A DNA stretch of 64,000 bases, from IMG/VR virus record IMGVR_UViG_3300024046_000025, positions 1-64,000 of that record. One strand, given 5' to 3'. The position numbers were made by a program, and so were the translations under genes. Source of the DNA: a virus. Its lineage: Duplodnaviria > Caudoviricetes. The notes below the pieces were generated by a model that saw nothing but the letters and a program-made list of their open reading frames with translations, searched no databases and was not told the origin of the DNA. Shown here one piece after another: positions 1 to 64,000 of the stretch (within the stretch, counting starts at the first letter, position 1; each line of letters opens with the position of its first letter).

Positions 1-72
1 CAAGGTGACGGTCACATAGTCCTTGATCTTGCGATCATAAACACGTGCGGTCGGCTTCCACTGCTTCGCCAT
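1..72 (-). CDS. First gene of leftward early (PL-like) operon, truncated by window edge (MAKQWKPTARVYDRKIKDYVTVTL...)
   Basis: ATG at 72 with GGAGAG RBS; open to position 1; downstream of operator pair. Confidence 0.7.
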   Translation of the reverse strand, partial: MAKQWKPTARVYDRKIKDYVTVTL

Positions 73-133
73 CTGCTCTCTCCATCCTCTCGACCAGATC
101 AGCCCGAGGGCGTCTTCGTGGTCTGATGGGAAG

Positions 134-188
134 AATGTACGCAAATCATACATATCCGTCAAGCATGAATGTAGGAAAAACGTACATT
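134..188. promoter_or_regulatory. OL-like operator pair AATGTA-N9-TACATA (134-154) and AATGTA-N9-TACATT (168-188)
   Basis: Two 21-bp palindromes 34 bp apart; same motif recurs between cI and cro. Confidence 0.8.
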
Positions 189-226
189 AAATTTGAGAAG
201 GCCCTGATGCCAAGAATCGCAGGCAC

Positions 227-249
227 AAAAAAGCCCGCCGGAGCGGGCT
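227..249 (-). terminator. Intrinsic terminator ending the cI operon
   Basis: Minus strand AGCCCGC-TCCG-GCGGGCT followed by T-run. Confidence 0.85.
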
Positions 250-275
250 GGGGTGGGAATTTGGAAGTGGGTGGG

Positions 276-596
276 TTAGCCGGCGATCCCGAAGAACTGT
301 TGTATCTGGGACTGGAATAGGGTCGCGGCGATGATGAACGCGGATACAGCCCCGTAAACGCCGAACACAAACCCCTTGGTCGGCAGGTGGCTGACGCGCT
401 CCTTGATGACAGCCATGTCAATGCGCAGGTCATCAACCTTGTCGTTGATCCTGTCGAATTGCTTTTCTAGATGCGAAACGCGCTGCTCCATGTCGTCAGA
501 TGTGCCATCTCCCCCGCCAGATTTCAAGGATTGCTCCGATTGACCCTTGTTCCCCATCGCGGACGTCGGAAGGCGAACCACGTTATTGTCGGTCAT
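276..596 (-). CDS. Small coiled-coil protein with C-terminal transmembrane helix (immunity-region cargo)
   Basis: MEQRVSHLEKQFDRINDKVDDLRIDMAVIKE heptads then GFVFGVYGAVSAFIIAATLF; overlaps upstream gene stop. Confidence 0.7.
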   Translation of the reverse strand: MTDNNVVRLPTSAMGNKGQSEQSLKSGGGDGTSDDMEQRVSHLEKQFDRINDKVDDLRIDMAVIKERVSHLPTKGFVFGVYGAVSAFIIAATLFQSQIQQFFGIAG

Positions 597-925
597 TTCC
601 CACCCCCGAGCGGCTGCGATGGCACATTGACCGTGGTGCTCCAATTATAGATCACAAAGGTCGCATGGTGACGAATATGGCCGCAGTTCATGCAGACCGT
701 TCGCACAGTTGGCATGTGGTATCCGCCAACGATATTGACCGTTCCGTCAGGGTTGTTCGCATAAGCGCTGTCCCTTGGGATAAAGCCAGTTTCACCTGTG
801 TCGATGTACCAGTTGTCATGCCTACAAAGCTCGCAAGCCGTATTTACACCACGAGCCTGCAAAAAAGCCCGGAGAACATCCGGCGAAAGCCATGCCTGCG
901 TATTAGCTGAGGCTGCATCATTCAT
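593..925 (-). CDS. Putative zinc-ribbon protein
   Basis: CELC ... CMNC pairs; ATGA-type coupling with both neighbours. Confidence 0.7.
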   Translation of the reverse strand: MNDAASANTQAWLSPDVLRAFLQARGVNTACELCRHDNWYIDTGETGFIPRDSAYANNPDGTVNIVGGYHMPTVRTVCMNCGHIRHHATFVIYNWSTTVNVPSQPLGGGK

Positions 926-1095
926 TTTTCTTCCCCCTGATCCTTCCACCCTATGGCATCCAGCACCGCATCCGCCTCGGGCAAGAAACTCTCCCACATA
1001 GGCCGGCCCTTGGTGGTAATGTTCTCGGGCAGACCAGCCATTCGGCATAGCGCGCGGGCGGCAAGCTCTCTTGCTGGTTTGGGCTTGCGGGTCAT
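922..1095 (-). CDS. 57-aa hypothetical protein coupled to cI
   Basis: ATG overlaps the cI TGA (ATGA at 1095-1092). Confidence 0.65.
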   Translation of the reverse strand: MTRKPKPARELAARALCRMAGLPENITTKGRPMWESFLPEADAVLDAIGWKDQGEEK

Positions 1096-1679
1096 AGGCG
1101 CGGTTTGATGTCGATTACTTTGGCTGCCCACATCAGTGTCACATTTTCCTCGATATGGCCCGTACCAGATATCAGGTTGAATCCGTGCGATCCGCGGCGC
1201 ACCCACTTAATCAGAACACGGTCGTCTGACGTGCCCACCACACAAAGATGGCCTAGCCATTCTTCATCAAAGGGGTTCCTTCGGTTGGCGTAAAATGCTC
1301 GCCAGCCATCGAAGTTTGGCCCCAAACTGTCGCCCACGATATTGACGGCAACGGTGCCCACCGGCGCATCTTCGGGGCCTTCGACCATTTCCGGATCGCC
1401 CGGCCAATGGGTCTCAGAGATAACACCGCCAGCTCCAGCATCTCCCAAAAGAGGAAAACGGCGCGCCGGCGGCGGTTCCTCAAGATATTCTGCCATACGC
1501 GGAATCTCAGGCACCTTGATCTGCCGCGCCCCCTTCATAAGGCTGGTAATCTGTGGGTGGGCAATGCCCAGATGCTCGGCGAGTCCCTTCTGGGTTTTGC
1601 CGGGCTTCTTGAGGCCCTTTCTAATCCAGGCCAGATATCGTTCTGTTTCAGCATCAACCATTGTGCGAATTTCGGACAT
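1092..1679 (-). CDS. cI: CI-type repressor (HTH + S24 peptidase domain)
   Basis: HTH QKGLAEHLGIAHPQITSLMKG; S24 motifs IVGDSL (Ser) and LIKWV (Lys); divergent from cro; start could be 1661. Confidence 0.9.
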   Translation of the reverse strand: MSEIRTMVDAETERYLAWIRKGLKKPGKTQKGLAEHLGIAHPQITSLMKGARQIKVPEIPRMAEYLEEPPPARRFPLLGDAGAGGVISETHWPGDPEMVEGPEDAPVGTVAVNIVGDSLGPNFDGWRAFYANRRNPFDEEWLGHLCVVGTSDDRVLIKWVRRGSHGFNLISGTGHIEENVTLMWAAKVIDIKPRL

Positions 1680-1693
1680 AGCGCCGAAAACGC

Positions 1694-1748
1694 CTATTAG
1701 CATTATCGTACATTGCCTCTTGTGTTGCTTGTATGAATATCGTACATT
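1694..1748. promoter_or_regulatory. OR-like operator region between cI and cro
   Basis: TATCGTACATT repeated at 1704 and 1738 (34 bp apart); CTTGTA-N9-TACATT at 1728-1748. Confidence 0.75.
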
Positions 1749-2006
1749 ATGGCTATGCGATGCGAACCAGCCAATTCAATCATCCAGAAATTCGGCGGCC
1801 TTAGCGCCCTCGCCGAGGTAACGGGCGTTAAGCCGCACACCGTCATGCGCTGGCGTATGCCACGCGATCGTGGCGGCACGGGCGGAGTCATCCCGCACTG
1901 GCACGTTGAGGCTGTGCTTGCCGAAGCCAGGGCCCGGAAAATCAAGCTCGGGTCATCCGATTTTTTCCCCACCCCCACCACCCCCTCCCATGGTGAACGG
2001 GCATGA
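1749..2006 (+). CDS. cro: Cro-like repressor
   Basis: IIQKFGGLSALAEVTGVKPHTVMRWR Cro-type HTH, divergent from cI. Confidence 0.85.
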   Translation: MAMRCEPANSIIQKFGGLSALAEVTGVKPHTVMRWRMPRDRGGTGGVIPHWHVEAVLAEARARKIKLGSSDFFPTPTTPSHGERA

Positions 2007-2311
2007 GCAGGGTTCCCGATATCGGTCATCCGCAGGGCCTCAGCCCGCGCAAGAAGTTCTTCCCCGAGATTGGAGAGGACTGCATCAACATGGATGGCGT
2101 CATCGAGTTGATGCGCTCCATCGACACGCCGCAGGCCAAGGCCATGTACCGCGCCTTTCGCAAGCGCCACGCACAGATGCGTCTCGATCCCCAAGGTCGT
2201 ACTCCCGAGAAAATCCGGGAGGAAGCAGTTCTGGCAGCGCTGGCCGATTGCGGCGCCAACGTCACCTTCACGAAAATCAGCGGCAACATGGGTGGGGGCG
2301 AGCCAGCATGA
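2003..2311 (+). CDS. Hypothetical phage protein
   Basis: ATGA overlaps at both ends. Confidence 0.65.
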   Translation: MSRVPDIGHPQGLSPRKKFFPEIGEDCINMDGVIELMRSIDTPQAKAMYRAFRKRHAQMRLDPQGRTPEKIREEAVLAALADCGANVTFTKISGNMGGGEPA

Positions 2312-3153
2312 GCAGGATAGAGACTCGCTTTCCGATTGTCGCGCTTCCGGATGCGCCGGAGGCCCCGGCCATTCATGGTGCAGTTGGGCGCCTTCAGATG
2401 GTGGAGGTGTCCAAACTCTACGTTGACACCACCTATCAGCGCGCTGTTTCCGCCGGGTCGGTGCGAAACATCAAGCGCATCTGTGCCGCCTTCGATTGGG
2501 CGAAGTTTCTTCCGGTCATCGTCACGTGCGAAGGCGAGACCTATAGCGTCGTGGACGGCCAGCACCGCACGATTGCGGCGGCCACCATCGGGATTGAGGC
2601 GGTTCCTTGCTACGTCCTTTCCTGCTCGGCTTCCGAGGCGGCAGCGGCTTTCGCTGCAATCAACGGCAATGTAACGCCTGTCCAGCCCATTGACCTCTGG
2701 TTCGCAGAGGTGGCGGCCAAAGCGCCGAAGGCTATCTCCCTCCTGCGGGTTCTCGATGCGGCGGGCGTAAAAGTCACTCGGAAGAAAGAGGGCTTCTTGG
2801 TGGGCGAGACCCGCTCCGTGAATGTCCTGGCGCGGGCGCTCGACTTTTATGGCAGCGCCACCCTGACCACCATCCTGCAATGCATCGTTGAATGCGGCGA
2901 CGGCAACCCGGGCATGATTACCGGTGCAGTGGTCAATGGCATTGGCCGCGCCGTCCGCACCAAGACCGATCTCCTGGCTAACCCGTCGAAGCTTTTTGAG
3001 GTTTTCGACGGCATCTCGATCAGCAGCATGGTCTACGAGGCCGGCATTGAGAGCGCCAGAACCGGCAACCCGGTTCAGTTCATTCTGACGCGCCAGATCA
3101 ATCAAGAAATTCGTGATGCTACGGAAGCAGGGAGGCATTCTCATGCAGCCTAG
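2308..3153 (+). CDS. ParB/Srx-like N-terminal domain protein (DUF6551-like)
   Basis: LYVDTTYQR and YSVVDGQHRTIAA motifs. Confidence 0.75.
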   Translation: MSRIETRFPIVALPDAPEAPAIHGAVGRLQMVEVSKLYVDTTYQRAVSAGSVRNIKRICAAFDWAKFLPVIVTCEGETYSVVDGQHRTIAAATIGIEAVPCYVLSCSASEAAAAFAAINGNVTPVQPIDLWFAEVAAKAPKAISLLRVLDAAGVKVTRKKEGFLVGETRSVNVLARALDFYGSATLTTILQCIVECGDGNPGMITGAVVNGIGRAVRTKTDLLANPSKLFEVFDGISISSMVYEAGIESARTGNPVQFILTRQINQEIRDATEAGRHSHAA

Positions 3154-3508
3154 TTGCACATGCCCGCTCTGCGGCACGGACGGCATTGAAATCCCCATCT
3201 CGATATTGCCGGAACGCGGCATGGTGGTGGCGAATGGCAAGTTCGCCATTCTGACCGGCACCGAGGCATTACTGCTCCAGCGTCTTGCAGAGGTGTTCCC
3301 GCGCGTCGTCTCAAAGGAGGCGCTGCTGGAATGGATGTACCAGATCACCCCGGACAAAGAGCCGGAAATCAAGATCATCGACGTGTACGTCTGCAAAATC
3401 AGGAAGAAGATCGAGCCTCTCGGCATCCGCATCGATACGGCCTGGGGCAAGGGATATTCGCTCGCAGCAACGTCGCGCCTGCAAGTTATTCGTGAGGAGG
3501 TGGCGTGA
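3143..3508 (+). CDS. OmpR-type winged-helix protein resembling the CtrA DNA-binding domain, with N-terminal CxCxxC
   Basis: EPEIKIIDVYVCKIRKK...IDTAWGKGY versus CtrA EPELKIIDVFICKLRKK...TVWGRGY; no receiver domain; GGAGG RBS. Confidence 0.8.
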   Translation: MQPSCTCPLCGTDGIEIPISILPERGMVVANGKFAILTGTEALLLQRLAEVFPRVVSKEALLEWMYQITPDKEPEIKIIDVYVCKIRKKIEPLGIRIDTAWGKGYSLAATSRLQVIREEVA

Positions 3509-3804
3509 TGTTTTCCTCCGAAGCCCTCAAGGCCGTTGTTACCGAACTGCGCCCCGTCATTGAGCGCCAGCTTGCCGACGCCGCGATCATCACCAGCATG
3601 CGCGAGCTTGTGACCGCTCAGGGTGGCGACTGGTCCGCCATCAAGGCGCTGGTCAAGGCCCAGGTTCAGGATGAGCAGGACGATGCCGGCGACGGTAAGC
3701 GCGTCCGCAAGGTCATCGAGAAAAGCGAGTTTACCACCGCTTACGCCGACATGCTCGGCATGAATGTGAACGAAGAAAATTATATTCGGGAGGCGACAGA
3801 ATGA
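3508..3804 (+). CDS. Divergent GapR/DUF2312-like protein
   Basis: Size, helical pattern, GGDWSAIKALVK and terminal YADMLGM resemble GapR (GFDxKxLRxII...YxxALGM). Confidence 0.5.
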   Translation: MFSSEALKAVVTELRPVIERQLADAAIITSMRELVTAQGGDWSAIKALVKAQVQDEQDDAGDGKRVRKVIEKSEFTTAYADMLGMNVNEENYIREATE

Positions 3805-3914
3805 CCCATCGCCCCGGATATTTCGACCCCACCCCTGTTCTTCGCGCAATGGTTGCCGGCCTCTCTCTGGTTGCTGCTGCTGGCTATGTCCTGCGTCTGG
3901 CGGGAGCATTGTGA
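3801..3914 (+). CDS. 37-aa hydrophobic peptide (not in ORF track)
   Basis: MTHRPGYFDPTPVLRAMVAGLSLVAAAGYVLRLAGAL; GGAGG RBS; ATGA overlap. Confidence 0.55.
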   Translation: MTHRPGYFDPTPVLRAMVAGLSLVAAAGYVLRLAGAL

Positions 3915-4012
3915 TGAATCGCGCCCTGTTGACCGTCACAGTCTCCATGGCGCTGTGGGCGATCACCATCGCGGCTGTCTTGATGGTCTGGTTTTGGACG
4001 GGGGCGCTGTGA
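3914..4012 (+). CDS. 32-aa transmembrane peptide (not in ORF track)
   Basis: MNRALLTVTVSMALWAITIAAVLMVWFWTGAL; TGATG overlap; GGAG RBS. Confidence 0.55.
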   Translation: MNRALLTVTVSMALWAITIAAVLMVWFWTGAL

Positions 4013-4083
4013 TGGCTGCTGCCTCCACCATTCGACGCGACGAGGCAACGCCTGCGGCCAAGGCCAGCCAGGGCGCCACTCTG

Positions 4084-4326
4084 TCATTTCCTGACCATCA
4101 CCAAGCCGGCGCGGTTTGTTCTGCGTCCCGCCGGCTTCGTCATGCTCGGGTTAATCCATACGAGTTTCAGTTTGCTGGGGCTGACGCTCCCCGGCAAAGG
4201 CCGGCGTTCCAGTCCCTCCCTCGGGGCGCCGGCCACTCCATTTACGCGGTCAAGTTGACGCTTGGCCTCGTCCATCATCTGCCGACGCACATGGTCTCTG
4301 AACTCCGGTGTGGTCGGGATTTCCAT
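4084..4326 (-). CDS. Small counter-oriented hypothetical protein
   Basis: Helical N-terminus MEIPTTPEFRDHVRRQMMDEAKRQLDRV; competing + strand ORF exists. Confidence 0.4.
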   Translation of the reverse strand: MEIPTTPEFRDHVRRQMMDEAKRQLDRVNGVAGAPREGLERRPLPGSVSPSKLKLVWINPSMTKPAGRRTNRAGLVMVRK

Positions 4327-4391
4327 CGCCTCAATCGCCTTTCGTCTCTCACTCGTCCCGTTGGCTTTGACGCTAACGGGAAGGAATTGAC

Positions 4392-4817
4392 GTGCAGGAC
4401 AACAATCGTTTGCTCGTGGAGCAAAAAGAAATGACCGACATGACCGCTGTGGATGAAGCGGCCTCGTGGGCCGATTTGATTGTAAGGCGCGAGCATCGCG
4501 GGCCGGGCGACACGCTGGATGCGGCCCGGCACCGCGCCGCTCGCAAGCACAAGGTGCCCGAGCAGGCTTTGTGGTCGCTCCGCTACCGCAGGCCCAAAGA
4601 CCTTGCCGCCAGCATCTACCGCTCGCTCTACCGCGCCTACGTGGCCGAAACCAAAAGCATGGAGGCCAAGATTGCCGAAAACCTCAAGATCCTTGAGGCG
4701 CTTCCACCTGGTCCGGCTCGTGACCGGATGGTGGATCAACTGGCGCGCTTCCAGGCTGATCGCCCGCACGAAACGCAAACACCGCCGGCGCATCCACGGC
4801 GCCGCGCAACAGACTGA
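4392..4817 (+). CDS. Phage regulatory protein (CII-position HTH-like)
   Basis: RREHRGPGDTLDAA...LWSLRYRRPKD motif typical of alphaproteobacterial prophage regulators; start 4392 or 4431. Confidence 0.6.
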   Translation: MQDNNRLLVEQKEMTDMTAVDEAASWADLIVRREHRGPGDTLDAARHRAARKHKVPEQALWSLRYRRPKDLAASIYRSLYRAYVAETKSMEAKIAENLKILEALPPGPARDRMVDQLARFQADRPHETQTPPAHPRRRATD

Positions 4818-4838
4818 CGCTCAATTGGAGGACTGACC

Positions 4839-5162
4839 ATGGCTCAACGTGCCAAGCCCGCCGAAACTCCCGCAGACGATATTTCCCAGGCCATCGCGGT
4901 CGATATGGGCCAAATGGAAGCTGTCGTTGCCGAAGCTGCTGCGATGACCGCGCCGACCACTTCCCGCTGTGTCTCTGAGAGAAACAGGCTCCAGTTGCGG
5001 GTGAATGAGCTGGAACGCGAGCATTCCGACTTTTCTGATCGTCGCGCCTTGCTCCGGGCTCAATACGAGGCCGCTGACGCTGCTCTCGCCAGCCACATGG
5101 TCGATATCAGCGATGCGCTGCGCCTGTATCGCGGTGGCCTCCAGCAAGATGCGGATGAATGA
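4839..5162 (+). CDS. Hypothetical coiled-coil protein
   Basis: GGAGG RBS; heptad pattern. Confidence 0.7.
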   Translation: MAQRAKPAETPADDISQAIAVDMGQMEAVVAEAAAMTAPTTSRCVSERNRLQLRVNELEREHSDFSDRRALLRAQYEAADAALASHMVDISDALRLYRGGLQQDADE

Positions 5163-5347
5163 CCATGTGGCCCTTCACCCGCAAACCAGCGACTCGCGTT
5201 GTGTTCAGCCGCTCCAAGGACGCTGCCCGCAAGCAACTCGCATCCGATCAGGACAAGACTGCAAAGCTGGTGGCAGAGCTTTCCGCTTCCGGTCGCTACG
5301 TCCCTGAATTCTATCGCCATGCTTCTCAGAAGGGGGGGGCGGTGTAG
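5159..5347 (+). CDS. Hypothetical protein
   Basis: ATGA overlap; ends in a G8 tract encoding QKGGAV. Confidence 0.65.
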   Translation: MTMWPFTRKPATRVVFSRSKDAARKQLASDQDKTAKLVAELSASGRYVPEFYRHASQKGGAV

Positions 5348-5349
5348 CC

Positions 5350-5982
5350 ATGGCTGAGCCTCTTCGCGTCCTTGTCGCCTGCGAGTTCTCTGGCACTGTG
5401 CGGCGCGCCTTTGCTGCGCTGGGCCATGACGCATGGTCCTGCGACCTGCTGCCGTCCGAGGATCGCAGCAACAAGCATATCGTCGGTGACGCCCGAAACA
5501 TTCTCGATGACGGCTGGGATTTGCTCATGGTGGCGCATCCACCATGCACCCGACTTTGCAATTCCGGCGTCCGCTGGCTCTCGACGCCGCCGCCGGGAAA
5601 AACTGCCGGGCAGATGCAGGAAGAATTGCGCGAAGGCGCCGCCCTGTTCTCTGCCTTCTGGAATGCGCCAATCGAACGCATTTGCGTCGAGAACCCTGTC
5701 ATGCACCGCCATGCCAAGGCGCTGATCGAGAATTATCGGGAGCCGGCGCAATCGGTGCAGCCGTGGCAGTTCGGCCATGGCGAGGTCAAGCGCACCTGCT
5801 TCTGGCTCAAGAACCTGTCGCCTCTGGTCCCGACCAAAATCGTGGAAGGGCGAACCGCGCGTGTTCATCGCATGCCGCCCGGCCCGGATCGCTGGAAGGA
5901 GCGCAGCCGCTTTTTCACCGGCATTGCCGAGGCCATGGCCCAGCAGTGGGGCGGCATTGCAGAGGAAAGGGCCGTCGCATGA
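5350..5982 (+). CDS. Short DNA cytosine-C5 methyltransferase-like protein
   Basis: VACEFSG (motif I variant), AHPPC (IV), VENP (VI), RSRFFTGIAEAMAQQWG C-terminus. Confidence 0.75.
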   Translation: MAEPLRVLVACEFSGTVRRAFAALGHDAWSCDLLPSEDRSNKHIVGDARNILDDGWDLLMVAHPPCTRLCNSGVRWLSTPPPGKTAGQMQEELREGAALFSAFWNAPIERICVENPVMHRHAKALIENYREPAQSVQPWQFGHGEVKRTCFWLKNLSPLVPTKIVEGRTARVHRMPPGPDRWKERSRFFTGIAEAMAQQWGGIAEERAVA

Positions 5983-6237
5983 GCGCCGTACGAGAAAAGA
6001 CCGCGACCCTCAAAGACGTTCGCTACGCTCTAGAATTCGGCGGCGAACGCCTCCTGCGCACCTATACCCACGACGAACGCCAGAAGGGGGGGGGCACGTT
6101 TCTCCCTGAGCAGGACCGGCGTCCCGGTTTCATCTCAGGTCGCATCCGCCATTCTAGGCGATCCGCATGTGGTCGCTATCGAGGATGGGCTTCTGCCCGG
6201 CCATTCGCAGCAGTTCGAGTGGAGGGCTGAGCTGTGA
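5979..6237 (+). pseudogene. Small phage gene apparently frameshifted at a G9 tract (6086-6094)
   Basis: Removing one G gives ...QKGGARFSLSRTG...EDGLLPGHSQQFEWRAEL*, whose TGA overlaps the MTase GTG. Confidence 0.5.
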
Positions 6238-6794
6238 CCGTTACCGCTTCCAACTACGCCCGCAAAGAAAACGACCTATACCAGACTGAGCCTTGGGCGA
6301 CGGAAGTGCTGTTGCGGCATTTCCCGGTGGCCGGGCTGCGCGTTTGGGAGCCTGCCGCCGGCAATCACCTCATGGCTGATGTGCTGCGCGAGAACGGGGC
6401 CACCGTCGCCACCAGCGATATCGTCACCTATGACCGCGAGCATGACGCGATCAGAGACTTCCTGAATCGCCCATATGCCGGGCCAGCCTTCGACGCGATC
6501 ATCACGAATCCTCCATATGGCAAAGGCAATCGTGACGCGGTGCGCTTTGCTGAGCTTTCGCTTGAGCGCTGCGCCGGCATGGTGGCTCTTCTGCTGACCG
6601 CCAAATTCGACTTCGGCAAGACCCGCCGTCACCTGTTCCAAGACAACCCCCGATTCATGGCCAAGATTGCCCTGCTGGACCGCATTTCGTGGGCCGGTAA
6701 CGGCGAGACAGGCACAGAAGATCATGCCTGGTACGTGTGGGGGCCAGGCCCTTACTCGCATGCCATCAATCTTTATGGCGGGAGGGCGGCATGA
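6234..6794 (+). CDS. N6-adenine (or N4-cytosine) DNA methyltransferase
   Basis: LYQTEPWAT, WEPAAGNH (SAM-binding) and IITNPPY catalytic motif. Confidence 0.85.
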   Translation: MTVTASNYARKENDLYQTEPWATEVLLRHFPVAGLRVWEPAAGNHLMADVLRENGATVATSDIVTYDREHDAIRDFLNRPYAGPAFDAIITNPPYGKGNRDAVRFAELSLERCAGMVALLLTAKFDFGKTRRHLFQDNPRFMAKIALLDRISWAGNGETGTEDHAWYVWGPGPYSHAINLYGGRAA

Positions 6795-7051
6795 ACCCTC
6801 TCTCCACACTGAAAGGCCAGAGACATTCGACCGGGATAAAAACCAATGGCATCAGGCGTCCCTGCACCTCGCATTTGAACCTGACCGTCTCGCTGGCTGA
6901 CGTCTGGGGCGTTCGGCCGCCGCCGCGCATCCGCATGGCCGGGCCACGAACCGATTTGCCGCCCCCGAAACCAAGGCTTCCGCTCGTCAAGGCGAAGAAG
7001 CCGATGCTGCCGCCGTTCGCTGGCTATGACCCGACAGAAAGGCCGTGGTGA
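6791..7051 (+). CDS. Hypothetical protein
   Basis: GGAGG RBS; ATGA overlap; C-terminal FAGYDPTE. Confidence 0.6.
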   Translation: MNPLSTLKGQRHSTGIKTNGIRRPCTSHLNLTVSLADVWGVRPPPRIRMAGPRTDLPPPKPRLPLVKAKKPMLPPFAGYDPTERPW

Positions 7052-7161
7052 TGATCCTCACGGCTGCCAATGACAACACCACCATGAAGCCGCTTTGGGT
7101 TGTTCTGAACATGACCTTGAACCAGACGGCGCGCCGCATGAAGACGAAGGGCAAGGCATGA
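7051..7161 (+). CDS. 36-aa peptide MILTAANDN... (not in ORF track)
   Basis: Fills the gap with overlaps at both ends. Confidence 0.5.
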   Translation: MILTAANDNTTMKPLWVVLNMTLNQTARRMKTKGKA

Positions 7162-8516
7162 ACGCGATTCCGGCCACCAAAATCGCCATGAGCGAAGTCG
7201 ACGTCGAGATGACGCTTCTTGGCACATTGATCGAGAATGACGGTGCGATGGAATATTCGGCCGGGCTCATCAAGCCGGAGTGGTTCTCTGAACCGATCCT
7301 TCGCTACATATACGAGCAATGCGTAAAACTGGCGGAGGCCGGCCACCGCCTGTCACCGCCGACCGTGATTGCGGTCATGCCGGAAGACATTGCCGGCGTC
7401 CCGCGCAGTCAGTTCTACGCCCATATCTGCCGGCAAGGCATGCCCGTCGCAATGATCGGCGGCTTGCTACAGACGGTCAAGGACCGCTGGGCGCGGCGCG
7501 TGCTGTCTGAAATGGGGCAGGCCGCAATCGATCAGTCGCAGATGCATGGCGCCGACCCCTACGAGATTGCCAGCCATTCCATGGCTGCGATTGACACGGT
7601 GATGGAGGTGCAGGCTGAAAAGAGCGGTTCCAGCCTGGCGGATGCCGGCAAGCAGTTTTTCGAGGACATTGCCAACCCAGAAAACCTTAAGGGCGACACC
7701 ACCGGCTTGCGCATCCTCGACAACAAACTGAACGGCTTTCGCCGTGGCCAGCTCTATGTCGTCGCCGGCAGGCCGGGCATGGGCAAATCGGCTTTCATGT
7801 GTTCGACGGCCAGGCGCACGGCGCTGAGCGGGGCAGGGGTGCTGATCTTCTCGCTCGAAATGACCCGGCAGGAGATTTTCGCTCGCATGGCCTCAGACCA
7901 GATCGACTGGACCAAGGCTCCCGGCTTCGGAGATCTTTTGCGCGGCGATCTGAAGGGCATGGAGGATCAAGTTGGCAATGCCTACGAGGCATTGCGCAAG
8001 GCGCCGATGCACATTGACGATAGTGCACGCCTGACATTTGCAGAGATCGCCGCGAAGGCGCGCCGTCTCAAAGCCGAGATGGAAATGCACGGGGTTCGGC
8101 TCGGCACCGTCTGGATTGACCATATGGGTCTAGTGACGCCTTCTGACCGCTATGCCGGCAACAAGGTGGCGGAGGCCGGCGAAGTGTCCGGCAGAGCCAG
8201 GGCGTTGGCCAAGGAACTGGATTGCTGCGTCATCCTGCTGTGCCAGCTCTCCCGCGAAGTGGAAAAGCGCGAGGACAAGCGCCCGGTCATGTCCGACCTT
8301 CGCTGGTCGGGAGAAATCGAGCAGGACGCCCATGTGATCGGGTTCCTGTTCCGAGAGGAATATTATCTCAACCAGCAGGAGGACGTGGACGAAAACATGC
8401 TCCGCGATGCTCGCTGGAAGATGGACTTCCTCATTCGTAAGAACCGAAACGGCGCCACCGACGATGTGCGTCTCTGGTGCTCCATCGCCCATTCCAGCAT
8501 CAGGGACAACATATGA
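7158..8516 (+). CDS. dnaB: Phage DnaB-like replicative helicase
   Basis: Walker A AGRPGMGKS, FSLEM, IDHMGL, LCQLSREVEKR, SDLRWSGEIEQDA. Confidence 0.95.
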   Translation: MNAIPATKIAMSEVDVEMTLLGTLIENDGAMEYSAGLIKPEWFSEPILRYIYEQCVKLAEAGHRLSPPTVIAVMPEDIAGVPRSQFYAHICRQGMPVAMIGGLLQTVKDRWARRVLSEMGQAAIDQSQMHGADPYEIASHSMAAIDTVMEVQAEKSGSSLADAGKQFFEDIANPENLKGDTTGLRILDNKLNGFRRGQLYVVAGRPGMGKSAFMCSTARRTALSGAGVLIFSLEMTRQEIFARMASDQIDWTKAPGFGDLLRGDLKGMEDQVGNAYEALRKAPMHIDDSARLTFAEIAAKARRLKAEMEMHGVRLGTVWIDHMGLVTPSDRYAGNKVAEAGEVSGRARALAKELDCCVILLCQLSREVEKREDKRPVMSDLRWSGEIEQDAHVIGFLFREEYYLNQQEDVDENMLRDARWKMDFLIRKNRNGATDDVRLWCSIAHSSIRDNI

Positions 8517-9298
8517 GCCTCGCAGCCATGACTTGGGCCGTAGAGGCCCCCATAGAGCGCCCCACGGCCAAGCTAGCCCTCGTGTGCCTTGCGGATCACG
8601 CCGACGAGGATGGCCTGTGCTTTCCGTCACAGAAATCGCTCGCCGCAAAGGTCGGCGTGAGCGAGCGCGCTTTACGTGATGCGCTCTCATGGCTTGAGGT
8701 GAATGGATATATCGTTCGGTCGGCACGCCATCGGAAGGATGGGTCGCGGACGTCCAACGCCTACCAGTTGCCGCCCGAAGCCTACCGGAAGAATTTTCCG
8801 CACCCCCGGAAGCAAACGCAGACCCAACCGGAAGAATCTGCCGGGCTCACTTCGTTTGAACCTCCCACTGAACCTACCACTGCGGTGTCGCGCGAGGAAA
8901 AGCACGATTACGATCTGGTTCAAAGCGTTTGCCTTGAGGCTGCTGGAATGGCTGACTTTCGGGCCGAGCGCTCTCCCGCCCTAATGAACCTGGCGCCGAT
9001 CCTCGGCATGCTCAGCGCCGGATTCCATCTCACGGACGAAATTGCCCCAGCCATCCGCGCCAAATCGGCGACAGGGTTCAAGTTTCGCTCTTGGGCGCTC
9101 GTCCCTGACTTGGTGGCGGAATATGCGGCGAAATACCGAAAGGCGGCTGGGATGAGCCGCCCCGTTCCAAAGCCAATCGACTGGCCGGCGCGCGTTCGGG
9201 CCTTTGAGGAAGATGGCACCTGGGCAATGTCGTGGGGACCCCGCCCCGGCGACCCGGGATGCCTCGTGCCAGATGAAGTGGCGAGGGCAGCAGCATGA
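8513..9298 (+). CDS. Replication initiator (O-like, N-terminal winged helix)
   Basis: KLALVCLADHADEDGLCFPSQKSLAAKVGVSERAL; internal iterons. Confidence 0.85.
   Translation: MSLAAMTWAVEAPIERPTAKLALVCLADHADEDGLCFPSQKSLAAKVGVSERALRDALSWLEVNGYIVRSARHRKDGSRTSNAYQLPPEAYRKNFPHPRKQTQTQPEESAGLTSFEPPTEPTTAVSREEKHDYDLVQSVCLEAAGMADFRAERSPALMNLAPILGMLSAGFHLTDEIAPAIRAKSATGFKFRSWALVPDLVAEYAAKYRKAAGMSRPVPKPIDWPARVRAFEEDGTWAMSWGPRPGDPGCLVPDEVARAAA
8774..8843 (+). repeat. Iteron-like repeats inside the initiator gene (candidate ori)
   Basis: CCGGAAG at 8785, 8806, 8828 (21-22 bp spacing); units 1 and 3 ACCGGAAGAAT-T--CCG. Confidence 0.65.
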
Positions 9299-9465
9299 GC
9301 CATTCCCCGAACAATGCCGAGAAGTCTGGCGGCGCCCGCAAGGCCTTCATCGCCCGTATCCGTGAAGCCTATGCCGAATATCGGGACCACGGGCTGGGCG
9401 CTACGGCTGCTATGGCGGAGGTCGCCATGGCGCTCCGCGATTTGGATCGGAAGGTGCGGAAGTGA
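9295..9465 (+). CDS. 56-aa hypothetical protein (not in ORF track)
   Basis: MSHSPNNAEKSGGARKAFIARIREAY...; ATGA overlap. Confidence 0.55.
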   Translation: MSHSPNNAEKSGGARKAFIARIREAYAEYRDHGLGATAAMAEVAMALRDLDRKVRK

Positions 9466-9627
9466 TGCCCGCTGTCCTGCGCCAGTCTGGTCCGCCACCA
9501 AGCGGACGGGGGAGGCTTCTTCTGCCACATTTACAGCGGCTCCAATCTTCGGCTGGCAGGAGAACAGCCAGCTTGGGGCACGGTGCCTGCCGTTCCATCC
9601 TCCTAACCACCAGAGAGACAGAGACAT

Positions 9628-9927
9628 ATGGTAAGGACAAAGATTGACGAGCGGCGCGAGCGGGAGGAATACGACCGCAAAAACCCGTGGCGTCCAATGA
9701 CCGAGCCTGTCGAGGCGGGGCAGGTGTGCGAGTTGCTGTTCAGCGACATGGAAACGTCAAGGAGCCGACACTTTATCCTGCATGAGGATGGAAGGTGGTA
9801 CGAAATTGATCCGCCTCAGAAGGTCGGGTTTGGCCGCAAACCAATGAATTGGCGACCTGTACCAAAGAAAATTTCACCCGCGAAGCGCCTCGAAGTTGTC
9901 ACCCAAGCAAATAGGAGCCGATGGTAA
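9628..9927 (+). CDS. Hypothetical protein
   Basis: ORF abutting the antiterminator gene. Confidence 0.6.
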   Translation: MVRTKIDERREREEYDRKNPWRPMTEPVEAGQVCELLFSDMETSRSRHFILHEDGRWYEIDPPQKVGFGRKPMNWRPVPKKISPAKRLEVVTQANRSRW

Positions 9928-10508
9928 TGGCTTGGTATGTGGTTCGTACGAATATCAAATGCGAGGACAAGGCGGAGCGGAATCTGAAGGCCACCGGCTT
10001 CCGCACTTATGCCCCGTGGCAGAAGTTTGAGCGCCTGAACCGCCGCAAGCGCGTATGGGTCCAGCACGAGATGCGTTTGGCCCCGCGCTATCTGTTCCTC
10101 GATACTGGCGACTTGAACCGTGAGCAAACCCCCTGGGGCCTAATTCGTGGTTGCGAGGGTGTAGAAAAAGTTCTCGACAACCAAGGGCTCCCGATCCCGC
10201 TCAACAGCGATGAGGTAAAAGCCTTGCATTCCATCATGGATGCCGAGCGTGATTTCGCCTTTGACGAGACCCGCGCTGGCAAACTCCACCGCCGTGAAAT
10301 CGGAAAGACCCGCAAGGAAACAACGAAGATGCGTTTTCCTGTTGGAAGCAAGGTCCGCATTAGCGATGGCCCATTTGCGACATTTGGCGGTGAAGTCACC
10401 AACGTGACGGGCAGGGGGCATCTGATGGTAATGACTGAAATCTTCGGCCGGCTGACACCTGTGGAACTTGAGGCAGGGCAGGTCGAGAAACTTGCATCGG
10501 CTGCCTAG
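9927..10508 (+). CDS. NusG/RfaH-family antiterminator (Q position)
   Basis: WYVVRTN NGN domain, PRYLF, KOW VRISDGPFATFGGEV, IFGRLTPVEL. Confidence 0.9.
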   Translation: MAWYVVRTNIKCEDKAERNLKATGFRTYAPWQKFERLNRRKRVWVQHEMRLAPRYLFLDTGDLNREQTPWGLIRGCEGVEKVLDNQGLPIPLNSDEVKALHSIMDAERDFAFDETRAGKLHRREIGKTRKETTKMRFPVGSKVRISDGPFATFGGEVTNVTGRGHLMVMTEIFGRLTPVELEAGQVEKLASAA

Positions 10509-10625
10509 ATGAACTAGATTCGTGTTAAATGATTTGGGTTGGCGTATAGGGGGCCTTCGGGTGCTACCTTCGGGCCCAGCGGGATAGCAGCTTACCCGCG
10601 CATTCTTTTTTGCGCCCAAAATTCA

Positions 10626-10649
10626 GGGCTCGGGCAACCGGGCCTTTTT
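10626..10649 (+). terminator. Intrinsic terminator in late leader
   Basis: GGCTCGG-GCAA-CCGGGCC-TTTTT. Confidence 0.75.
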
Positions 10650-10847
10650 GATTCCAAGCTGGGTCAGGCCAGCAATGCTCCCGGCACAGGCGCTTCCGAC
10701 AAGCTGACCGGGAAAAGAGATTCTCGGAGCGTCCATGGCAGAGTAGGGAGACGGTCCCTTAGATGCCTGGGGTGGACGAAAGGCGGTTAGTAGGCAGGCG
10801 GTCTCGACGGAGCAGATGCCGGCCAAATACCGCGCCCCCTCAATTCA

Positions 10848-10921
10848 ATCGGTCTAGCTCATTGGTAGAGCAGCGGTCTCCAAAACCGCGCGACGGGGTT
10901 CGATTCCCTGGACCGGTGCCA
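10848..10921 (+). tRNA. trnW: tRNA-Trp(CCA), phage encoded
   Basis: Cloverleaf: acceptor ATCGGTC/GACCGGT, D-arm GCTC/GAGC, anticodon stem GCGGT-CTCCAAA-ACCGC, GTTCGATT, 3' CCA. Confidence 0.92.
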
Positions 10922-10994
10922 GTTTGAGGCTTCGGTTCGGACGCTGCCATGGAATGGCGTCCATCAACGGACCAGATAGCGCCTAACCCTCCCA

Positions 10995-11020
10995 CCCCGC
11001 TCTAACCAGCGGGGCTTTTT
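10995..11020 (+). terminator. Terminator immediately before first late gene
   Basis: CCCCGCT...AGCGGGG-CTTTTT. Confidence 0.7.
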
Positions 11021-11033
11021 CATGGAGACAGAC

Positions 11034-11828
11034 ATGCTCGATATCAGCCTGTCTCTTTGGGTCGGGGGGAGGGTAGGGCACGGCTCTGGTTACGACCCCG
11101 ACGCCGAGGCGCTATTCGCCCGCTTCACCACGCCACCCACGGTTGAGCGCAAGGCCGCGATCAACGCTTTGATCGTCGCCCTAAAGGGCGCTTCTGCGTG
11201 GGAAAAGCTGGACGTGCTGTATGTGCGGGCGGCAGCGGATAGCCAGGCGGCGCGGCTGAACTGGAAGCAGGACCAGTATAATAGCACGGCGGTTTCTAGC
11301 CCCGCGTTCACGGCGGATCGAGGCTTCACGCCGGATGGTGCAGCTTCGTACCTGTCCAGCGGTTTCAACCCGACCGTGGCCACCGACGCACTATTCGCGC
11401 AGGACGATGCTCATGTTGGTGCTTGGCACCTTACTGACCTGTCGAATGGCGGCTCCACAAGCTACGACCTCGGAAATGGTAACTCCCGCGTCAGCAATTC
11501 CGCATCAGCCAACACAGCGCTGCGCGGCAATATGGATACCACCATCACCCTCTCCGGCGATGACTATACCAAGCACAAGGTCTGGACGCGTGATGGGGCA
11601 ACCTCCTGGCGCTACTTCAACGATGGCGCGATGGTGGGTGGCAACCCGCGCACCGATGCCTCTGTGGCCCTCACCAACTTCGAGTTCGGGACCGGCCGCG
11701 CCTTGTCGAATGGCTTCGGCGTGAACACCGAAGCCATCTCCCATTGGGGCGCGTCCCTCTCTCCCGCCCAGGTGCTCGCCATGCGCGATGCCTTTGCTGA
11801 CTATCTCCAAACCGTAGGAGCCATCTGA
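11034..11828 (+). CDS. Putative head-spike/fibre protein
   Basis: Beta-rich; N-terminal MLDISLSL docking-like peptide; near a spike-base homologue. Confidence 0.5.
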   Translation: MLDISLSLWVGGRVGHGSGYDPDAEALFARFTTPPTVERKAAINALIVALKGASAWEKLDVLYVRAAADSQAARLNWKQDQYNSTAVSSPAFTADRGFTPDGAASYLSSGFNPTVATDALFAQDDAHVGAWHLTDLSNGGSTSYDLGNGNSRVSNSASANTALRGNMDTTITLSGDDYTKHKVWTRDGATSWRYFNDGAMVGGNPRTDASVALTNFEFGTGRALSNGFGVNTEAISHWGASLSPAQVLAMRDAFADYLQTVGAI

Positions 11829-12151
11829 TGGCCACGCAGAATTTCTTCGTCATGTCCGCGTCTCAGCGCATCATTGCCGTGGGCTACAACCAAGGCGCTG
11901 GCGGCGTCGCTATCGATCCGCGTCTTATCGACAGCTCCACGCCAGGGGCGGGGATCAACACCAATCCCGACGCGGACGGTTTCGGAGTGGGCGATCCCAT
12001 CACCCTGGTCGGCCAGTACGTGGCGCCCGTGCGCATCGTCAACGATCCTGAATATCAGCGCGAGGTGCCCGAGATGGTGGCGTTTCTGCTTACGCTGCCG
12101 TCTGCAATCCTCGAGGTCGAGACGATTTTCCTGCCGCCGCCGGAAGATTAA
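11828..12151 (+). CDS. Hypothetical virion-associated protein
   Basis: TGATG coupling. Confidence 0.65.
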   Translation: MATQNFFVMSASQRIIAVGYNQGAGGVAIDPRLIDSSTPGAGINTNPDADGFGVGDPITLVGQYVAPVRIVNDPEYQREVPEMVAFLLTLPSAILEVETIFLPPPED

Positions 12152-12182
12152 GCGGTCAAACCCAATAGTCTAGGAGGCCGAT

Positions 12183-12431
12183 ATGGCCAACCGAGTTGAC
12201 GCCCAGTCTGTTGGGCGTATGGTTCTCATTACGCCCAGCGATACGGCTCAATTCGAGCCGACAGTCGGTCTTTCCGTCAACGTCGATGGCAACGTCAACG
12301 TGCAATGCGTCGGCATGGATTCGCCTGTTGTGCGGGCGGTTGTCGCCGGGGTCGATTATCCTTGGCGTGTCATTGCAGTTTACGCCAGCGGCACGTCCGC
12401 TACGGGCATTGTAGCGCTGTACCAAGAGTAA
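12183..12431 (+). CDS. Head-spike base protein (RcGTA Rcc01079-like)
   Basis: ITPSDT...V.AG..YP.RV..VYASGTSATGIVAL pattern; GGAGG RBS. Confidence 0.75.
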   Translation: MANRVDAQSVGRMVLITPSDTAQFEPTVGLSVNVDGNVNVQCVGMDSPVVRAVVAGVDYPWRVIAVYASGTSATGIVALYQE

Positions 12432-12478
12432 TCGAACTCACAACCGACCAAGCCTTAAGGCAGTCGGAAGGGGGTCTA

Positions 12479-12763
12479 ATGTCTAAACTAGAGCCAGGTA
12501 GAGCAAAGACCGGCGGCAGAAGGAAGGGTACGCCGAACAAGGTCAATGCTCTCCTCAAAGAGGATATCCTTGAGGCTGCTGCAAAGGCCCACCCGGAGGG
12601 GCGGGTCGGATATCTCACCCAGCAGGCAAAAGAGAACCCCGTCGCCTTCATGACCCTTCTAGGCAAGGTGCTGCCGATGCAGATTACCGGCGAGGGTGGC
12701 GGCCCGGTGAAATTCCAGAAGGTCGAGCGTGTCATTGTCCGCCCTTCGAATCCCAACGGCTGA
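12479..12763 (+). CDS. terS: Terminase small subunit
   Basis: KTGGRRKGTPNK, FMTLLGKVLP, ITGEGGGPV; precedes TerL. Confidence 0.8.
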   Translation: MSKLEPGRAKTGGRRKGTPNKVNALLKEDILEAAAKAHPEGRVGYLTQQAKENPVAFMTLLGKVLPMQITGEGGGPVKFQKVERVIVRPSNPNG

Positions 12764-14066
12764 GGTATTCGAGCCGCTCCTGGAACCTGCCCGCGATAAG
12801 GGCGCTTGGGGCGGTCGCGGTTCAGGAAAATCGCATTTCTTCGCCGGTCTCATGCTCGAGGACTGCCTTGCTGAGCCGGGCGAGAATGGCGGAGAGGGCT
12901 TGCGCGGCGTCTGCATTCGTGAGGTGCAGAAAGACCTGGCGCAATCGTCCAAGCTGCTGATTGAAAGCAAGCTATCGGAATTCAGCCTGGGCGAGGCGGA
13001 TGGGTTCAAGGTTTTCCGCGATGTGATCCGGACGCCGGGCGATGGTCTGCTGATCTTCAAGGGGATGCAGGACTACACCGCCGAAAGTATCAAGTCGCTG
13101 GAGGGCTTCAAACGGGCCTGGTGGGAAGAGGCACAAAGCGCAACCTCTCACTCGATCAGACTTCTTCGCCCGACGATGCGCGCCGCTGGCTCGCAGATGT
13201 GGTGGAGCTGGAATGCGCGGCGCAAGGTTGATCCTGTCGATGTTTTGCTCCGGGGAGCGCAGAAGCCGACCGGCGCAATCGTCGTCAATGCGAATTGGCG
13301 AGATAACCCGTGGTTTACGCCGGAACTGGAGCAAGAGCGGCAGGACTGCCTGCGCATCACGCCTGACGATTACGATCACGTGTGGGAGGGCGGTTACGTG
13401 ACAGTGATCGATGGCGCTTATTATGCCAAGGACCTCGCCGCGGCAAAAAATGCAGGTCGCATCGGGCGGGTTCCTTTCGATCCGCTGATGCGCGTCAAGA
13501 TATTCTGCGACCTCGGCGGGACCGGCGCAAAAGCTGATGCGTTCGCCATGTGGCCGGCGCAGTTCATCGGGCGGGAAATCCGCACCCGAGACTATTACGA
13601 GGCGCAGGGGCAGGCGCTCGCCGCGCATATCAACTGGCTCCATTCGAAGGGTTACACCCCAGATAAGGCCGATATCGTTCTCCCGCACGATGGGGAAACG
13701 AATGACCGCGTTGTCGATGTGTCTTTCGAGAGCGCATTTCGCGCAGCCGGCTATTCGGTGACGGTAATTCCAAACCAAGGCAAGGGCGCGGCAAGGATGC
13801 GCATCGAGGCCGGCCGCCGCCATTTCGGGGCGATATGGTTCGATGAGGAAAGCACAGTGGCCGGGCGTGAGGCGTTAGGCTGGTATCACGAGAAGAAATC
13901 CGACGATGACCGCAATATCGGTCTTGGACCTGAGCATGACTGGTCCAGTCACGGCGCTGACGCCTTCGGCATGATGTGCGTGGTCTATGAGGAGCCGCGA
14001 GCTAAGCGGCCTTCTGATGATGAATTTTACGGCTCCCGTGGCGGCGCCGGAGGTTGGATGGGGTGA
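12729..14066 (+). CDS. terL: Terminase large subunit (PBSX/headful type)
   Basis: GGRGSGKSH Walker A, WWEEAQ Walker B, HDWSSHGADAF. Confidence 0.95.
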   Translation: MSLSALRIPTAEVFEPLLEPARDKGAWGGRGSGKSHFFAGLMLEDCLAEPGENGGEGLRGVCIREVQKDLAQSSKLLIESKLSEFSLGEADGFKVFRDVIRTPGDGLLIFKGMQDYTAESIKSLEGFKRAWWEEAQSATSHSIRLLRPTMRAAGSQMWWSWNARRKVDPVDVLLRGAQKPTGAIVVNANWRDNPWFTPELEQERQDCLRITPDDYDHVWEGGYVTVIDGAYYAKDLAAAKNAGRIGRVPFDPLMRVKIFCDLGGTGAKADAFAMWPAQFIGREIRTRDYYEAQGQALAAHINWLHSKGYTPDKADIVLPHDGETNDRVVDVSFESAFRAAGYSVTVIPNQGKGAARMRIEAGRRHFGAIWFDEESTVAGREALGWYHEKKSDDDRNIGLGPEHDWSSHGADAFGMMCVVYEEPRAKRPSDDEFYGSRGGAGGWMG

Positions 14067-14068
14067 AT

Positions 14069-16105
14069 ATGGCAGACGACGAAAAGCCCCGCGACAAGGA
14101 CGCGCTTTTGGCCGAAGCCAAGAAGCTATTCACCCGATGCGAGGAAAACGAAAGCGAGAACAGGCAGGCCTATAAGGACGACATGCTGTTTGTCCGCGCC
14201 CGCGAGCAGTGGCCCGAAGCGATCCGCAAGCAGCGGGAATCGGAAAATCGCCCATGCCTAACCATCGATCGCCTTGGCCCCGTTGTGCGCCAGGTCGTCA
14301 ACGACGCCCGGCAGAACAAGCCCTCGATCAAGGTTCACCCCGTCGAGGACGGCGACAAGGATACCGCGCTCATCATCAACGGGCTGATCCGCAATATAGA
14401 ATACACGTCCAACGCGGACGTGGCTTACGATACGGCGGTGGAGACGGCGACGGCCGGCAATGTCGGCTATATCCGCGTCGGGCTGGACTATGCCTATGAC
14501 GACAGTTTCGATCTCGACATTCAGATCAACCGCGTCGCCAACCCGCTGAGCATCTACGGCGACCCCAATTCAACGGCGGCGGATAGCTCGGACTGGAATG
14601 TTGCCTTTGTTGTGGATCGGGTGCCGCGCGAAACTTTCAAGGCCAACTATCCCAAGGCCACCATTACCGATTGGGACAGCGATGCTTGGAAAGATGCGGG
14701 CGAGTGGCTGAACAGCGACGGTGTCCTTGTTGCTGAATGGTGGATGCGGGAGCAGATCGAGAAGACCATCGTCAAAACGACTGATGGCCGGATCTTTGAC
14801 GAGGCCCAACTCTCCGAGGATGAAGACCTGGCACTTGCGGTTGAGGCGGGGCTGATCCAGATCGCTACCGACACACAGGGTCAGCCAATCCGCCGCGTAA
14901 CCAAGGGCTATCGGGTTATTCAGCGCATCATGACCGGCGCCGAAATCCTTTCCGAGCGAGAATGGCCCGGAAAATATATCCCGGTCATCCCGGTTTACGG
15001 GGATGAATTCTGGATCGACGGCAAGCGCTATCTCCGATCCCTTATCAATGGGGCCAAGGATGCGCAGATGATGCTCAACTTCTGGCGCACGTCTGGAACC
15101 GAGCTTGTCGCCCTTGCCCCGCGCGTCCCATTCATCGGGCCCAAAGGTGCATTTGACAGCGACCAGGAGCGTTGGCAAACGGCTAACACACAGAGCCATG
15201 CTTACATCGAGTATGATGGCAGAGAAGCGCCCCAACGCCAGCCACTCGACAGCGGTATCGCTGCCGGATCGATGCAGGAAGCGTTGAACGCCTCGGACGA
15301 CATCAAGGCCATCACCGGGCTCTATGATGCGTCGATGGGGGCGCGGTCGAACGAAACCAGCGGTCGGGCGATCCTTGCCAGGCAACGTGAGGGGGATGTG
15401 TCCACCTTCCATTTCATCGATAACCTGTCCCGTGCCATCCGGCACACGGGTCGGGTCATCATCGACCTGATCCCGCATGTTTACACCGCGCCCCGCATAA
15501 TCAGGGTGATCGGTGAGGATGGATCGCAGACGCCCCAGGCTATCAACCAGCCCGCCCCGGTGATCGACAAGGACACTGGCCAGCCCAAGGTTGATGAGCA
15601 AGGCCAGGTCATCACGGCGATCCATGATTTGACCAGCGGAAAGTATGATCTGACTGTGACATCCGGGCCCAGCTACACCACGCTCCGGCAGGAGCAGGCT
15701 GACCAGATGATGCAGCTTTTGCAGGCCTATCCCGCTGCTGCGCCGCTCATCGGCGATATTCTGGTCAAATCTCTGGATTGGCAGGGCTCTGACGAGATCG
15801 CCGAGCGCATCCGCAAGATGCTGCCGCCGCAGGTGCAGGGCCAGCCGCAGATTCCGCCCGAGGTTCAGAAGGCGGTTCAGGAGGGCATGCAGCGCATCCA
15901 GCAGCTTGAGCAGGAGAATGAGGCGCTCAAGGCTGACAAGTCTGCCGATTTTGCGAAAATCCAGAGTGACGAGCAAATCGAGCTGGAAAAAATCGCCAGC
16001 AACGAACGCGTTGAGGCGGCCAAGATCGCCTCCCAGGAAAGCATTGCCCGCCAGCGCGTATTGCGTGAGGCGACCATGCGAAACACGCCGCAAACAGCGG
16101 CCTGA
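14069..16105 (+). CDS. P22-like portal protein
   Basis: QWPEAIR..RPCLTID, YIPVIPVYG, GRAILARQREGD; C-terminal coiled-coil barrel. Confidence 0.9.
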   Translation: MADDEKPRDKDALLAEAKKLFTRCEENESENRQAYKDDMLFVRAREQWPEAIRKQRESENRPCLTIDRLGPVVRQVVNDARQNKPSIKVHPVEDGDKDTALIINGLIRNIEYTSNADVAYDTAVETATAGNVGYIRVGLDYAYDDSFDLDIQINRVANPLSIYGDPNSTAADSSDWNVAFVVDRVPRETFKANYPKATITDWDSDAWKDAGEWLNSDGVLVAEWWMREQIEKTIVKTTDGRIFDEAQLSEDEDLALAVEAGLIQIATDTQGQPIRRVTKGYRVIQRIMTGAEILSEREWPGKYIPVIPVYGDEFWIDGKRYLRSLINGAKDAQMMLNFWRTSGTELVALAPRVPFIGPKGAFDSDQERWQTANTQSHAYIEYDGREAPQRQPLDSGIAAGSMQEALNASDDIKAITGLYDASMGARSNETSGRAILARQREGDVSTFHFIDNLSRAIRHTGRVIIDLIPHVYTAPRIIRVIGEDGSQTPQAINQPAPVIDKDTGQPKVDEQGQVITAIHDLTSGKYDLTVTSGPSYTTLRQEQADQMMQLLQAYPAAAPLIGDILVKSLDWQGSDEIAERIRKMLPPQVQGQPQIPPEVQKAVQEGMQRIQQLEQENEALKADKSADFAKIQSDEQIELEKIASNERVEAAKIASQESIARQRVLREATMRNTPQTAA

Positions 16106-16141
16106 TCTCACCAGCACCAACCGATAGGAGTGCATCGTCCC

Positions 16142-17062
16142 ATGGCCGACGAACAGGAACTTTCTGCGCCCAGCGAACTGCCCGAGCAGGCAGCAATCGC
16201 CCCGGAAGCAGGAGAAACCGAAGCCCCTGAAACCATCCTCGATCCGGGCGACCAGATCGGACAGGAGGGGCAGGGCGAAGGTGATGAGGGTGAGCCGCCG
16301 ACGCTCGAATATGTTCAGATCGAGCGGAACGGCAAGCAGTATCAGGTACCGAAAGAGCTTGAGGGCGAATTCCTCATGCAGTCGGATTACACCAAGAAAA
16401 CCCAGACCGTGGCAGAGCGGGCCAAGGCACTTGACGAGCGGGAAGCCGCAATCGGCAAGCAGGCCGAAGCCACCGAGGCGGAGCTGGACGCGCGGGCAAC
16501 CCTGCGCACCATCGAGACGACACTGGCCGAATACGCCAAGCTGTCGCCACAAGACTGGCAGGCTCATATGCAGACCGATCCGCTGGGCACCCAGCAGCAT
16601 CGGATGCAGTATGAAGACCTGAAGGCCCAGAAGGCTGAACTGGAAGGTAAAATCAGCCAGGCGCAGGCCGAGCGGACTGAGAAGGCGCAGCAAGACCTTG
16701 CCAAGCGCGTTCAGGAAACCCTCGACGCTGCAATGACCATCATTCCCGGCATTACGGCCGAAACCCGTGGTCCTGCCATCGACAAGCTGGTTGCTTTCGC
16801 AAACTCGGAGGGTATTCCCGAGCAGGTGCTGAAAGACAACTGGAGCCCGACGCTCCTTGGCTTGTTGCACAAGGCCCATATCGGCGCGCTTGCCATCGCA
16901 AAGCAATCCGCTCCCAAGCCGGCACCGACGCCCCCGGCGGCCCCTCTCCAGACCGTCCGCACCGCAACAAGTCCTCAGGCGACCCGCTCGCTGGGTGACA
17001 TTGCCAAGTCCGACGACATGGAGGCCTACGCCGCTGCACGGGCAGCAGGGCGGAAGCGGTAA
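16142..17062 (+). CDS. Capsid scaffolding protein
   Basis: Acidic N-terminus, QSDYTKKTQ, coiled coils; between portal and coat. Confidence 0.8.
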   Translation: MADEQELSAPSELPEQAAIAPEAGETEAPETILDPGDQIGQEGQGEGDEGEPPTLEYVQIERNGKQYQVPKELEGEFLMQSDYTKKTQTVAERAKALDEREAAIGKQAEATEAELDARATLRTIETTLAEYAKLSPQDWQAHMQTDPLGTQQHRMQYEDLKAQKAELEGKISQAQAERTEKAQQDLAKRVQETLDAAMTIIPGITAETRGPAIDKLVAFANSEGIPEQVLKDNWSPTLLGLLHKAHIGALAIAKQSAPKPAPTPPAAPLQTVRTATSPQATRSLGDIAKSDDMEAYAAARAAGRKR

Positions 17063-17101
17063 TTCCTCACACGCCCTAGGGCGAAATTCAAAGGCAGTAA
17101 A

Positions 17102-18346
17102 ATGGCCAACCGTACTCTGACGGCGGATATCATCGCCGCCGAGGCCATTACCATTCTCGACAATGAGCTGGTGATGGCCAAGCGCGTCTTTCGTGGATAC
17201 GAGGACGATTTCTCCAAGAAGGTGAACGGCTACAAGGTGGGTGAAACCATCTCGATCCGCAAGCCGACCGACTTCACTGTCCGCGACGGCGCGGTCATGA
17301 ACGTGCAGGACGTGACCGAAGGCAAGACCACGATCACCGTGGACAAGCGCAAGGGCATCGACTTCAAGTTCACCTCGCAAGACCTGACCTTGAATATTGC
17401 CGATCTGTCCGAGCGGGTCATCAAGCCCGCCATGGTGCAGCTCGCCAACCAGGTCGATACCGATGTGATGGGGCTCTACCAGCAGGTGCCGAACTGGGTC
17501 GGCACGCCTGGCCAGGTGGTCAACTCCTATGCGGACTTCGCCAAGGCGCCTGAGCGGCTGGATGAATATGCCATCCCCTCCGAACGCTCGGCGGTCCTGT
17601 CGCCTCAGGATCATTGGGGCCTGCTTGGCTCCCAGACCGCGCTCTATATCCAGGACGCGGCCAAGGGCGCCTATCGCAAGGGCTCGCTGGGCGAAATCGG
17701 CGGTGTGGACACGTATATGTCCCAGAACGTGCCGACCCACACCACCGGCAGCCGCTCCGGCTCCCCGCTGATCGATCTCTCGATCACGGCCAGCACCATC
17801 ACCTATGACCAGGTGAAGGACACCAACCAGCAGACGATTCACATCGACACGCTGGGCGGCGCAACCCAGACCATCGCCGCCGGCGACGTGTTCACCATCG
17901 ATGGCGTCTATGCGGTCAACCCTGTGACCAAGGCCACGCTACCGTTCCTCAAGCAGTTTACCGTGGTCGAGGATGCGACGGCGACGGGTTCGGAAACCGA
18001 TCTGGTCATCTCCCCGGCGATGATCTGGACCGGCGCGTTCAAAAACGTGGATGTGCAGGGCGTCACCGATCTGAATAATCAGCCGGTGAACTTCCTTGGC
18101 GATGCGTCGAAGAACTATCGCCAGAACCTTGTGTTCCACCGGAATGCTTTCGCGCTGGTCACGGTCCCGCTGGTGTCGCCTCCGGGCGCCGTCGATGTGG
18201 CGCGCAAGTCCTACAAAGGCCTGAACGTCCGCGTCATCCCTGTCTATGACGGGGTGAACGATGAGAGCGCCTGGCGCCTGGATATCCTCTACGGCACCAA
18301 GGCGATCGACCCGCGCCTTGCCACCCGCCTCAGCGGCACGGCCTGA
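17102..18346 (+). CDS. Major capsid protein (P22 gp5 family)
   Basis: GETISIRKP, LANQVD, WRLDILYGTK. Confidence 0.92.
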   Translation: MANRTLTADIIAAEAITILDNELVMAKRVFRGYEDDFSKKVNGYKVGETISIRKPTDFTVRDGAVMNVQDVTEGKTTITVDKRKGIDFKFTSQDLTLNIADLSERVIKPAMVQLANQVDTDVMGLYQQVPNWVGTPGQVVNSYADFAKAPERLDEYAIPSERSAVLSPQDHWGLLGSQTALYIQDAAKGAYRKGSLGEIGGVDTYMSQNVPTHTTGSRSGSPLIDLSITASTITYDQVKDTNQQTIHIDTLGGATQTIAAGDVFTIDGVYAVNPVTKATLPFLKQFTVVEDATATGSETDLVISPAMIWTGAFKNVDVQGVTDLNNQPVNFLGDASKNYRQNLVFHRNAFALVTVPLVSPPGAVDVARKSYKGLNVRVIPVYDGVNDESAWRLDILYGTKAIDPRLATRLSGTA

Positions 18347-18352
18347 TGCTGT

Positions 18353-18690
18353 CGGCGGGGCTTCGGTCCCGCCGCTTCCGCTTCCTCTCCCTCAATTCAT
18401 GAAAGGATAGTCTCATGGCTATCAAACAGCTTTCCGATGGCGGCCCGGATGGGGTGGCGCTCGGGCAGACTAACGACAAGATCGGTTTTCTGGGTGCTGC
18501 GCCTTCGGCTAAGGCCACCGGATTCACCGCGCCAGCAGCCACCGCCGCTACGAGCACGACGCCGTTTGGGTTCAGCGAGGCTCAGGCCAATGCCATCGTG
18601 GCATGGATTCGAGCCGCTGACGCTGAACTGAAGGCCAAGGGCCTGATCGGGGCCTAATGCAATGGCGGGGGCTTCGGTCCCTGCCACTTT
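18353..18690 (+). repeat. Two near-identical CTTCGG-loop hairpins (18353-18374, 18663-18690) flanking the gene after the coat gene
   Basis: CGGCGGGGC-TTCG-GTCCCGCCG and TGGCGGGGGC-TTCG-GTCCCTGCCA-CTTTT. Confidence 0.7.
18415..18657 (+). CDS. Small structural (decoration-like) protein
   Basis: Position after coat gene; C-terminal LKAKGLI. Confidence 0.65.
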   Translation: MAIKQLSDGGPDGVALGQTNDKIGFLGAAPSAKATGFTAPAATAATSTTPFGFSEAQANAIVAWIRAADAELKAKGLIGA

Positions 18691-18702
18691 TCGAGGCGCG
18701 CC

Positions 18703-19341
18703 ATGAATTATGCTGAGCTACAGGCCGAAGCCATCGACTGGATGGAGCGGAGCGGCCAGGCGACCAAGGCCCCGCTCTGGATAAAGCTGGCTGAAGCGCG
18801 CTTCAATCGTGAGCTTGGCGTGGTCGAGCTAAGCGCAGGCCTGACGGGGGTTCAGGCATCCCGTAACGTCAGCATTTCAGCGCTCGCCATGGAGCGGCCC
18901 ATTGCGTTGCTCATGTCCGAGGCCGGCAGCGACGAAGAAACCCTGACGCCCAAGGCAGAGGGGACGTTTGAGTATCGCGCCAGCACCGGCAGGCCAAAAT
19001 TCTGGGCAATCGACGGAGAGAATATCGCGCTCGACTGCCCTCTGGACAAGGCCTACTCCTTCAGGCTGCGCTATCGCCAGCGCTTTGCGCTTTCCGATAC
19101 CGTGCCGACCAATTGGCTTCTCGACAACCATCCTGATCTGTATCTGGCCGGGGTGCTGGTCTGGGGGGCGGGCTACAACCAGGACTGGCCGAATGGCACG
19201 ATCTGGAAGCAAATTATCGAAGAAAGCATTCCGCAGGTCAGAAGCCAGATTGCGCAGTCCAAACGTGGCACCGCAACGGTTGATCCGGCGCTTGCCATGG
19301 TGTCGCGTGGCTCGCGTTACGGCATGCAAAGGATCGGCTGA
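18703..19341 (+). CDS. Head-tail adaptor protein
   Basis: MNYAELQAEAIDW, NWLLDNHPDLYL; position. Confidence 0.75.
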   Translation: MNYAELQAEAIDWMERSGQATKAPLWIKLAEARFNRELGVVELSAGLTGVQASRNVSISALAMERPIALLMSEAGSDEETLTPKAEGTFEYRASTGRPKFWAIDGENIALDCPLDKAYSFRLRYRQRFALSDTVPTNWLLDNHPDLYLAGVLVWGAGYNQDWPNGTIWKQIIEESIPQVRSQIAQSKRGTATVDPALAMVSRGSRYGMQRIG

Positions 19342-20813
19342 TGCAGTTCCCCTTCGGCCCGCTTGCGCCCGACAGAACGGCAGGGACGCCCGGTATTTGT
19401 CTGGTGGCGAACAATGTGCTGCCCAAGGCCATGGGGTACGGACCTCGGGCGCAATTGGTGACGGTGGAAACCGCAGGCGCGCTTCCCGGTGAACCACGAG
19501 GCATGATTACCTGTCTCAAGCGGAACGGCTCGACGGAGGTTTTCGGCTTCACAGTGGACTCGCTCTATCGGCTTGGAGCCGATTTCACATGGACGCAGAT
19601 CGAGACGGGGTTCAACTGCACCAGCGGGGACGATTGGTCTTGCGTCCAGTTTGGCAATTTCTTGCTGTTCACCAATACAAGCGACGGCCTTTGGGCCTAT
19701 GACATGGAGTTCGGCGGTTCCCCCACATATATCCCGGAGGCCGGCGACCCCCGCGAAATTGAAGTCATCGCGAACATGGTGTTCGCCTTGGACTGCAAGG
19801 ACGATCAGGGCGACCGTAATAACCGGCTGATCCGCAATAGCGACTTCAACAGCCACTTGGAATGGTCCAAGCGGGCGGCGGACCAGCAACCCCTTGAAAC
19901 GGGCGGCGAGCTGCGAGGCGCGTTCAATCTGCGAAACGGCGCGGCGGTGATCTTGCAGGCCACAGCCATGCGGCTGTTGCAGTTCGGCAATGCCGGCGGC
20001 GGTGCGCTCTATTCCTTGCAGGAAATCAGTCTTGAGCGCGGCGTGGTGGGGCGGAAATCCTGCGTTGCCTTTGATGGCGTGCTCTATGGCATTTCCACCA
20101 ATGGCTATTTCCGGTTCTCGCTCAGCGCTGGGCTGGAAATGATCGGCGCGCATTTTATCGATGAGCAATTGCTGTCACGCGTTGGCCTGCCGGATTTGCC
20201 GAAGGTTCAAGGCGCAATTGATCCGGCTCGGAAAATCGTGCTTTGGCGCTACCCGGAAAAAGGCGCGGCCGATCCTAACCGCACCTCGTCGCTTTACGGC
20301 TATCGCTGGGATACCCCAGAAAACCCCTGGTTCACCTGGGATGAGGAAATTACCTATCTCAGCCGCGTGGCAACGGCGGGCTATACGCTGGAAGACCTCG
20401 ACGCCTTCGGCACGGTGGACAGCATCACCATTTCCTGGGACGACAGGTTTTGGCAGGGCGGCCAGCAGGTCTTTGCCGCCCTCGGGCCTGATCTAAAATA
20501 CGCGACCTTCTCGGGGCCCAATGCTGCGGCGCGCATTGTCACCTCCACGCAAAACAGCCCCATATCGACCCTGATCGGCTGGGCAACGCCCATTGACGAC
20601 TGCCCCAATTCGATGCTGGCCCTGGGCGCGGCCGATGCGCTCTCGGACGCGTTGGCTTGGAAGCCGGCGGCGACGAAGGTTTCAGGTGGGCGCGTTCCGA
20701 TGCGGGGCAGGGGCCTAAACATCGCCTTTGACTGGTCTGCTCCTGCCGGGGCGATCTGGTCCTACGCCCATGGCGTGGATCACATCAAGGCAGCAGGAGG
20801 CGGCCCGAAATGA
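19341..20813 (+). CDS. Tail hub/nozzle protein (P22 gp10-like)
   Basis: 490-aa beta-propeller-like; position after adaptor. Confidence 0.65.
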   Translation: MQFPFGPLAPDRTAGTPGICLVANNVLPKAMGYGPRAQLVTVETAGALPGEPRGMITCLKRNGSTEVFGFTVDSLYRLGADFTWTQIETGFNCTSGDDWSCVQFGNFLLFTNTSDGLWAYDMEFGGSPTYIPEAGDPREIEVIANMVFALDCKDDQGDRNNRLIRNSDFNSHLEWSKRAADQQPLETGGELRGAFNLRNGAAVILQATAMRLLQFGNAGGGALYSLQEISLERGVVGRKSCVAFDGVLYGISTNGYFRFSLSAGLEMIGAHFIDEQLLSRVGLPDLPKVQGAIDPARKIVLWRYPEKGAADPNRTSSLYGYRWDTPENPWFTWDEEITYLSRVATAGYTLEDLDAFGTVDSITISWDDRFWQGGQQVFAALGPDLKYATFSGPNAAARIVTSTQNSPISTLIGWATPIDDCPNSMLALGAADALSDALAWKPAATKVSGGRVPMRGRGLNIAFDWSAPAGAIWSYAHGVDHIKAAGGGPK

Positions 20814-21166
20814 GCTACACCGTCAATGGTGGGGCAATCCTCACCGAATGCGTCAGCCTTGATGGCGATACGCCGGCCGACCTCATGACGGCGGCGGGCA
20901 AAACGCTTGTCGTGGCCCTCTATGTGGCGGAGACGGGTGGAAGTACCCCCAGCGTCACCATTGAGAAATTCGACGGCTCCATGTCCTGCTATCTGCTCAA
21001 GGACGCGGCATTGCAGGCCGGCGAGCTGATACGCTTGGATATTCTGGTCAACCTCAAGAACGGAGACATTCTCCGGGCAACGGGTTCATCCGGCGGTTCC
21101 ATGGACGTCTGGGTATCCTATATGGCGGCCGATAAGACTGCGCTGGGCTCGCCCGGCTGGCGCTGA
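20810..21166 (+). CDS. Hypothetical structural protein
   Basis: ATGA overlap; beta-rich. Confidence 0.65.
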   Translation: MSYTVNGGAILTECVSLDGDTPADLMTAAGKTLVVALYVAETGGSTPSVTIEKFDGSMSCYLLKDAALQAGELIRLDILVNLKNGDILRATGSSGGSMDVWVSYMAADKTALGSPGWR

Positions 21167-21585
21167 TGCAGGTCACATTGCTGGATACGGCCCAGATCGA
21201 CCGCAATTGGGATGCGATAGTCGAGATGCTGGCGCCGGCGCTCAGGCATGATCCCGAATTCGACATGGACGGGCTTTATGGGCGGCTGATGGACCGCTCT
21301 TCATTGCTGTTCCATGGCAGCGATGGCGCTGAGGGGCTTCTGGTTGTTTCAGTCGATGATGAGGGTGGTGACCTGATCGCGTCCACCATTGCGATTGCTG
21401 GGCGCTTCATCGGCGGACCAAAGGCGAGGTTGGGCCTGATGCGCCAAGGCATCAGGGCGATTGAAGATGTGGCCCGAATTGCTGGATGCAAAGAGCATCG
21501 CATCGCCGGGCGGGATTATTCACGGTTTTTCTCCGATTACGAGCCCCTCCATGGGCCGCGTAACGGGCTGACAAAGAGGCTCTAG
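21166..21585 (+). CDS. GNAT-fold-like tail assembly protein (P22 gp14 position)
   Basis: Position before ejection genes; EDVARIAGCKEHRIAGR. Confidence 0.5.
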   Translation: MQVTLLDTAQIDRNWDAIVEMLAPALRHDPEFDMDGLYGRLMDRSSLLFHGSDGAEGLLVVSVDDEGGDLIASTIAIAGRFIGGPKARLGLMRQGIRAIEDVARIAGCKEHRIAGRDYSRFFSDYEPLHGPRNGLTKRL

Positions 21586-21586
21586 C

Positions 21587-22306
21587 ATGGGCGGTCAAAC
21601 CACCAACACCACGACGCAGACCAGCGGACTTTCCAACCCTGGAATGAACGCTGCGGCCACCACCATCGGCAACCAGCTCAACTCGGCGCTGGCAGGCGGG
21701 GTGAAGCCTTATACGCAAAGCCTTGTCCCTGACCTTTCGAGCCAGACGCAGGCGGGTATCTCCGGGCTGACGGGTAACCCCAACAATTCGATTTTCTCGC
21801 AGGGCATTTCCGACACCCTTCGCGGCCAGGCCGATATTGCCGCGGGGAATGTCCAGAACGATGCATTGCGCCAGCGGGCGCTGGATGATGCACTGACGGC
21901 CAGCAATTCGGTGTTTACGTCCTCGGGCCGGTTCGGCTCCGGCTCCCATGCGGAAAACATGGCAGAGGGGGCAACAAACGCGCTGGCCTCTCTCGACTAT
22001 GGGAGACAGCAGCAGGCCATCCAGAACCTTCCGGGGCTCTATCAGGCGTCCATGATGCCGGCGTCGGCGCAATTGCAGGCGGGCCAGCTTATGGACACCT
22101 ACAATACCGCACGGGCGCAGGATGCAGAGCGCATTTGGGATGCCACGAACAACGCGAACTGGAACACGTTGCAGCGCGGCGGATCGATCTTTGCGGGCAC
22201 GGCGCCAGTTTCGGGGACCAAAACGAGCGGAACGCAGACCACGGATCACCCGTGGTGGATGGGGCCGGCTGTAATCGGCGGAACCATCGCCAGCGCCATT
22301 TTCTAG
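21587..22306 (+). CDS. DNA ejection/pilot protein (gp7-like)
   Basis: Gly/Ala/Gln-rich, MGGQTTNTTTQT start, hydrophobic C-terminus. Confidence 0.65.
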   Translation: MGGQTTNTTTQTSGLSNPGMNAAATTIGNQLNSALAGGVKPYTQSLVPDLSSQTQAGISGLTGNPNNSIFSQGISDTLRGQADIAAGNVQNDALRQRALDDALTASNSVFTSSGRFGSGSHAENMAEGATNALASLDYGRQQQAIQNLPGLYQASMMPASAQLQAGQLMDTYNTARAQDAERIWDATNNANWNTLQRGGSIFAGTAPVSGTKTSGTQTTDHPWWMGPAVIGGTIASAIF

Positions 22307-22316
22307 GAGGCCTTTC

Positions 22317-23219
22317 ATGGCTGATTTCAAGTTTCAGCGCATCGGCCAGATGCTCGGTTGGGGCGACAACCCGATCTATAAGAGCTTTGACGCCAATCGC
22401 AGCGCCCTGATGCAGGGCTTTGCGGGGCTCGGCATGGACCCGATGAACCCCGCCGCTGGTTTCGCGCAGGGATTTGCGCGGGGGACCGAGATTGACCGCG
22501 ACCTTGCCAAAGAGCAGCAGGAGCAGGCGCGCCAAGACGAGATGCGCCAGCGGTACGCCCAAACCCTTTCAGGGTGGGGCGGTGAATACGGCGATTTGGC
22601 CGAAGCTGTTCTGGCGGGCGGTATCGAGCCAGCCGACGCGTATATGACCGCATGGCAGCGGCGGTATGCGCCTCAGTCTGCGCCCGACCCGACCACGGCG
22701 ATACAGGAATACCAATACGCTCAGGGGCAGGGGTACGGCGGCACCTTCGAGCAGTGGAAAACTGATGTTGCCAAGGCTGGCGCCACGAACATTGATTTCA
22801 ATCAGAGCCAGGGCGTTGCTGCTGGATATGCCGACCGCATGGCAGCGGCCAACGCTATCCTTGAAGATCCCAAACTGACCCAAGCCCAGACTGATGTTGG
22901 CCAGCAGTGGTTGGGCGGTATTCCAGTCGTCGGGAACTTCCTGACCTCGGAAGAAAAGAAGAAGGCCGATCAGGCGCAGCGTGATTTCGTGAACGCTATC
23001 CTCCGTCGAGAGTCTGGGGCCGTGATTTCAGAGTCTGAGTTTGCCAGCGCAGCGCAGCAGTATTTCCCGCAGCCCGGCGACACCCCCGCCGTCATCGAGC
23101 AAAAGCGCAAGAACCGTGAAATGGCGATTCAGGGCGTGGCGCGTTCGGCGGGGCCGAATTATCAATCCCCGACGCTGACGCCAGCGGGGGTTGTCCCATA
23201 CACTGAGTTTTTTAGGTAG
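22317..23219 (+). CDS. DNA ejection protein (gp20-like)
   Basis: Helical; AILRRESGAVISESEFASAAQQYFPQPGD. Confidence 0.65.
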   Translation: MADFKFQRIGQMLGWGDNPIYKSFDANRSALMQGFAGLGMDPMNPAAGFAQGFARGTEIDRDLAKEQQEQARQDEMRQRYAQTLSGWGGEYGDLAEAVLAGGIEPADAYMTAWQRRYAPQSAPDPTTAIQEYQYAQGQGYGGTFEQWKTDVAKAGATNIDFNQSQGVAAGYADRMAAANAILEDPKLTQAQTDVGQQWLGGIPVVGNFLTSEEKKKADQAQRDFVNAILRRESGAVISESEFASAAQQYFPQPGDTPAVIEQKRKNREMAIQGVARSAGPNYQSPTLTPAGVVPYTEFFR

Positions 23220-23223
23220 CCCC

Positions 23224-24888
23224 ATGCCCATCGTCACGATGCCGGACGGCACCAATGTGCAGTTTCCCGATGATATGCCGCGCGAGCAAATCAGGGGCTT
23301 GATCGCATCCAAATTCCCGGACCTTGCAGCGCAACAGCCTCAGCCTGTTGATGGCATCGCGCAGCCCCCGGCCGGCCTTCGCCCCGGAACGCCTGAATAT
23401 GCACAATGGGCCGCGCAGCAGGCTCAGGCCGGCAATGCGCTGCCCCAGGTCGGGCAGCACCAGACCACGGAAAGCTCCATCCTCGACCCGTTCGTTCAGG
23501 GCGCGACTTTCGGCTGGGGCGACGAGCTGCGCGGTGCGGTGCAGGGCGGACTTGCTGCGATGCAGGGCGGCGATTTCGGCTCGGTCTATAATCAGGTCGT
23601 GGATGAGAGCCGGAATGCGCTGGATCGGGAGCGACGGGTTAATCCGGTGGGGTCTATTGCCGCCGAAATAGCAGGGGCCATCCCCACGGGCATGATGGCG
23701 GGCGGGCAATTGGCGGGGAGGGGGGCGACACTGTTGGGGCGAATGGCCACCACAGGGGGCATTGGGTTCGGGCAGGGGGCGGTCTATGGCGCCGGCAGCT
23801 CTGATGGGAGCATCTCGGATCGGGCGCGCGCAGGCGCAATATCCAGCGCAGTCGGTGCAGGTGTCGGCGCGGCCATCCCTCTCGCCGGCAATGCGATTTC
23901 CAACCTGATCCAGAAAAGCCAGCAGGGACGTATTCTTGATGCTGCGGCGAAGGTGGCTCCGACCGCCGATGACCTGCGATCCGCAGCATCGAATTTGTTC
24001 GAGCAGGCGACGGGCGGCACTCCGCTTGCCATCAACGATAATGCTTATATGCGGCTCTTGGGCGATGTGCAGCAATTCGGCCAGAAGCTCCGCATCAACC
24101 CGAACCTTGACCAGAAATCCATCGGCCTGTGGGAAATGATGCGCTCGATTGCTGATGATGTTGCCCAAGGCGGCGTCGTGATCGACATGAAGGATATGCA
24201 CCTTTTGAGGCAAGCCGCGCAGCGCGTGGCCATGTCCTCGGAAGGCCGCGATGCTGCGTTCGCAAACACGGTCATCAACAAGCTGGATGATTTCGTCCAG
24301 ACATTGAAGCCCGCCGACATTCTCGGCGGCACTGATCCGTCACGGGCCACAAAGGCACTATACAGTGGCATCTCAACATGGTCCCGCGCCAATAAGGTTG
24401 GAATGATTGAGGAGGCCATTCGCATTGGACAGGCGGCTGCATCCGGTCCTGAAAAAGGTATTCGGAATGCCCTCCGCACCATGATCTTCAAGAAGCCCGA
24501 TATATGGCGCCGGTTTAATGCCGCTGAACAGCAGGCCATCAAGGATGTAATCGACGGCACCCCCGGCTCTAACCTGATGAAGCTCGTCGGTACATTCGGC
24601 TTCGGCGGCAACACAGCAACGAATGGCATCGGTGGCGCTGCTGGAATGGCCCTCGGTCAAATGGCCGCCGGGCCGGTTGGCATGGTGGCGGGGCCGGTGC
24701 TGGGCTCCATCGGGCGCAACGCCTCGGAGCGTATGACGGAAGGGCTTGCTCAGCGGGCGATGGGCGCCGCTGCAACGGAAGGCTTGAAGGTGCTGCCCAG
24801 TATCAACCCCAACCAGGCAACGCCGATTGAGGTTCTGCTTCGACGGACACTCGGGCCGAATGCCGGCGGATCAGTCGCGCCGCGATAG
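23224..24888 (+). CDS. DNA ejection protein (gp16-like)
   Basis: MPDGTNVQFPDDM start, QGATFGWGDEL, Gly-rich membrane-like segments. Confidence 0.7.
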   Translation: MPIVTMPDGTNVQFPDDMPREQIRGLIASKFPDLAAQQPQPVDGIAQPPAGLRPGTPEYAQWAAQQAQAGNALPQVGQHQTTESSILDPFVQGATFGWGDELRGAVQGGLAAMQGGDFGSVYNQVVDESRNALDRERRVNPVGSIAAEIAGAIPTGMMAGGQLAGRGATLLGRMATTGGIGFGQGAVYGAGSSDGSISDRARAGAISSAVGAGVGAAIPLAGNAISNLIQKSQQGRILDAAAKVAPTADDLRSAASNLFEQATGGTPLAINDNAYMRLLGDVQQFGQKLRINPNLDQKSIGLWEMMRSIADDVAQGGVVIDMKDMHLLRQAAQRVAMSSEGRDAAFANTVINKLDDFVQTLKPADILGGTDPSRATKALYSGISTWSRANKVGMIEEAIRIGQAAASGPEKGIRNALRTMIFKKPDIWRRFNAAEQQAIKDVIDGTPGSNLMKLVGTFGFGGNTATNGIGGAAGMALGQMAAGPVGMVAGPVLGSIGRNASERMTEGLAQRAMGAAATEGLKVLPSINPNQATPIEVLLRRTLGPNAGGSVAPR

Positions 24889-25092
24889 AAAGTAGTGCGG
24901 AAATACGAGTATCAACACGGCCATGGAGAGGGCGCCAAAGCCCATTAGCGCCCAACTGAGCGGCTCGGTAAAGCCATTGGCAAAAGCTCCAAGAAAAACC
25001 GCGCCGGCCGGGACTGCCAGCCACCACCGGCTCATAGGCTTGAGCTCGTAGAGGTGGGAGTGCTTTCGGGGGTCTTGGTCAATTTGTTTCAC
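24871..25092 (-). CDS. Small two-TM membrane protein (moron)
   Basis: GTG start with GAGG RBS; two hydrophobic helices. Confidence 0.6.
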   Translation of the reverse strand: MKQIDQDPRKHSHLYELKPMSRWWLAVPAGAVFLGAFANGFTEPLSWALMGFGALSMAVLILVFPHYFLSRRD

Positions 25093-25414
25093 TGTCCGCC
25101 CTCGGGTTGAGAATGTCGGGGCGGGACCGGCCATATCGAAAACGGGCAACCTGGTGATGATAGTCAGGTTCAAGGCGGTCCAGCGCTTCTTCGATCGCAT
25201 CGAGGTCCATTTCGATGTTTTCGAACTTCACTGTGAAATGCGCATAGACCAGCGCAGTCATAATCATTGCAAAAGCCGGCGTCCAAGAGTGCCAGGTTTC
25301 AGGGCCAACAACTGAGCTGACCCACCATACCCCACCAACAAAAAGTGCCGGGAATATAAACTTTCGTAGGCCCGTAGGGTGCTTTTTCATCTCAGGCATT
25401 GGAGGCTTTTCCAA
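25079..25414 (-). CDS. Two-TM membrane protein with coiled coil (moron)
   Basis: FIFPALFVGGVWWVSSV, WTPAFAMIMTALVYAHF; low GC. Confidence 0.65.
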   Translation of the reverse strand: MEKPPMPEMKKHPTGLRKFIFPALFVGGVWWVSSVVGPETWHSWTPAFAMIMTALVYAHFTVKFENIEMDLDAIEEALDRLEPDYHHQVARFRYGRSRPDILNPRADSETN

Positions 25415-25442
25415 TCGTAGAAGTCATAGCTTCTACCGGATT

Positions 25443-25637
25443 TCATCGCGCAACCTCGTCATCAAAAACACGAATGCCTCTCTCGTCTAGCAGTCTATTC
25501 ACGCGCACTTCCAACGCATGAATTTGCCATGAGACTGCCAAGACAAACAACGCTAGGACCGCTGCCCACCACGGGGCTTGGCCTAAGAATGCGTAGATGA
25601 CTATCAGGGCGGCCAAGATTAAGTATCGGGTTTTCAT
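25443..25637 (-). CDS. Small two-TM membrane protein (moron)
   Basis: YLILAALIVIYAFLG...WWAAVLALFVLAVSW. Confidence 0.65.
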   Translation of the reverse strand: MKTRYLILAALIVIYAFLGQAPWWAAVLALFVLAVSWQIHALEVRVNRLLDERGIRVFDDEVAR

Positions 25638-25652
25638 GGGCTTGTCACAATT

Positions 25653-25937
25653 TCATGCGGCGCGATCATTCTCTGCCTTCTCAAGCACCGACCACCAGTA
25701 ATCAATGCCAACAAAGAGTAGGGCAGGAAGGCCGTACATAGCCGCCGTAGTTAGGCTAAAGCCCGTCCCGTTGGCAAAGCCAAATCCTGCCAGAACGAAA
25801 GCCACAACAAACGCAGTAGCGTGCGACCAAAATAGGAAATGGCCTGGGACTAAGCGCCTAAAGACGAAATTAGTCAGCCGCGAAAGAAGTCCATACCCGA
25901 TCAGCATACCGCCCAGCAGGGCCATTTCATAAGTCAT
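25653..25937 (-). CDS. Three-TM membrane protein (moron)
   Basis: AGGGGG RBS; three hydrophobic segments. Confidence 0.65.
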   Translation of the reverse strand: MTYEMALLGGMLIGYGLLSRLTNFVFRRLVPGHFLFWSHATAFVVAFVLAGFGFANGTGFSLTTAAMYGLPALLFVGIDYWWSVLEKAENDRAA

Positions 25938-26011
25938 TCGCTCACCCCCTTTAGTTCCCTACTAAATCGTTACCGGGAGATTTCGGGGTTGTCGATAGAA
26001 TTGGAACGCGC

Positions 26012-27766
26012 ATGGCCAGTGACGATCTAATCAACACCATCATTGCCGAGGCTGGCGGCGAAGGCGAAGCCGGTATTATCGCCGCAACGTGGGCAATAGC
26101 ACAGCGCGCCGCTGCGCGCGGCCAGTCCATGGACCAGGTGATTAAGTCCGGGTTCGACGGCTATTCCAATCCCGGCTCAGGCGCCATTCGCGCGCAGCAG
26201 AACCAAGGCCTGCGCCGGCAGGTCGAGCAGATCATCAGCGGAGTGCAGCAAGGGCGGATTGCCAATCCCGTTCCGGGCGCCGATCATTTTCTCTCAGGCT
26301 CCGTCATGCCTTCGTGGGCAAGAGGCATGGATCATGTGGCCACCATTGGCGGGCATCGGTTCTATGCCTCGGGCAATGTGCCCAGAAGCGCGCAGGGCGT
26401 CTCACTGCCGCCCGGTGAATTGCCCACTGTCGCCACGGCTCTGGACGTTACCCCTCGCCAAGCCCCGGCGCCGGCCAGCATGTCGCCCTTTACCGCAGCG
26501 GTGCGCAATCTCCAGCCCACTTCGACGGACACGGCCTCGCTCTATTCGGGGATATTCTCCACGCCCCAGCAGGATCGTGGCCCGATCACCGATAGCGACC
26601 TGTTCACTGGCCCCGGCATTTCCGAAACCATCCAGCGCACGCAGGCCCAGCAGGATCCCGCTCTTGCATCGGCGCTGCAAGCCTATGTGACGCGCCAGCA
26701 GGCCCCGCAGTTGTCTTCTGGGCCCATCTCCTACGCAGGGCAGGAACGCAGCCCCAGCCCCGCCCCAGCCGCCCGCGCAACCACGTCCATGCCCATAGGG
26801 GTGGCGCAGAGCTATGCAGGGCAGGAGAGGGGCCCCACGTCCTTGCCTCCCGTCCCCATGCCTCTCCCTCGCCCTGTGACGGCCAGCGATATTGCTCGAG
26901 CGGAAGGCACTACGGTTGCGAGTATCCCCTCCACCTACGCCAATCCGGCCGCCGCCCCGGTGCGACTGCCGGAATTGCCTGCCGCCGGCCAACGCGGGAT
27001 CGGTCAGCCGCCCGCGACAAGGGCGGTTCAGTCTGTCCCTGTCCCCGCCCAGCCTTCTACGGCAACAGACACGGCCAGGCGCGCCACGGCAGCGGAAATC
27101 CGCGCGGACAATGGGCAGGCCATTCCAAGAGCAAGTGCGTCTCAGTCGGTTGCGGCCCCTGCGGGGAGCTTCAACCCGCCCCTATCATCGCGGAACACCG
27201 GCATATCCACTTCGGATCGTGTTCGCGCGGCGCAGGCACCAGCAACGGAACAGCGCCTTGCTGCGGGATTGGCTCAACCGGCTCCGATTGAAGGAGTTAT
27301 CGGGCCTCAGCAGGTCGCGCAGATTGGTGTGGGTCTGGATGGCACCAGAGGCCTGCCGTCGCTCACCCCTCCGGTGCCGCTCCCTCCATATAGGGCCGTC
27401 GCTACCGCGCTATCAGTCACACCGCCGCTGCCGCGCGCCAGGCCAGCTCAGGCCGTGCCGATGCCCCCGCTTCCGATTGCCCGGCCAATGCAGGCGGCCG
27501 CCATGCCTTCGCTGCGCCTCCAGTCTCCGCTCAGAGTTTTGGTGAACGGAGCCAACGGGGTCATGCAATCCATGTCCCAGCCTCGGCAGCAAACTTCGGC
27601 GGTTCAGGCTTTCCGCAACCAAGGGATGAGCGCTGCACAGGCCTATGACGCCGCAAATGCCGCTGCCGCTCAGCGCGCGCGGGACAACGCGGGATCGGCT
27701 GGCGGATCACAGGTCTATTCATCCGGCGGCCAACGATACGACCGAACGACCGGCAATTGGGTCTAA
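26012..27766 (+). CDS. SleB/Hydrolase_2-like cell-wall hydrolase domain fused to a long Pro/Ala-rich region
   Basis: TIIAEAGGEG, GADHF...PSWA...IGGHRFY in first 120 aa. Confidence 0.75.
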   Translation: MASDDLINTIIAEAGGEGEAGIIAATWAIAQRAAARGQSMDQVIKSGFDGYSNPGSGAIRAQQNQGLRRQVEQIISGVQQGRIANPVPGADHFLSGSVMPSWARGMDHVATIGGHRFYASGNVPRSAQGVSLPPGELPTVATALDVTPRQAPAPASMSPFTAAVRNLQPTSTDTASLYSGIFSTPQQDRGPITDSDLFTGPGISETIQRTQAQQDPALASALQAYVTRQQAPQLSSGPISYAGQERSPSPAPAARATTSMPIGVAQSYAGQERGPTSLPPVPMPLPRPVTASDIARAEGTTVASIPSTYANPAAAPVRLPELPAAGQRGIGQPPATRAVQSVPVPAQPSTATDTARRATAAEIRADNGQAIPRASASQSVAAPAGSFNPPLSSRNTGISTSDRVRAAQAPATEQRLAAGLAQPAPIEGVIGPQQVAQIGVGLDGTRGLPSLTPPVPLPPYRAVATALSVTPPLPRARPAQAVPMPPLPIARPMQAAAMPSLRLQSPLRVLVNGANGVMQSMSQPRQQTSAVQAFRNQGMSAAQAYDAANAAAAQRARDNAGSAGGSQVYSSGGQRYDRTTGNWV

Positions 27767-27778
27767 AGGAGCCAAGCC

Positions 27779-29035
27779 ATGGCAAAAAACTCAGTCCCTG
27801 AATGGGATGAAACCCAGACTAATAACACCGACATTGGCGGGACGAATATTGATGAGGGCTGCGCGTCTTCTGGCATGAATGATGCCGTGCGCAAAATCAT
27901 GGCGCAGCTCAAGGCGTTCTTCAAATCCAGTGTTTTTCGGCTATGGGACGGAACGGATAACACCAAGCGCCTGGCCTTCGACCTCTCCAGCCTGACCACC
28001 GGCACCACGCGCACCCTGAAAGTCCAGGATCGCAGCGGTACTATCGCCATGTCTGATAGCACCGACACCCGCCGCAACCGCCTCGTCAACCACGACAAGT
28101 TGGTCAGCCAGGAAAACGGCCAGACGGCAGGCACTACGAATGGCAGATACCCGTCCGATCAGAATGCCATGTATTTCGTCTCGTCGGCGGGCACCTTCAC
28201 CGGCGTCAATGTCGCTGGCAGGACCAGCCCAAAGGGCGGCAATCGAGACCGCATCACGATCACGACTGCCGACACATCCTTGGCGGCTGGCGAATTCCTC
28301 ACCTACACGCAGAACATCGAGGGCTCCAACGTCGCCGATCTGAAATGGGGTACGGCGGATGCGGTTCCTGTGGTGCTGCGCCGGGGCTTCAATTTTCCTG
28401 AAGGTACGTGGACTGTCGCCTTCCACAACTCTGCCGCGAACCGATCCTATGTGACCACCTTCACCGTATCATCGGCAGAGGCGAATACCGACATTGTGCG
28501 CGAATTCGCCATTCCCGGCGATACCATTGGCACATGGCTCACGGCGGACGGCGTGATCGGCATCACCATGGACGTGGTGATTGGCGCGGGCTCCACCTTC
28601 CAAGGCGTTGCTGGCTGGCAGGCAGGCAATATCCTGACCGTCGCGGGCGCATCGAACGGCATGGCGATGTCTGGCGCCGTGTTCGAATTCTTCGATGAGG
28701 GGCTACGGGCTGACCCTGACGCTACCGGCGTCTATGGGCAGTATGAGGTGGGGGAGGTTGATCCGGTTTATCGAAGCGAGCGGTACTGGGAGGTACAGAG
28801 CGCCATAACGCTCTTTACTTATTCTGACGCGCCGATAGTTCAAGTGGGCTCCGTGCAATTCAAAGTACGAAAATGCAAACCGCCCATCGTTAGCAAGGTG
28901 GCGGGTATTATTTCCAATGGCGGGTATTCCGTTGGGAGCGCGACTATCGACGGCTTTCGTCTTTCTAGCGACTCCGTTTCTGGCGGCGTCCGTGAAATCG
29001 ATTTGATTGCTTCCTCTAACGCGAGGCTGTCATGA
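27779..29035 (+). CDS. Tail fibre protein
   Basis: N-terminal anchor NIDEGCASSGMNDAVRKIMAQL; followed by chaperone gene. Confidence 0.8.
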   Translation: MAKNSVPEWDETQTNNTDIGGTNIDEGCASSGMNDAVRKIMAQLKAFFKSSVFRLWDGTDNTKRLAFDLSSLTTGTTRTLKVQDRSGTIAMSDSTDTRRNRLVNHDKLVSQENGQTAGTTNGRYPSDQNAMYFVSSAGTFTGVNVAGRTSPKGGNRDRITITTADTSLAAGEFLTYTQNIEGSNVADLKWGTADAVPVVLRRGFNFPEGTWTVAFHNSAANRSYVTTFTVSSAEANTDIVREFAIPGDTIGTWLTADGVIGITMDVVIGAGSTFQGVAGWQAGNILTVAGASNGMAMSGAVFEFFDEGLRADPDATGVYGQYEVGEVDPVYRSERYWEVQSAITLFTYSDAPIVQVGSVQFKVRKCKPPIVSKVAGIISNGGYSVGSATIDGFRLSSDSVSGGVREIDLIASSNARLS

Positions 29036-29565
29036 TCTACGTCACCGCAATCTACGCCAATTCCGATCAGACCCTCGTCACCGGCACCGACGCGGGCGGC
29101 AACACCGAGACCGTCCCAGCTGATTTCACTCTGTTCCGCCAGCCCGATGATGGTCCTCAAGGCTTCCTCGCCAATGGCGGAGTGATCCAGCCTTATGAGG
29201 CATTCCCGACGCTCGAAGAGGCCATAGCCGCCAAGCTGGTCGAGCTTGACGACTTCCGGTGGCGGATGGAGGTTGGCGGTGCTGCCTTTCGCGGCTCCAT
29301 CATCCGCACCGATGCCAACAGCCAAGCCAAGATCACCGCTGTTTATGCGATGGCGCGGCTCGATCCAGAATATGAAGTGCCGGTCTGGGAAGTCGTGCCG
29401 GGGGTATTCATCCCCCTCGATAACTCGACCATCATCGCCATGGGCGAAGCGGTACGGGATCATGTGCAGGCAACGTTCAATCGCAAGGCCCAGCTTCACA
29501 TGGCGATTGCAGGGCTCGCCACCATCGAGGCCGTCCAGAGCTTCGACATCGCGGCAGAGTGGTAG
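29032..29565 (+). CDS. Tail-fibre assembly protein (DUF4376-like)
   Basis: RWRMEVGG...IRTDANSQAKITA...AVRDHVQATF. Confidence 0.75.
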   Translation: MIYVTAIYANSDQTLVTGTDAGGNTETVPADFTLFRQPDDGPQGFLANGGVIQPYEAFPTLEEAIAAKLVELDDFRWRMEVGGAAFRGSIIRTDANSQAKITAVYAMARLDPEYEVPVWEVVPGVFIPLDNSTIIAMGEAVRDHVQATFNRKAQLHMAIAGLATIEAVQSFDIAAEW

Positions 29566-29595
29566 CCGCTTAATCCCACATCACAGGAGGCCGAA

Positions 29596-30228
29596 ATGGC
29601 CAAACTCAACGCGGAGCAGGTGTTCCGCGCGAAGACGCCTGCCATCATGGCGCAGCTTATGCGTGATTTTCCCATCACGCCGGTAGATGCAGCCGCGATC
29701 CTCGGCAACCTCGGGCACGAAAGTGCCGGACTGACCACCCTTCAGGAGATCAAGCCCGCAGTTCCGGGATCCAAGGGTGGCTATGGATGGGTGCAGTGGA
29801 CCGGCCCACGACGCCGCGCCTATGAGACATATTGCAAGCGCACCGGCAAAGACCCGGCCAGCGATGAAGCCAATTATGCATATCTGTTCCTGGAACTGAA
29901 AGGCATAGAGGGCAGCGAAGGAGGGGCTATTGGCAAACTGGTTGCGGCCGAGGGGTTGGATGCTAAGGTTGAAGCGTTCGAGCGCGCGTTTCTGCGTGCG
30001 GGCGTGAAGCACTACCCCAGCCGCAAGCAGTGGGCCGCCATCGCGCTCGATGCGTGGCGGGTCAAGTCCAACACCGGCATTCCGATCCCCAATCCCACGC
30101 CAGAGCCACAGCGCCCGCAGGGGGCTGAAAAGCTCGAACGAGGCAAAGCACCCATCATCCTCATCATCTTCGCCCTGGCCGCCCTCGCAGCGGCCCTTTT
30201 CTTGCTCCCCATTTTCCCGAAAGGCTGA
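29596..30228 (+). CDS. Endolysin, phage tail-type lysozyme family, with C-terminal TM helix
   Basis: AAILGNLGHES, GYGWVQWTGPRR, FERAFLRAG; IILIIFALAALAAALFLL. Confidence 0.8.
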   Translation: MAKLNAEQVFRAKTPAIMAQLMRDFPITPVDAAAILGNLGHESAGLTTLQEIKPAVPGSKGGYGWVQWTGPRRRAYETYCKRTGKDPASDEANYAYLFLELKGIEGSEGGAIGKLVAAEGLDAKVEAFERAFLRAGVKHYPSRKQWAAIALDAWRVKSNTGIPIPNPTPEPQRPQGAEKLERGKAPIILIIFALAALAAALFLLPIFPKG

Positions 30229-30233
30229 ACATC

Positions 30234-30548
30234 ATGGGCATTCTCGAAAACGTCGCCATCCAGTGGCTTATCCGGCGCATCCCCGAGGTCGGCGGGCTGC
30301 TGCTCACCATCGTGACCTTCTTTGCCGCCATCCCGCCCGAACAGCAGGCGGTCATCATCGCTATTCTCACTGGCAATGGTGGGGGCCTCACGGTCGGGGC
30401 GGTCATTGGCCTTGCCATGTGGATCTATGCCCAGGTCATGAGTTTCCGCCAGACCACCAAGCCCAAGGTCGTGGAGCAGGTCGCCGGCCGGCCCATGGAG
30501 ATCAGCAGCGGCAGGAAATCCCTGCTCGATATCCTGCTGGGCAGGTGA
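30234..30548 (+). CDS. Putative holin
   Basis: Two TM segments, basic C-terminus, next to endolysin. Confidence 0.6.
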   Translation: MGILENVAIQWLIRRIPEVGGLLLTIVTFFAAIPPEQQAVIIAILTGNGGGLTVGAVIGLAMWIYAQVMSFRQTTKPKVVEQVAGRPMEISSGRKSLLDILLGR

Positions 30549-30596
30549 CTATGGGGCGGCTCCGGCCGCCTCCCTTTATTTCGAATGAGGCCGCCC

Positions 30597-30830
30597 ATGT
30601 CTGGACCAAAAATCGACTTCACCATCAACCTCGGCCATATCATCACCTTCACCGGGTTGATCGTCACCATGGCCTTGGGCTGGTCAACCTTTGACGGCCG
30701 ACTACGAGCCGTCGAAAAGACGCTGGAGACCACCACAGCAACGCTGGTGGAACAGGTGCGCCAGGGGAGTGCCATTCAGGCGCTTGACCAGCGCATGCAG
30801 CGCGTCGAGCGTATCGTGGATGCTCGGTAG
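30597..30830 (+). CDS. Lysis-cassette membrane protein (TM + coiled coil)
   Basis: INLGHIITFTGLIVTMALGW then heptads. Confidence 0.65.
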   Translation: MSGPKIDFTINLGHIITFTGLIVTMALGWSTFDGRLRAVEKTLETTTATLVEQVRQGSAIQALDQRMQRVERIVDAR

Positions 30831-30864
30831 TCATCCGGGCACAAATATTATTGCGCCCGGATGA
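30831..30864. terminator. Hairpin between convergent lysis and radC operons
   Basis: TCATCCGGGC ... GCCCGGATGA perfect 10-bp inverted repeat. Confidence 0.7.
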
Positions 30865-30871
30865 CGGAGGA

Positions 30872-31525
30872 TCAGCCGTTCAGAAGCTTCATTGCCCGCA
30901 TGGAAACATGCCCGCACCTGCCGATGATGATATGGTCATGAACCAGAATTCCCATCGGTTTGGCCACGGTAATGATCTCATGAGTCATCCGAAGATCGGC
31001 GGATGACGGCGCAGGATCGCCAGAGGGATGGTTGTGGACCAATATGAGCGAGATGGCCGACAATTCTAGCGTCCGCCGGATCACCTCGCGCGGATAGATA
31101 GGCGTATAGTCCACCGTACCGACCTGCTGCACCTCATCAGCGATAAGGCGGTTCTTCTTGTCGAGGAAAAGAACCCGGAACTGCTCGATGCTCTCGAAGG
31201 CCATTGCTGTGTGACAGTAATCCAGGAGCTGTGGCCAAGAGGTTAGAATTGGCCCTGCATCGCAAATTCGTTCCTTGGCGATTTGCTGTGTTGCCTCCAT
31301 CACTGTCGATAGAAGCCGAGCCGTGGCAGGGCCTACTCCTGCCACCTCCTGCATCCGATAGGATGGCGCCGCGATTGCCGCAGGCAGAGAGCCGAAACGT
31401 CGCAGTAATCCGGCTGAGATTTCCCTGGATCTCCTGATCCCCACGGCCGAGGAAAGTAGCCGAGTCAGAAGCTGTTCCTGGTCCTCGGCAGTCCATCTGG
31501 CAACGTACCTTTTGGTGTGCTGCAT
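30872..31525 (-). CDS. radC: RadC-family JAB/MPN domain protein with HhH
   Basis: LLRRFGSL, EVAGVGPA, EQFRVLFLD, VHNHPSGDPAPSSAD, VHDHIIIG; starts 1 nt after luxI stop. Confidence 0.93.
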   Translation of the reverse strand: MQHTKRYVARWTAEDQEQLLTRLLSSAVGIRRSREISAGLLRRFGSLPAAIAAPSYRMQEVAGVGPATARLLSTVMEATQQIAKERICDAGPILTSWPQLLDYCHTAMAFESIEQFRVLFLDKKNRLIADEVQQVGTVDYTPIYPREVIRRTLELSAISLILVHNHPSGDPAPSSADLRMTHEIITVAKPMGILVHDHIIIGRCGHVSMRAMKLLNG

Positions 31526-31526
31526 T

Positions 31527-32147
31527 TCATGCCACCTTCTCCTTCTGGTAGTCAGAAAGAATAGGTCCTGCCAGCCGGCCAAAGCGCCGCGCTCCGGCCA
31601 ATGCTGCTTCCGTCACATCGAAATAAGCCGGAAGCCAGGCCTCTCCGCCAATATCAATGGCGTCGCCGTGAATATGGACCTGCCATCCCATGCGCCTCCA
31701 GATCGCCAGCCATTTCGCGTCCTGAATGCCACCGACCTGGCGGTATCCATTGGCTAAGCAGTATTCCATCACGGCGGCGCAGCACTGGGCCTTGAGAACG
31801 AGCCCCCCGCCTTCGCGGCGGTGAGCCACGACGAAACCGCGCGTCCATTCGACTATGCGGGGATCGCGCGGCATAGGCAGAAGGTTGCACGTATCCGGGA
31901 AAACCTCGCTCAGCATGTGGGGCAGGTGGGTTGGCACCAGTCGGGATCCGGCCACAAGCTCACTGCCATCAATGACCAACAGATAAGCTGCATGGGCAGT
32001 ATCGAATTGGTCGACCTCCAAATTGTCAGGGGATGGAGGCACCCATCCTAGCTCCTCCGCATAAACTTTGTGGCGAGCCCGGTAGAAATGCTCGAGCTCC
32101 AGTTGAAAGAGATGTTCGTTCGTACGCGTAACGAAGTTAAATTGCAT
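31527..32147 (-). CDS. luxI: Acyl-homoserine-lactone synthase (LuxI family)
   Basis: RARHKVYAEELGW, LEVDQFD, GSRLVPT, EWTR conserved residues; GGAGG RBS. Confidence 0.92.
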   Translation of the reverse strand: MQFNFVTRTNEHLFQLELEHFYRARHKVYAEELGWVPPSPDNLEVDQFDTAHAAYLLVIDGSELVAGSRLVPTHLPHMLSEVFPDTCNLLPMPRDPRIVEWTRGFVVAHRREGGGLVLKAQCCAAVMEYCLANGYRQVGGIQDAKWLAIWRRMGWQVHIHGDAIDIGGEAWLPAYFDVTEAALAGARRFGRLAGPILSDYQKEKVA

Positions 32148-32277
32148 CTCACCCTCCAAGCGTTAACGGAGGGAAGGTGCAATTGCGTCTAGATCCTTTC
32201 CTATTGTCCTTCGGGACGGTTGTCAGGCCGAATCATCGGAGAAATATAAGAGAGTGCAGCTAGTTAGGGTGCGATGC

Positions 32278-33003
32278 TCATAGGATAATTTGGCGTGATC
32301 TGATTGCTTTGGCGACGGCGTGCGTTGTGGTTGTGGCGTTCAGTTTCACCCTGGCATGGGCGAGGTGTTCCTTCACCGTTCGTTCGGAGAGCATCAGGAT
32401 ATCTCCCACATCAAGGTGGGATTTCCCGTTGGCTACCCACCGCAGGACCTCCCGTTCTCGCTCAGTCAATCGTGCAATAGCGGTTACATTGTCATCGTGG
32501 ATTTCCACAGCGCGCATTTCCGCATGCAGGCAGATCAGATGTAACATTTCGCGCCCAAGCGTATCGAGCTCCACCGGCCTGTCAGTCGCTAAGGAAACAA
32601 CTGCCTGCACGCTTGAGGGGTCGCCCATCGGAAAGCCGATGCCATCAGCCAAGCCTAGGCCAGAAGCTTCGCTGGCGATCTGCGAGGCAACCCGTGTTCT
32701 TCGGCTTCCTTTCCGTGCCTCTTTCCAAGAGAAGGGGCGCGTCCGCGTCAGAGAGAAAAGGCTGACGGGGTCATGCCAAAAATATTGGCCTTGGCGGTAT
32801 CGGGTTAGCCAAGCCTCTGGCCAGGTATGCGCAATAATATACGGCTCTGCATCTTCTCCCAAGGAAGGGAGCCGTGTCATCATGAAGTAGTCAAAACCAA
32901 TGTTTTTTAATGTGGTCGAGAAATCAACAATTAGCTCATGGAAAATTTTATGTTGATCGCAGCGGTCAATAAATGCCATTGCCTGGCAGACGATCTCCTG
33001 CAT
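32278..33003 (-). CDS. luxR: LuxR-family AHL-responsive regulator
   Basis: W..Y (EAWLTRY), HDPV, FSW, GIGFP autoinducer pocket; LTEREREVLRWVANGKS HTH. Confidence 0.93.
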   Translation of the reverse strand: MQEIVCQAMAFIDRCDQHKIFHELIVDFSTTLKNIGFDYFMMTRLPSLGEDAEPYIIAHTWPEAWLTRYRQGQYFWHDPVSLFSLTRTRPFSWKEARKGSRRTRVASQIASEASGLGLADGIGFPMGDPSSVQAVVSLATDRPVELDTLGREMLHLICLHAEMRAVEIHDDNVTAIARLTEREREVLRWVANGKSHLDVGDILMLSERTVKEHLAHARVKLNATTTTHAVAKAIRSRQIIL

Positions 33004-33178
33004 TCCCTCCTCCGCAATCTTGCCTGCGAATTAATACTAATTACTTATAAAGAATGTCAGTAGGAAAATTACGAATTGTCCATAAGTGGGGTTGCTGTTA
33101 GCCACCTTGCCAACTAAATGGCGATTTGTTTCCGTATTGGAAACCGCATTCTGAGCAATGGGAGGCTGCTCCCGTTAG

Positions 33179-33490
33179 ATGGTATTAGGAAGGGTGACGC
33201 CCGATAATCTCATGATCGCAGATTTGAGCTACAAAAAAACTCCGGCGTCAGATGATGTTGTTGTTGAGCTATTTTGGCAGCGCGGCACTAGGATGGGGCA
33301 GGTAAAATTGCCTCCTTGCTTGGAGCAAAGTGTAGCTGAGAATGGTTTGCCTAATCTCACGCCGCTGCCTGTTATTTCAGCCGTGGCCTACGCAATGGTG
33401 CTAGCAGCTCAGACACGTCGCAGCCTGACGCTTTCTGGTGATGACCAAGTGTGGCCACTGGAGTGGGGTAGCCTGGTCCGCGTCCACTAG
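33179..33490 (+). CDS. Hypothetical protein divergent from luxR
   Basis: GGGAGG RBS; low-GC ORF. Confidence 0.65.
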   Translation: MVLGRVTPDNLMIADLSYKKTPASDDVVVELFWQRGTRMGQVKLPPCLEQSVAENGLPNLTPLPVISAVAYAMVLAAQTRRSLTLSGDDQVWPLEWGSLVRVH

Positions 33491-33522
33491 TGGGAAGGCA
33501 GCGCCAAATCGTGAATTGACGT

Positions 33523-33537
33523 GTTCCATTTTTGTTC
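33523..33537 (+). promoter_or_regulatory. Alphaproteobacterial LexA (SOS) box in a sigma70-like promoter
   Basis: GTTC-CATTTTT-GTTC directly after TTGACG -35 (33516). Confidence 0.8.
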
Positions 33538-33566
33538 TCATTTCTACTCGCCTGTGGAGGTGAGAA

Positions 33567-33773
33567 ATGTCAGAGCAAAAATCCGGCGGCATCGATGGTG
33601 CCCATAACTATCCCATGGATGCGGCAGACGGGATGCGGAAAATGCTGGAATACAAGGCGGAGATGCGACGGCAGCATGACGAACGGATTGCCGAGCGCAA
33701 GGCCCAACGTGAGGCCGCGAGAAAAGCCGCCAAGCAGGTTCCGCCAGTCGAGTATCCTTGGATGAAGGAATAG
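33567..33773 (+). CDS. Small charged helical protein, SOS-box controlled
   Basis: GGAGG RBS; directly downstream of LexA box. Confidence 0.7.
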   Translation: MSEQKSGGIDGAHNYPMDAADGMRKMLEYKAEMRRQHDERIAERKAQREAARKAAKQVPPVEYPWMKE

Positions 33774-33774
33774 G

Positions 33775-34020
33775 GTGCGCCCGACACCAGCCGATTCTCC
33801 CTATGAAGATCGTTCCATGACTACCGAACTCGTTCCTTCCGGTCCCGACATCACCCGCGACGGCAAGTCTGTCACGCCTTTGGCTTCCCTGTATCGCTGT
33901 GAGGGTTGCGGCTATGTCGGGGCGCCCTTCGGCTACAAGCGCGGCGATGAAGTGGTGAGTTATTGTGGCTGGGACGGCCATAAGCCGATCTGCGTGGGGA
34001 AGGGTAAGGCGGAGCGGTAA
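33775..34020 (+). CDS. Small Cys-containing (Zn-finger-like) protein
   Basis: CEGC...YCGW...IC; start GTG 33775 or ATG 33817. Confidence 0.6.
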   Translation: MRPTPADSPYEDRSMTTELVPSGPDITRDGKSVTPLASLYRCEGCGYVGAPFGYKRGDEVVSYCGWDGHKPICVGKGKAER

Positions 34021-34090
34021 GGGTGAGAACCAGGCGCCGCGGAACATGCTAGCAACATGCTGTACCGACTTTGTACGCACCTCCCTGCCA

Positions 34091-34116
34091 GTTCTGATTC
34101 TGTTCTTGCATCGTTC
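34091..34116. promoter_or_regulatory. Tandem LexA boxes GTTC-N7-GTTC-N7-GTTC
   Basis: GTTC at 34091, 34102, 34113. Confidence 0.7.
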
Positions 34117-34214
34117 TGCAAGGTTTGGTGAGGATGATAGGGGTGGGGAAATCTCCCCCGGCGGCGACAAAGCCCTTGCCTTATGGCCTCATTGCCCTGT
34201 ATCAGACCCACGCC

Positions 34215-34307
34215 GGAGAGGTGGCCGAGTGGTCGAAGGCACGCCCCTGCTAAGGGCGCAGATGGTGATGAACTGTCTCGAGGGTTCGAATCCCTTCCTC
34301 TCCGCCA
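34215..34307 (+). tRNA. trnS: tRNA-Ser(GCT)
   Basis: GGAGAGG acceptor, CGCCC-CTGCTAA-GGGCG anticodon arm, long variable arm, GTTCGAATC, CCA. Confidence 0.95.
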
Positions 34308-34332
34308 CTTTCAAGTTGCGAACCTGCCAAGA

Positions 34333-34354
34333 GGCCCCAGTGCGGGGCTTTTTT
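34333..34354 (+). terminator. Terminator after tRNA-Ser
   Basis: GGCCCC-AGTGC-GGGGCT-TTTTT. Confidence 0.8.
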
Positions 34355-34688
34355 CTTTTTATCTCAAAGGAGTTTGGCGGCTGGGTCCGCCCTGCGGAGA
34401 CTGCTGTCACGGCCGATATTGGTCTCTGAACGGCCCACGTCTCTCTTCGAGCGCCCTGCCGGGAAATCAGGGCGGCATCGAAATTCGTCGGGTTTTCAGT
34501 CAATTGAGCAAGCACTCATGCTGGCAAGTTGTCGCGTATATGAGCGCCAGGCTGACGCACGGAGACACTCGGGGGCGGCGAAGCTCTGCGGCTCGATGCG
34601 CGGACGTGCGTGCTCATAAGGGCTGGCTGTTGGCGGTGCATCGGAAGTCTCTGATGACAAAAGGACTTCTCCCCTCTAGCCTGGCGCG

Positions 34689-35525
34689 ATGTCGAACGGG
34701 CCCTGGACGGATGAAGAGAACGACCTGATCGTCGCGGATTACTTCGCGATGCTCGCCGACGACATTGCCGAGCGCCGATACAGCAAGACGGAGCATCGCC
34801 GAGCACTCCTGCCACTGCTGAATGACCGGTCCGAGGGTTCGGTCGAGTTCAAGCACCAGAACATCAGCGCGGTGCTGAAGGGGCTCGGCGAGGACTGGAT
34901 TCCTGGCTACAAGCCGGCGTTCAATTTCCAGATGACGCTGGTCGATGCGGTGGCGCGCTGGCTCGCGCTCCATCCCGACTGGCTCGGCCGGATGCCGGGC
35001 ATGCGTCCGGTCACCGGCTTACAGGAGGCCACGCGGCTCTGGATCGGCCCACCCCCTACGTTGTCCAACCAGCCACCGCCGCAGGAGCTGGAGCAGATGC
35101 TGCATATCGCCCGCAAATTCGATGTCGCGGGCCGGGACGAGCGAAACCGCGCGCTCGGTCGCGCGGGCGAGGAATGTGTGCTGGCGCATGAGCAGGCTTC
35201 GCTTCAGGCCGTGGGGCGCGAGGATCTGGCGCGGAAGGTCCGCTGGGTATCGGAAGAGGATGGCGACGGCGCAGGTTATGATATCAAGAGCTTCGCACCG
35301 GATGGGCGGTCCCGCCTGATCGAGGTGAAGACGACGAACGGATGGGAGCGCACGCCGTTCCTGATCACTCGCAACGAACTGGCCGTGGCCGAGGAACGCC
35401 GGTCGGAATGGCGCCTGTTCCGGCTATGGAACTTCTCGCGCGAGCCGAAGGCCTTCGAGCTTCACCCGCCGCTCGATGCCCATGTTGCTCTCACCGCGAC
35501 GACGTTTCAGGCGAGCTTTCACTGA
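34689..35525 (+). CDS. DUF3883 (NO VEIN C-terminal) PD-(D/E)xK nuclease-like protein
   Basis: ALGRAGEECV, DGAGYDIKSF, LIEVKTT. Confidence 0.8.
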   Translation: MSNGPWTDEENDLIVADYFAMLADDIAERRYSKTEHRRALLPLLNDRSEGSVEFKHQNISAVLKGLGEDWIPGYKPAFNFQMTLVDAVARWLALHPDWLGRMPGMRPVTGLQEATRLWIGPPPTLSNQPPPQELEQMLHIARKFDVAGRDERNRALGRAGEECVLAHEQASLQAVGREDLARKVRWVSEEDGDGAGYDIKSFAPDGRSRLIEVKTTNGWERTPFLITRNELAVAEERRSEWRLFRLWNFSREPKAFELHPPLDAHVALTATTFQASFH

Positions 35526-35528
35526 CGA

Positions 35529-35912
35529 TCAGCCGAACACCTTATTGGCTTGCTCCGGCCACGGCGCGGCCGTTGCTTCGACGAGGGACATGAGGCTGAC
35601 CGCCGGAGACTCCCGGCCGCAGGTCAGGCGTTTGAGGACGGTGGGCGACAGATAGGCCAATCGCAACTGGCGACTGACATGCCGCTCTGCCAGACCGACA
35701 GCCTTGGCGAGATCATGGACCGTGGCGAACTCTCCGGCTTCCATGCGGCGGCGCCAACTCCACGCCCGGCCGATGGCGCGCAGGACGTGAGGATCGGGAG
35801 TACGGTCCTCGCTCGGGCGATAATCCACCGGCGGCAGGAGCTTCGGCCGCCCGTTCTTCTTTCGCACTTTCAACGGGATCAGCACCCTGATCGTGTCATT
35901 GGCTTGCGTCAT
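35529..35912 (-). CDS. Recombinase-associated hypothetical protein
   Basis: RAIGRAWSWRRRMEAG...LRLAYLSP; coupled to recombinase. Confidence 0.75.
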   Translation of the reverse strand: MTQANDTIRVLIPLKVRKKNGRPKLLPPVDYRPSEDRTPDPHVLRAIGRAWSWRRRMEAGEFATVHDLAKAVGLAERHVSRQLRLAYLSPTVLKRLTCGRESPAVSLMSLVEATAAPWPEQANKVFG

Positions 35913-37228
35913 TACTCCGCAGCCTCCATGCGAGCGGGTGCGATCATCTCGCGGATGACCCCACCGATGCCGTCGGCCCGGACATCGACCGCGAGCCCGT
36001 CAGCGGTCACGGTGACGCGCCGGACGAGCAACTGAATGATCCGCGCTTGTTCCGCAGGAAAGAGCTGGTTCCAGAGCGCACCGAAATCGTTCAACGCAGC
36101 GATGACCTCGGCTTCTCGAACCTGCGGGCCATCCTGCTGCAAGGCGGCGAGAACCTTCGTCACCACCTCGGGCGTCTGCACGATACGACGGACTTCCGTC
36201 ACCACCGCGTCCTCGACCATGCCCGCCGGAAGCCGCGACGGCACTTCGGATTCGCCACCCTCGCGGTTCCGGATCACATCCATCGAGACATAGTAGCGGT
36301 AGAGCTTGGTTCCCTTGCGCGTGGCCGTCGGCGTCATGGCTGCGCCGGTTTCGCTGAAGATCAGGCCCTTGAGCAGTGCAGGCGTCTGCATCCGGCTGTT
36401 GTTCGCACGCTTGCGCGGGCTCTCCTGCAAAATGGCGTGGACGTGGTTCCAGAGCTCGGCGTCGATGATGGCTGCATGCTCGCCGGGATATGCCTTCCCT
36501 TTGTGGACGGCTTCACCTCGATACACGCGGTTATTCAGCAAACGGTAGAGGTAGCCCTTGTCGACCAGCGTCCCTTGCTTGTTTCGGAACCCCTGCGCAC
36601 GCAGTTCGCGGGCCAGCGTCGTCGCCGAACCGAGTTCGATGAAGCGTTCGAAGATGCGGCGCACAGCGGCAGCCTCGGCCGCGTTGGCCACCAGCTTGCG
36701 ATCCTGAACATCGTAGCCGAAAGGCACATAGCCGCCCATCCAGATCCCGCGCTTCCGGGATGCCGCCACCTTGTCGCGGATCCGCTCGCCTATCACCTCG
36801 CGCTCGAACTGGGCGAAGCTGAGCAGGATGTTCAGCGTGAGCCGTCCCATGGACGTGGTGGTGTTGAATGATTGCGTGACGCTCACAAACGTCACTTCGT
36901 TCCGGTCGAACACCTCGACCAACTTCGAGAAATCCATCAGCGAGCGCGAGAGCCGGTCGATCTTGTAGACGACCACGACGTCGATAAGTCCGTCCTCGAT
37001 GTCGGCGAGCAGCCGCTTCAGCCCCGGGCGGTCGAGTGTGCCGCCGGAGAAGCCGCCGTCATCATATCGCTCCCGGATCGTGGCCCAGCCTTCCGACCTC
37101 TGGCTGGCGACATAGGCCTCGCAGGATTCGCGCTGGGCATCGAGGCTGTTGAATTCCATGTCGAGTCCTTCCTCGCTCGACTTCCGGGCATAGATGGCGC
37201 AACGAAGGCGGCGTTTCGGGTTGACCAT
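35912..37228 (-). CDS. Large serine recombinase (integrase)
   Basis: CAIYARKS catalytic Ser, YKIDRLSRS, LSFAQFERE, GGYVPFGY. Confidence 0.93.
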   Translation of the reverse strand: MVNPKRRLRCAIYARKSSEEGLDMEFNSLDAQRESCEAYVASQRSEGWATIRERYDDGGFSGGTLDRPGLKRLLADIEDGLIDVVVVYKIDRLSRSLMDFSKLVEVFDRNEVTFVSVTQSFNTTTSMGRLTLNILLSFAQFEREVIGERIRDKVAASRKRGIWMGGYVPFGYDVQDRKLVANAAEAAAVRRIFERFIELGSATTLARELRAQGFRNKQGTLVDKGYLYRLLNNRVYRGEAVHKGKAYPGEHAAIIDAELWNHVHAILQESPRKRANNSRMQTPALLKGLIFSETGAAMTPTATRKGTKLYRYYVSMDVIRNREGGESEVPSRLPAGMVEDAVVTEVRRIVQTPEVVTKVLAALQQDGPQVREAEVIAALNDFGALWNQLFPAEQARIIQLLVRRVTVTADGLAVDVRADGIGGVIREMIAPARMEAAE

Positions 37229-37236
37229 GCCCTCCA

Positions 37237-37731
37237 TCAGGCACCCTCCCGCTCACGCAGGCCGAAGAAGCGGTAACCATTCCAGCGGGTGCCGGTGATC
37301 TCCCGAGCCACGGCAGAAAGAGAGCGGAACCTGCGGCCCTGCCATTCGAAGCCGTCGTTCATGACCGTCACGGTGTGCTCGATCCCGTTCCATTCACGAA
37401 CGAGTCGGGTTCCCGCGACAGGATTGCGCGGATCGGCGATCTGGTTCTTGCCGCGTCCGATACCTTCCACCTCGTCCGCCAGCAGGTCGAGCATTCGCCT
37501 GGTGTCACGGTCGGGGCCGCCGTAGGCCAGCTCCTGGATGCGATGACCGATGCGCAGTTCGAGAAAGGCACGGCTGTTGTTCGGAGACGTCCCGCCGAAC
37601 AGAGCCTGCCAATCGATCTTCAGTTCCTTCACCGATTTGGACTTCAGCGCCGTCAGCCGGGCGAGCACCGTTCGGTCGACCTCGGCGCTCATGCCGGGGG
37701 TCTGCGCCACCATCCTCTTGTCATGCTTCAT
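37237..37731 (-). CDS. DUF2924 domain protein
   Basis: GTRLVREWNG, SLSAVAREITGTRWNGYRFFGL. Confidence 0.85.
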   Translation of the reverse strand: MKHDKRMVAQTPGMSAEVDRTVLARLTALKSKSVKELKIDWQALFGGTSPNNSRAFLELRIGHRIQELAYGGPDRDTRRMLDLLADEVEGIGRGKNQIADPRNPVAGTRLVREWNGIEHTVTVMNDGFEWQGRRFRSLSAVAREITGTRWNGYRFFGLREREGA

Positions 37732-37963
37732 GAATTCCTCCGATGCGGATGCGTTTTCCGCGACGAGCACCGCTCTTTCGGGGGCGGAAGTCCACAAAAC
37801 AGTCTCCGGGTTCGGCAGATAAAGAACTTGCCTTCCCTGCTTCGAGCCGAACCACGCCGGCGGCCAGAATCCGACCGATCTCGGCGAGTCGGTCCCCCGG
37901 TGACATGCGCTCCGGACTCAAGGGATTTGTGCCCGCGAGTGGGCTGTCGAAATGGCTGGACAT
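37721..37963 (-). CDS. Small hypothetical protein
   Basis: MSPGDRLAEIGRILAAGVVRL; leads recombinase operon. Confidence 0.7.
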   Translation of the reverse strand: MSSHFDSPLAGTNPLSPERMSPGDRLAEIGRILAAGVVRLEAGKASSLSAEPGDCFVDFRPRKSGARRGKRIRIGGIHEA

Positions 37964-38137
37964 GGTGATGGTTCGCGATCTGGGTGCTGCCCAAACCGTA
38001 TCGCGAAATCAGAAAAATACAAGAATTTCAATGGATTGTGGACATTCGACGCTGCTTCGCACGCCCGCGAAAATCTGCGCGACGTGGATCTTGCGAGAAC
38101 CATCCCAACGAGCAGGGCAATCAGGGATCCCGGCGAA

Positions 38138-39055
38138 TCAGTCTGCGCGCCCGCCCATGAACCTGTCGTAGGTGTCGAGTGTCGCCTCTTCATCGAGATC
38201 GGCCATTTCCCATCTCGATGGTGCGTGGTCGGGATAGAGCAGCAGAGAGATCGCCATCTCGTTGCTCGGAGAAAAGACCGTCATCTCCCGGACCGGCTCG
38301 GTGCCGAGCCATACGCCTGGCGCGTGCAGGATACCGTGCCGCCCGGTATCCGCATCGACTTCCCGCGCTGCAAGCGACCCGGCCGGCAATGCGATCACGG
38401 TCTGGCGGGCAGCGTAGTAGATCCGAGACCGGATGAGCGGACCGCTGGACCACGCCCAGTCGATGAAGCCGTCCTTGCTGACCACGATCATGGCCCGCTT
38501 GTCGGTTATGGTGAGCCATTTGAGGATCGCGGCGGTGAGCGATACCGCATAGCGATCGGCAAGCTCGGTCATGGTGTCGATGTCGACGTCCCGCCCTCTG
38601 ATCTGTGCGCGGAAATCGTCGAGCGGCATCAGAAGGTAGGACGCGAAGGTGTTGGCCTCCGCCTCGATGGTGCCGCGCTCGGCGCTCCAGTCGCCCATGT
38701 TGCGGCTTGTGCACTGAAGTCCGCGAGGATGAGCGTGGCGGTGCAGCAGATAGTGACCGAGCTCATGGGCCAGCGTGAAATTCCGCCGACCGGGCGACCT
38801 GATCGTGTCGTTGTAGACGATTCCCCATTCGCCCGAGCCGTTCGGATGTGGCAGCAACATGCCCTCGACGCCCTTCGACAGCGCGGTTCCTTCCACCATG
38901 GTGATCGGCGCGTCCGGGAAAACCTGCCGCGAAAAGTCCTTGGCGACCGCTGCCACGTCGATCGGGAAGCGCGGCAGTCCATGGGCCTGCTGGACGACCG
39001 AGATCAATTGCGTGAGGCGGATCGCCCAGCCTTGTGGGGTCGTCGGGAAACTCAA
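38138..39055 (-). CDS. ImmA/IrrE-family metallopeptidase (anti-repressor)
   Basis: RRNFTLAHELGHY (HExxH), EAEANTFASYLLMP; TTG overlaps XRE stop. Confidence 0.9.
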   Translation of the reverse strand: MSFPTTPQGWAIRLTQLISVVQQAHGLPRFPIDVAAVAKDFSRQVFPDAPITMVEGTALSKGVEGMLLPHPNGSGEWGIVYNDTIRSPGRRNFTLAHELGHYLLHRHAHPRGLQCTSRNMGDWSAERGTIEAEANTFASYLLMPLDDFRAQIRGRDVDIDTMTELADRYAVSLTAAILKWLTITDKRAMIVVSKDGFIDWAWSSGPLIRSRIYYAARQTVIALPAGSLAAREVDADTGRHGILHAPGVWLGTEPVREMTVFSPSNEMAISLLLYPDHAPSRWEMADLDEEATLDTYDRFMGGRAD

Positions 39056-39372
39056 TCCTTCTTCCCCCAGAGATCGATCATCTGGCTGATCTTCTCCTGA
39101 TCCTCGGTGGTCAGCTTGCTGAATCTGCGGAAGAAGGCTTCCTTCAGCACTTCGTCACCCGGTTCGGCGCTGTCATCGAGGAGATAGTCGGTGGTGACGG
39201 ACAGGGCCTGCGCAATGCGGGTCAGCTTTTCGGCCGATGGTTTTCGTGTGTCGCGGTTTTCGAGCTCCCAGATGTAGCTCTTGCTGGAGTCCGTCAGCTC
39301 GGCGAGCTTGTCGAGGGAGTAACCCTTTTCCTGCCGATGGCGCTTGATCTTTGCGCCGAGGGACGTGGTCAT
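39052..39372 (-). CDS. XRE-family repressor
   Basis: LGAKIKRHRQEKGYSLDKLAELTDSSKSYIWELEN. Confidence 0.9.
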   Translation of the reverse strand: MTTSLGAKIKRHRQEKGYSLDKLAELTDSSKSYIWELENRDTRKPSAEKLTRIAQALSVTTDYLLDDSAEPGDEVLKEAFFRRFSKLTTEDQEKISQMIDLWGKKD

Positions 39373-39410
39373 CTGATCTTCCTTGCCTGCCTGCGCGGAT
39401 GGAATCGCGT

Positions 39411-39477
39411 GTTCGATATGCCGAACAAAAAAGGTTCGCGCAAGTAGACAGCCCGTGATGTTCGATATATATCGAAC
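39411..39477. promoter_or_regulatory. Palindromic operators in divergent promoter
   Basis: GTTCGATATGCCGAAC (39411-26) and perfect 18-bp GTTCGATATATATCGAAC (39460-77). Confidence 0.7.
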
Positions 39478-39535
39478 GATAGCGTATCGCTGCGCACCGA
39501 TTCTCTCTCCTCCTCCGGCCAGGAAAGGGCCCTCC

Positions 39536-40768
39536 ATGACGTCGATCGCCGCCTTCTTCCGCAAGACCCCGGTAACCCGCCTGCAGGACTACTTCACCGC
39601 ATGCGCATTCACCTCGCTGCCGCACGTCGATTGGACGAAGCCCGAGGCGGAGGTCGTCGAGCCGTTGATCAAGGCGGTGGACGCCATGAACGAGGATGAG
39701 CGCCAGCGCGTCATTCTCGATGCGGGCCGCGTCGCGGCATTGGCCGATGAGCCCGGTCAGACCGCGCTCCAGAACGTGGTGGTCGACCGGGCGACGTTCG
39801 ACACGCTCGAGGGAGCAAACAACCGTTCGCTCTGGGTGTTCCTGAATGAGAATGATCGGTTCCGTCTTGCCGAGGAGGTTCGCTACAACGATGAGCGCCG
39901 CCGGGGGCGCTCGTGGAACGGCTTCGAAGTCGAAAAGGACCGCTCAGTCCGGAAGGATCCCATCTCGGTGGCGGCTTTCACCGCGGCGATCCGGGAACGG
40001 TTCGAGACTCCCAATGTCCATGTGGACATCTTCGACCGGCACCGTGTCATCCTTGATGACCAGGAGTGCGAACTCGTTCAGGTGGCGATCTATCGGGAGG
40101 GCCGCCCCGAGGACATGCTGGGCTTCGACACCAACAGCAAGCTCGCCCGGCGCATCGTGCGGCCGGTCTTCGAAGCGGCGCTGACCTACGAAGCGGCCAC
40201 GGGCGTGATCGAGGTCGTTGCCAACACGCGCGAGGATCGGGTGGACCTGACCCGGTTCATGGCGCGGGACCTGCTCGGTATCGAGTTCGCCGAGAAGCAC
40301 ATCCCCCTTCGCGAGTACGACCTGAACGTCCTGCTGAAGCCGTTCGATTTCCCGACCGACGTGGCGGACGGGATCGAGGGTGTCACGGTGAAGGAGCTGC
40401 GCTTCATGGATCTCGGCGATCCCAAGGAGCGTGTCACGCTGGAATCGATGTCGGGCGCCGAACGCACGATCTGGGAGATGGCCAACCACCGGATCGGGCT
40501 GGATCTCGGTGGCGGGTCCGGGAGCTTGCACGCACCGGGACTCCTCGGCGAGGCTCCGGAGTGGCTGATCACCCGTGCACGTTTCACCATCAAGTTTCGG
40601 CCCGGACCCGACGGTGGGCGCGGCAAATCCCTGACGCTCACCGTCACCATGCCGCATGGCTGCAACCTCAAGGACATGACGCCGCAGGAGCGCCTGATCG
40701 GCGAGAAGTACCTGCGGCGGTGGGGTATCCTGAAGGATGACAGCGATGTCGGCGACTTCGTTGAATAA
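39536..40768 (+). CDS. Conserved hypothetical protein
   Basis: 410-aa ORF, strong codon bias. Confidence 0.8.
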   Translation: MTSIAAFFRKTPVTRLQDYFTACAFTSLPHVDWTKPEAEVVEPLIKAVDAMNEDERQRVILDAGRVAALADEPGQTALQNVVVDRATFDTLEGANNRSLWVFLNENDRFRLAEEVRYNDERRRGRSWNGFEVEKDRSVRKDPISVAAFTAAIRERFETPNVHVDIFDRHRVILDDQECELVQVAIYREGRPEDMLGFDTNSKLARRIVRPVFEAALTYEAATGVIEVVANTREDRVDLTRFMARDLLGIEFAEKHIPLREYDLNVLLKPFDFPTDVADGIEGVTVKELRFMDLGDPKERVTLESMSGAERTIWEMANHRIGLDLGGGSGSLHAPGLLGEAPEWLITRARFTIKFRPGPDGGRGKSLTLTVTMPHGCNLKDMTPQERLIGEKYLRRWGILKDDSDVGDFVE

Positions 40769-41690
40769 GGCCTCCATCGACCTGCTGTTCAAAGTACTGG
40801 AAGCTCGCGGCACACAGATCGCGGGCACCACGCTCACCGAATATTTTCCACGGGCGGCGGAAACACTGCTCGCTTCCGGTCTGCTGGCGGCACGCGGACA
40901 GGTCCCCGTTGTCGCGGCGATGGATGCCCACGAGGATGAACCGATCCCTGCAGTCTGGTCGTCCGAGCGCAAGGCGTTCGGATATCTCAACAGCGTCGGG
41001 CGCTGGATCGAAATCGCGGAAGGTGCGATCTCTGCCTATCAGGTCGATCACGCCCGCATGTTCGCGGCAATGCTCATGCCGTTCGAGCGGCAAGGAACCG
41101 CGAAGATCACCCCGCTGATTCCCGAGCATCTCTGGGACATCGGTTCGATCAGGGTGGCCGGGGCCAGGACGCCGGTCCCCGTCTGGTTCGGCCGCCGCCT
41201 TGGCGATCCTCACGTCTGGTCTCAGGTCGGCGTCCTTGTGGGTCGTCGACCGGCAACCGAAAAGCGCATCATTCTCACCTCGACCCGCGGTGACCGTCTG
41301 CCTGCGGCGCCGGATCGTCGGCATGCCCTGGTGGCGGTCGAGGACGTGTTGGAGAGCCCGGATCGGTTGGCGATATCTCCGAGGGTTCTTGCCGCGCGGG
41401 TCTATCCAGAACAGGCGCAACGGCGATACCCGATCGACCATTCCGACGACTTCGGTATTGTCTGGCTCAAGGACGAGACGTTCGAATTTCGCGGCGACAA
41501 GCATCGAAAGCTCCTCGAGCAGCTGTTCGACGCCTATTGGGCGGGGAAACCAGTGCTGCGTGTCATCGTGGCACTCGCGGAGGCCGGGTTCTCGGACAAG
41601 ACGAACAGCCTGTCGAAAGCGTTCAGCGGGCGAGACGACTGGCAGAAGTTCATCCGACAATCTGAAGGGAATTGCTGGATCGAGGTCTGA
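40746..41690 (+). CDS. Hypothetical protein, possible C-terminal winged helix
   Basis: Overlaps upstream gene; KHRKLLEQLFDAY...SLSKAF. Confidence 0.75.
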   Translation: MSATSLNKASIDLLFKVLEARGTQIAGTTLTEYFPRAAETLLASGLLAARGQVPVVAAMDAHEDEPIPAVWSSERKAFGYLNSVGRWIEIAEGAISAYQVDHARMFAAMLMPFERQGTAKITPLIPEHLWDIGSIRVAGARTPVPVWFGRRLGDPHVWSQVGVLVGRRPATEKRIILTSTRGDRLPAAPDRRHALVAVEDVLESPDRLAISPRVLAARVYPEQAQRRYPIDHSDDFGIVWLKDETFEFRGDKHRKLLEQLFDAYWAGKPVLRVIVALAEAGFSDKTNSLSKAFSGRDDWQKFIRQSEGNCWIEV

Positions 41691-41714
41691 TCCAAACCAT
41701 TGGATTTTATGAAT

Positions 41715-41741
41715 AAGGCCGTCCGGAAGGGCGGCCTTTTC
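41715..41741 (+). terminator. Intrinsic terminator
   Basis: AAGGCCGTCC-GGAA-GGGCGGCCTT-TT. Confidence 0.8.
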
Positions 41742-41755
41742 GCATTTCCGGGGCA

Positions 41756-41795
41756 CCTACCGTTTCCCCTACCGCTGCCCTTCCGAAGCCCTACC
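41756..41795 (+). repeat. Four helically phased CCTWCC repeats
   Basis: At 41756, 41768, 41779, 41790. Confidence 0.65.
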
Positions 41796-41852
41796 AGCCC
41801 CTCTGCGATCTTCACTCCCGCAGGTTTTCGCACAAACCCGAAGGAGGTTCAG

Positions 41853-42062
41853 ATGGCGCTCAGGCACCTGTCGCAGATCGAGCTGGCAGCTCGCTGGAAC
41901 ATTTCCCACCGCACGCTGGAGCGTTGGCGGTGGACGGGCGAAGGCCCGAAATTCATCAAACTCGGTGGTCGAGTCATCTACCGCCTCGAGGACGTCGAGG
42001 CCTTCGAGGCCGAACAGGTCCGCGGGTCGGAAACCGAGCCCCAGCGCCCGATGTCGGCGTGA
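41853..42062 (+). CDS. AlpA/excisionase-like HTH protein
   Basis: ELAARWNISHRTLERWR..GEGPKFIKLGGRVIY; GGAGG RBS. Confidence 0.88.
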   Translation: MALRHLSQIELAARWNISHRTLERWRWTGEGPKFIKLGGRVIYRLEDVEAFEAEQVRGSETEPQRPMSA

Positions 42063-42076
42063 GGGAGGTGGAGACG

Positions 42077-42562
42077 ATGATCCCCAACCGCCTCACGCTC
42101 GACGACCTGCGCACCCTGCAGATCCGCGAAATCGCGGCGTTGTCGGCCGAACAGCTCGCGTCGTTGCATGACGAAGCCGCCACGCAACTGCGTGCCGCGA
42201 AAACCCTCTGCGACTGGCTCGATGGGGCCATCGCTCTGAAATACGGCGACCGGGCGACGGAAGCGCGCCGGGCCGAGGGCAAGGATACCGGCACGATCCG
42301 CTTCGAGGACGGCACGGTGACCGTCATCGCCGACCTGCCCAAGCGCGTCGATTGGGACCAGACGAAGCTCGCGGCGCTCGTCGAGCGCATCAAGGCCGAT
42401 GGCGGGGATCCCGCCGAATACGTCGACATCTCCTTCGATGTTGCCGAGCGCAAGTATTCCGCCTGGCCCGCGCATATCCGCACGGCCTTCGAGGGCGCGC
42501 GCACGGTTCGGACCGGCAAGCCGCGCTTCCGCTTCTCCCTGAACGACGAGGTGACGAAATGA
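42077..42562 (+). CDS. Hypothetical phage protein
   Basis: GGAGG RBS; operon context. Confidence 0.75.
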   Translation: MIPNRLTLDDLRTLQIREIAALSAEQLASLHDEAATQLRAAKTLCDWLDGAIALKYGDRATEARRAEGKDTGTIRFEDGTVTVIADLPKRVDWDQTKLAALVERIKADGGDPAEYVDISFDVAERKYSAWPAHIRTAFEGARTVRTGKPRFRFSLNDEVTK

Positions 42563-42855
42563 CCGCCCCGCACAAGCTGGGCCAGCTGTGTGAGCGCCAC
42601 TACGGCCTCGACAAGCTGCCCGAAACCGTCCGGATCCCCGCCCTTGGCAACCGTCGCAATGAAACCGCCAAGCCGGTCGAGACCGCGACGGTCGACGATC
42701 TGGCCTTCGCTCTCCTCGGCCTGAACGAGCGGGCATCCGCACTCTATCGCGAGATCGACGCGCTGCGCACCGTTCACGACGAGGCGCGCAAGGCCGGTGC
42801 GCTCGGCTCGGACATCGCGATCGACGCGCTGATCGCCGAAACGGGAGGGAAGTGA
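42559..42855 (+). CDS. Hypothetical protein
   Basis: ATGA overlap. Confidence 0.65.
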   Translation: MTAPHKLGQLCERHYGLDKLPETVRIPALGNRRNETAKPVETATVDDLAFALLGLNERASALYREIDALRTVHDEARKAGALGSDIAIDALIAETGGK

Positions 42856-43745
42856 TGGCCCTTCCCATCATCGGCGCCGATGAGCGCCTCGCGCAGCGCA
42901 AGGGGATCAAGGGTGTCATCTTCGGGCGGTCCGGCATCGGCAAGACGTCGCTGCTCTGGACGCTGAACGCCTCGACCACGCTCTTCCTCGACCTCGAGGC
43001 CGGCGATCTCGCGGTCGAGGGGCTGGAGATCGACACGCTGCGACCCCGCACCTGGAAGGAATGCCGCGATTTCGCGGTGTTCATCGGCGGTCCGAACCCG
43101 GCGCTGCGCGAGGACCAGCCCTATAGCCAGGCGCATTTCGACGAGGTCTGCGGCCGCTACGGCGATCCGGCGGTGATCGGGAAGTACGAGACCGTCTTCA
43201 TCGACTCGATCACAGTGGCGGGGCGGCTCTGCTTCCAGTGGTGCCGCGGCCAGCCCGAGGCCACGTCGGAGAAGACCGGCAAGCCCGACATCCGCAGCGC
43301 CTATGGGCTGCACGGCCGCGAGATGATCGGCTGGCTGACCCACCTGCAGCACACGCGCGGCAAGCATGTCTGGTTCGTCGGCATCCTCGACGAGAAGCTC
43401 GACGACTTCAACCGCAAGGTCTTCCAGCCGCAGATCGACGGATCGAAGACCGGACTCGAGCTGCCAGGGATCGTCGACCAGGTCATCACCATGGCCGACA
43501 TCCCCGACCCGGGCGGCCAGCCGCAGCACGCCTTCGTCTGCCAGACGCTGAACCCCTGGCTCTATCCGGCCAAGGATCGCTCGGGTCGCCTCGACATGAT
43601 CGAGGCACCGCATCTCGGCCGCCTCATGGAGAAGATCCAGCGCCCCGCGCGCCCGGCGTCCGAGCGCCTGTCCTGGCCGCCGTTGATCCCAGCCGATCCC
43701 GCGGCCGAGGCGCCATCCCACGCTCAATCCACCCTCCAGAACTGA
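42855..43745 (+). CDS. AAA/P-loop NTPase (Sak4-like recombination protein)
   Basis: GRSGIGKT, FLDLEAG, FIDSIT. Confidence 0.85.
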   Translation: MALPIIGADERLAQRKGIKGVIFGRSGIGKTSLLWTLNASTTLFLDLEAGDLAVEGLEIDTLRPRTWKECRDFAVFIGGPNPALREDQPYSQAHFDEVCGRYGDPAVIGKYETVFIDSITVAGRLCFQWCRGQPEATSEKTGKPDIRSAYGLHGREMIGWLTHLQHTRGKHVWFVGILDEKLDDFNRKVFQPQIDGSKTGLELPGIVDQVITMADIPDPGGQPQHAFVCQTLNPWLYPAKDRSGRLDMIEAPHLGRLMEKIQRPARPASERLSWPPLIPADPAAEAPSHAQSTLQN

Positions 43746-43758
43746 AAGGAGCCGCGCA

Positions 43759-44382
43759 ATGTCCGGACCCTGGAACGACTTCAACTCCGCGCAATCGAAT
43801 ACCAACGTCATCCCGAAAGGCACGCTCGCCAAGGTGCGCTTGACGCTGCGTCCCGGCGGCTTCGACGATCCCTCGCAGGGCTGGACCGGTGGCTGGGCGC
43901 GCCGGGCGGCTACCGGCGCCGTCTACCTCGACGCCGATTACACGGTGCTCGAAGGGCCCTATGCCCGGCGCAAGATCTGGTCGCTGATCGGCCTCTATAG
44001 CCCGAAGGGTCCGGACTGGGCGAACATGGGTCGCGGGCTGATCCGCGGGATCCTCAACTCGGCGCGCGGCGTGTCCGACAAGGACAACTCGCCCGAGGCG
44101 CAGGCCCGCCGCCGCATCAACGGGTTCGGCGATCTCGACGGGATCGAGTTCGTCGCCCGCATCGACATCGGCACCGACACCAACGGCGAGGACAAGAACG
44201 AGATCCGCGCCGCGGTCACCCCCGACCATCGCGACTACGCCGCGCTGATGGGCGCGGTCGCGCCGCAGCTCGCAGCCGCCCCCGCGCAGGGCCTCGCCCC
44301 GCAGCAGCCCGCGACGTCCTCCCAGCCCGGCCAGCCCGCTTCCGCCCCCGGCGTCGCCGGTCGGCCGAGCTGGGCGCAGTAA
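43759..44382 (+). CDS. Putative ssDNA-binding protein
   Basis: IPKGTLAKV OB-like N-terminus, flexible tail ending RPSWAQ. Confidence 0.65.
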   Translation: MSGPWNDFNSAQSNTNVIPKGTLAKVRLTLRPGGFDDPSQGWTGGWARRAATGAVYLDADYTVLEGPYARRKIWSLIGLYSPKGPDWANMGRGLIRGILNSARGVSDKDNSPEAQARRRINGFGDLDGIEFVARIDIGTDTNGEDKNEIRAAVTPDHRDYAALMGAVAPQLAAAPAQGLAPQQPATSSQPGQPASAPGVAGRPSWAQ

Positions 44383-44396
44383 GGAGGAGACCGGCC

Positions 44397-46085
44397 ATGC
44401 GCCTGCGCCCCCGCCAGAAGACCTTCGTCGAGCGCAGCGTGGCTGCGCTCGCCTCCCACGGCAACACGCTGGGTGTGGCGCCCACCGGCGCCGGCAAGAC
44501 CATCATGCTCTCGGCGGTCACCGGCGAGATGATCGGCAACGGGGCCAAGGCCTGCGTGCTGGCGCATCGCGATGAGCTGACGGCGCAGAACCGCGCCAAG
44601 TTCCAGCGCGTGGTGCCGGGCGTCGCCACCTCGGTGATCGATGCGACGGAAAAGTCCTGGGGCGGCCAGGTCGCCTTCGCCATGGTGCCGACGCTGGCGC
44701 GGGCCTCGAACCTCGCCGACATGCCGCGCCTCGACCTGCTGGTCGTGGATGAGGCGCACCATGCCGTCGCCGACAGCTACCGGCGCATTATCGACCGGGT
44801 GCGCGAGGCCAATCCCGATGCCCGGATCTTCGGGGTTACGGCGACACCGAGCCGGGGCGACAGGAAGGGGCTGCGAGAAGTCTTCGACAATGTCGCCGAC
44901 CAGGTGCGTTTGGGCGAACTGATCGCCTCGGGCCATCTGGTGCCGCCGCGCACCTTCGTCATCGACGTGGGCGTGCAGGACGAGCTGCGCTCCGTCCGCA
45001 AGACGATGTCGGATTTCGACATGGCCGAGGTGGCGGGCATCATGGACCGCGCCCCCGTCACCGATGAGGTGATCCGGCACTGGAAGGAGAAGGCGGGCGA
45101 CCGGCAGACCGTGGTGTTCTGCTCCACCATCGCCCATGCCGGGCACGTCACCGAGGCGTTCAGGGCGGCAGGCATTTCCGCCGCGCTGATCCATGGCGAT
45201 CTGGCGGCCGAGACCCGCAAGGCGCTCCTCACCAGCTATGCGGCGGGCGACATTCGCGTCGTCGTCAACGTGGCTGTGCTGACCGAGGGCTGGGATCACC
45301 CGCCCACCTCCTGCGTCGTGCTGCTGCGCCCCAGCTCCTACAAGTCCACCATGATCCAGATGGTCGGGCGCGGCCTGCGCACCGTCGATCCCGAGGAACA
45401 CCCCGGTATCGTCAAGACGGACTGCATCGTCCTCGACTTAGGCACTTCGAGCCTGATCCACGGCACGCTGGAACAGGATGTCGATCTCGACGGCAAGATC
45501 GCATCGGGCGAAGCACCGACGAAGACCTGTCCTGCCTGTGAGGCGGAGATTCCGCTGGCCGTCACCGAATGCCCGCTCTGCGGCGAGGCGTTCCCGCGCG
45601 AAGATCCTGGCGCGGGCGAAGGTGGTGGCACCGCGCCGCTCTCCGGCTTCATGATGACCGAGATCGATCTCCTGAAGCGGTCCAGCTTCGCATGGGTCGA
45701 TCTCTTCGGCACGGACGATGCGCTGATGGCCACCGGCTTCACGGCCTGGGGCGGCATCTTCTGGTTGGACGGGGTCTGGTACGCGATCGGCGGGGCGAAG
45801 GGGGAACGCCCGCGACTGCTGGGCGTGGGCGAGCGCACGGTCTGCCTCGCGCAGGCGGACGACTGGCTCAACACCCACGAAAGCGACGAGAGCGCCTTCA
45901 AGACCCGCTCCTGGCTGCGGCAGCCGCCGACGGAAAAGCAGCTGCAATACCTGCCGCCCGAGTGCCGACACGACTTCGGCGTGACGCGCTATCGCGCCTC
46001 GGCGCTGATGACCTTCGGCTTCAACAAACGGGCCGTCCGTCAGCTGATCGGTGCGGCGGCCGCTCCCGAACGGAGGGCGGCATGA
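44397..46085 (+). CDS. SF2 DEAD/DEAH helicase
   Basis: APTGAGKT, VDEAHH, TATP, QMVGRGLR, Zn ribbon CPAC..CPLC. Confidence 0.92.
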   Translation: MRLRPRQKTFVERSVAALASHGNTLGVAPTGAGKTIMLSAVTGEMIGNGAKACVLAHRDELTAQNRAKFQRVVPGVATSVIDATEKSWGGQVAFAMVPTLARASNLADMPRLDLLVVDEAHHAVADSYRRIIDRVREANPDARIFGVTATPSRGDRKGLREVFDNVADQVRLGELIASGHLVPPRTFVIDVGVQDELRSVRKTMSDFDMAEVAGIMDRAPVTDEVIRHWKEKAGDRQTVVFCSTIAHAGHVTEAFRAAGISAALIHGDLAAETRKALLTSYAAGDIRVVVNVAVLTEGWDHPPTSCVVLLRPSSYKSTMIQMVGRGLRTVDPEEHPGIVKTDCIVLDLGTSSLIHGTLEQDVDLDGKIASGEAPTKTCPACEAEIPLAVTECPLCGEAFPREDPGAGEGGGTAPLSGFMMTEIDLLKRSSFAWVDLFGTDDALMATGFTAWGGIFWLDGVWYAIGGAKGERPRLLGVGERTVCLAQADDWLNTHESDESAFKTRSWLRQPPTEKQLQYLPPECRHDFGVTRYRASALMTFGFNKRAVRQLIGAAAAPERRAA

Positions 46086-46088
46086 TCC

Positions 46089-46499
46089 ATGACCACCTCC
46101 ACCCTGATCACTGCCGAGGAGCGGCGGCGACTCTGGCATCCGCGTGGAACGCTCTGTGCTGTCTGCCGGCAACCCACCCATGGTTTTGGCTGGTCCGATC
46201 CGTTCCGGTCGAACCAGCCCCGGCCCTCGGTCTGGTTCTGCTCGATGTCCTGCCAGGGTTTCTGGACCCGCTTGGCGCGGCGGCGTGTCGCCATGGTTGA
46301 CCTGACCGAGGAGGAACGTGCCGCCATCACCGCCACGATGAATCGTGTGGCGCTGCTGATGGACGAGATCGGCTGGGCGACCCCGCTCGCCGATCTGACC
46401 GAGGCGCAGGTGCGCGCGCTGATCGAGGAGGCCGTCGAGGGCTTTCGCGAGGCCATGTCCGATATCGCCCGGGCGCAGACGCCGGAGGTGCCGTTCTGA
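46089..46499 (+). CDS. DUF6511-like protein
   Basis: CAVC..FGW..FCSMSCQ plus MVDLTEEE helical domain. Confidence 0.7.
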   Translation: MTTSTLITAEERRRLWHPRGTLCAVCRQPTHGFGWSDPFRSNQPRPSVWFCSMSCQGFWTRLARRRVAMVDLTEEERAAITATMNRVALLMDEIGWATPLADLTEAQVRALIEEAVEGFREAMSDIARAQTPEVPF

Positions 46500-47266
46500 T
46501 GCTGGATTTCAACCACCGCCCCAGCTTCGCAGACCGGGTCAATGTCGCTGTAGATCAGGCGCTGACCGCCGATCAGGCGATGCGCCCGTCGCGCGACTAT
46601 CTCGGGGGCTCGCGCCTCGGCCATGCCTGCGAGCGCGCCCTGCAGTTCGAGTTCACCGCGACGCCGAAGGACGATGGCCAGGAGTTCACCGGCCAGGCGC
46701 TGCGCATCTTCGCCATCGGCCATGCGCTGGAGGATGTGGCGGTGGTCTGGCTGCGCGGCGCGGGCTTCGATCTCTATACGCGCAAGGGCCACCGTCCCGA
46801 TGGCGGTCAGTTCGGCTTCTCGGTCGCGGGCGGGCGCATCCGCGGCCATGTCGATGGCATCATCGCCGCCGGACCCGAGGGCTTCGGTCTCGTCGTTCCC
46901 GCGCTCTGGGAATGCAAGACCATGAACGCGAAGAACTGGCGTGCCTGCGTCAAGGACGGCGTGACGAAGTCGAAGCCGGTCTACGCCGCCCAGATCGCGC
47001 TCTACCAGGCCTACATGGAAGGGACCGTCCCCGGCATCTCGGCCGCGCCCGCAGTGTTCACCGCAATCAACAAGGACACCGCCGAGCTTCATCACGAACT
47101 GGTCCCGTTCGATGCCGATCTCGCACAGCGCATGTCGGATCGAGGCGTGCGGATCCTGCAGGCGACCGACGCAGGCGAGTTTCTGCCGCGCATCGCCGCC
47201 AATCGCGACTTCTTCGAATGCCGCTTCTGCCCGTGGGCCGAACGCTGCTGGGGGCTCCCGGCATGA
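46499..47266 (+). CDS. PD-(D/E)xK exonuclease (Cas4/RecB-like)
   Basis: YLGGSRLGHACER, GHVDG, WECKT, CRFCPW. Confidence 0.85.
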   Translation: MLDFNHRPSFADRVNVAVDQALTADQAMRPSRDYLGGSRLGHACERALQFEFTATPKDDGQEFTGQALRIFAIGHALEDVAVVWLRGAGFDLYTRKGHRPDGGQFGFSVAGGRIRGHVDGIIAAGPEGFGLVVPALWECKTMNAKNWRACVKDGVTKSKPVYAAQIALYQAYMEGTVPGISAAPAVFTAINKDTAELHHELVPFDADLAQRMSDRGVRILQATDAGEFLPRIAANRDFFECRFCPWAERCWGLPA

Positions 47267-49578
47267 GCGACGACAACATCCTCCACTTCAACCCCTGGCG
47301 GGATTTCAACGACGCGCCGCCGCTGCCCGATCCCTTCGCGGTCGAACCGGATGCGAGCCAGATCGCCCGCTTCGTCTACGTGGTCTTCGGCTACTCCGAG
47401 GGTCTGATCCCGGTTCGCGGCTTCGTCGACAAGGGTCAAGGCAAGGACGGCCGCCCGCACAACATCTGGATCGAGGCAGATGCCACGGCGCCCGAGAAGC
47501 TCGCGACCTTCGCGGGCTGGGCTGCGCGAGAAGGCGCCGCAGTCTATGTCATCCCCGGCACGGTCGTGGAGACCGGTCAGGCTCGCGCCGCCGACGTGAT
47601 GCAGATGCAGAGCCTCGTGGTCGATCTCGACTCGGGCGACATCCCCGCCAAGCTCGATCACCTCGTCCATCATCTCGGCCGTCCGACGCTGATCGTCGAG
47701 AGCGGTGGGCGCACGCTCAAGGGCGCGACCAAGCTCCATGTCTGGTGGCAACTGACCGAGCCGGCGGAAGGCGCGGACCTCGCCATGCTCTGCCAGCTTC
47801 GCGGCGAGATCGCACTGAAAGTCGGCGGCGACACGCATTTCCGCTCGGCCCACCAGCCTATCCGCGTCCCCGGCACCGTCTATCACAAGGGCGGGTTGAC
47901 CCGGCTCGTGCAGATCCGCGAGGCGACCGGGATGGAGGTCGATCTCGCCGAGATGGCCGAGCGCGTCGCCGACATGCCGCCCATGCCCGGCATCGGCATG
48001 GCCACGGCCGAGCCGCGCCAGAAACCCGCCATCGACGACGTGCTGGTGACGCCGGTCCACGAAGGTGGCGCGGACGACTGGTCCCGTTTCGAGGGCGCCT
48101 CAGCCGCCATCGGCTATTTCCTGCGCCTCGTCCATGAGGGCCGGATGTCGATGGACGAGGGCTGGACGGCGATCTGCGGCTACAACGCCGCGATACTGCG
48201 TCCGTCCTGGCCGCTCGACCGGCTGAAGCGCGAGACGAACCGCCTGTGGGAGTTGCACATCAAGCGGCACGGACCGCCGCTCCTTCGCCTTGACAGCGCG
48301 ATGACGGTACCGGCCGATCTTCCGACCTTCAGTCTCGGCGCGCTGCTCGATGACACGAGCCCGATGCCCGAGGACATCATCGGCCCGCGTGTCCTGACCC
48401 CGGGCGGGCTTCTGGTGCTGGGCGGCGCTCCGAAGGTCGGCAAGAGCGACTTCCTGATCTCCTGGCTCGTGCACATGGCGGCGGGCGTGCCGTTCCTCGG
48501 CTTTACGCCGCCCCGGCCGCTGCGCGTGTTCTACCTGCAGGCCGAAATCCAGTATCACTATCTGCGCGAGCGCATGCAGCAGATCGCACTGCCCGCCACC
48601 GTGATCGCCGCCGCGCGCGACACCTTCATCGCCACGCCGAAACTCAGGCTGCTCCTCGACGCCAAGGGCGTCGCCCGCGTGGCCGAGGCAATCCGGGCGG
48701 CATTTCCGGACGCGCCGCCCGACATCATCGTCATCGACCCGATCCGCAACCTCTTCGACGGTGGCCCCGACGGCGGCGGCGAGAACGACAACGCCGCCAT
48801 GATGTTCTTCCTGAAGGATCGGGTGGAGTCCCTGCGCGAGGCGATCAATCCGGAGGCGGGCGTCATCCTCGCCCACCACACGCGCAAGGCCACCAGGCAA
48901 CAGGTCAAGGACGATCCCTTCCTCGCTCTTTCCGGCGCCAGCGCGCTGCGCGGTTTCTACACCACCGGCCTGTTGATGCACCTTCCCGACGAGGACAGCT
49001 CCGTCCGCAGGCTCGAGATCGAGCTGCGCAACGGACCTGCGCTGCCGGGAAAGCTGATCGACAAGGTGAAGGGCGAATGGGTCGAGCTAAACCCGATGAA
49101 CGAGCGCCTTGTGCGCAAGGAGGTCGGTGCCAGGTTCGATGCCGAACGTCTGCGCAAGCATGACGTCATTCTCGGCATGTTGCTGGACGAGGCGGCCAGC
49201 GAACGCCTCTACACCGCGATGCAGTTCGCGGAAAAGTTCGAGAACCGAAGCGGTCTGGGCAGCAAGCACACCATCCGCGAGCGCCTCAGCGTGCTGGCGA
49301 CCAAGGGCTTCGTGAAGTTCCTGCGCGATCCCTCCGGCTTCGGTTTCCCCATCACCCGGTCGCGCTTCGGCTATCTCTGCGTCGAGGGCATGCAGTTCGG
49401 CGCGCCCGTCGAACATGTCGATCCAACCAATGGCGAAGTCACCACACAGGTCCGCCAGGTTCTTCCCAGTCACTTCAAATGCCCCCAATCCGGGCTTTGC
49501 CTTCAGGTCGAGAACCCTGCCGTCTGGGTCTACCCGGACGGGCTCGAAGACGACCTTACTCATATGAGTGAGGCCTGA
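47263..49578 (+). CDS. Primase (RepB-like AEP) - AAA/SF4 helicase fusion
   Basis: VVDLD, ESGG..KLHVWW, IRVPGT; GAPKVGKS, VIDP, AHHTRK. Confidence 0.85.
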   Translation: MSDDNILHFNPWRDFNDAPPLPDPFAVEPDASQIARFVYVVFGYSEGLIPVRGFVDKGQGKDGRPHNIWIEADATAPEKLATFAGWAAREGAAVYVIPGTVVETGQARAADVMQMQSLVVDLDSGDIPAKLDHLVHHLGRPTLIVESGGRTLKGATKLHVWWQLTEPAEGADLAMLCQLRGEIALKVGGDTHFRSAHQPIRVPGTVYHKGGLTRLVQIREATGMEVDLAEMAERVADMPPMPGIGMATAEPRQKPAIDDVLVTPVHEGGADDWSRFEGASAAIGYFLRLVHEGRMSMDEGWTAICGYNAAILRPSWPLDRLKRETNRLWELHIKRHGPPLLRLDSAMTVPADLPTFSLGALLDDTSPMPEDIIGPRVLTPGGLLVLGGAPKVGKSDFLISWLVHMAAGVPFLGFTPPRPLRVFYLQAEIQYHYLRERMQQIALPATVIAAARDTFIATPKLRLLLDAKGVARVAEAIRAAFPDAPPDIIVIDPIRNLFDGGPDGGGENDNAAMMFFLKDRVESLREAINPEAGVILAHHTRKATRQQVKDDPFLALSGASALRGFYTTGLLMHLPDEDSSVRRLEIELRNGPALPGKLIDKVKGEWVELNPMNERLVRKEVGARFDAERLRKHDVILGMLLDEAASERLYTAMQFAEKFENRSGLGSKHTIRERLSVLATKGFVKFLRDPSGFGFPITRSRFGYLCVEGMQFGAPVEHVDPTNGEVTTQVRQVLPSHFKCPQSGLCLQVENPAVWVYPDGLEDDLTHMSEA

Positions 49579-49785
49579 CTCATATGTCTTCACCAACTTT
49601 GCATTCAACGAAATCAACGGGTTGCGGGAAAACAAGACTTTGGCCCCGAACTCATGCCCGAAGACTTCATGAAGTCTTGTTCCGCAATGAAATCAACCTG
49701 TTGGCTGTCGCGGAACAGTCAGGTGCAAAACCCCCATACTACGTATGGGGCGGCCACCCGTCAGGGTTGGCCTCGCCCCATACGT
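49558..49785. repeat. Cluster of palindromes (candidate origin)
   Basis: ACTCATATGAGT, AAGACTTCATGAAGTCTT, CCCCATAC-TAC-GTATGGGG, repeated GAAATCAAC. Confidence 0.55.
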
Positions 49786-49912
49786 CGCGGGGCCTCGCGC
49801 GCCTCCGCCCATGCCTTCTCCCACCCGATCCGACGACGGCGGCCCCGTACCGCCAAGCACCAGACCGCCGTCGTCTTCCACCACCACAAGCCACCGGCAA
49901 AGGAGGCCCATC

Positions 49913-50452
49913 ATGGCTCAGCCGACTCTGATCCCGAATTCCGACGGCGCAAGGTTTGAATCGCTGCCGCTCGCCACGCCCCGAAACCGCTGCATCCTTG
50001 CGCTCGACCTCGGCACCTCGACCGGCTGGGCGCTGCGCGGCCAAGACGGTCTGATCACCAGCGGCACCGTCTCGCTTCGTCCCGGCCGCTTCGATGGCGG
50101 CGGCATGCGTTATCTGCGCTTCACCAACTGGCTGACCGAGATCGATCGGCTGTCCGGCCCCGTCGCAGCGATCTGGTTCGAGGAGGTCCGCCGCCACGCC
50201 GGCACCGACGCGAGCCACATCTACGGCGGGCTCATGGCGACGCTGACCGCATGGGCCGAACTGCGCGGTGTGCCCTACGAGGGCGTGCCGGTCGGCACGA
50301 TCAAGCATCACGCAACGGCCAGGGGCAATGCCGACAAGGCCGCAATGATCGCCGCCGTCCGCGCCCGCGGCTTCAGCCCTGTCGACGACAACGAGGCGGA
50401 CGCCATCGCGATCCTGCTCTGGGCGATCGAGACGAACGGGGGTGTCGCATGA
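49913..50452 (+). CDS. RuvC-like Holliday junction resolvase
   Basis: ILALDLGTSTGWA, WFEEV, DNEADA. Confidence 0.8.
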   Translation: MAQPTLIPNSDGARFESLPLATPRNRCILALDLGTSTGWALRGQDGLITSGTVSLRPGRFDGGGMRYLRFTNWLTEIDRLSGPVAAIWFEEVRRHAGTDASHIYGGLMATLTAWAELRGVPYEGVPVGTIKHHATARGNADKAAMIAAVRARGFSPVDDNEADAIAILLWAIETNGGVA

Positions 50453-50649
50453 GGTGGTATCCCAAAGGCTACGGCGGCGAACGCCGGGATCCCGAGCAGG
50501 TCAAACGCGAGGGCTGGCAGGAAGAGGGCCTCCTTGCGGTCTCCGCCGATGATGACCGTCTCACCTGGCCCGAGCGTGAGCTGGTCCGGCAGTTGGGCGA
50601 GAAGCTCTACGGCCCGCGCCCCTCGGAAAGGGAGGCACGCCATGGCTGA
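50449..50649 (+). CDS. Hypothetical protein
   Basis: ATGA overlap. Confidence 0.7.
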   Translation: MRWYPKGYGGERRDPEQVKREGWQEEGLLAVSADDDRLTWPERELVRQLGEKLYGPRPSEREARHG

Positions 50650-51022
50650 CCGCATCTGGACCGCCGACGATGTCGCCGACCATTTCGAGGAGGCGTTCCG
50701 CACCCTGCGCAAGCTGCCGCCGGTGAAGGTGCAGGGCTATTTCAACACCTGGCCGGAGATCGTGCGAACGAGTCGCGAGATCGCCTTCATGGAACCCGAG
50801 CCGATGCGCGTCTGGCCCTCGGCCGCCGCGATCACCCGGCTCGAGCAGACCTTCGACTGGGTGCTCTGGATCGAGGAGGCGGAGCGCAAGCTGGTCTGGT
50901 CTCGCGCCGCCCGCGTGCCGTGGAAGCAGATCAGCGGCGAGCTCGGCTGCGACCGCACCACCGCATGGCGGCGCTGGCAGCTCGCGCTCACAAAGATCGC
51001 GGCACGGCTGAATGCGCAGTGA
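50642..51022 (+). CDS. DUF6362-like protein (putative late-gene regulator)
   Basis: TLRKLP..YFNTWP, sigma-R4-like end WKQISGELGCDRTTAWRRW. Confidence 0.7.
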   Translation: MADRIWTADDVADHFEEAFRTLRKLPPVKVQGYFNTWPEIVRTSREIAFMEPEPMRVWPSAAAITRLEQTFDWVLWIEEAERKLVWSRAARVPWKQISGELGCDRTTAWRRWQLALTKIAARLNAQ

Positions 51023-51171
51023 CTCCAATGTGTTGCAACACTTTTCCCTTCGACATCTGCAACATGATCGTGCTATCCGAAGGACAAGATGGGGAGAGTG
51101 CGCCGAAGGGCTCGCTCTCCCCTTTGCATTGATGCGCCTCGCGCCGAAGCCGGCACGTCGGGCGAGTTCGC

Positions 51172-51215
51172 GGGTCCTTCCTCGCGAAAACCGTATGCTG
51201 GCGGGCGAAGCGCGG
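51172..51215 (+). other. Candidate lambda-type cos site (cosQ/cosN-like)
   Basis: GGGTCCT (= lambda cosQ) followed about 21 bp later by TGGCGGGCGAAGCGCG. Confidence 0.55.
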
Positions 51216-51367
51216 CGCATCGCCAGCGACAGGGCCGGATTTTTGGGAAGCCACCCGGAAGCCGGAGTCGCCTGAACCCGCCTGAAACACTGCAAATTCA
51301 AACCCTTGATGCTGGACTCCGGGGGCCGGAAGCCAAGGGTATCCACCCGACCGAGGAACCACGCCAC

Positions 51368-52750
51368 ATGACGCTGAGCTTCTCCCCGGACGCGATCGAG
51401 ATGTGGCCGCTGTCGCGCCTGCAGCCCTACGCGAAGAACGCGAAAGCACATGGCGCGGACCAGGTCGTGAAGATCGCCGCCAGCATGGCCGAGTTCGGCT
51501 GGACCGTGCCGTGCCTGGTGGCAGAGGACGGGGAGCTGATCGCTGGCCATGGACGGGTGCTGGCCGCGACGCAGCTGGGGCTGACGGAAGCGCCAGTGAT
51601 TGTGCTGGGTCACCTGACCGAGGCGCAGCGCCGGGCCTATCGCATCGCGGACAACAAGCTGACGGAACTGGGCAACTGGGACGAGGCGCTGCTGTCGGCG
51701 GAACTGAACGAGTTGCTGGCCGAGGATTTCGACCTGTCGCTGGTCGGCTTCTCGGATGGCGAGTTGGACAAACTCTTGGCATTCGTGCCGGAGGGGGACA
51801 GTGAAGACAGTGGCGCCGGAGGCTCCGTGCCGCCGGTGACCATCCCCGAGCCGCCGCGCAACCCGGCGTCGCGCACCGGCGATCTCTGGATCCTTGGTGA
51901 GCATCGTCTGTTCTGCGGTGACGCGACCTCCAATGCCGATGTCCGCCGTCTGATGAACGGCGAGCGCGCGGTGCTGTTCGCCACCGATCCGCCGTACCTC
52001 GTCGATTACGACGGCTCCAACCATCCGACGCGCAACAAGGACTGGTCGGCGTCCTACGGCACGACCTGGGACGACAGTTCTCAGGGCGCGGAGCTCTACG
52101 ACGGCTTCATCGCTGCGGCGGTGGCCGAGGCGATCACCGAGGATGCGGCGTGGTATTGCTGGCACGCTTCCCGCCGCCAGGCGATGCTTGAGGCCTGCTG
52201 GGAGAAGGCGGGCGCCTTCGTGCACCAGCAGATCATCTGGGTGAAGGATCGCGGAGTTCTGACCCGGTCGCATTACCTCTGGAAGCACGAGCCCTGCTTC
52301 ATGGGCTGGCGCAGACCGAACCGCCCGCCAAAGGTGGCCGAGGAAACGCTGCCATCGACATGGGCGCTGCCGAACTTTGCCAAGGACGACCGGCCCGACC
52401 ACCCGACGCCAAAGCCGCTGGACGCCTTCGGGATCCCGATGCGCCAGCATGTGGCGCGGGGCGGGCTCTGCTACGAGCCGTTCTCGGGCTCCGGGTCGCA
52501 GATCATGGCGGGCGAGGCGAACGGCCGCCGCGTCTTCGCGATGGAGATCAGCCCGGCCTATGTCGACGTGGCCGTCGAGCGCTGGCAGGCTGAGACCGAC
52601 AAGGACGCAATCCTCGACGGTGACGGGCGGACCTTCGCGCAGGTGAAAGCCGAGCGGCTGGGCGACGACGCTGAAGCCCCGGCCGATGCCGCAGCCCCGG
52701 ACGCCGACACCGCCCCAGAACCCGCCCGCAAACGCAAATCCGCAGCCTGA
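51368..52750 (+). CDS. ParB-like domain / N6A-N4C DNA methyltransferase fusion
   Basis: LIAGHGR..AYRIADNKL; TDPPY; HPTPKP; YEPFSGSGS. Confidence 0.92.
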   Translation: MTLSFSPDAIEMWPLSRLQPYAKNAKAHGADQVVKIAASMAEFGWTVPCLVAEDGELIAGHGRVLAATQLGLTEAPVIVLGHLTEAQRRAYRIADNKLTELGNWDEALLSAELNELLAEDFDLSLVGFSDGELDKLLAFVPEGDSEDSGAGGSVPPVTIPEPPRNPASRTGDLWILGEHRLFCGDATSNADVRRLMNGERAVLFATDPPYLVDYDGSNHPTRNKDWSASYGTTWDDSSQGAELYDGFIAAAVAEAITEDAAWYCWHASRRQAMLEACWEKAGAFVHQQIIWVKDRGVLTRSHYLWKHEPCFMGWRRPNRPPKVAEETLPSTWALPNFAKDDRPDHPTPKPLDAFGIPMRQHVARGGLCYEPFSGSGSQIMAGEANGRRVFAMEISPAYVDVAVERWQAETDKDAILDGDGRTFAQVKAERLGDDAEAPADAAAPDADTAPEPARKRKSAA

Positions 52751-52754
52751 GGCC

Positions 52755-53936
52755 ATGCATGACCTGGCTCTACCTTCCTCCGGACGCGCTTCCGGAGCCG
52801 GAGACGCATGCCTGTTCGGCCTCTCCCTCTGCTCCGGCGCGGGCGGGCTCGACCTCGGACTCGCCATCGCCATCCCCAGATATCGTGCTGTGGGCCATGT
52901 CGAACGGGAAACCTACGCCGCAGCCATCCTCGTGGCGCGGATGGAAGACGCGTCCCTGGATCCGGCACCTGTCTGGGACGACGTTGGAACCTTCGACGGC
53001 CGCCCGTGGCGCGGCACGGTGGACATCATCACTGCGGGCTATCCGTGCCAGCCGTTCTCCGTCGCGGGCAAACGCCGGGGCGCCGGCGATCCGCGCCATA
53101 TCTGGCCACATGTCGCCCGGATCATCGGCGAGGTCGAGCCGCCCTTCGTCTTCCTCGAGAACGTCGCCCATCATCTCCGCCTCGGCTTTCCTGAAGTCGC
53201 CAGCGGACTGGTCGGCATGGGCTACCACCTTGCGGCAGGCCTCTTCACGGCGGCGGAAGTCGGCGCGCCCCACAGGCGTGAGCGGCTCTTCATCCTCGCG
53301 ATCCGCGAGGGAGATGAACTGGCCAACCCCGCGCGCCTGCTCTGGAACCCGGTCGAGTGGCGGCAACCGGACCGAATTGCTGCAGCTCTGGCCGACGCCC
53401 CGGGCCAGCGCGAACGAGAACCGGCAGACGAAGCCGACGCCCTCGCAGGAAGTGGGTCAGCACGGGATGAACCTCGCGACGACGGCGGCGTTATGGCCGA
53501 CGCCGCAGACCGACAGTTTTCGCAGCCGGGGTGGCGACCGAAAGGACGAGAAGGGCCTGGACCGCATGGCGCGGGACTGGCCGACGCCGATGGCGAACGA
53601 CGGGTGCAAGCCGAGCGCCGGCAACCGCCGGACGGCCGACCTGACCCATGCGGCGGGGATATGGATGACGCCGACGGCGCGCGACCACAAGGATGGGGCG
53701 ACGACGTTGGTGAATACGCCGGTGAACGGCCTGCTTGGCCGCCAGGTCCTGGTGACGCCCATGGCTGGGAACGATATCTCCGAAGCGCGCCGGACCTTGA
53801 ACCCGCTGTTCGTCGAGGCGCTGATGGGCTGGCCCACCGGGTGGACCGGCTTCGGCTCTGTGGCAACGGAGTGGTCCCGCTGGTTGCGGCGCATGCGCTC
53901 AGAACTCTTGCAGCTGAATTGCTGGCCGATGGGTGA
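52755..53936 (+). CDS. C5 cytosine methyltransferase, alpha polypeptide (motifs I-VIII and X)
   Basis: LCSGAGG, AGYPCQPFS, FLENV, APHRRERLF, RLRLCGNGVVP. Confidence 0.9.
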   Translation: MHDLALPSSGRASGAGDACLFGLSLCSGAGGLDLGLAIAIPRYRAVGHVERETYAAAILVARMEDASLDPAPVWDDVGTFDGRPWRGTVDIITAGYPCQPFSVAGKRRGAGDPRHIWPHVARIIGEVEPPFVFLENVAHHLRLGFPEVASGLVGMGYHLAAGLFTAAEVGAPHRRERLFILAIREGDELANPARLLWNPVEWRQPDRIAAALADAPGQREREPADEADALAGSGSARDEPRDDGGVMADAADRQFSQPGWRPKGREGPGPHGAGLADADGERRVQAERRQPPDGRPDPCGGDMDDADGARPQGWGDDVGEYAGERPAWPPGPGDAHGWERYLRSAPDLEPAVRRGADGLAHRVDRLRLCGNGVVPLVAAHALRTLAAELLADG

Positions 53937-53952
53937 AGGTGCGCCGGCATGA
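52759..53952 (+). CDS. Overlapping +1-frame ORF: putative MTase beta polypeptide (WPTP repeats + motif IX)
   Basis: Five W(P/M)TP repeats and LNPLFVEALMGWPTGWT; stop overlaps next gene start. Confidence 0.7.
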   Translation: MTWLYLPPDALPEPETHACSASPSAPARAGSTSDSPSPSPDIVLWAMSNGKPTPQPSSWRGWKTRPWIRHLSGTTLEPSTAARGAARWTSSLRAIRASRSPSRANAGAPAIRAISGHMSPGSSARSSRPSSSSRTSPIISASAFLKSPADWSAWATTLRQASSRRRKSARPTGVSGSSSSRSAREMNWPTPRACSGTRSSGGNRTELLQLWPTPRASANENRQTKPTPSQEVGQHGMNLATTAALWPTPQTDSFRSRGGDRKDEKGLDRMARDWPTPMANDGCKPSAGNRRTADLTHAAGIWMTPTARDHKDGATTLVNTPVNGLLGRQVLVTPMAGNDISEARRTLNPLFVEALMGWPTGWTGFGSVATEWSRWLRRMRSELLQLNCWPMGEGAPA

Positions 53953-54167
53953 AGCAGTCGCGCCTCATGTCGCTGATCGAAGCCATCGCCAACGTGGCCG
54001 TCGGTTATGGCGTCGCCGTGGTCGCGCAGATCCTGATCTTTCCTATCTTCGGGCTGCATACGACGCTGGTGCAGAACCTGAAGATGGGCGCGGTGTTCAC
54101 CATCGTGTCGATCGCCCGTTCGTTTGCCTTGCGGCGGCTGTTCGAGGCGATGCGGGGGAATAAATAA
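53949..54167 (+). CDS. Small membrane protein following MTases
   Basis: MKQSRLMSLIEAIANV...RSFALRRLFE. Confidence 0.75.
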   Translation: MKQSRLMSLIEAIANVAVGYGVAVVAQILIFPIFGLHTTLVQNLKMGAVFTIVSIARSFALRRLFEAMRGNK

Positions 54168-54224
54168 CGCGGAAAGAACAACGGTCTTTGCTTTGAGACA
54201 TCTGGCCCATAGCCTGTCCCCCAA

Positions 54225-54632
54225 ATGAGCGGGGATCCGAAAATGCCTCAACTGGATGTCAAAGGGCTGGATCGCAGTGAATGGGGGGGCTCGATTGTCC
54301 GCCTGCACCACTCTCACAGAAGTGGGATTGGGCGGTACGGCGTTGCTCGAATAATCAATACTGCTGATCGATCACGATCGTTCGACGCGGTGCTGCTGGG
54401 CCACGACGATGAAACCGCAATCTACATGGCCTTCGATGCAAGGCAGTCCCTTGGTATCGATAAGGGCCAGCGTTTGAGTTTTGACCTGAAAGAACTCGGA
54501 TGGTTCGGCAAGCTTCGCTGGTATCTCAAGACTCCGGACCCCCGGATATACATTCCTGCTTGGCTTGCAGCGTGGTCGGTGGTTCTCGGTCTTTTGGGAT
54601 TCCTGCTTGGCGTCGTATCGCTCCTGAAATAG
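54225..54632 (+). CDS. Moron: beta-rich domain with C-terminal TM anchor
   Basis: Lower GC, atypical codons; YIPAWLAAWSVVLGLLGFLLGVV. Confidence 0.7.
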   Translation: MSGDPKMPQLDVKGLDRSEWGGSIVRLHHSHRSGIGRYGVARIINTADRSRSFDAVLLGHDDETAIYMAFDARQSLGIDKGQRLSFDLKELGWFGKLRWYLKTPDPRIYIPAWLAAWSVVLGLLGFLLGVVSLLK

Positions 54633-54706
54633 TTGACGGCAAATGTTCCGACACTTGTGCCGCCGCCCCAGCGGGACGGCGGTTCATGTTGTTGGGGTTG
54701 GCTGCG

Positions 54707-55294
54707 TCAGGTAGCAGAAAGCTTGTAGACCCGTCCGCGTCCCTCGATCTTTTCCGAGGTGACCTCGAGCCCGAGCTTCTTCTTCAGCGCCCCGGCCATC
54801 GCGCCGCGCACCGTGTGCGACTGCCAGCCGGTCACGGCCATGATCTCCTCGATGGTCGCGCCTTCCGGTGCGCGCAGCATGGCGATCAGGCTTGCCTGTT
54901 TGGTGCCCTCGCGCGGCGTGCGCGCCTTGGGCGCGGGATCGCTCTCACGCGGGGTGTCCTCCGAGTCCTCCGCGCTCGGCGTTTCGTTGGCGCCCGTGAG
55001 CGCGGTGTCGGGCCCCTCCGGCTCGATGCCGATGGCGGCGAGACCGGCGTTGGTGATGTGCAGGAGGATGGCGCGACCGTCCGCGTCGTTGCGCCAGATG
55101 CGGTTGAGCGCGGCGTCGGCCTTCGTCTGGCTGTCGGTCACCGTTTCCGCGACCAGTCCGCGGGAGAGAAGCGCGCCCACCACCTTGACAGCGGCGCCTC
55201 CGCGCAGGGAACCGGGTAGCGGCAGGACGTTGCCGTCGTCGCGCTGTGCGGCGGCGCTGAGGATCACGGCTTGAGTATCGGAAAGTTGGGTCAT
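54707..55294 (-). CDS. DUF3489 domain protein
   Basis: LSDTQAVILSAAAQR; TKQASLIAMLRAPEGATI..TGWQSHTVRG. Confidence 0.85.
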   Translation of the reverse strand: MTQLSDTQAVILSAAAQRDDGNVLPLPGSLRGGAAVKVVGALLSRGLVAETVTDSQTKADAALNRIWRNDADGRAILLHITNAGLAAIGIEPEGPDTALTGANETPSAEDSEDTPRESDPAPKARTPREGTKQASLIAMLRAPEGATIEEIMAVTGWQSHTVRGAMAGALKKKLGLEVTSEKIEGRGRVYKLSAT

Positions 55295-55387
55295 CGGGGT
55301 CGTCTCCATGGTCGGGGCCGCGCCCATCGCAGCCCTTCTACGACCCCGAGCCCGCCTCGCGGCGGGCAGGCTTCGGAGCGGCTGGCA

Positions 55388-55612
55388 CTATTCTGCGTGT
55401 TCGCCTTCGCGGAATGCCATGTCGGTGATCTCGCGCAGCCTGGCGCGGTAGTGGTTCAGGGTGCCGACATGGCCCCAGTGGATCTCGTCTGGGTGGGTCT
55501 CGAAGTGGTCCGCGCTGAGGGCGGCGAGGCGTTCCAGCATCGCGTCGATCTCGAACTTGGCGGTGAGGAAGGCGTCGAGGGCTTTCGTGTTGTCCTGTGC
55601 GCGGCGGGTCAT
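55388..55612 (-). CDS. Small hypothetical protein
   Basis: ALDAF..DHF..HPDEIHWGHVGTL. Confidence 0.75.
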   Translation of the reverse strand: MTRRAQDNTKALDAFLTAKFEIDAMLERLAALSADHFETHPDEIHWGHVGTLNHYRARLREITDMAFREGEHAE

Positions 55613-55724
55613 CGGGGTGGCTCCGTGGTCGAGTTGCATCGCGTCGTTGGAGTGACGTTCGCTCCGGTCACGGTGCTTATCAACTCAATAAGCATCTGAA
55701 TCTGAATGATAATCGGAGCTGTCG

Positions 55725-56285
55725 ATGCAGGGCATGAGCGAGCGCCAGTACGCCGCGCATGTCGGTCTGTCGCGCGGCGCGATCCAGAAGGCGAAGACGG
55801 CCGATCGGCTGGTCCTCTACCCCGACGGCAGCATCAACGCTGCGGCGAGCGATGCACGGCGCACTGAGACAACGGACCCGTCCAAGACCCGCAAACCGCC
55901 TACGCCGAAGCTGAAGCCCGTCCCCGAGGCGGCGGTGGCCGCCGTCGGCGACACCCTGCGGGAGCAGGGTCTGGCAGTCCCCGCCGTCGGCGGGGGCACG
56001 ACCTTCCTGCAGGCGAAGACCGCGAACGAGGTGCTGAAGGCGCAGGAGCGGCGCATCCGGCTCCAGAAGCTGAAGGGGGAACTGATCGACCGGGCCCGGG
56101 CGCTGGCGCTGGTGTTCCGGCTGGCGCGGGAGGCACGGGACGCATGGGTGAACTGGCCTGCGCGCGCGGCGGCGCTGATGGCGGCCGATCTCGGCGTGGA
56201 GCCTGCCGCGATGCAGAAGGCTCTGGAGAAACATGTACGCGCCCACCTCGACGAACTCGCCGAGGCCCGGCCCGACTTCCGATGA
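55725..56285 (+). CDS. terS: Terminase small subunit (Nu1-like)
   Basis: MSERQYAAHVGLSRGAIQKA wHTH; coiled coil; precedes GpA. Confidence 0.8.
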   Translation: MQGMSERQYAAHVGLSRGAIQKAKTADRLVLYPDGSINAAASDARRTETTDPSKTRKPPTPKLKPVPEAAVAAVGDTLREQGLAVPAVGGGTTFLQAKTANEVLKAQERRIRLQKLKGELIDRARALALVFRLAREARDAWVNWPARAAALMAADLGVEPAAMQKALEKHVRAHLDELAEARPDFR

Positions 56286-58248
56286 TGGCGAGCATGGTGA
56301 CGATAGCCTGACCGGGTTCGACGGCGCGGCGGAGATCCTGCGTGCCTGGGGCAACGGGCAGCGGCCCGACCCGGACCTGACCGTGTCGGAATGGGCGGAC
56401 CGGCACCGGATGCTCTCGGGCCGCGCCTCGGCCGAACCCGGGCGGTATCGTACGACCCGCACGCCCTACATGCGCGAGATCATGGACCGCCTGTCGCCGG
56501 GCGATCCCGCGCAGCGGATCGTGTTCATGAAGGCCGCGCAGGTCGGCGCGACCGAGGCAGGCAACAACTGGATCGGCTTCGTCATCCACCAGGCGCCGGG
56601 GCCGATGCTGGCCGTCCAGCCGACGGTGGAACTGGCCAAGCGGAATTCGCGCCAGCGGATCGACCCGCTGATCGAGGAAAGCCCCGAGCTGCGGGAGCGG
56701 GTGAAGCCCGCACGGTCGCGCGATGCGGGCAACACGATGCTGTCCAAGGAATTCGCGAGCGGCATCCTGATCATGACGGGCGCGAACTCGGCGGTCGGGC
56801 TGCGGTCCACCCCGGCGCGTTACATCTTCCTCGACGAAGTCGATGCCTATCCGGCCTCGGCCGACGAGGAAGGCGATCCGGTCACGCTGGCCGAGGCCCG
56901 GTCGCTGACCTTCGCGCACCGGCGCAAGGTGCTGCTGGTCTCGACGCCCACGATCCGGGGGCTGTCGCGGATCGAGCGCGAGTTCGAGGCGTCGGATCAG
57001 CGACGTTATTTCGTGCCGTGCCCGCATTGCGGCGTGATGCAATGGCTGAAGTTCGAGCGGCTGCGCTGGCAGAAGGGGCGGCCAGAGACGGCAGAATACC
57101 TCTGCGAGGGCTGCGAGAGGCCCGTCGCCGAACATCACAAGACCGCGATGCTGGAGGGTGGCGAATGGCGGGCGACCGCCGTGGCCGCCGATCCGACCAC
57201 GGTCGGCTACCACCTCTCGGCCCTCTATTCGCCGGTGGGGTGGCTCAGCTGGCCGCGGATCGCACGCGGCTGGGAGGCGGCCCAAGGGTCGGACGAGGCG
57301 ATCAAGGCCTTCCGCAACACCATCCTCGGCGAGACATGGGTCGAGACCGGCGAAGCGCCCGACTGGCAGCGGCTCTATGACCGCCGCGAGGCATGGCGGC
57401 CCGGAACGGTGCCTGCGGGCGGGTTGTTCCTGACCGCCGGGGCCGATGTCCAGAAGGACCGGATCGAGATCGATATCTGGGCCTGGGGTCGCGGGCTCGA
57501 AAGCTGGCTCGTCGATCATGTTGTCATCGAGGGCGGTCCGGATCGGCATGACGCATGGTCGGAGCTGACCGCGCTGCTGGACAGGTCCTGGCCGCATGAG
57601 CGCGGCGCGCATCTCAGGATCGCGCGGCTCGCCATCGACACCGGGTACGAGGCCCCGGCGGTCTATGCCTGGTCGCGGGCGCAGGGCTTCGCGCAGGTCG
57701 CGCCGGTGAAGGGCGTCGAGGGCTTCAATCGCTCCAGCCCGGTCTCGGGCCCAACCTTCGTCGACGCGACCGAGGGCGGGAAACGCCTGCGCCGCGGCGC
57801 CCGGCTCTGGACCGTGGCGGTGTCGACCTTCAAGGCCGAGACCTATCGTTTCCTGCGGCTTGACCGACCGACGGCAGAGGAACGCGCTGAGGGCGCGGCC
57901 TTTCCGCCCGGCACGATCCACCTGCCGACATGGGTGGAAAGCGAATGGCTAAAGCAAGTCGTAGCCGAGCAACTGGTGACGGTTCGCACGAAGCGCGGCT
58001 TTGCCCGGCTCGAATGGCAGAAACTGCGCGAGCGCAACGAGGCGCTGGATTGCCGGGTCTATGCCCGCGCCGCCGCCTGGATCGCGGGAGCGGATCGCTG
58101 GTCGGACGAGAAATGGCGCGACCTCGAGGATCAGCTCGGGGCTACCCCCACTGACAACGATCCCGCCGGGCAGATCAACCGGTTTGGACAGACCCCGCAG
58201 GGCAAGCGCCGCTCCGATTGGCTCGGGCGGCGCGAAGGATGGTTTTGA
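56233..58248 (+). CDS. terL: Terminase large subunit GpA family
   Basis: KAAQVGATE, FLDEVD, YFVPCPHC, GADVQKDR, RNEALDC. Confidence 0.93.
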   Translation: MYAPTSTNSPRPGPTSDDGEHGDDSLTGFDGAAEILRAWGNGQRPDPDLTVSEWADRHRMLSGRASAEPGRYRTTRTPYMREIMDRLSPGDPAQRIVFMKAAQVGATEAGNNWIGFVIHQAPGPMLAVQPTVELAKRNSRQRIDPLIEESPELRERVKPARSRDAGNTMLSKEFASGILIMTGANSAVGLRSTPARYIFLDEVDAYPASADEEGDPVTLAEARSLTFAHRRKVLLVSTPTIRGLSRIEREFEASDQRRYFVPCPHCGVMQWLKFERLRWQKGRPETAEYLCEGCERPVAEHHKTAMLEGGEWRATAVAADPTTVGYHLSALYSPVGWLSWPRIARGWEAAQGSDEAIKAFRNTILGETWVETGEAPDWQRLYDRREAWRPGTVPAGGLFLTAGADVQKDRIEIDIWAWGRGLESWLVDHVVIEGGPDRHDAWSELTALLDRSWPHERGAHLRIARLAIDTGYEAPAVYAWSRAQGFAQVAPVKGVEGFNRSSPVSGPTFVDATEGGKRLRRGARLWTVAVSTFKAETYRFLRLDRPTAEERAEGAAFPPGTIHLPTWVESEWLKQVVAEQLVTVRTKRGFARLEWQKLRERNEALDCRVYARAAAWIAGADRWSDEKWRDLEDQLGATPTDNDPAGQINRFGQTPQGKRRSDWLGRREGWF

Positions 58249-58250
58249 AC

Positions 58251-58460
58251 ATGACCGACTGGACGGAAACCGAGCTTTCGGCGCTGCGCCGGGCCTATGC
58301 CAGCGGCACGACTCGCGTCAGCTACGACGGCAAGTCGGTGGACTATGGTTCGGCCGAGGATCTGCTCGCCCGCATCCGAACCATCGAACGCGCCCTTGCG
58401 GGTATCGGCCGGCCGCTGCCGGTGGCCGGTCTCGCGGGCTTCTCGCGCGGGGATCGCTGA
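58251..58460 (+). CDS. gpW-like head-tail joining protein
   Basis: ALRRAYASGTTRVSYDGKSVDY. Confidence 0.85.
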   Translation: MTDWTETELSALRRAYASGTTRVSYDGKSVDYGSAEDLLARIRTIERALAGIGRPLPVAGLAGFSRGDR

Positions 58461-59956
58461 TGGCCGTGAACTGGTTCGACCGCGCCATTGCGTCGGTCGC
58501 CCCGCGGACCGCTGCTCGTCGGGTGCTGGCGCGGCAAGCCTTCGAGACGCTCGCGCGGGGCTATGACGGCGCCGCGCGAGGGCGTCGCACCGATGGCTGG
58601 CGCGCGCCCGGATCCTCGGCCGATACCGAGATCGGCATGGCCGGGGCGCTGCTGCGCGACCGGATGCGCGATCTCGTGCGCAACAACCCGCATGCGGCCA
58701 AGGCCGTGGCGGTGCTGGTGAACAATATCGTCGGCGCGGGGATCATGCCGCGCGCCGCCAGTGGCGACGAAGCGCTGGACCGGCGCGTCGACGATCTCTT
58801 CGAACGCTGGGCCGAGGCCTGCGATGCCGACGGCCAGCTCGATTTCTACGGGCTGCAGACGCTGATCTGCCGCGAGATGGTCGAGGCGGGCGAAGTGCTG
58901 GTGCGCCGCAGGTTGCGGCGATCCTCGGACGGTCTGCCGGTGCCGTTGCAGCTTCAGGTGCTGGAGGCTGATTTCCTCGATGCCACGAAATCCGGCACCA
59001 TCGGCGCTGGCCGTCTCGTGCAGGGGATCGAGTTCGACCCGGTCGGCAAGCGCCGGGCGTATTGGCTGCATGCCGAGCATCCGGGCGACGCCTACGGTGC
59101 CTTGCAGAACGGTCTGCAGAGCCGCCCGGTCCCCGCGACCGAGATCGCCCATGTCTACGAGAAGCAGCGCACGCAGGCGCGCGGCGTTCCATGGGGCGCC
59201 CCGGTGATCCGGGCACTGCGTGATCTCGACGATTACGAGGTCGCCGAAATCGTCCGCAAGAAGACGGAGGCCTGCGTCACCGCCATCGTCTTCGGCGATG
59301 ACGAGGCGCAGCAAGGCATTGCGCCCGCCGTGGTCGATGCCGATGGCAACCGGGTGGAGCAGTTCGAGCCGGGGCTGATCGCCTATGCCCGCGGCGGCAA
59401 GGACATCCGCTTCAACCAACCTGCGGCGACCGGCGGCTACGGCGAATACAAGCGGGTGAGCCTGCACACGATCTCGGCCGGGTTCCGGGTGCCCTACGAG
59501 TTGCTGACCGGGGATCTGAGCCAGGTGAACTATTCCTCGATCCGGGCGGGGCTCGTGGAGTTCCGCCGCCAGATCGACGCCGTGCAGTGGCAGCTGTTCA
59601 TCCCGATGTTCTGCGCCCCGGTCTGGCGCTGGTTCACCGAGGCCGCATGGGCGGCGGGGCTGATCCCGACACCAGATGTGCCGGTCGAATGGTCGCCGCC
59701 GAAATTCGAGGCGGTCGATCCGCAGAAGGATGCGATGGCGAACCTGCTGGCGATCCGCTCGGGCACCATGACTCTGGCCGAGGTGATCGCGCAGCAGGGC
59801 CGCAATCCCGACGCGGTGCTGGCCGAGATCGCCGCGACCAACGCCAAGCTCGACGCGCTCGGGCTGGTGCTCGACAGCGATCCGCGTCGGGTGACCAAGA
59901 CCGGCAGCGCACAGACAAATGATCTGGCGAGCGCCGCCGATACCGACACGGCATAG
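58460..59956 (+). CDS. Lambda-family portal protein
   Basis: RMRDLVRNNPHA, LLTGDLSQVNYSSIRAG, VDPQKD. Confidence 0.93.
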   Translation: MAVNWFDRAIASVAPRTAARRVLARQAFETLARGYDGAARGRRTDGWRAPGSSADTEIGMAGALLRDRMRDLVRNNPHAAKAVAVLVNNIVGAGIMPRAASGDEALDRRVDDLFERWAEACDADGQLDFYGLQTLICREMVEAGEVLVRRRLRRSSDGLPVPLQLQVLEADFLDATKSGTIGAGRLVQGIEFDPVGKRRAYWLHAEHPGDAYGALQNGLQSRPVPATEIAHVYEKQRTQARGVPWGAPVIRALRDLDDYEVAEIVRKKTEACVTAIVFGDDEAQQGIAPAVVDADGNRVEQFEPGLIAYARGGKDIRFNQPAATGGYGEYKRVSLHTISAGFRVPYELLTGDLSQVNYSSIRAGLVEFRRQIDAVQWQLFIPMFCAPVWRWFTEAAWAAGLIPTPDVPVEWSPPKFEAVDPQKDAMANLLAIRSGTMTLAEVIAQQGRNPDAVLAEIAATNAKLDALGLVLDSDPRRVTKTGSAQTNDLASAADTDTA

Positions 59957-59978
59957 GCCGACCAACAGGACTGACCTC

Positions 59979-62033
59979 ATGGACACGATGATCGAACTGC
60001 CGGCCATGCGCCGGATGGCCGAGCTTGCGCCGAACAGCGTCGATACCGACGCCCGCACCGTCGAGGTGATCTGGTCGGCGGGCGCCCGCGTCCGCCGCGC
60101 CAGCTTCTTCGGCGAGCCCTATGACGAAGAACTGAGCCTCGACCCCGCCCATGTGCGGCTCGAACGCCTGAACGCGGGCGCACCGTTCCTGAAGGTGCAT
60201 GAGATCGACACGCTCGACGCCGTCATCGGTTCGGTGGTGCCGGGATCGGCGCGCATCGAGAACGGCCGCGGCATCGCGCGGGTGCAGATCAGTGAGCGGG
60301 CCGATGTCGAGGCGATCTGGCGCGACATCCAGGCCGGGCACATCCGCGCGGTGTCGATCGGCTATCAGGTCCATCGCTTCGACATCTCGAAACCAGATGG
60401 CGGGCGCGAGCTCTGGCGGGCGGTCGACTGGACGCCCTTCGAGATCTCGGCCGTGCCGGTCGGCGCCGATCCCGCCGCTGGCTTCCGCGCCAAGGGCGAA
60501 CATCACGATTGCGTCCTCCACCGCCGGGACGTCCCCACGAATGAAGGAGCATCCCCGATGACCGACAAGACCCCGGCCGCTCCGGCCGACCAGACCAACG
60601 AGACGGCAGTGACCGAGGAGACCACCATGACCGACGACAAGACCGGCGCGGCCGAGGCGCAGGCACATGCCACCGACATGCGCAGCCTGCCCGGGCCCTC
60701 GAACCAAAGGACCGCATCAGCGAAACCGGAAGCGCCCGACGCCGAGGCCATCGCGACCCGCGCCCGCGAGGCCGAGCGTGACCGAGTCTCGACCATCTAC
60801 GATCTGGCGGGCCGCCTCGACCTCGAGCGCAGCTTCGCCGAGGATCTGGTCAAGCGCGGTGTCAGTATCGACGAGGCCCGCCGTCTGATCCTCGATCAGG
60901 TCGCCGCGAAGTCGGACGAAACCCGGACCTTCGGCCAGGTGTCGGTCCCGCTCGGCGGCCGCGACGAGCGTATCACCCGCCGCGACGCGGTGGCGAACGC
61001 GCTGTTGCACCGCTACAGCCCTACGCTGTTCCCGCTCGAGGATGCCGCGCGCCAGTATCGCGGCATGACGCTCCTGGAACTCGCCCGCGAAAGCCTCGGC
61101 AATGCCGGGGTGAACACGCGGGGCCTGTCGCGCGACGAGGTGGCGACGCGGGCGCTGCATTCGACGTCCGACTTCCCCGAGATCCTCGCCGCCGTCACCA
61201 ACAAGACGCTGCGCCAGGCCTACGAGGCCTATCCCCGCACCTTCATGCTGTTCTGCCGCCAAGTGCTCGCAACCGACTTCAAGGCGATGCACCGGGTTCA
61301 GCTCGGCGAAGCGCCGCAGCTGCTCGAGGTCGGCGAGAGCGGCGAGTTCAAGCGCGGCACGCTCGGCGAGTCGAAAGAGAGCTACAAGGTCAAGACCTAT
61401 GGCCGGGTGGTTGCGATCACCCGGCAGGTGCTGATCAACGACGACCTCGACGCCTTCACCCGTATCCCTGCGATGTACGGCAACTCCATCGCGCAACTGG
61501 AATCCGACGTGGTCTGGGGGATCGTCACCTCCAACCCGGCGATGGCCGACGGCACGGCGCTGTTCCATGCCAACCACAGGAACCTCGCGGCCACCGGCGC
61601 GGCGCTCGACGTCACCGGCGTCGGTGCGGCCCGGGCGGCGATGGCGAAACAGACCGGTCTCGACAAGAAGACGGTGCTGAACATCCGCCCCGCCTTCCTG
61701 ATCGTACCTGCCGCATTGGAACTGAAGGCCGAGCAGCTGGTCGCCCAGAACCTCGTGCCCGCCCAGAGCGGGAATGTCGTGCCCCAGTCGATCCGCACGC
61801 TGGCGCCGATCAGCGAGCCCCGGCTCGACGCCGCCAGCGAAACCGCCTGGTATCTGGCGGCGAGCCCGAACCAGATCGACACCATCGAATACGCCTATCT
61901 CGAGGGCCAACAGGGCGCCTACATCGAGACCCGCAACGGCTTCGATGTCGACGGCGTCGAGATCAAGTGCCGCCTCGACTTCGGCGCCAAGGCTATCGAC
62001 TGGCGCGGCCTCTACAAGAACCCGGGTGCGTGA
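59979..62033 (+). CDS. Prohead protease - major capsid protein fusion
   Basis: PFLKVH and EISAVPVGAD protease motifs; HSTSDFP, DFGAKAIDWRG capsid motifs. Confidence 0.9.
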   Translation: MDTMIELPAMRRMAELAPNSVDTDARTVEVIWSAGARVRRASFFGEPYDEELSLDPAHVRLERLNAGAPFLKVHEIDTLDAVIGSVVPGSARIENGRGIARVQISERADVEAIWRDIQAGHIRAVSIGYQVHRFDISKPDGGRELWRAVDWTPFEISAVPVGADPAAGFRAKGEHHDCVLHRRDVPTNEGASPMTDKTPAAPADQTNETAVTEETTMTDDKTGAAEAQAHATDMRSLPGPSNQRTASAKPEAPDAEAIATRAREAERDRVSTIYDLAGRLDLERSFAEDLVKRGVSIDEARRLILDQVAAKSDETRTFGQVSVPLGGRDERITRRDAVANALLHRYSPTLFPLEDAARQYRGMTLLELARESLGNAGVNTRGLSRDEVATRALHSTSDFPEILAAVTNKTLRQAYEAYPRTFMLFCRQVLATDFKAMHRVQLGEAPQLLEVGESGEFKRGTLGESKESYKVKTYGRVVAITRQVLINDDLDAFTRIPAMYGNSIAQLESDVVWGIVTSNPAMADGTALFHANHRNLAATGAALDVTGVGAARAAMAKQTGLDKKTVLNIRPAFLIVPAALELKAEQLVAQNLVPAQSGNVVPQSIRTLAPISEPRLDAASETAWYLAASPNQIDTIEYAYLEGQQGAYIETRNGFDVDGVEIKCRLDFGAKAIDWRGLYKNPGA

Positions 62034-62110
62034 CACGCGCCTCATCCCGAACCCTGACATCCGGGCGGTCCTGACGGGCCGCCCTTCGCTTTTCCGAAAG
62101 GACTCTCGCG

Positions 62111-62446
62111 ATGAAAAACTACGTCCAGCCCGGCAATACCATCACCCTGACCGCGCCCTATGCCGTCGTATCTGGCGACGGCCTGCTCGTCGGCTCCATC
62201 TTCGGCGTGGCCGCAGGTACCGCCGCCAGTGGCGAACCCGTCGAGACCGCGCTCGTCGGCGTCTTCGACCTAGCCAAGATCGGCAGCCAGGCCTGGACCG
62301 TCGGTGCGAAGGTCTATTGGGACGATACGAACAAGCGCACCACGACCGTCTCGACCGACAACACGCTCATCGGTGTGGCCGTCGAGGCCGTGGCGAGCGG
62401 CGCGGGCGACATCATCGGTCGAGTGCGCCTGAACGCGAGCTTCTGA
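62111..62446 (+). CDS. DUF2190 capsid decoration protein
   Basis: MKNYVQPGNTITL, GAKVYWD. Confidence 0.88.
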   Translation: MKNYVQPGNTITLTAPYAVVSGDGLLVGSIFGVAAGTAASGEPVETALVGVFDLAKIGSQAWTVGAKVYWDDTNKRTTTVSTDNTLIGVAVEAVASGAGDIIGRVRLNASF

Positions 62447-62757
62447 TGAGTGCTTTCGCCGCCGCCGTCGACGCGCTCTTCGCCGATCCGAACATCGGGC
62501 GGGACGCAGTCTACATCGCCGATGGCGGTGCGCCCGTTCCGATGCTCGTCGTCGCTCGACGGGCCGATGCGATCACCGACTTCGGCGATGCGCGGCTCTG
62601 GTCGGAAACGACGCGGATCGACCTGCGCGTGACCGAGGTTCCGAGCCCGCGCCCCGGCGATCGCATCGAGATCGGCGGCGACGCCTTCCTCATTCAGGGT
62701 GAGCCCGTCCGCGACCGCGAACGGCTGGTCTGGACCGTGGACCTGAGGCCCGCATGA
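62446..62757 (+). CDS. Head-tail joining protein (gpFII-like)
   Basis: PRPGDRIEIGG..RDRERLVW. Confidence 0.8.
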   Translation: MSAFAAAVDALFADPNIGRDAVYIADGGAPVPMLVVARRADAITDFGDARLWSETTRIDLRVTEVPSPRPGDRIEIGGDAFLIQGEPVRDRERLVWTVDLRPA

Positions 62758-62763
62758 ACCACG

Positions 62764-63390
62764 ATGAAACTGAAGCTCGACATTGTCGGCGATATCGCCC
62801 GGATCATGGAAGCAGAGACTCGGGCGGGCGAGCAGGCCGTGACCACGGCCATGCGCGAGGCCGGAACCGGGCTCAAGGGCTCGTGGCGCGCACAGATCAC
62901 CGGCGCCGGACTGGGTGCGCGGCTCGCCCGCACCATTCGCTCCGAGCAATTCCCCAAGGGCAGGCCAAGCCTGAATGCGGCGGCACTGGTCTGGTCGAAG
63001 GCGCCGGTGATCGTCGGCGCGCACGATACCGGCCCGCTGATCCGCTCGAAGAACGGATTCTGGCTGGCGATCCCGACGCCTGCGGCGGGCAAGTCCCTGC
63101 GCGGCGGGCGGATCACACCCGGCGAATGGGAACGCCGCACCGGCCTGCGCCTGCGCTTCGTCTATCGCCGCACGGGTCCGAGCTTGCTGGTTGCCGAGGG
63201 GCGACTGAACAAGAAGGGCCGAGCCGTGGCATCGCGGTCGAAGACTGGCCGGGGGCTGACCACCGTGCCGATCTTCCTCCTTGTTCCGCAGGTCAGGTTG
63301 CCGAAAAGGCTGGACCTCGCGCGGGATGCTGAGCGGGTGCGCGATGCGGTGCCGGGTCTGATCGTGGCGAACTGGGTGGAGAAGGAATGA
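62764..63390 (+). CDS. DUF6441-like tail completion protein
   Basis: GLGARLARTIRS, VPIFLLVPQV. Confidence 0.75.
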   Translation: MKLKLDIVGDIARIMEAETRAGEQAVTTAMREAGTGLKGSWRAQITGAGLGARLARTIRSEQFPKGRPSLNAAALVWSKAPVIVGAHDTGPLIRSKNGFWLAIPTPAAGKSLRGGRITPGEWERRTGLRLRFVYRRTGPSLLVAEGRLNKKGRAVASRSKTGRGLTTVPIFLLVPQVRLPKRLDLARDAERVRDAVPGLIVANWVEKE

Positions 63391-63396
63391 GAGTAG

Positions 63397-64000
63397 CTAT
63401 CCGACGTGAACCGTGACGTCAAAGCCCAGCGACTTCAGGGATTTTGACGTTCGTCCATTCCGAGGTGGAAAGCGATCTGGCAACGCCCAGCCCACGAGTT
63501 CCCCCAAGGCGCTGACGCCCAAGCCGTCGATCTTCCACTTGGGATCGTGAACGGCCAGCCACAGCCGTTCTGGCAGCTCGGATTCTGGTCCGCCATAGAG
63601 GATGTATTTCAAGAGTTGCACCACGCTGTGTCCACCGGCGGACTTGCCGTCCCATATTCGCGTCGAGAGTGCATCTACTTTTTCGGGGATGGTGTATTTC
63701 GTCCCATCCTCTCGCAGCGCCACCGCCTTATTAGCCACACGCCGCGCATAGTCCTTGATGGCATGAACACCCATGCAAATCTCGCGGAAGCCCTCATAAT
63801 CCATCTCGTCGATGGTGTCCTCGGCAAGCGCCGCACGTAGCATCGGTGCTGTGTTGTTCAGCATCGTGTCTTCCTCTGACGGCGCCTTGGATAGGCTGCG
63901 CCACCAGTTGATCGCTTCGCGGAGGGCGGTGTCGGGGTCATGCTTGTTGCGCTCAAAGAAATCTGCGTAAAGCGCTCTGCGCCCGTCGAAGGTGCGTTGG
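63397..64000 (-). CDS. C-terminal part of a large counter-oriented cargo gene (possibly PLD-family nuclease); frame open to window edge
   Basis: No stop in frame up to 64000 (QRTFDGRRALY...); ends FPPRNGRTSKSLKSLGFDV. Confidence 0.65.
   Translation of the reverse strand, partial: QRTFDGRRALYADFFERNKHDPDTALREAINWWRSLSKAPSEEDTMLNNTAPMLRAALAEDTIDEMDYEGFREICMGVHAIKDYARRVANKAVALREDGTKYTIPEKVDALSTRIWDGKSAGGHSVVQLLKYILYGGPESELPERLWLAVHDPKWKIDGLGVSALGELVGWALPDRFPPRNGRTSKSLKSLGFDVTVHVG

Follow-up and report, generated by a model that had tools for sequence, protein, structure and literature searches.

A probable mobile quorum-sensing module of Devosia with a coupled RadC paralogue, beside prophage lysis genes

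A complete acyl-homoserine lactone (AHL) synthase and receptor pair followed by a radC gene, next to the lysis genes of a prophage, raises the question of whether such a unit belongs to the phage and what its output could be. The window, the whole stretch of 64,000 nucleotides that was analysed, spans positions 1 to 64,000 of the viral record IMGVR_UViG_3300024046_000025. A sequence-only reading had noted there a luxR-luxI-radC cassette and had connected it with a density signal of the lysogen. The features of the cassette are:

30872-31525, minus strand: radC, a full-length, module-type RadC paralogue of 217 aa with its ATG at 31525
31527-32147, minus strand: luxI, an AHL synthase of 206 aa with its ATG at 32147
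32152-32173, minus strand: hairpin in the 5′-UTR of luxI, in which an anti-Shine-Dalgarno CCCTCC pairs with the luxI Shine-Dalgarno GGAGGG
32203-32220, minus strand: dyad resembling a lux box, ACCGTCC-N4-GGACAAT, some 55-73 nt ahead of the luxI ATG
32278-33003, minus strand: luxR, an AHL receptor and transcription factor of the LuxR type, 241 aa
33179-33490, plus strand: p103, divergent from luxR, with a conserved Met at 33212 as the likely start (92 aa)

Genes of the module and their products

Open reading frames at these positions match the expected Pfam families, so that the description of luxR, luxI and a full-length radC as co-oriented holds. The luxR product carries both an N-terminal autoinducer-binding domain (PF03472, 1.7e-25) and a C-terminal GerE/LuxR HTH domain (PF00196, 3.1e-15). 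Its nearest solved structures are CviR, RhlR, QscR and LasR, with alignments to CviR, RhlR and LasR that span both domains, and it is 65-74% identical to the LuxR proteins of the other module loci. LuxI matches the autoinducer synthase domain PF00765 over residues 20-185 (6.3e-21; 75 bits, cut-off 24). The closest solved synthases are BjaI (9.5e-32), 6WNS and the 4-coumaroyl-HSL synthase 6WN0. Matches to structures of the BjaI/RpaI type (5W8A, 6WN0) range from 1e-32 to 1e-29, at moderate identity only, and the remaining solved synthases (3P2F, EsaI, LasI) give 2e-16 or worse. BjaI/RpaI synthases use acyl-CoA and the other solved synthases use acyl-ACP. Membership of LuxI in the CoA-using clade is to be taken as a lead only.

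RadC is recognized by PF04002 (2e-40), by NCBIfam TIGR00608 (178 bits against a cut-off of 134) and by PRK00024 (180.2 against 180). The luxI stop codon TGA occupies 31529-31527 and the radC ATG 31525-31523, which leaves a gap of 1 nt, as had been stated. An AAGGAG-type ribosome-binding site lies inside the 3′ end of luxI. Two independent assemblies, an ENA contig (window 23775-44020) and a Logan contig (30543-34173), hold the same joints, so mis-assembly of the locus is unlikely.

The functional unit consists of four genes (p103, luxR, luxI and a cargo gene), not three. p103 adjoins luxR in all 14 module loci, and in the window no ORF lies between the two. The right flank of the cassette had been taken for phage-like small genes; the first of these, p103, is a conserved gene of the cassette, and the description has to be amended at this point. 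The p103 family comprises just 33 clusters among 5.8 billion proteins, and all its named members are from Devosia. It has no match in Pfam, PHROG, PADLOC or NCBIfam and is represented in the ESM Atlas by unnamed clusters only. The predicted model has an alpha/beta architecture (pLDDT 74) with no fold match in the PDB. A plasmid search did not find p103, and a metagenome scan returned two cut contigs.

The RadC of the module is distinct from the housekeeping protein. Module RadCs form one clade (support 100/99) of long, fast-evolving branches apart from 30 housekeeping Devosiaceae RadCs, and each of five module-bearing genomes has two radC genes. Between the two types the N-terminal half is 28-44% identical and the JAB half 69-94%. 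The metal motif HNHPSGDP and the upstream glutamate (DEV) are kept in all six module copies. What had been called an HNH motif is really the HxH of this JAB metal site, and the protein is no HNH nuclease. The putative N-terminal helix-hairpin-helix region gives no Pfam match in the window copy, where a GVG hairpin motif is visible by eye; a weak HHH_5 match is on record for the RadC homologue of locus L095. RadC proteins have no settled biochemical function, and PMC3239186 cites a work entitled 'RadC, a misleading name?'.

The cargo slot and the control elements upstream of luxI

The module is found in 14 loci, the named ones all from Devosia. Five of 243 Devosiaceae species genomes contain the four genes and the remaining loci are metagenome contigs. 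In each of the 12 loci compared, the start of the gene 3′ of luxI falls at -4 to +2 nt relative to the end of the preceding stop codon. This gene is RadC in 11 of the 13 readable loci. At locus L090 the position is taken by a 332-aa protein with HxsB/HxsC/HxsA, the His-Xaa-Ser radical-SAM system, and at L086 by a 442-aa protein of no identified family. RadC is the commonest of several cargoes behind luxI.

Upstream of luxI, all 12 loci compared have an 18-bp dyad in the same place. Its half-sites co-vary from locus to locus (GTCC/GGAC, GTGGA/TCCAC, GGCC/GGCC, GTCG/CGAC and ACGTGA/TCACGT). Together with the conserved tight junction, the dyad supports the earlier claim that luxI and radC very probably share one mRNA; judged by sequence, the two genes would be co-transcribed and responsive to AHL. 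The hairpin in the luxI 5′-UTR has 10 predicted pairs, four of them with compensatory changes (RNAalifold, 12 loci), for example C-G to U-A in four sequences. It may have a role in translation control.

Within the 64-kb window the dyad has one exact match, before luxI. All other lux-box matches carry three mismatches and their number equals the chance expectation; none was found at any phage regulatory gene. A candidate second box in the p103-luxR spacer (33075-33092) has three mismatches, and 2% of shuffles do as well. It was rejected because the other 11 loci have no counterpart.

A slot whose content is swappable and that rides on a mobile element could serve density-gated defence or counter-defence, with RadC or the Hxs proteins acting against invading phage or foreign DNA in dense populations of kin. 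The fast evolution of the module RadCs is consistent with such a role, as are the fusions of RadC domains on mobile DNA to anti-restriction ArdC, primase and DinG-type helicases, and the weak viperin-family matches of HxsB and HxsC at L090. A candidate defence gene (PADLOC PDC-S36, 3e-131) is also found in the window, 0.4 kb past a tRNA-Ser gene. However, the PADLOC match of RadC is to JAB only and is marginal (E 0.0026), p103 and LuxI are without a match, LuxR matches through its HTH alone, and the JAB half is nearly as in housekeeping RadC. A defence function is considered unlikely.

Residence in the prophage

The surroundings of the module are:

29596-30830, plus strand: lysis cassette of prophage A, with an endolysin gene (29596-30228) and two small genes (30234-30548 and 30585-30830)
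30830-30865, both strands: 15-bp perfect hairpin between the stop of the last lysis gene (30830) and the stop of radC (30872)
33510-33541, plus strand: LexA-box-type promoter element of 32 nt, 20 nt past the p103 stop, at the right edge of the block
33567-34020, plus strand: p68 and p81b, two small genes known as ORFs only, behind the LexA-box promoter
34215-34307, plus strand: tRNA-Ser(GCT) predicted by ARAGORN, its 3′ end facing prophage B
35912-37237: serine recombinase of prophage B, identified by Pfam

The endolysin belongs to PF18013 (Phage_lysozyme2, 4.9e-21), and holin or spanin roles may be assigned to the two small genes from their position. All three genes have homologues in the provirus IMGVR_UViG_2895559670_000001, which is without the cassette. 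The hairpin confirms that the cassette and the lysis genes converge on a shared structure. Its predicted stability is -27 kcal/mol (z -3.8) for the plus strand and -30 kcal/mol (z -5.3) for the minus strand, and neither strand has a U-tract. It most likely belongs to the late operon of the phage, since none of eight other loci has a comparable hairpin 3′ of radC. On the other side, the promoter element is identical in 30 of its 32 nt to a site that in the cassette-free provirus is located 177 bp past the third lysis gene. Homology to this provirus beyond the lysis genes is limited to these 32 nt, and its record is a trimmed provirus prediction. As judged from these sequence comparisons, the module is a 2.7-kb block inserted between the hairpin of the late operon and the LexA-box promoter. 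The genes p68 and p81b have no family match, and p81b is without a homologue in GenBank phages.

The placement at the late, lysis end of a prophage, noted earlier for this locus, recurs beside unrelated lysis or tail genes at three other loci. Phage tail fibre and endolysin genes are upstream of the module in Devosia chinhatensis, and phage ejection-type genes are upstream in genome G038. At locus L106, from another metagenome, an unrelated lysis cassette, made up of a PF00959 lysozyme gene and two small genes, stops 5 nt short of radC.

The module can also be read as lying outside the prophage, as a small chromosomal islet or the remnant of an integrase-borne element that serves host-side quorum sensing, is not packaged and occupies an integration hot spot by the tRNA-Ser, with a prophage on each side. 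In D. riboflavina and at other loci it is found amid metabolic genes with phage genes absent nearby, so that the earlier view of the cassette as a phage feature gives way to that of a Devosia-restricted mobile module. In three loci the module is flanked by tyrosine integrases of one family (71% identical), and such an integrase or a fragment of one is found beside it in G038, L088, L090 and L095. The flanking in three loci fits an independent islet as well as a phage end. The integrase of G038 was considered as proof of a module inside a prophage and was discarded, the same family being found beside the module in phage-free loci. Scans of the other IMG/VR viral contigs with LuxI and with alignments of LuxI, p103 and LuxR returned no module. 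Among GenBank phages a DNA search matched the tRNA alone, and a LuxI search gave five weak matches of 27-32%. The GC3 of the module, at 0.54-0.64, is lower than the average of the prophage (about 0.70). Another prophage begins just past the tRNA-Ser, which marks the locus as an accretion site.

Prophage A also has no defining att sites. Direct repeats are at most 13 nt long, at chance level, within the window, between the tRNA-Ser region and the 77.5-kb record, and between the left end of the contig and 30.8-34.4 kb. The 77.5-kb record contains no tyrosine integrase. With both results, residence of the module inside the prophage is no more than probable. Each of three assemblies ends within a gene close to window position 1, and no attL is therefore readable for prophage A.

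Against the islet, the module edges are only 6 nt (from the end of radC to the late-operon hairpin) and 20 nt (from p103 to a promoter that elsewhere follows homologous lysis genes) from phage elements, distances that could hardly accommodate att sites. At L106 the module again stands tail to tail with a lysis cassette, there an unrelated one, and the window copy is without an integrase. Location outside the prophage is possible but the less favoured reading. We regard it as probable that the module is phage cargo.

The module could also take part in phage control. A lysogen would count fellow lysogens by its own AHL, and LuxR or RadC would set the choice between lysis and lysogeny, or induction, in the manner of arbitrium or the Roseobacter switches. 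LuxI/LuxR modules maintain lysogeny in Phaeobacter prophages (doi 10.64898/2026.07.02.736140), the prophage-end placement recurs, and the small LexA-box operon bordering the module could encode an SOS-linked antirepressor. However, the only lux box of the window precedes luxI, the other matches being at chance level and that of the luxR-p103 spacer having no equivalent elsewhere. A repressor and a Q-like antiterminator of the phage's own lie 30 kb from the module. The module is unchanged in form at phage-free loci, takes cargo other than RadC, and has neither an xre gene nor an HTH partner. The control genes of prophage A comprise the repressor (1092-1703), which has no match among PDB sequences, and the Q-like antiterminator (9921-10508). 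The phage also has O-like and DnaB replication genes and a LexA-box operon. With one lux box, at luxI, and these control genes of its own, there is no evidence for the arbitrium-like signal that had been put forward, and a lysis-lysogeny role is judged quite improbable.

Proposed working and relation to known systems

On balance we favour the explanation that the locus is a self-contained, horizontally mobile AHL quorum-sensing unit, Devosia-specific by its named members, that carries a coupled RadC cargo and is a passenger in the prophage. LuxI would make a signal, probably from acyl-CoA or aryl-CoA if its closest solved relatives are a guide, and LuxR would bind it. The LuxR-AHL complex would then bind the dyad, some 65 nt ahead of luxI, and activate a single luxI-radC transcript, so that signal production feeds back on itself. 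In the layout p103 <- / -> luxR, luxI, cargo, the cargo gene would be translationally coupled to luxI, and RadC would be made only at a high density of cells with the same module. RadC, whose N-terminal half is specific to the module and whose JAB domain has an intact metal site, would be the enzymatic output and most likely act on DNA or a DNA-bound partner, as in competence regulons. The four genes would most likely be moron-type passenger cargo of the prophage and not its lysis-lysogeny switch.

A tentative and rather doubtful extension is that p103 and luxR-luxI form a portable, density-gated expression socket, borne by temperate phages and small integrase islets, into which various effectors are plugged behind luxI. 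In the phage-borne copy, lysogens would respond to the number of fellow carriers around them by turning on a RadC variant, whose module-specific N-terminal half would direct a host-like JAB enzyme towards DNA that is entering the cell or recombining. Such DNA might belong to superinfecting kin phage or be acquired by uptake in dense populations. RadC would in that case possess a separable paralogue that can be induced, and thereby a first clean way to learn its role.

RadC is near-universal in bacteria and lacks an agreed activity, and the module paralogue offers an inducible handle on its function. The named isolate Devosia riboflavina IFO13584 carries, on contig25, such a dispensable extra paralogue, which appears to be wired to one AHL-controlled promoter. 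The His-Xaa-Ser radical-SAM system in the cargo slot suggests density-controlled expression there too. No description of a luxI-radC operon was found in the literature searched, in agreement with the sequence-only reading.

That reading had also called a synthase plus receiver pair on a phage unusual, which is now dated. Prophage hth / xre-luxR-luxI switches of Phaeobacter/Roseobacter are described in a July 2026 preprint (Bunsick et al., bioRxiv, doi 10.64898/2026.07.02.736140). The Devosia module resembles them in its complete LuxI/LuxR pair, its temperate-phage background in an alphaproteobacterium, and its four genes, of which the one 5′ of luxR points the other way. Like them, it is exchanged as a discrete cassette that is also found in degraded prophages. 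In contrast to the Roseobacter switches, it has no xre and luxR is the first gene, the counter-oriented p103 matches no HTH family and has an alpha/beta model, and a coupled cargo gene (RadC) stands behind luxI. The Roseobacter genes form the sole immunity region of their phages, whereas the Devosia module stands behind lysis genes and the phage repressor is separate. The switches are reported in the Roseobacter clade only and the present module is in Devosia (Hyphomicrobiales). Complete LuxI/LuxR circuits of mobile elements are thus extended beyond Roseobacter prophages, with a different logic in which an exchangeable effector, not a phage switch, is tied to the signal synthase.

An AHL receptor on phage DNA is shared with the phage LuxR-type receptors of Silpe and Bassler (mBio 2019, PMC6456758). 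Those receptors are reported to answer autoinducers made by the host, whereas the Devosia receptor comes with a synthase of its own and with an enzyme gene as output. For RadC the closest parallel is competence. In Streptococcus pneumoniae radC is among the late competence genes that peptide quorum sensing controls (PMC6560143), and in gamma-proteobacteria it reportedly belongs to the CRP-S competence regulons (PMC1635313). Expression tied to a density or competence signal, as proposed for the module, is common to both. Competence RadC is a full-length housekeeping-type protein of about 220 aa encoded within a large regulon, whereas the module has an extra paralogue wired to an AHL synthase on mobile DNA and is without linked competence genes.

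The symbiosis ICEs of Mesorhizobium also carry a LuxR/LuxI pair on an integrative mobile element of Hyphomicrobiales. Their TraR/TraI quorum sensing has excision and transfer as its output, via dedicated regulators. In contrast, the sole direct output seen in the Devosia module is the cargo gene behind luxI.

A four-gene module with a cargo slot

The set of luxR, luxI and radC described at a prophage end by the sequence-only reading is correct, with genes and the 1-base gap between luxI and radC as reported. With the divergent gene p103 they form the following cassette:

30872-31525, minus strand: radC, RadC-type JAB domain, passing the NCBIfam RadC models
31527-32147, minus strand, counted from the conserved ATG: luxI, autoinducer synthase domain
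32278-33003, minus strand: luxR, autoinducer-binding and GerE domains
33179-33490, plus strand: p103, a gene of 103 codons

A single base separates the luxI stop codon TGA from the radC ATG, and the radC ribosome-binding site lies within the 3′ end of luxI. On the other side, a perfect 15-bp hairpin (30830-30865) begins at the stop codon of the last lysis gene and ends 6 nt short of the radC stop. Two contigs of other assemblies, one in ENA and one in Logan, have the same joints, and an assembly artefact is therefore unlikely. The solved structures nearest to the LuxI are BjaI, 6WNS and a 4-coumaroyl-HSL synthase, a ranking by sequence that offers a lead on its substrate.

The cassette is a module of four genes that also occurs outside this phage. 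Three Devosia genomes have LuxI relatives at 78-80% identity, in each case adjoined by LuxR, by RadC and by the 103-codon divergent gene, and nothing outside the four genes is common to these loci and the window. Some LuxI is found in 63 of 243 Devosiaceae species genomes. About fifty of the 243 carry a different LuxI (~35% identity) with LuxR and without RadC, and the full module is present in five (two Devosia MAGs, D. riboflavina IFO13584, D. chinhatensis and one further genome). The p103 family comprises only 33 clusters in a collection of 5.8 billion proteins, and all named members are from Devosia. Gene contexts were read for eight further p103 members, for a total of 14 loci.

RadC directly follows luxI in 11 of the 13 loci in which the slot is readable. 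The slot of the L090 contig begins with a 332-aa unknown, after which come an 81-aa ORF and then HxsB, HxsC and HxsA, a His-Xaa-Ser radical-SAM system; with a 212-aa unknown these genes occupy L090:3271-8324 (minus strand), with a tyrosine integrase at the far end. That of L086 holds a 442-aa protein with no family match. Thus, RadC is the usual output of the module and not the sole one. Members of this LuxI clade (66-74% identical) also occur in G005 (contig C6:34890-35486), L014 (G041) and L016 (G071), where LuxR, RadC and p103 are absent from the nearest 1.5 kb. Altogether, D. riboflavina contains four LuxI matches.

Probable coupling of luxI to the next gene

Comparison of 12 loci shows a tight junction in every one: the start of the gene behind luxI falls within a span from 4 nt ahead of the end of the stop codon of luxI to 2 nt past it. 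Each of the 12 also has an 18-bp dyad ~55-73 nt 5′ of the luxI ATG. The half-sites of the dyad vary among loci yet co-vary (GTCC/GGAC, GTGGA/TCCAC, GGCC/GGCC, GTCG/CGAC), those of L086 being quite different (ACGTGA/TCACGT). This is the pattern expected for a putative lux box co-evolving with its LuxR. The tight junctions and the conserved, co-varying dyad provide evidence for luxI and the next gene as a predicted single unit under LuxR. Across the whole 64-kb window the box has one exact copy (32203-32220); the remaining matches carry 3 mismatches, are no more numerous than expected by chance and add no further lux box.

At 32152-32173 (minus strand), and at the same place in 11 other loci, the luxI 5′-UTR contains a hairpin in which an anti-Shine-Dalgarno segment pairs with the luxI Shine-Dalgarno sequence. 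Compensatory changes in 4 of its 10 pairs are observed, and the hairpin may control luxI translation. A palindrome of the type TTTACCAAT-TGGTAAA just 5′ of luxR in 3 or 4 loci (luxR-p103 spacer of G003, G029 and G038) may be the site of another regulator; the spacer alignment places no such palindrome in the window. A weak lux-like site in the luxR-p103 spacer was discarded as it is not reproduced in the other loci.

The module RadC as a paralogue

A RadC match is found in 231 of the 243 Devosiaceae genomes, in nearly all as a single copy, and each of the five module-bearing genomes has two. The six module RadCs form one group with support of 100/99 in a tree of 36 sequences without an outgroup, and their end branches measure 0.18-1.02 versus a median of 0.08 across all 36 rows. 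All six retain an intact JAB metal motif. Module and housekeeping RadCs are 28-44% identical in the N-terminal half and 69-94% in the JAB half; among the module RadCs the respective values are 38-63% and 65-80%. In G003 (L048) and G038 (L049) the JAB half of the module RadC is closest to the housekeeping copy of its own genome (94% and 89% identical, respectively), and the N-terminal halves of these same-genome pairs (housekeeping L078 and L081) are only 34-39% identical. This likeness points to gene conversion involving the resident radC, or to a JAB domain under very strong constraint, and it would put the module-specific function in the N-terminal half.

The main value of the module is as a means of probing RadC. 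Gene contexts have been used to argue that RadC-type JAB domains act on nucleic acids (PMC3239186). In S. pneumoniae radC belongs to the late competence genes (PMC6560143), which is a precedent for density-signalled RadC. The literature searches turned up no paper that connects luxI and radC.

Prophage setting and comparison with known modules

The 77.5-kb IMG/VR record, classed as 'provirus', contains two prophages:

Prophage A, left, about 60% GC: repressor, methyltransferases, DnaB-type helicase and O-like initiator; then Q-like antiterminator, tRNA-Trp, terminase, portal, scaffold and capsid; last, tail and other virion genes and an endolysin with two small genes, ending at 30830
Beyond the cassette: two small genes behind a LexA-box-type promoter, then tRNA-Ser(GCT), 34215-34307
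Prophage B, about 67% GC: NOV_C gene, serine recombinase, DUF2924, M78/IrrE-type peptidase, replication and siphovirus-type tail genes

Three assemblies stop near position 1, within a gene, which is the left limit of readable prophage A. Breaks at ~1 and ~11490-11576 are common to separate assemblies (the IMG record, two ENA contigs and a Logan contig), and therefore the early region of prophage A, 11.5 kb long, seems to behave as a mosaic unit at the level of the population. Just past the tRNA-Ser, where prophage B begins on the left, the NOV_C-domain protein (34689-35525, plus strand) matches the candidate defence model PADLOC PDC-S36 over its full length (E 3e-131) and the PD-T4-1 and TmtA models more weakly. 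A BREX-like set of PglZ, SNF2-type helicase and N6/N4 methyltransferase (L100:15314-23966) lies outside the record, to its right, where it comes immediately after the last tail gene of prophage B on the opposite strand.

Several observations favour phage cargo. The block 30866-33509 fits exactly between the late-operon hairpin and a 32-nt promoter element. The phage of IMGVR_UViG_2895559670_000001, in other respects unrelated to prophage A, has homologues of the three lysis genes and, 177 bp beyond them, the same element (30/32 nt), and the cassette is absent. This promoter/LexA-box element (33510-33541 and L005:11535-11566) precedes different genes in the two proviruses. In eight other loci radC has no strong hairpin behind it, so that of the window most likely belongs to the phage. 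The tail-to-tail arrangement recurs in the metagenome contig L106, where the lysis cassette is an unrelated one (PF00959 lysozyme and two small genes) with its end 5 nt from radC. In D. chinhatensis the module has a tail-fibre gene and a GH108 endolysin 5 kb upstream, and in G038 it has phage ejection-type genes and a DnaB helicase upstream.

Other observations speak against it. In G038, L088 and L090 the module has beside it a tyrosine integrase of a single family (71% identical), with members of roughly 480 aa on either side (L042:12640-14088, L088:10709-12142, L090:1760-3199), and a fragment is present at L095:292-507; this is compatible with an islet of its own or with remnants of prophages. 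Metabolic genes are the neighbours in D. riboflavina, G004 and L094, and scans of viral contigs found the module in no other IMG/VR contig. The 77.5-kb record contains no tyrosine integrase, and repeat searches across the window, the tRNA-Ser region and the record found no att sites. The module probably resides inside prophage A, and cargo at the end of a temperate phage is its most likely status here. An SRAP (SOS-response-associated peptidase) gene is located beside the p103 side or within ~1.2 kb of it in three loci (L041:12656-13336, L095:4088-4765, L106:5378-6064), followed in D. chinhatensis by an impB/mucB/samB-family (Y-family) polymerase gene.

The further proposal that the cassette is a quorum-sensing signal for lysis-lysogeny is unsupported, as the sole lux box precedes luxI and the phage has its own repressor and antiterminator. 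A lux-box scan of the window, the spacer comparison and gene content gave no sign of phage control by the module. An SOS-type promoter adjoins the cassette, and the form of the module is unchanged in loci without phage.

LuxR-type receptors of phages were described in 2019 (PMC6456758). Complete prophage LuxI/LuxR modules were described in July 2026 from Phaeobacter and other Roseobacter, the only clade from which the authors report them; these hth / xre-luxR-luxI modules are a lysis-lysogeny switch, are swapped as cassettes and persist in degraded prophages (doi 10.64898/2026.07.02.736140). For the present locus, what stands is a mobile quorum-sensing module restricted to Devosia, in which a hard-wired slot for cargo is usually occupied by a fast-evolving RadC paralogue. 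Like the Roseobacter modules it is mobile, with four genes in a divergent layout. In contrast to them, it has neither xre nor an HTH partner, its place is at the opposite end of the phage, and its luxI is coupled to an effector gene.

Follow-up and report, generated by a model that had tools for sequence, protein, structure and literature searches.

A prophage cytosine methyltransferase gene kept readable in two overlapping frames, with the recognition part most likely encoded in the second

One 1.2-kb stretch of a prophage is kept readable in two overlapping frames on the same strand, one encoding the catalytic body of a DNA cytosine methyltransferase (MTase) and the other most likely its DNA-recognition part, a split that has been shown experimentally so far only for the Escherichia coli enzyme M.EcoHK31I and that is half-missed by annotation. 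The window analyzed was a 64,000-nt stretch of DNA (positions 1 to 64,000 of the IMG/VR record IMGVR_UViG_3300024046_000025). Comparison of 80 homologous loci showed that the frame under selection switches sharply along the gene, from frame A to frame B, then to both frames, and back to frame A. We consider a two-chain C5-MTase, with translation, association, and activity inferred, to be the likeliest reading, with a probability of roughly two in three (0.68).

Layout of the locus

An earlier note, made from the sequence alone, had described two fully overlapping reading frames starting at ATGCATG, C5-MTase motifs I, IV, VI, VIII, and X in frame A, and five W(P/M)TP repeats and a motif IX-like sequence in frame B. 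This observation is real, and all of its sequence statements were confirmed. The features of the locus are as follows (A and B denote codons or residues of the respective frames; A1, A2, and A3 denote frame A codon positions, A1 being also the third position of frame B).

52748..52761 (+): stop of the upstream ParB-N6/N4 MTase gene (TGA, 52748-52750), followed by the tandem out-of-frame starts ATGCATG (52755-52761)
52755..53936 (+): frame A ORF (alpha, 393 aa), C5-MTase large-domain chain
52759..53952 (+): frame B ORF (beta, 397 aa), +1 relative to A, starting 4 nt after it
52755..53318 (+): segment with frame A under selection (motifs I, IV, VI, VIII) and frame B as an unconstrained Ser/Arg-rich leader
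53314..53316 (+): internal ATG in frame B (M186), a possible alternative beta start
53319..53732 (+): segment with frame B under selection (W-x-T-P units, putative TRD) and frame A as an unconstrained linker
53320..53673 (+): five W-x-T-P units, with W at B residues 188, 211, 246, 274, and 302 (nt 53320, 53389, 53494, 53578, and 53662)
53484..53567 (+): one 28-codon unit precisely absent in 365-aa natural variants
53733..53852 (+): doubly constrained overlap, alpha AWPPGP...W and PDLEPAVRRGADGLAHRVDRL over beta LLGRQV and RRTLNPLFVEALMGWPTGWTG (motif-IX-like, 53788-53850)
53853..53936 (+): frame A under selection again, with motif X (CGNGVVP, 53859-53879) and the C-terminal helix
53949..53952 (+): ATGA, in which the frame B stop overlaps the start of the next gene (DUF7220, 53949-54167; E 2.7e-34)

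Frame A contains motif I (FGLSLCSGAGGLDLG), motif IV (GYPCQPFS), motif VI (FLENV), motif VIII (PHRRERLFILA), and motif X (CGNGVVP, A369-375). Pfam PF00145 matches residues 23-194 only (E 7e-32, profile positions 4-169 of 324), a canonical HMM built here gives 100 bits, and phrog_363 matches residues 23-385. Motif X aligns to the canonical aykqiGnAVp in the canonical HMM, although weakly on its own. Alpha has thousands of homologs, the best 120 being 78-96% identical and mostly 393 aa long. An AlphaFold2 model of alpha was poor (pLDDT 47.5, about 27 over residues 199-328), and its Foldseek hits, with M.HaeIII (1dct) and M.HhaI first over about 175-185 aligned columns and DNMT1 also found, only confirm the large-domain fold.

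Frame B carries WPTP at residues 188, 211, 246, and 274, WMTP at 302, and LNPLFVEALMGWPTGWT at 347-363. A profile of its C-terminal half finds 32,924 cluster representatives at E<=1e-3. In contrast, searches aimed at identifying beta gave little: Pfam found nothing, a PDB sequence search with the beta profile returned only chance hits to the MS2 coat protein, the ESM Atlas gave scores of 0.83-0.84, below the level at which a hit counts, and a tblastn search of phage records gave only 4 hits because of low-complexity filtering. The AlphaFold2 model of beta 186-397 had a pLDDT of 63 and a pTM of 0.26, with only the motif-IX helix and the C-terminal helix confident. PHROGs places the C-terminal piece in families of unknown function (phrog_27243, phrog_26627), whereas phrog_1008, annotated as a methyltransferase family, covers beta and motif X.

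The expression signals are conserved among the close loci. ATG-N-ATG is present in 80 of 80, a long upstream ORF ends in TGA 1-4 nt before ATG(A) in 79 of 80, and the frame B stop forms ATGA with the next gene in 76 of 80, plus one GTGA. The distant locus L001 has the same +4 geometry of starts (TTGGATG). As the earlier note had predicted, annotation misses frame B: the named database entries we saw for frame A call it a DNA cytosine methyltransferase, while frame B appears only sporadically as 'hypothetical' or as chimeras.

Selection on the two frames

In 81 aligned genes (89-95% DNA identity to the window gene), mean diversity at A1/A2/A3 is 0.039/0.030/0.146 in codons 11-188, 0.206/0.046/0.036 in codons 189-326, and 0.060/0.015/0.141 in codons 367-393, with sharp switch points at 188/189 and 366/367. 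Between the last two segments, A327-338 and A346-366 are near-invariant in all three phases; the B-synonymous phase drops to 0.038 in A327-338 and 0.046 in A346-366, compared with 0.206 in the B-only segment. Both peptide motifs of this overlap, the motif-IX-like block of B and the WPPGP/RVDRL block of A, are also kept in distant loci, and one chain cannot use both readings.

The region is 68% GC, and long spurious ORFs abound here, including a 770-aa antisense ORF at 50561-52873, so that an open alternative frame alone means little. However, the view that frame B is non-coding, its openness being a by-product of GC content and selection on frame A, is already contradicted by the codon-phase data and is highly improbable: for 138 codons the substitutions fall on the first codon position of frame A, which is the third of frame B, and this is impossible under selection on frame A only. 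Moreover, the third frame carries 3-10 stops, and the layout persists at 59-64% GC in two phages.

Both frames stay open in 77 of 80 close loci and in all five distant loci examined (L001, L003, L004, and two sequenced phages). In 12 other genes of the same provirus the +1 frame is open over 183 codons in only 1.8% of sliding windows, and in 30 canonical single-frame PF00145 genes it has 7-38 stops, with a longest open run of 133 codons. Within codons 1-188, Leu/Val codons followed by an A-initial codon never end in G or A (0 of 111), and alpha codons 1-188 contain none of the Leu/Val plus A-initial contexts that occur at 2.9 per 100 codons in the other genes. By synonymous shuffling alone, the openness of frame B in the N-terminal half is not significant (P 0.10-0.50), and the case rests on the empirical and canonical-gene controls. 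For frame A in the B-selected segment, the chance of staying open in synonymous shuffles is 0.074, 0.012, 0.003, 0.016, 0.026, and 0.002 in the six loci tested, with the third frame carrying the expected 3-10 stops. T is used 0 of 1602 times at 37 B-synonymous sites where it would create a frame A stop, against 6.2% at other such sites; the shuffles and the stop-avoidance counts show that frame A is kept open by selection. In phage phiKX1, frame A stays open across beta and across an HNH gene before it reaches motif X.

The W-x-T-P region was also examined for the repeat-expandable specificity proposed in the earlier note, for which support is only weak. The region is not a tandem, slippage-prone DNA repeat, since TRF finds no array and only 11-18-nt dispersed direct repeats are present, and the unit count is 5 in 75 of 80 close loci, so rapid repeat-number switching is not indicated. 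Even so, 365-aa variants lacking exactly one 28-codon unit exist (BLASTP of P0001 against P0088 shows a single 28-residue gap at A244-271; 84 nt preserves both frames), and distant lineages carry 2-10 units, showing that the region is modular on evolutionary time; any link to specificity remains hypothetical. The last unit (TPTARDHKDG..LV) resembles the canonical TRD-core consensus (TLSARYGKDG..LV), but the score is not significant.

A probable two-chain enzyme from one piece of DNA

In the reading we favor, alpha supplies the large, AdoMet-binding and catalytic domain, comprising motifs I-VIII, a roughly 140-residue linker with no amino-acid constraint, the conserved WPPGP...RVDRL segment, and motif X. 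Beta would supply the small domain, with an unconstrained Ser/Arg-rich leader of about 185 residues followed by a putative target-recognition region of five W-x-T-P units, a motif-IX-like helix, and a short C-terminal helix. Ribosomes finishing the upstream ParB-fused amino-methyltransferase gene would stop at a TGA 4 nt before the first ATG (1 nt in most relatives) and restart on either of two ATGs 4 nt apart, so both chains would come from one mRNA; those in frame B would terminate on ATGA and pass on to the next gene. The two chains would then associate as the large and small domains of M.HhaI or M.HaeIII do within one chain, and the enzyme would methylate phage or host DNA, presumably to escape restriction. 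What the analysis demonstrates is that both frames are under purifying selection in complementary segments and that both are kept open, whereas translation of both chains, their association, the need for both, their activity, and the role of beta as TRD plus motif IX are inferred. About 185 residues of beta and about 140 of alpha would be unconstrained passenger sequence, which is an odd cost. Charge complementarity between the alpha linker and the beta leader was considered and rejected, as the net charge of the linker varies from -30 to +15 among the five loci where it could be measured and no consistent property emerges.

The interpretation offered in the earlier note, an extreme M.EcoHK31I-like enzyme with a repeat-expandable recognition region in the second frame, is thus partly supported: the coding signal does switch frames and back, both ORFs are conserved, and M.EcoHK31I is the right precedent (PMC2836561, PMC3404938), whereas variation of specificity by repeat number is only weakly supported, and the production and association of two separate proteins are inferred. 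The term 'motif IX' rests on pattern and collinearity. The best hhalign hit of the beta profile on canonical MTases, and its only hit on 30 of them, falls on motif IX and in the right order relative to X, RRTLNPLFVEALMGWPTGW aligning to the canonical RRLTPRECARLQGFPDSF, but the statistical support is weak (P 0.06 and 0.0056).

It is also possible, although unlikely, that frame B is a real overprinted protein but not an MTase subunit, for example an independent DNA-binding or anti-defence protein, with alpha working alone or with another partner. The lack of significant Pfam or PDB sequence matches, the weak motif-IX and TRD-core resemblances, and the PHROGs families of unknown function favor this view. 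On the other hand, alpha has no selected sequence where TRD and IX belong, the only selected sequence between motifs VIII and IX being in frame B, yet its catalytic motifs are strongly conserved, and it therefore needs a recognition part from somewhere. In addition, the beta-like sequences examined came from such two-frame MTase loci or, where only the protein was checked, carried no other domain, and the profile-profile hit on motif IX and the coverage of phrog_1008 point the same way.

A single canonical chain could in principle be made by two programmed frameshifts, +1 just after motif VIII and -1 just after motif IX, joining A1-188, B187-364, and A367-393 in the normal order. The three selected segments are collinear with a canonical C5-MTase, the switch points are sharp, and the 63 nt before the second switch are almost invariant, as a recoding signal might be. 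However, we regard this as very unlikely. Neither junction has a slippery motif shared by the six loci compared, and the SD-like GAGGGAG before the first junction varies at its third positions (diversity 0.49-0.54). A shifted ribosome needs neither frame A open in the middle nor frame B open in the first half, yet both are kept open to the end; both readings of A327-366 are conserved as peptides in distant loci; the paired starts and the ATGA at the frame B stop would have no purpose; and in phiKX1 about 500 nt of HNH gene lie between IX and X. Joining the three selected segments in silico neither extended the canonical-HMM match nor raised its score, as the variable TRD carries no signal and motif IX is too short. 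Among natural sequences, the PF00145-bearing frame B hits inspected are chimeras that shift frame at scattered positions, as expected from indels or assembly errors, and ten long beta-like proteins (558-1044 aa) carry no Pfam domain.

A further alternative, likewise unlikely, is that there are two chains but beta starts internally at the ATG at 53314 (M186) or nearby, the upstream 185 codons of frame B being open but untranslated. Selection on frame B begins exactly at B186/187, and this ATG is conserved in the 80 close loci (diversity <=0.05), its T being a frame A synonymous site yet nearly fixed (diversity 0.05) while neighboring synonymous sites vary at 0.49-0.54; the proven M.EcoHK31I beta is also nested (PMC2836561). 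The conserved ATG leaves the true beta start open. However, M186 is Thr or Ala in wider relatives, no Met is found at this place in L001, L003, or the locus L087, and the SD-like bases sit 0-3 nt from the ATG and are not conserved. This view also leaves unexplained why the first 185 codons of frame B are free of stops in every locus examined and why the starts are paired.

A more far-reaching view, which we hold only tentatively, is that both full-length ORFs are translated from the paired starts by termination-reinitiation, giving a heterodimer split exactly at the large-domain/small-domain boundary, in which each chain carries a long passenger segment that exists only because the other frame is coding there. 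This would be a completely dual-coded 1.2-kb same-strand gene pair and the normal state of a very large phage and prophage MTase family, with a recognition chain built from W-x-T-P modules gained or lost as 28-codon units without breaking either frame.

If two chains are made, a very large group of phage and prophage 'DNA cytosine methyltransferase' entries describe only half an enzyme, the recognition half being absent from protein databases or mislabelled as hypothetical. This would affect prediction of methylation specificity, heterologous expression of these enzymes (a codon-optimised alpha gene would destroy beta), and counts of orphan MTases in viromes. The locus is also an unusually long and clearly selected same-strand overlap, in which selection can be seen handing over from one frame to the other and acting on both at once, and a natural template for split enzymes cut at the domain boundary, which is relevant to designs for targeted methylation, the use made of M.EcoHK31I in PMC2836561.

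Comparison with known C5 methyltransferases

Full-text literature searches found M.EcoHK31I and M.AquI but no description of the layout reported here. Both are active two-chain C5-MTases, and fragments of monomeric enzymes complement each other (PMC2836561, PMC3404938). Compared with canonical monomeric C5-MTases (M.HhaI, M.HaeIII; PF00145), motifs I, IV, VI, VIII, and X are recognizable in alpha, and the order of the selected segments (I-VIII, TRD-like, IX-like, X) is canonical. However, canonical genes hold everything in one frame, alpha matches only about the first half of the profile and carries no TRD or motif IX under selection in its own frame, and none of the 30 canonical genes has a W-x-T-P unit. 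The multispecific C5-MTases of Bacillus phages (SPR, phi3T, rho11s) likewise have a variable region of several consecutive recognition modules, but they are single chains in which each module has a proven specificity, whereas the W-x-T-P units have no known specificity, are much shorter (about 23-35 residues), and lie in a second frame.

M.AquI (CYCGRG; Karreman and de Waard 1990; Pinarbasi et al. 2002, as cited in PMC3404938) is a natural two-chain C5-MTase split within or after the variable region, the small subunit having the rest plus IX and X. Here, motif X stays with alpha and the two ORFs overlap over their whole length, although phrog_1008, whose profile covers a beta-like body, IX, and X, hints that an AquI-like split may also occur among relatives.

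In M.EcoHK31I (E. coli, YGGCCR; Lee, Kam and Shaw 1995, as described in PMC2836561 and PMC3404938), motif IX is not in the main chain but is encoded in another frame of the same DNA, alpha carries I-VIII and X, and the two polypeptides are needed for activity. Its beta gene is nested within that of alpha and carries motif IX only, with the TRD remaining in alpha. In the locus described here, frame B is co-extensive with frame A (397 against 393 codons, starts 4 nt apart) and carries the whole putative TRD as well as the motif-IX-like block, so the split follows the large-domain/small-domain boundary.

Genomic setting and the two reading frames

The locus belongs to a 77,510-bp IMG/VR provirus, which is rated complete by CheckV, and lies at the end of a replication module that comprises, upstream, genes encoding a ResIII/DEAD helicase, a PD-(D/E)XK nuclease, and an AAA_25 protein. 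Downstream of the locus are genes encoding DUF7220 and DUF3489 proteins, the gpA terminase, a lambda-type portal, and a capsid protein. The features considered here are as follows:

51089-52750: ParB_N + N6_N4 amino-methyltransferase fusion gene, immediately upstream
52755: ATGCATG, which opens frame A (alpha, 393 aa, stop at 53936) and frame B (beta, 397 aa, stop at 53952)
53314: ATG within frame B, a possible internal start of beta
53949-54167: gene for a small DUF7220 protein (72 aa, probably membrane-bound), starting in the ATGA that ends frame B
50561-52873 (- strand): 770-codon antisense ORF across the ParB-MTase gene and the start of the C5-MTase, not treated as a gene

Frame A matches PF00145 over residues 23-194 only (profile positions 4-169 of 324) and ends with CGNGVVP, whereas frame B has no Pfam match but contains W-x-T-P at residues 188, 211, 246, 274, and 302, and LNPLFVEALMGWPTGWT at residues 347-363. 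The sequence features described in the earlier note, namely two overlapping frames with a coding signal that switches from one to the other and back, were confirmed. Since the region is 68% GC, openness alone proves nothing, and the antisense ORF shows how long spurious ORFs become at this GC content; for this reason, openness was examined against controls.

Selection on both frames

We aligned the gene with 80 homologous loci from bacterial genomes (89-95% DNA identity to it) and calculated the mean column diversity at the three positions of frame-A codons (A1, A2, A3), A1 being also the third position of frame-B codons. The A1/A2/A3 values were 0.039/0.030/0.146 for A-codons 11-188, 0.206/0.046/0.036 for codons 189-326, and 0.060/0.015/0.141 for codons 367-393. 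Frame A is thus the selected frame first, then frame B for 138 codons, and then frame A again, with hand-overs falling within one or two codons, at 188/189 and 366/367. This excludes a GC artefact and selection on frame A alone, and we consider a non-coding frame B highly improbable.

Two stretches, A327-338 (AWPPGP..W over beta's LLGRQV) and A346-366 (PDLEPAVRRGADGLAHRVDRL over beta's RRTLNPLFVEALMGWPTGWTG), are almost invariant in all three phases. The B-synonymous phase falls to 0.046 in A346-366 and to 0.038 in A327-338, from 0.206 in the B-only segment. Both peptide patterns recur in loci that share only 37-48% alpha identity, and in a cyanophage; two readings of the same nucleotides are therefore each conserved as protein. 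In the distant loci L003 and L004, and similarly in L001, a second doubly coded patch exists at the 5' junction, where beta's first W-x-T unit is written over alpha's motif VIII strand (alpha RLFILAYREG over beta GSSSWPTVRA); the family of the locus studied here has lost that unit.

Among the close relatives, 77 of 80 loci have A of 391-395 codons and B of 394-399 codons. The exceptions are L019, in which frame B is cut to 328 codons, and two MAG loci that break one frame each, L040 (A at 327 codons) and L069 (B at 387 codons); L040 has about 4x coverage, so assembly error is as likely as decay. L019 is one of three copies of the two-frame gene carried on different scaffolds by one genome, Ruixingdingia sedimenti LG-4 (L008, L019, L043). 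Five distant loci also keep both frames open, namely L001, L003, and L004 (B up to 573 codons, A up to 626), Synechococcus phage Yong-M2-251 (OM868082.1), and Komagataeibacter phage phiKX1 (LC644975.1).

When synonymous frame-B codons were shuffled in six loci, frame A stayed open across the B-selected segment in only 7.4, 1.2, 0.3, 1.6, 2.6, and 0.2% of shuffles, while the third frame showed the expected 3-10 stops. In the close family, T is never used at 37 four-fold frame-B sites where it would create a frame-A stop (0 of 1602), compared with 6.2% at other such sites. For frame B across the A-selected half, the shuffle test is weak (P 0.10-0.50), because alpha's amino-acid sequence already avoids the risky contexts. 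Alpha codons 1-188 contain no Leu/Val codon followed by an A-initial codon, whereas such contexts occur at 2.9 per 100 codons in 13 other genes of the provirus, where 64% of them end in G or A; in the family, the few such sites always end in C or T (111 of 111). Empirically, the +1 frame is open over 183 codons in 1.8% of windows in the other genes. Moreover, 30 canonical single-frame PF00145 genes from Alphaproteobacteria have 7-38 stops in the +1 frame, and the five with GC of 0.60 or more have 7-13 (the unpublished genome G045 was excluded). The same dichotomy holds in five whole genomes: eight loci whose PF00145 match covers only about profile positions 4-170 have a +1 frame open for 1091-1335 nt, whereas the three of the four more fully matching loci that were picked up by our motif pattern have 174-300 nt.

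Expression signals and the predicted role of beta

ATG-N-ATG is present in 80 of 80 loci. A long upstream ORF ends in TGA 1 nt (74 loci) to 4 nt before ATG(A) in 79 of 80 loci, the distance being 4 nt in the locus studied here, where the upstream gene encodes the ParB_N + N6_N4 fusion; the same neighbour and coupling recur in 79 of 80 loci, so the two methyltransferases travel as a pair. L001 has the same +4 geometry, with TTG for frame A, and in four of the five distant loci the two starts lie within 10 nt of each other. The stop of frame B, not that of frame A, overlaps the ATG of the next gene as ATGA in 76 of 80 loci, and most of these downstream ORFs are 71-78 aa long. From these signals we infer coupled restart on either ATG, and onward coupling from frame B. 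The exact beta start is less certain, as ATG 53314 is conserved in the close family but not beyond it.

All specific DNA contacts come from the small domain (PMC3404938). Alpha has selected sequence only for the large-domain parts, whereas beta has selected sequence exactly where the small domain should be. The beta profile gave a single local hit against a profile of 30 canonical enzymes, which fell on motif IX with weak support (P 0.06) and extended over 68 columns when a sub-alignment was used (P 0.0056). A canonical HMM placed beta's block at positions 284-307 and alpha's motif X at 313-335, which is the canonical order. The last unit of beta (TPTARDHKDG..LV) resembles the canonical TRD-core consensus (TLSARYGKDG..LV), although without significance. 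These resemblances are consistent with the assignment of beta as the small domain but are weak, so that the motif-IX assignment is only tentative, and the predicted models of the single chains were poor. A profile of the beta region found 32,924 cluster representatives at E<=1e-3 (14,213 at 1e-10), and ten long members carry no Pfam domain. In addition, three database proteins, named TIR-domain protein or carrying transposase (PF01548) or portal (PF05136) Pfam domains (P0141, P0189, P0192), have 31-58% of beta's C-terminal half at 78-91% identity and look like gene-call or assembly chimeras at contig ends.

A +1 then -1 frameshift would give a canonical chain, but the evidence is against it. 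The junctions share no slippery motif across the six loci, and the SD-like run at the first junction is not conserved. Frameshifting explains neither the maintained openness of both frames, nor the doubly conserved 40 codons, nor the paired starts, nor the ATGA. In phage phiKX1 (LC644975.1), the 548-codon frame-A MTase ORF (1535-3181), which is not annotated in the GenBank record, stays open across the beta gene (1545-2669) and then across an HNH endonuclease gene (2673-3191) that lies in beta's frame, before it reaches motif X; the record annotates only part of beta, as a hypothetical protein.

The most likely reading, to which we assign a probability of about 0.68, is that the locus encodes two chains that form one enzyme, with the 5' start favoured for beta. 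The same pair with an internal beta start is unlikely, as is a beta that is a real protein with another role, and frameshifting is more doubtful still. Selection on each frame in its own segments, and the maintenance of both open frames, are demonstrated by the sequence comparisons, whereas expression of the two chains, their binding to each other, their methylation activity, and the role of beta in recognition are inferred.

Modularity of the repeat region and comparison with known enzymes

The interpretation offered in the earlier note, a split enzyme whose recognition region could expand by repeats and thereby vary in specificity, is only partly supported, since the switch of selection between two conserved frames is borne out but rapid repeat-number switching is not indicated. 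There is no tandem DNA repeat, and only dispersed copies of TGGCCGACGCC are present. The unit count is 5 in 75 of 80 loci. The 365-aa relatives lack exactly A244-271, which is one 28-codon unit between two such copies and is in phase for both frames, and other lineages carry 2-10 units. The region is therefore modular over evolutionary time but is not a contingency locus, and any link between unit number and specificity is hypothetical.

Full-text literature searches found no paper describing this layout. The published two-chain C5-MTases are M.EcoHK31I, in which beta is nested in another frame and carries motif IX only, with the TRD in alpha, and M.AquI (PMC2836561, PMC3404938). An AquI-like split may also occur among some phage relatives, which may hold motifs IX and X in one frame, as the profile phrog_1008 (annotated as a DNA methyltransferase family), compared with 53002-53915, matches frame B over 53002-53517, 53560-53706, and 53788-53847 (the putative motif IX), and frame A over 53838-53915 (motif X). 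The locus studied here differs from the published enzymes in three ways: the ORFs are co-extensive, the whole putative recognition domain is in the second frame, and the design is family-wide.
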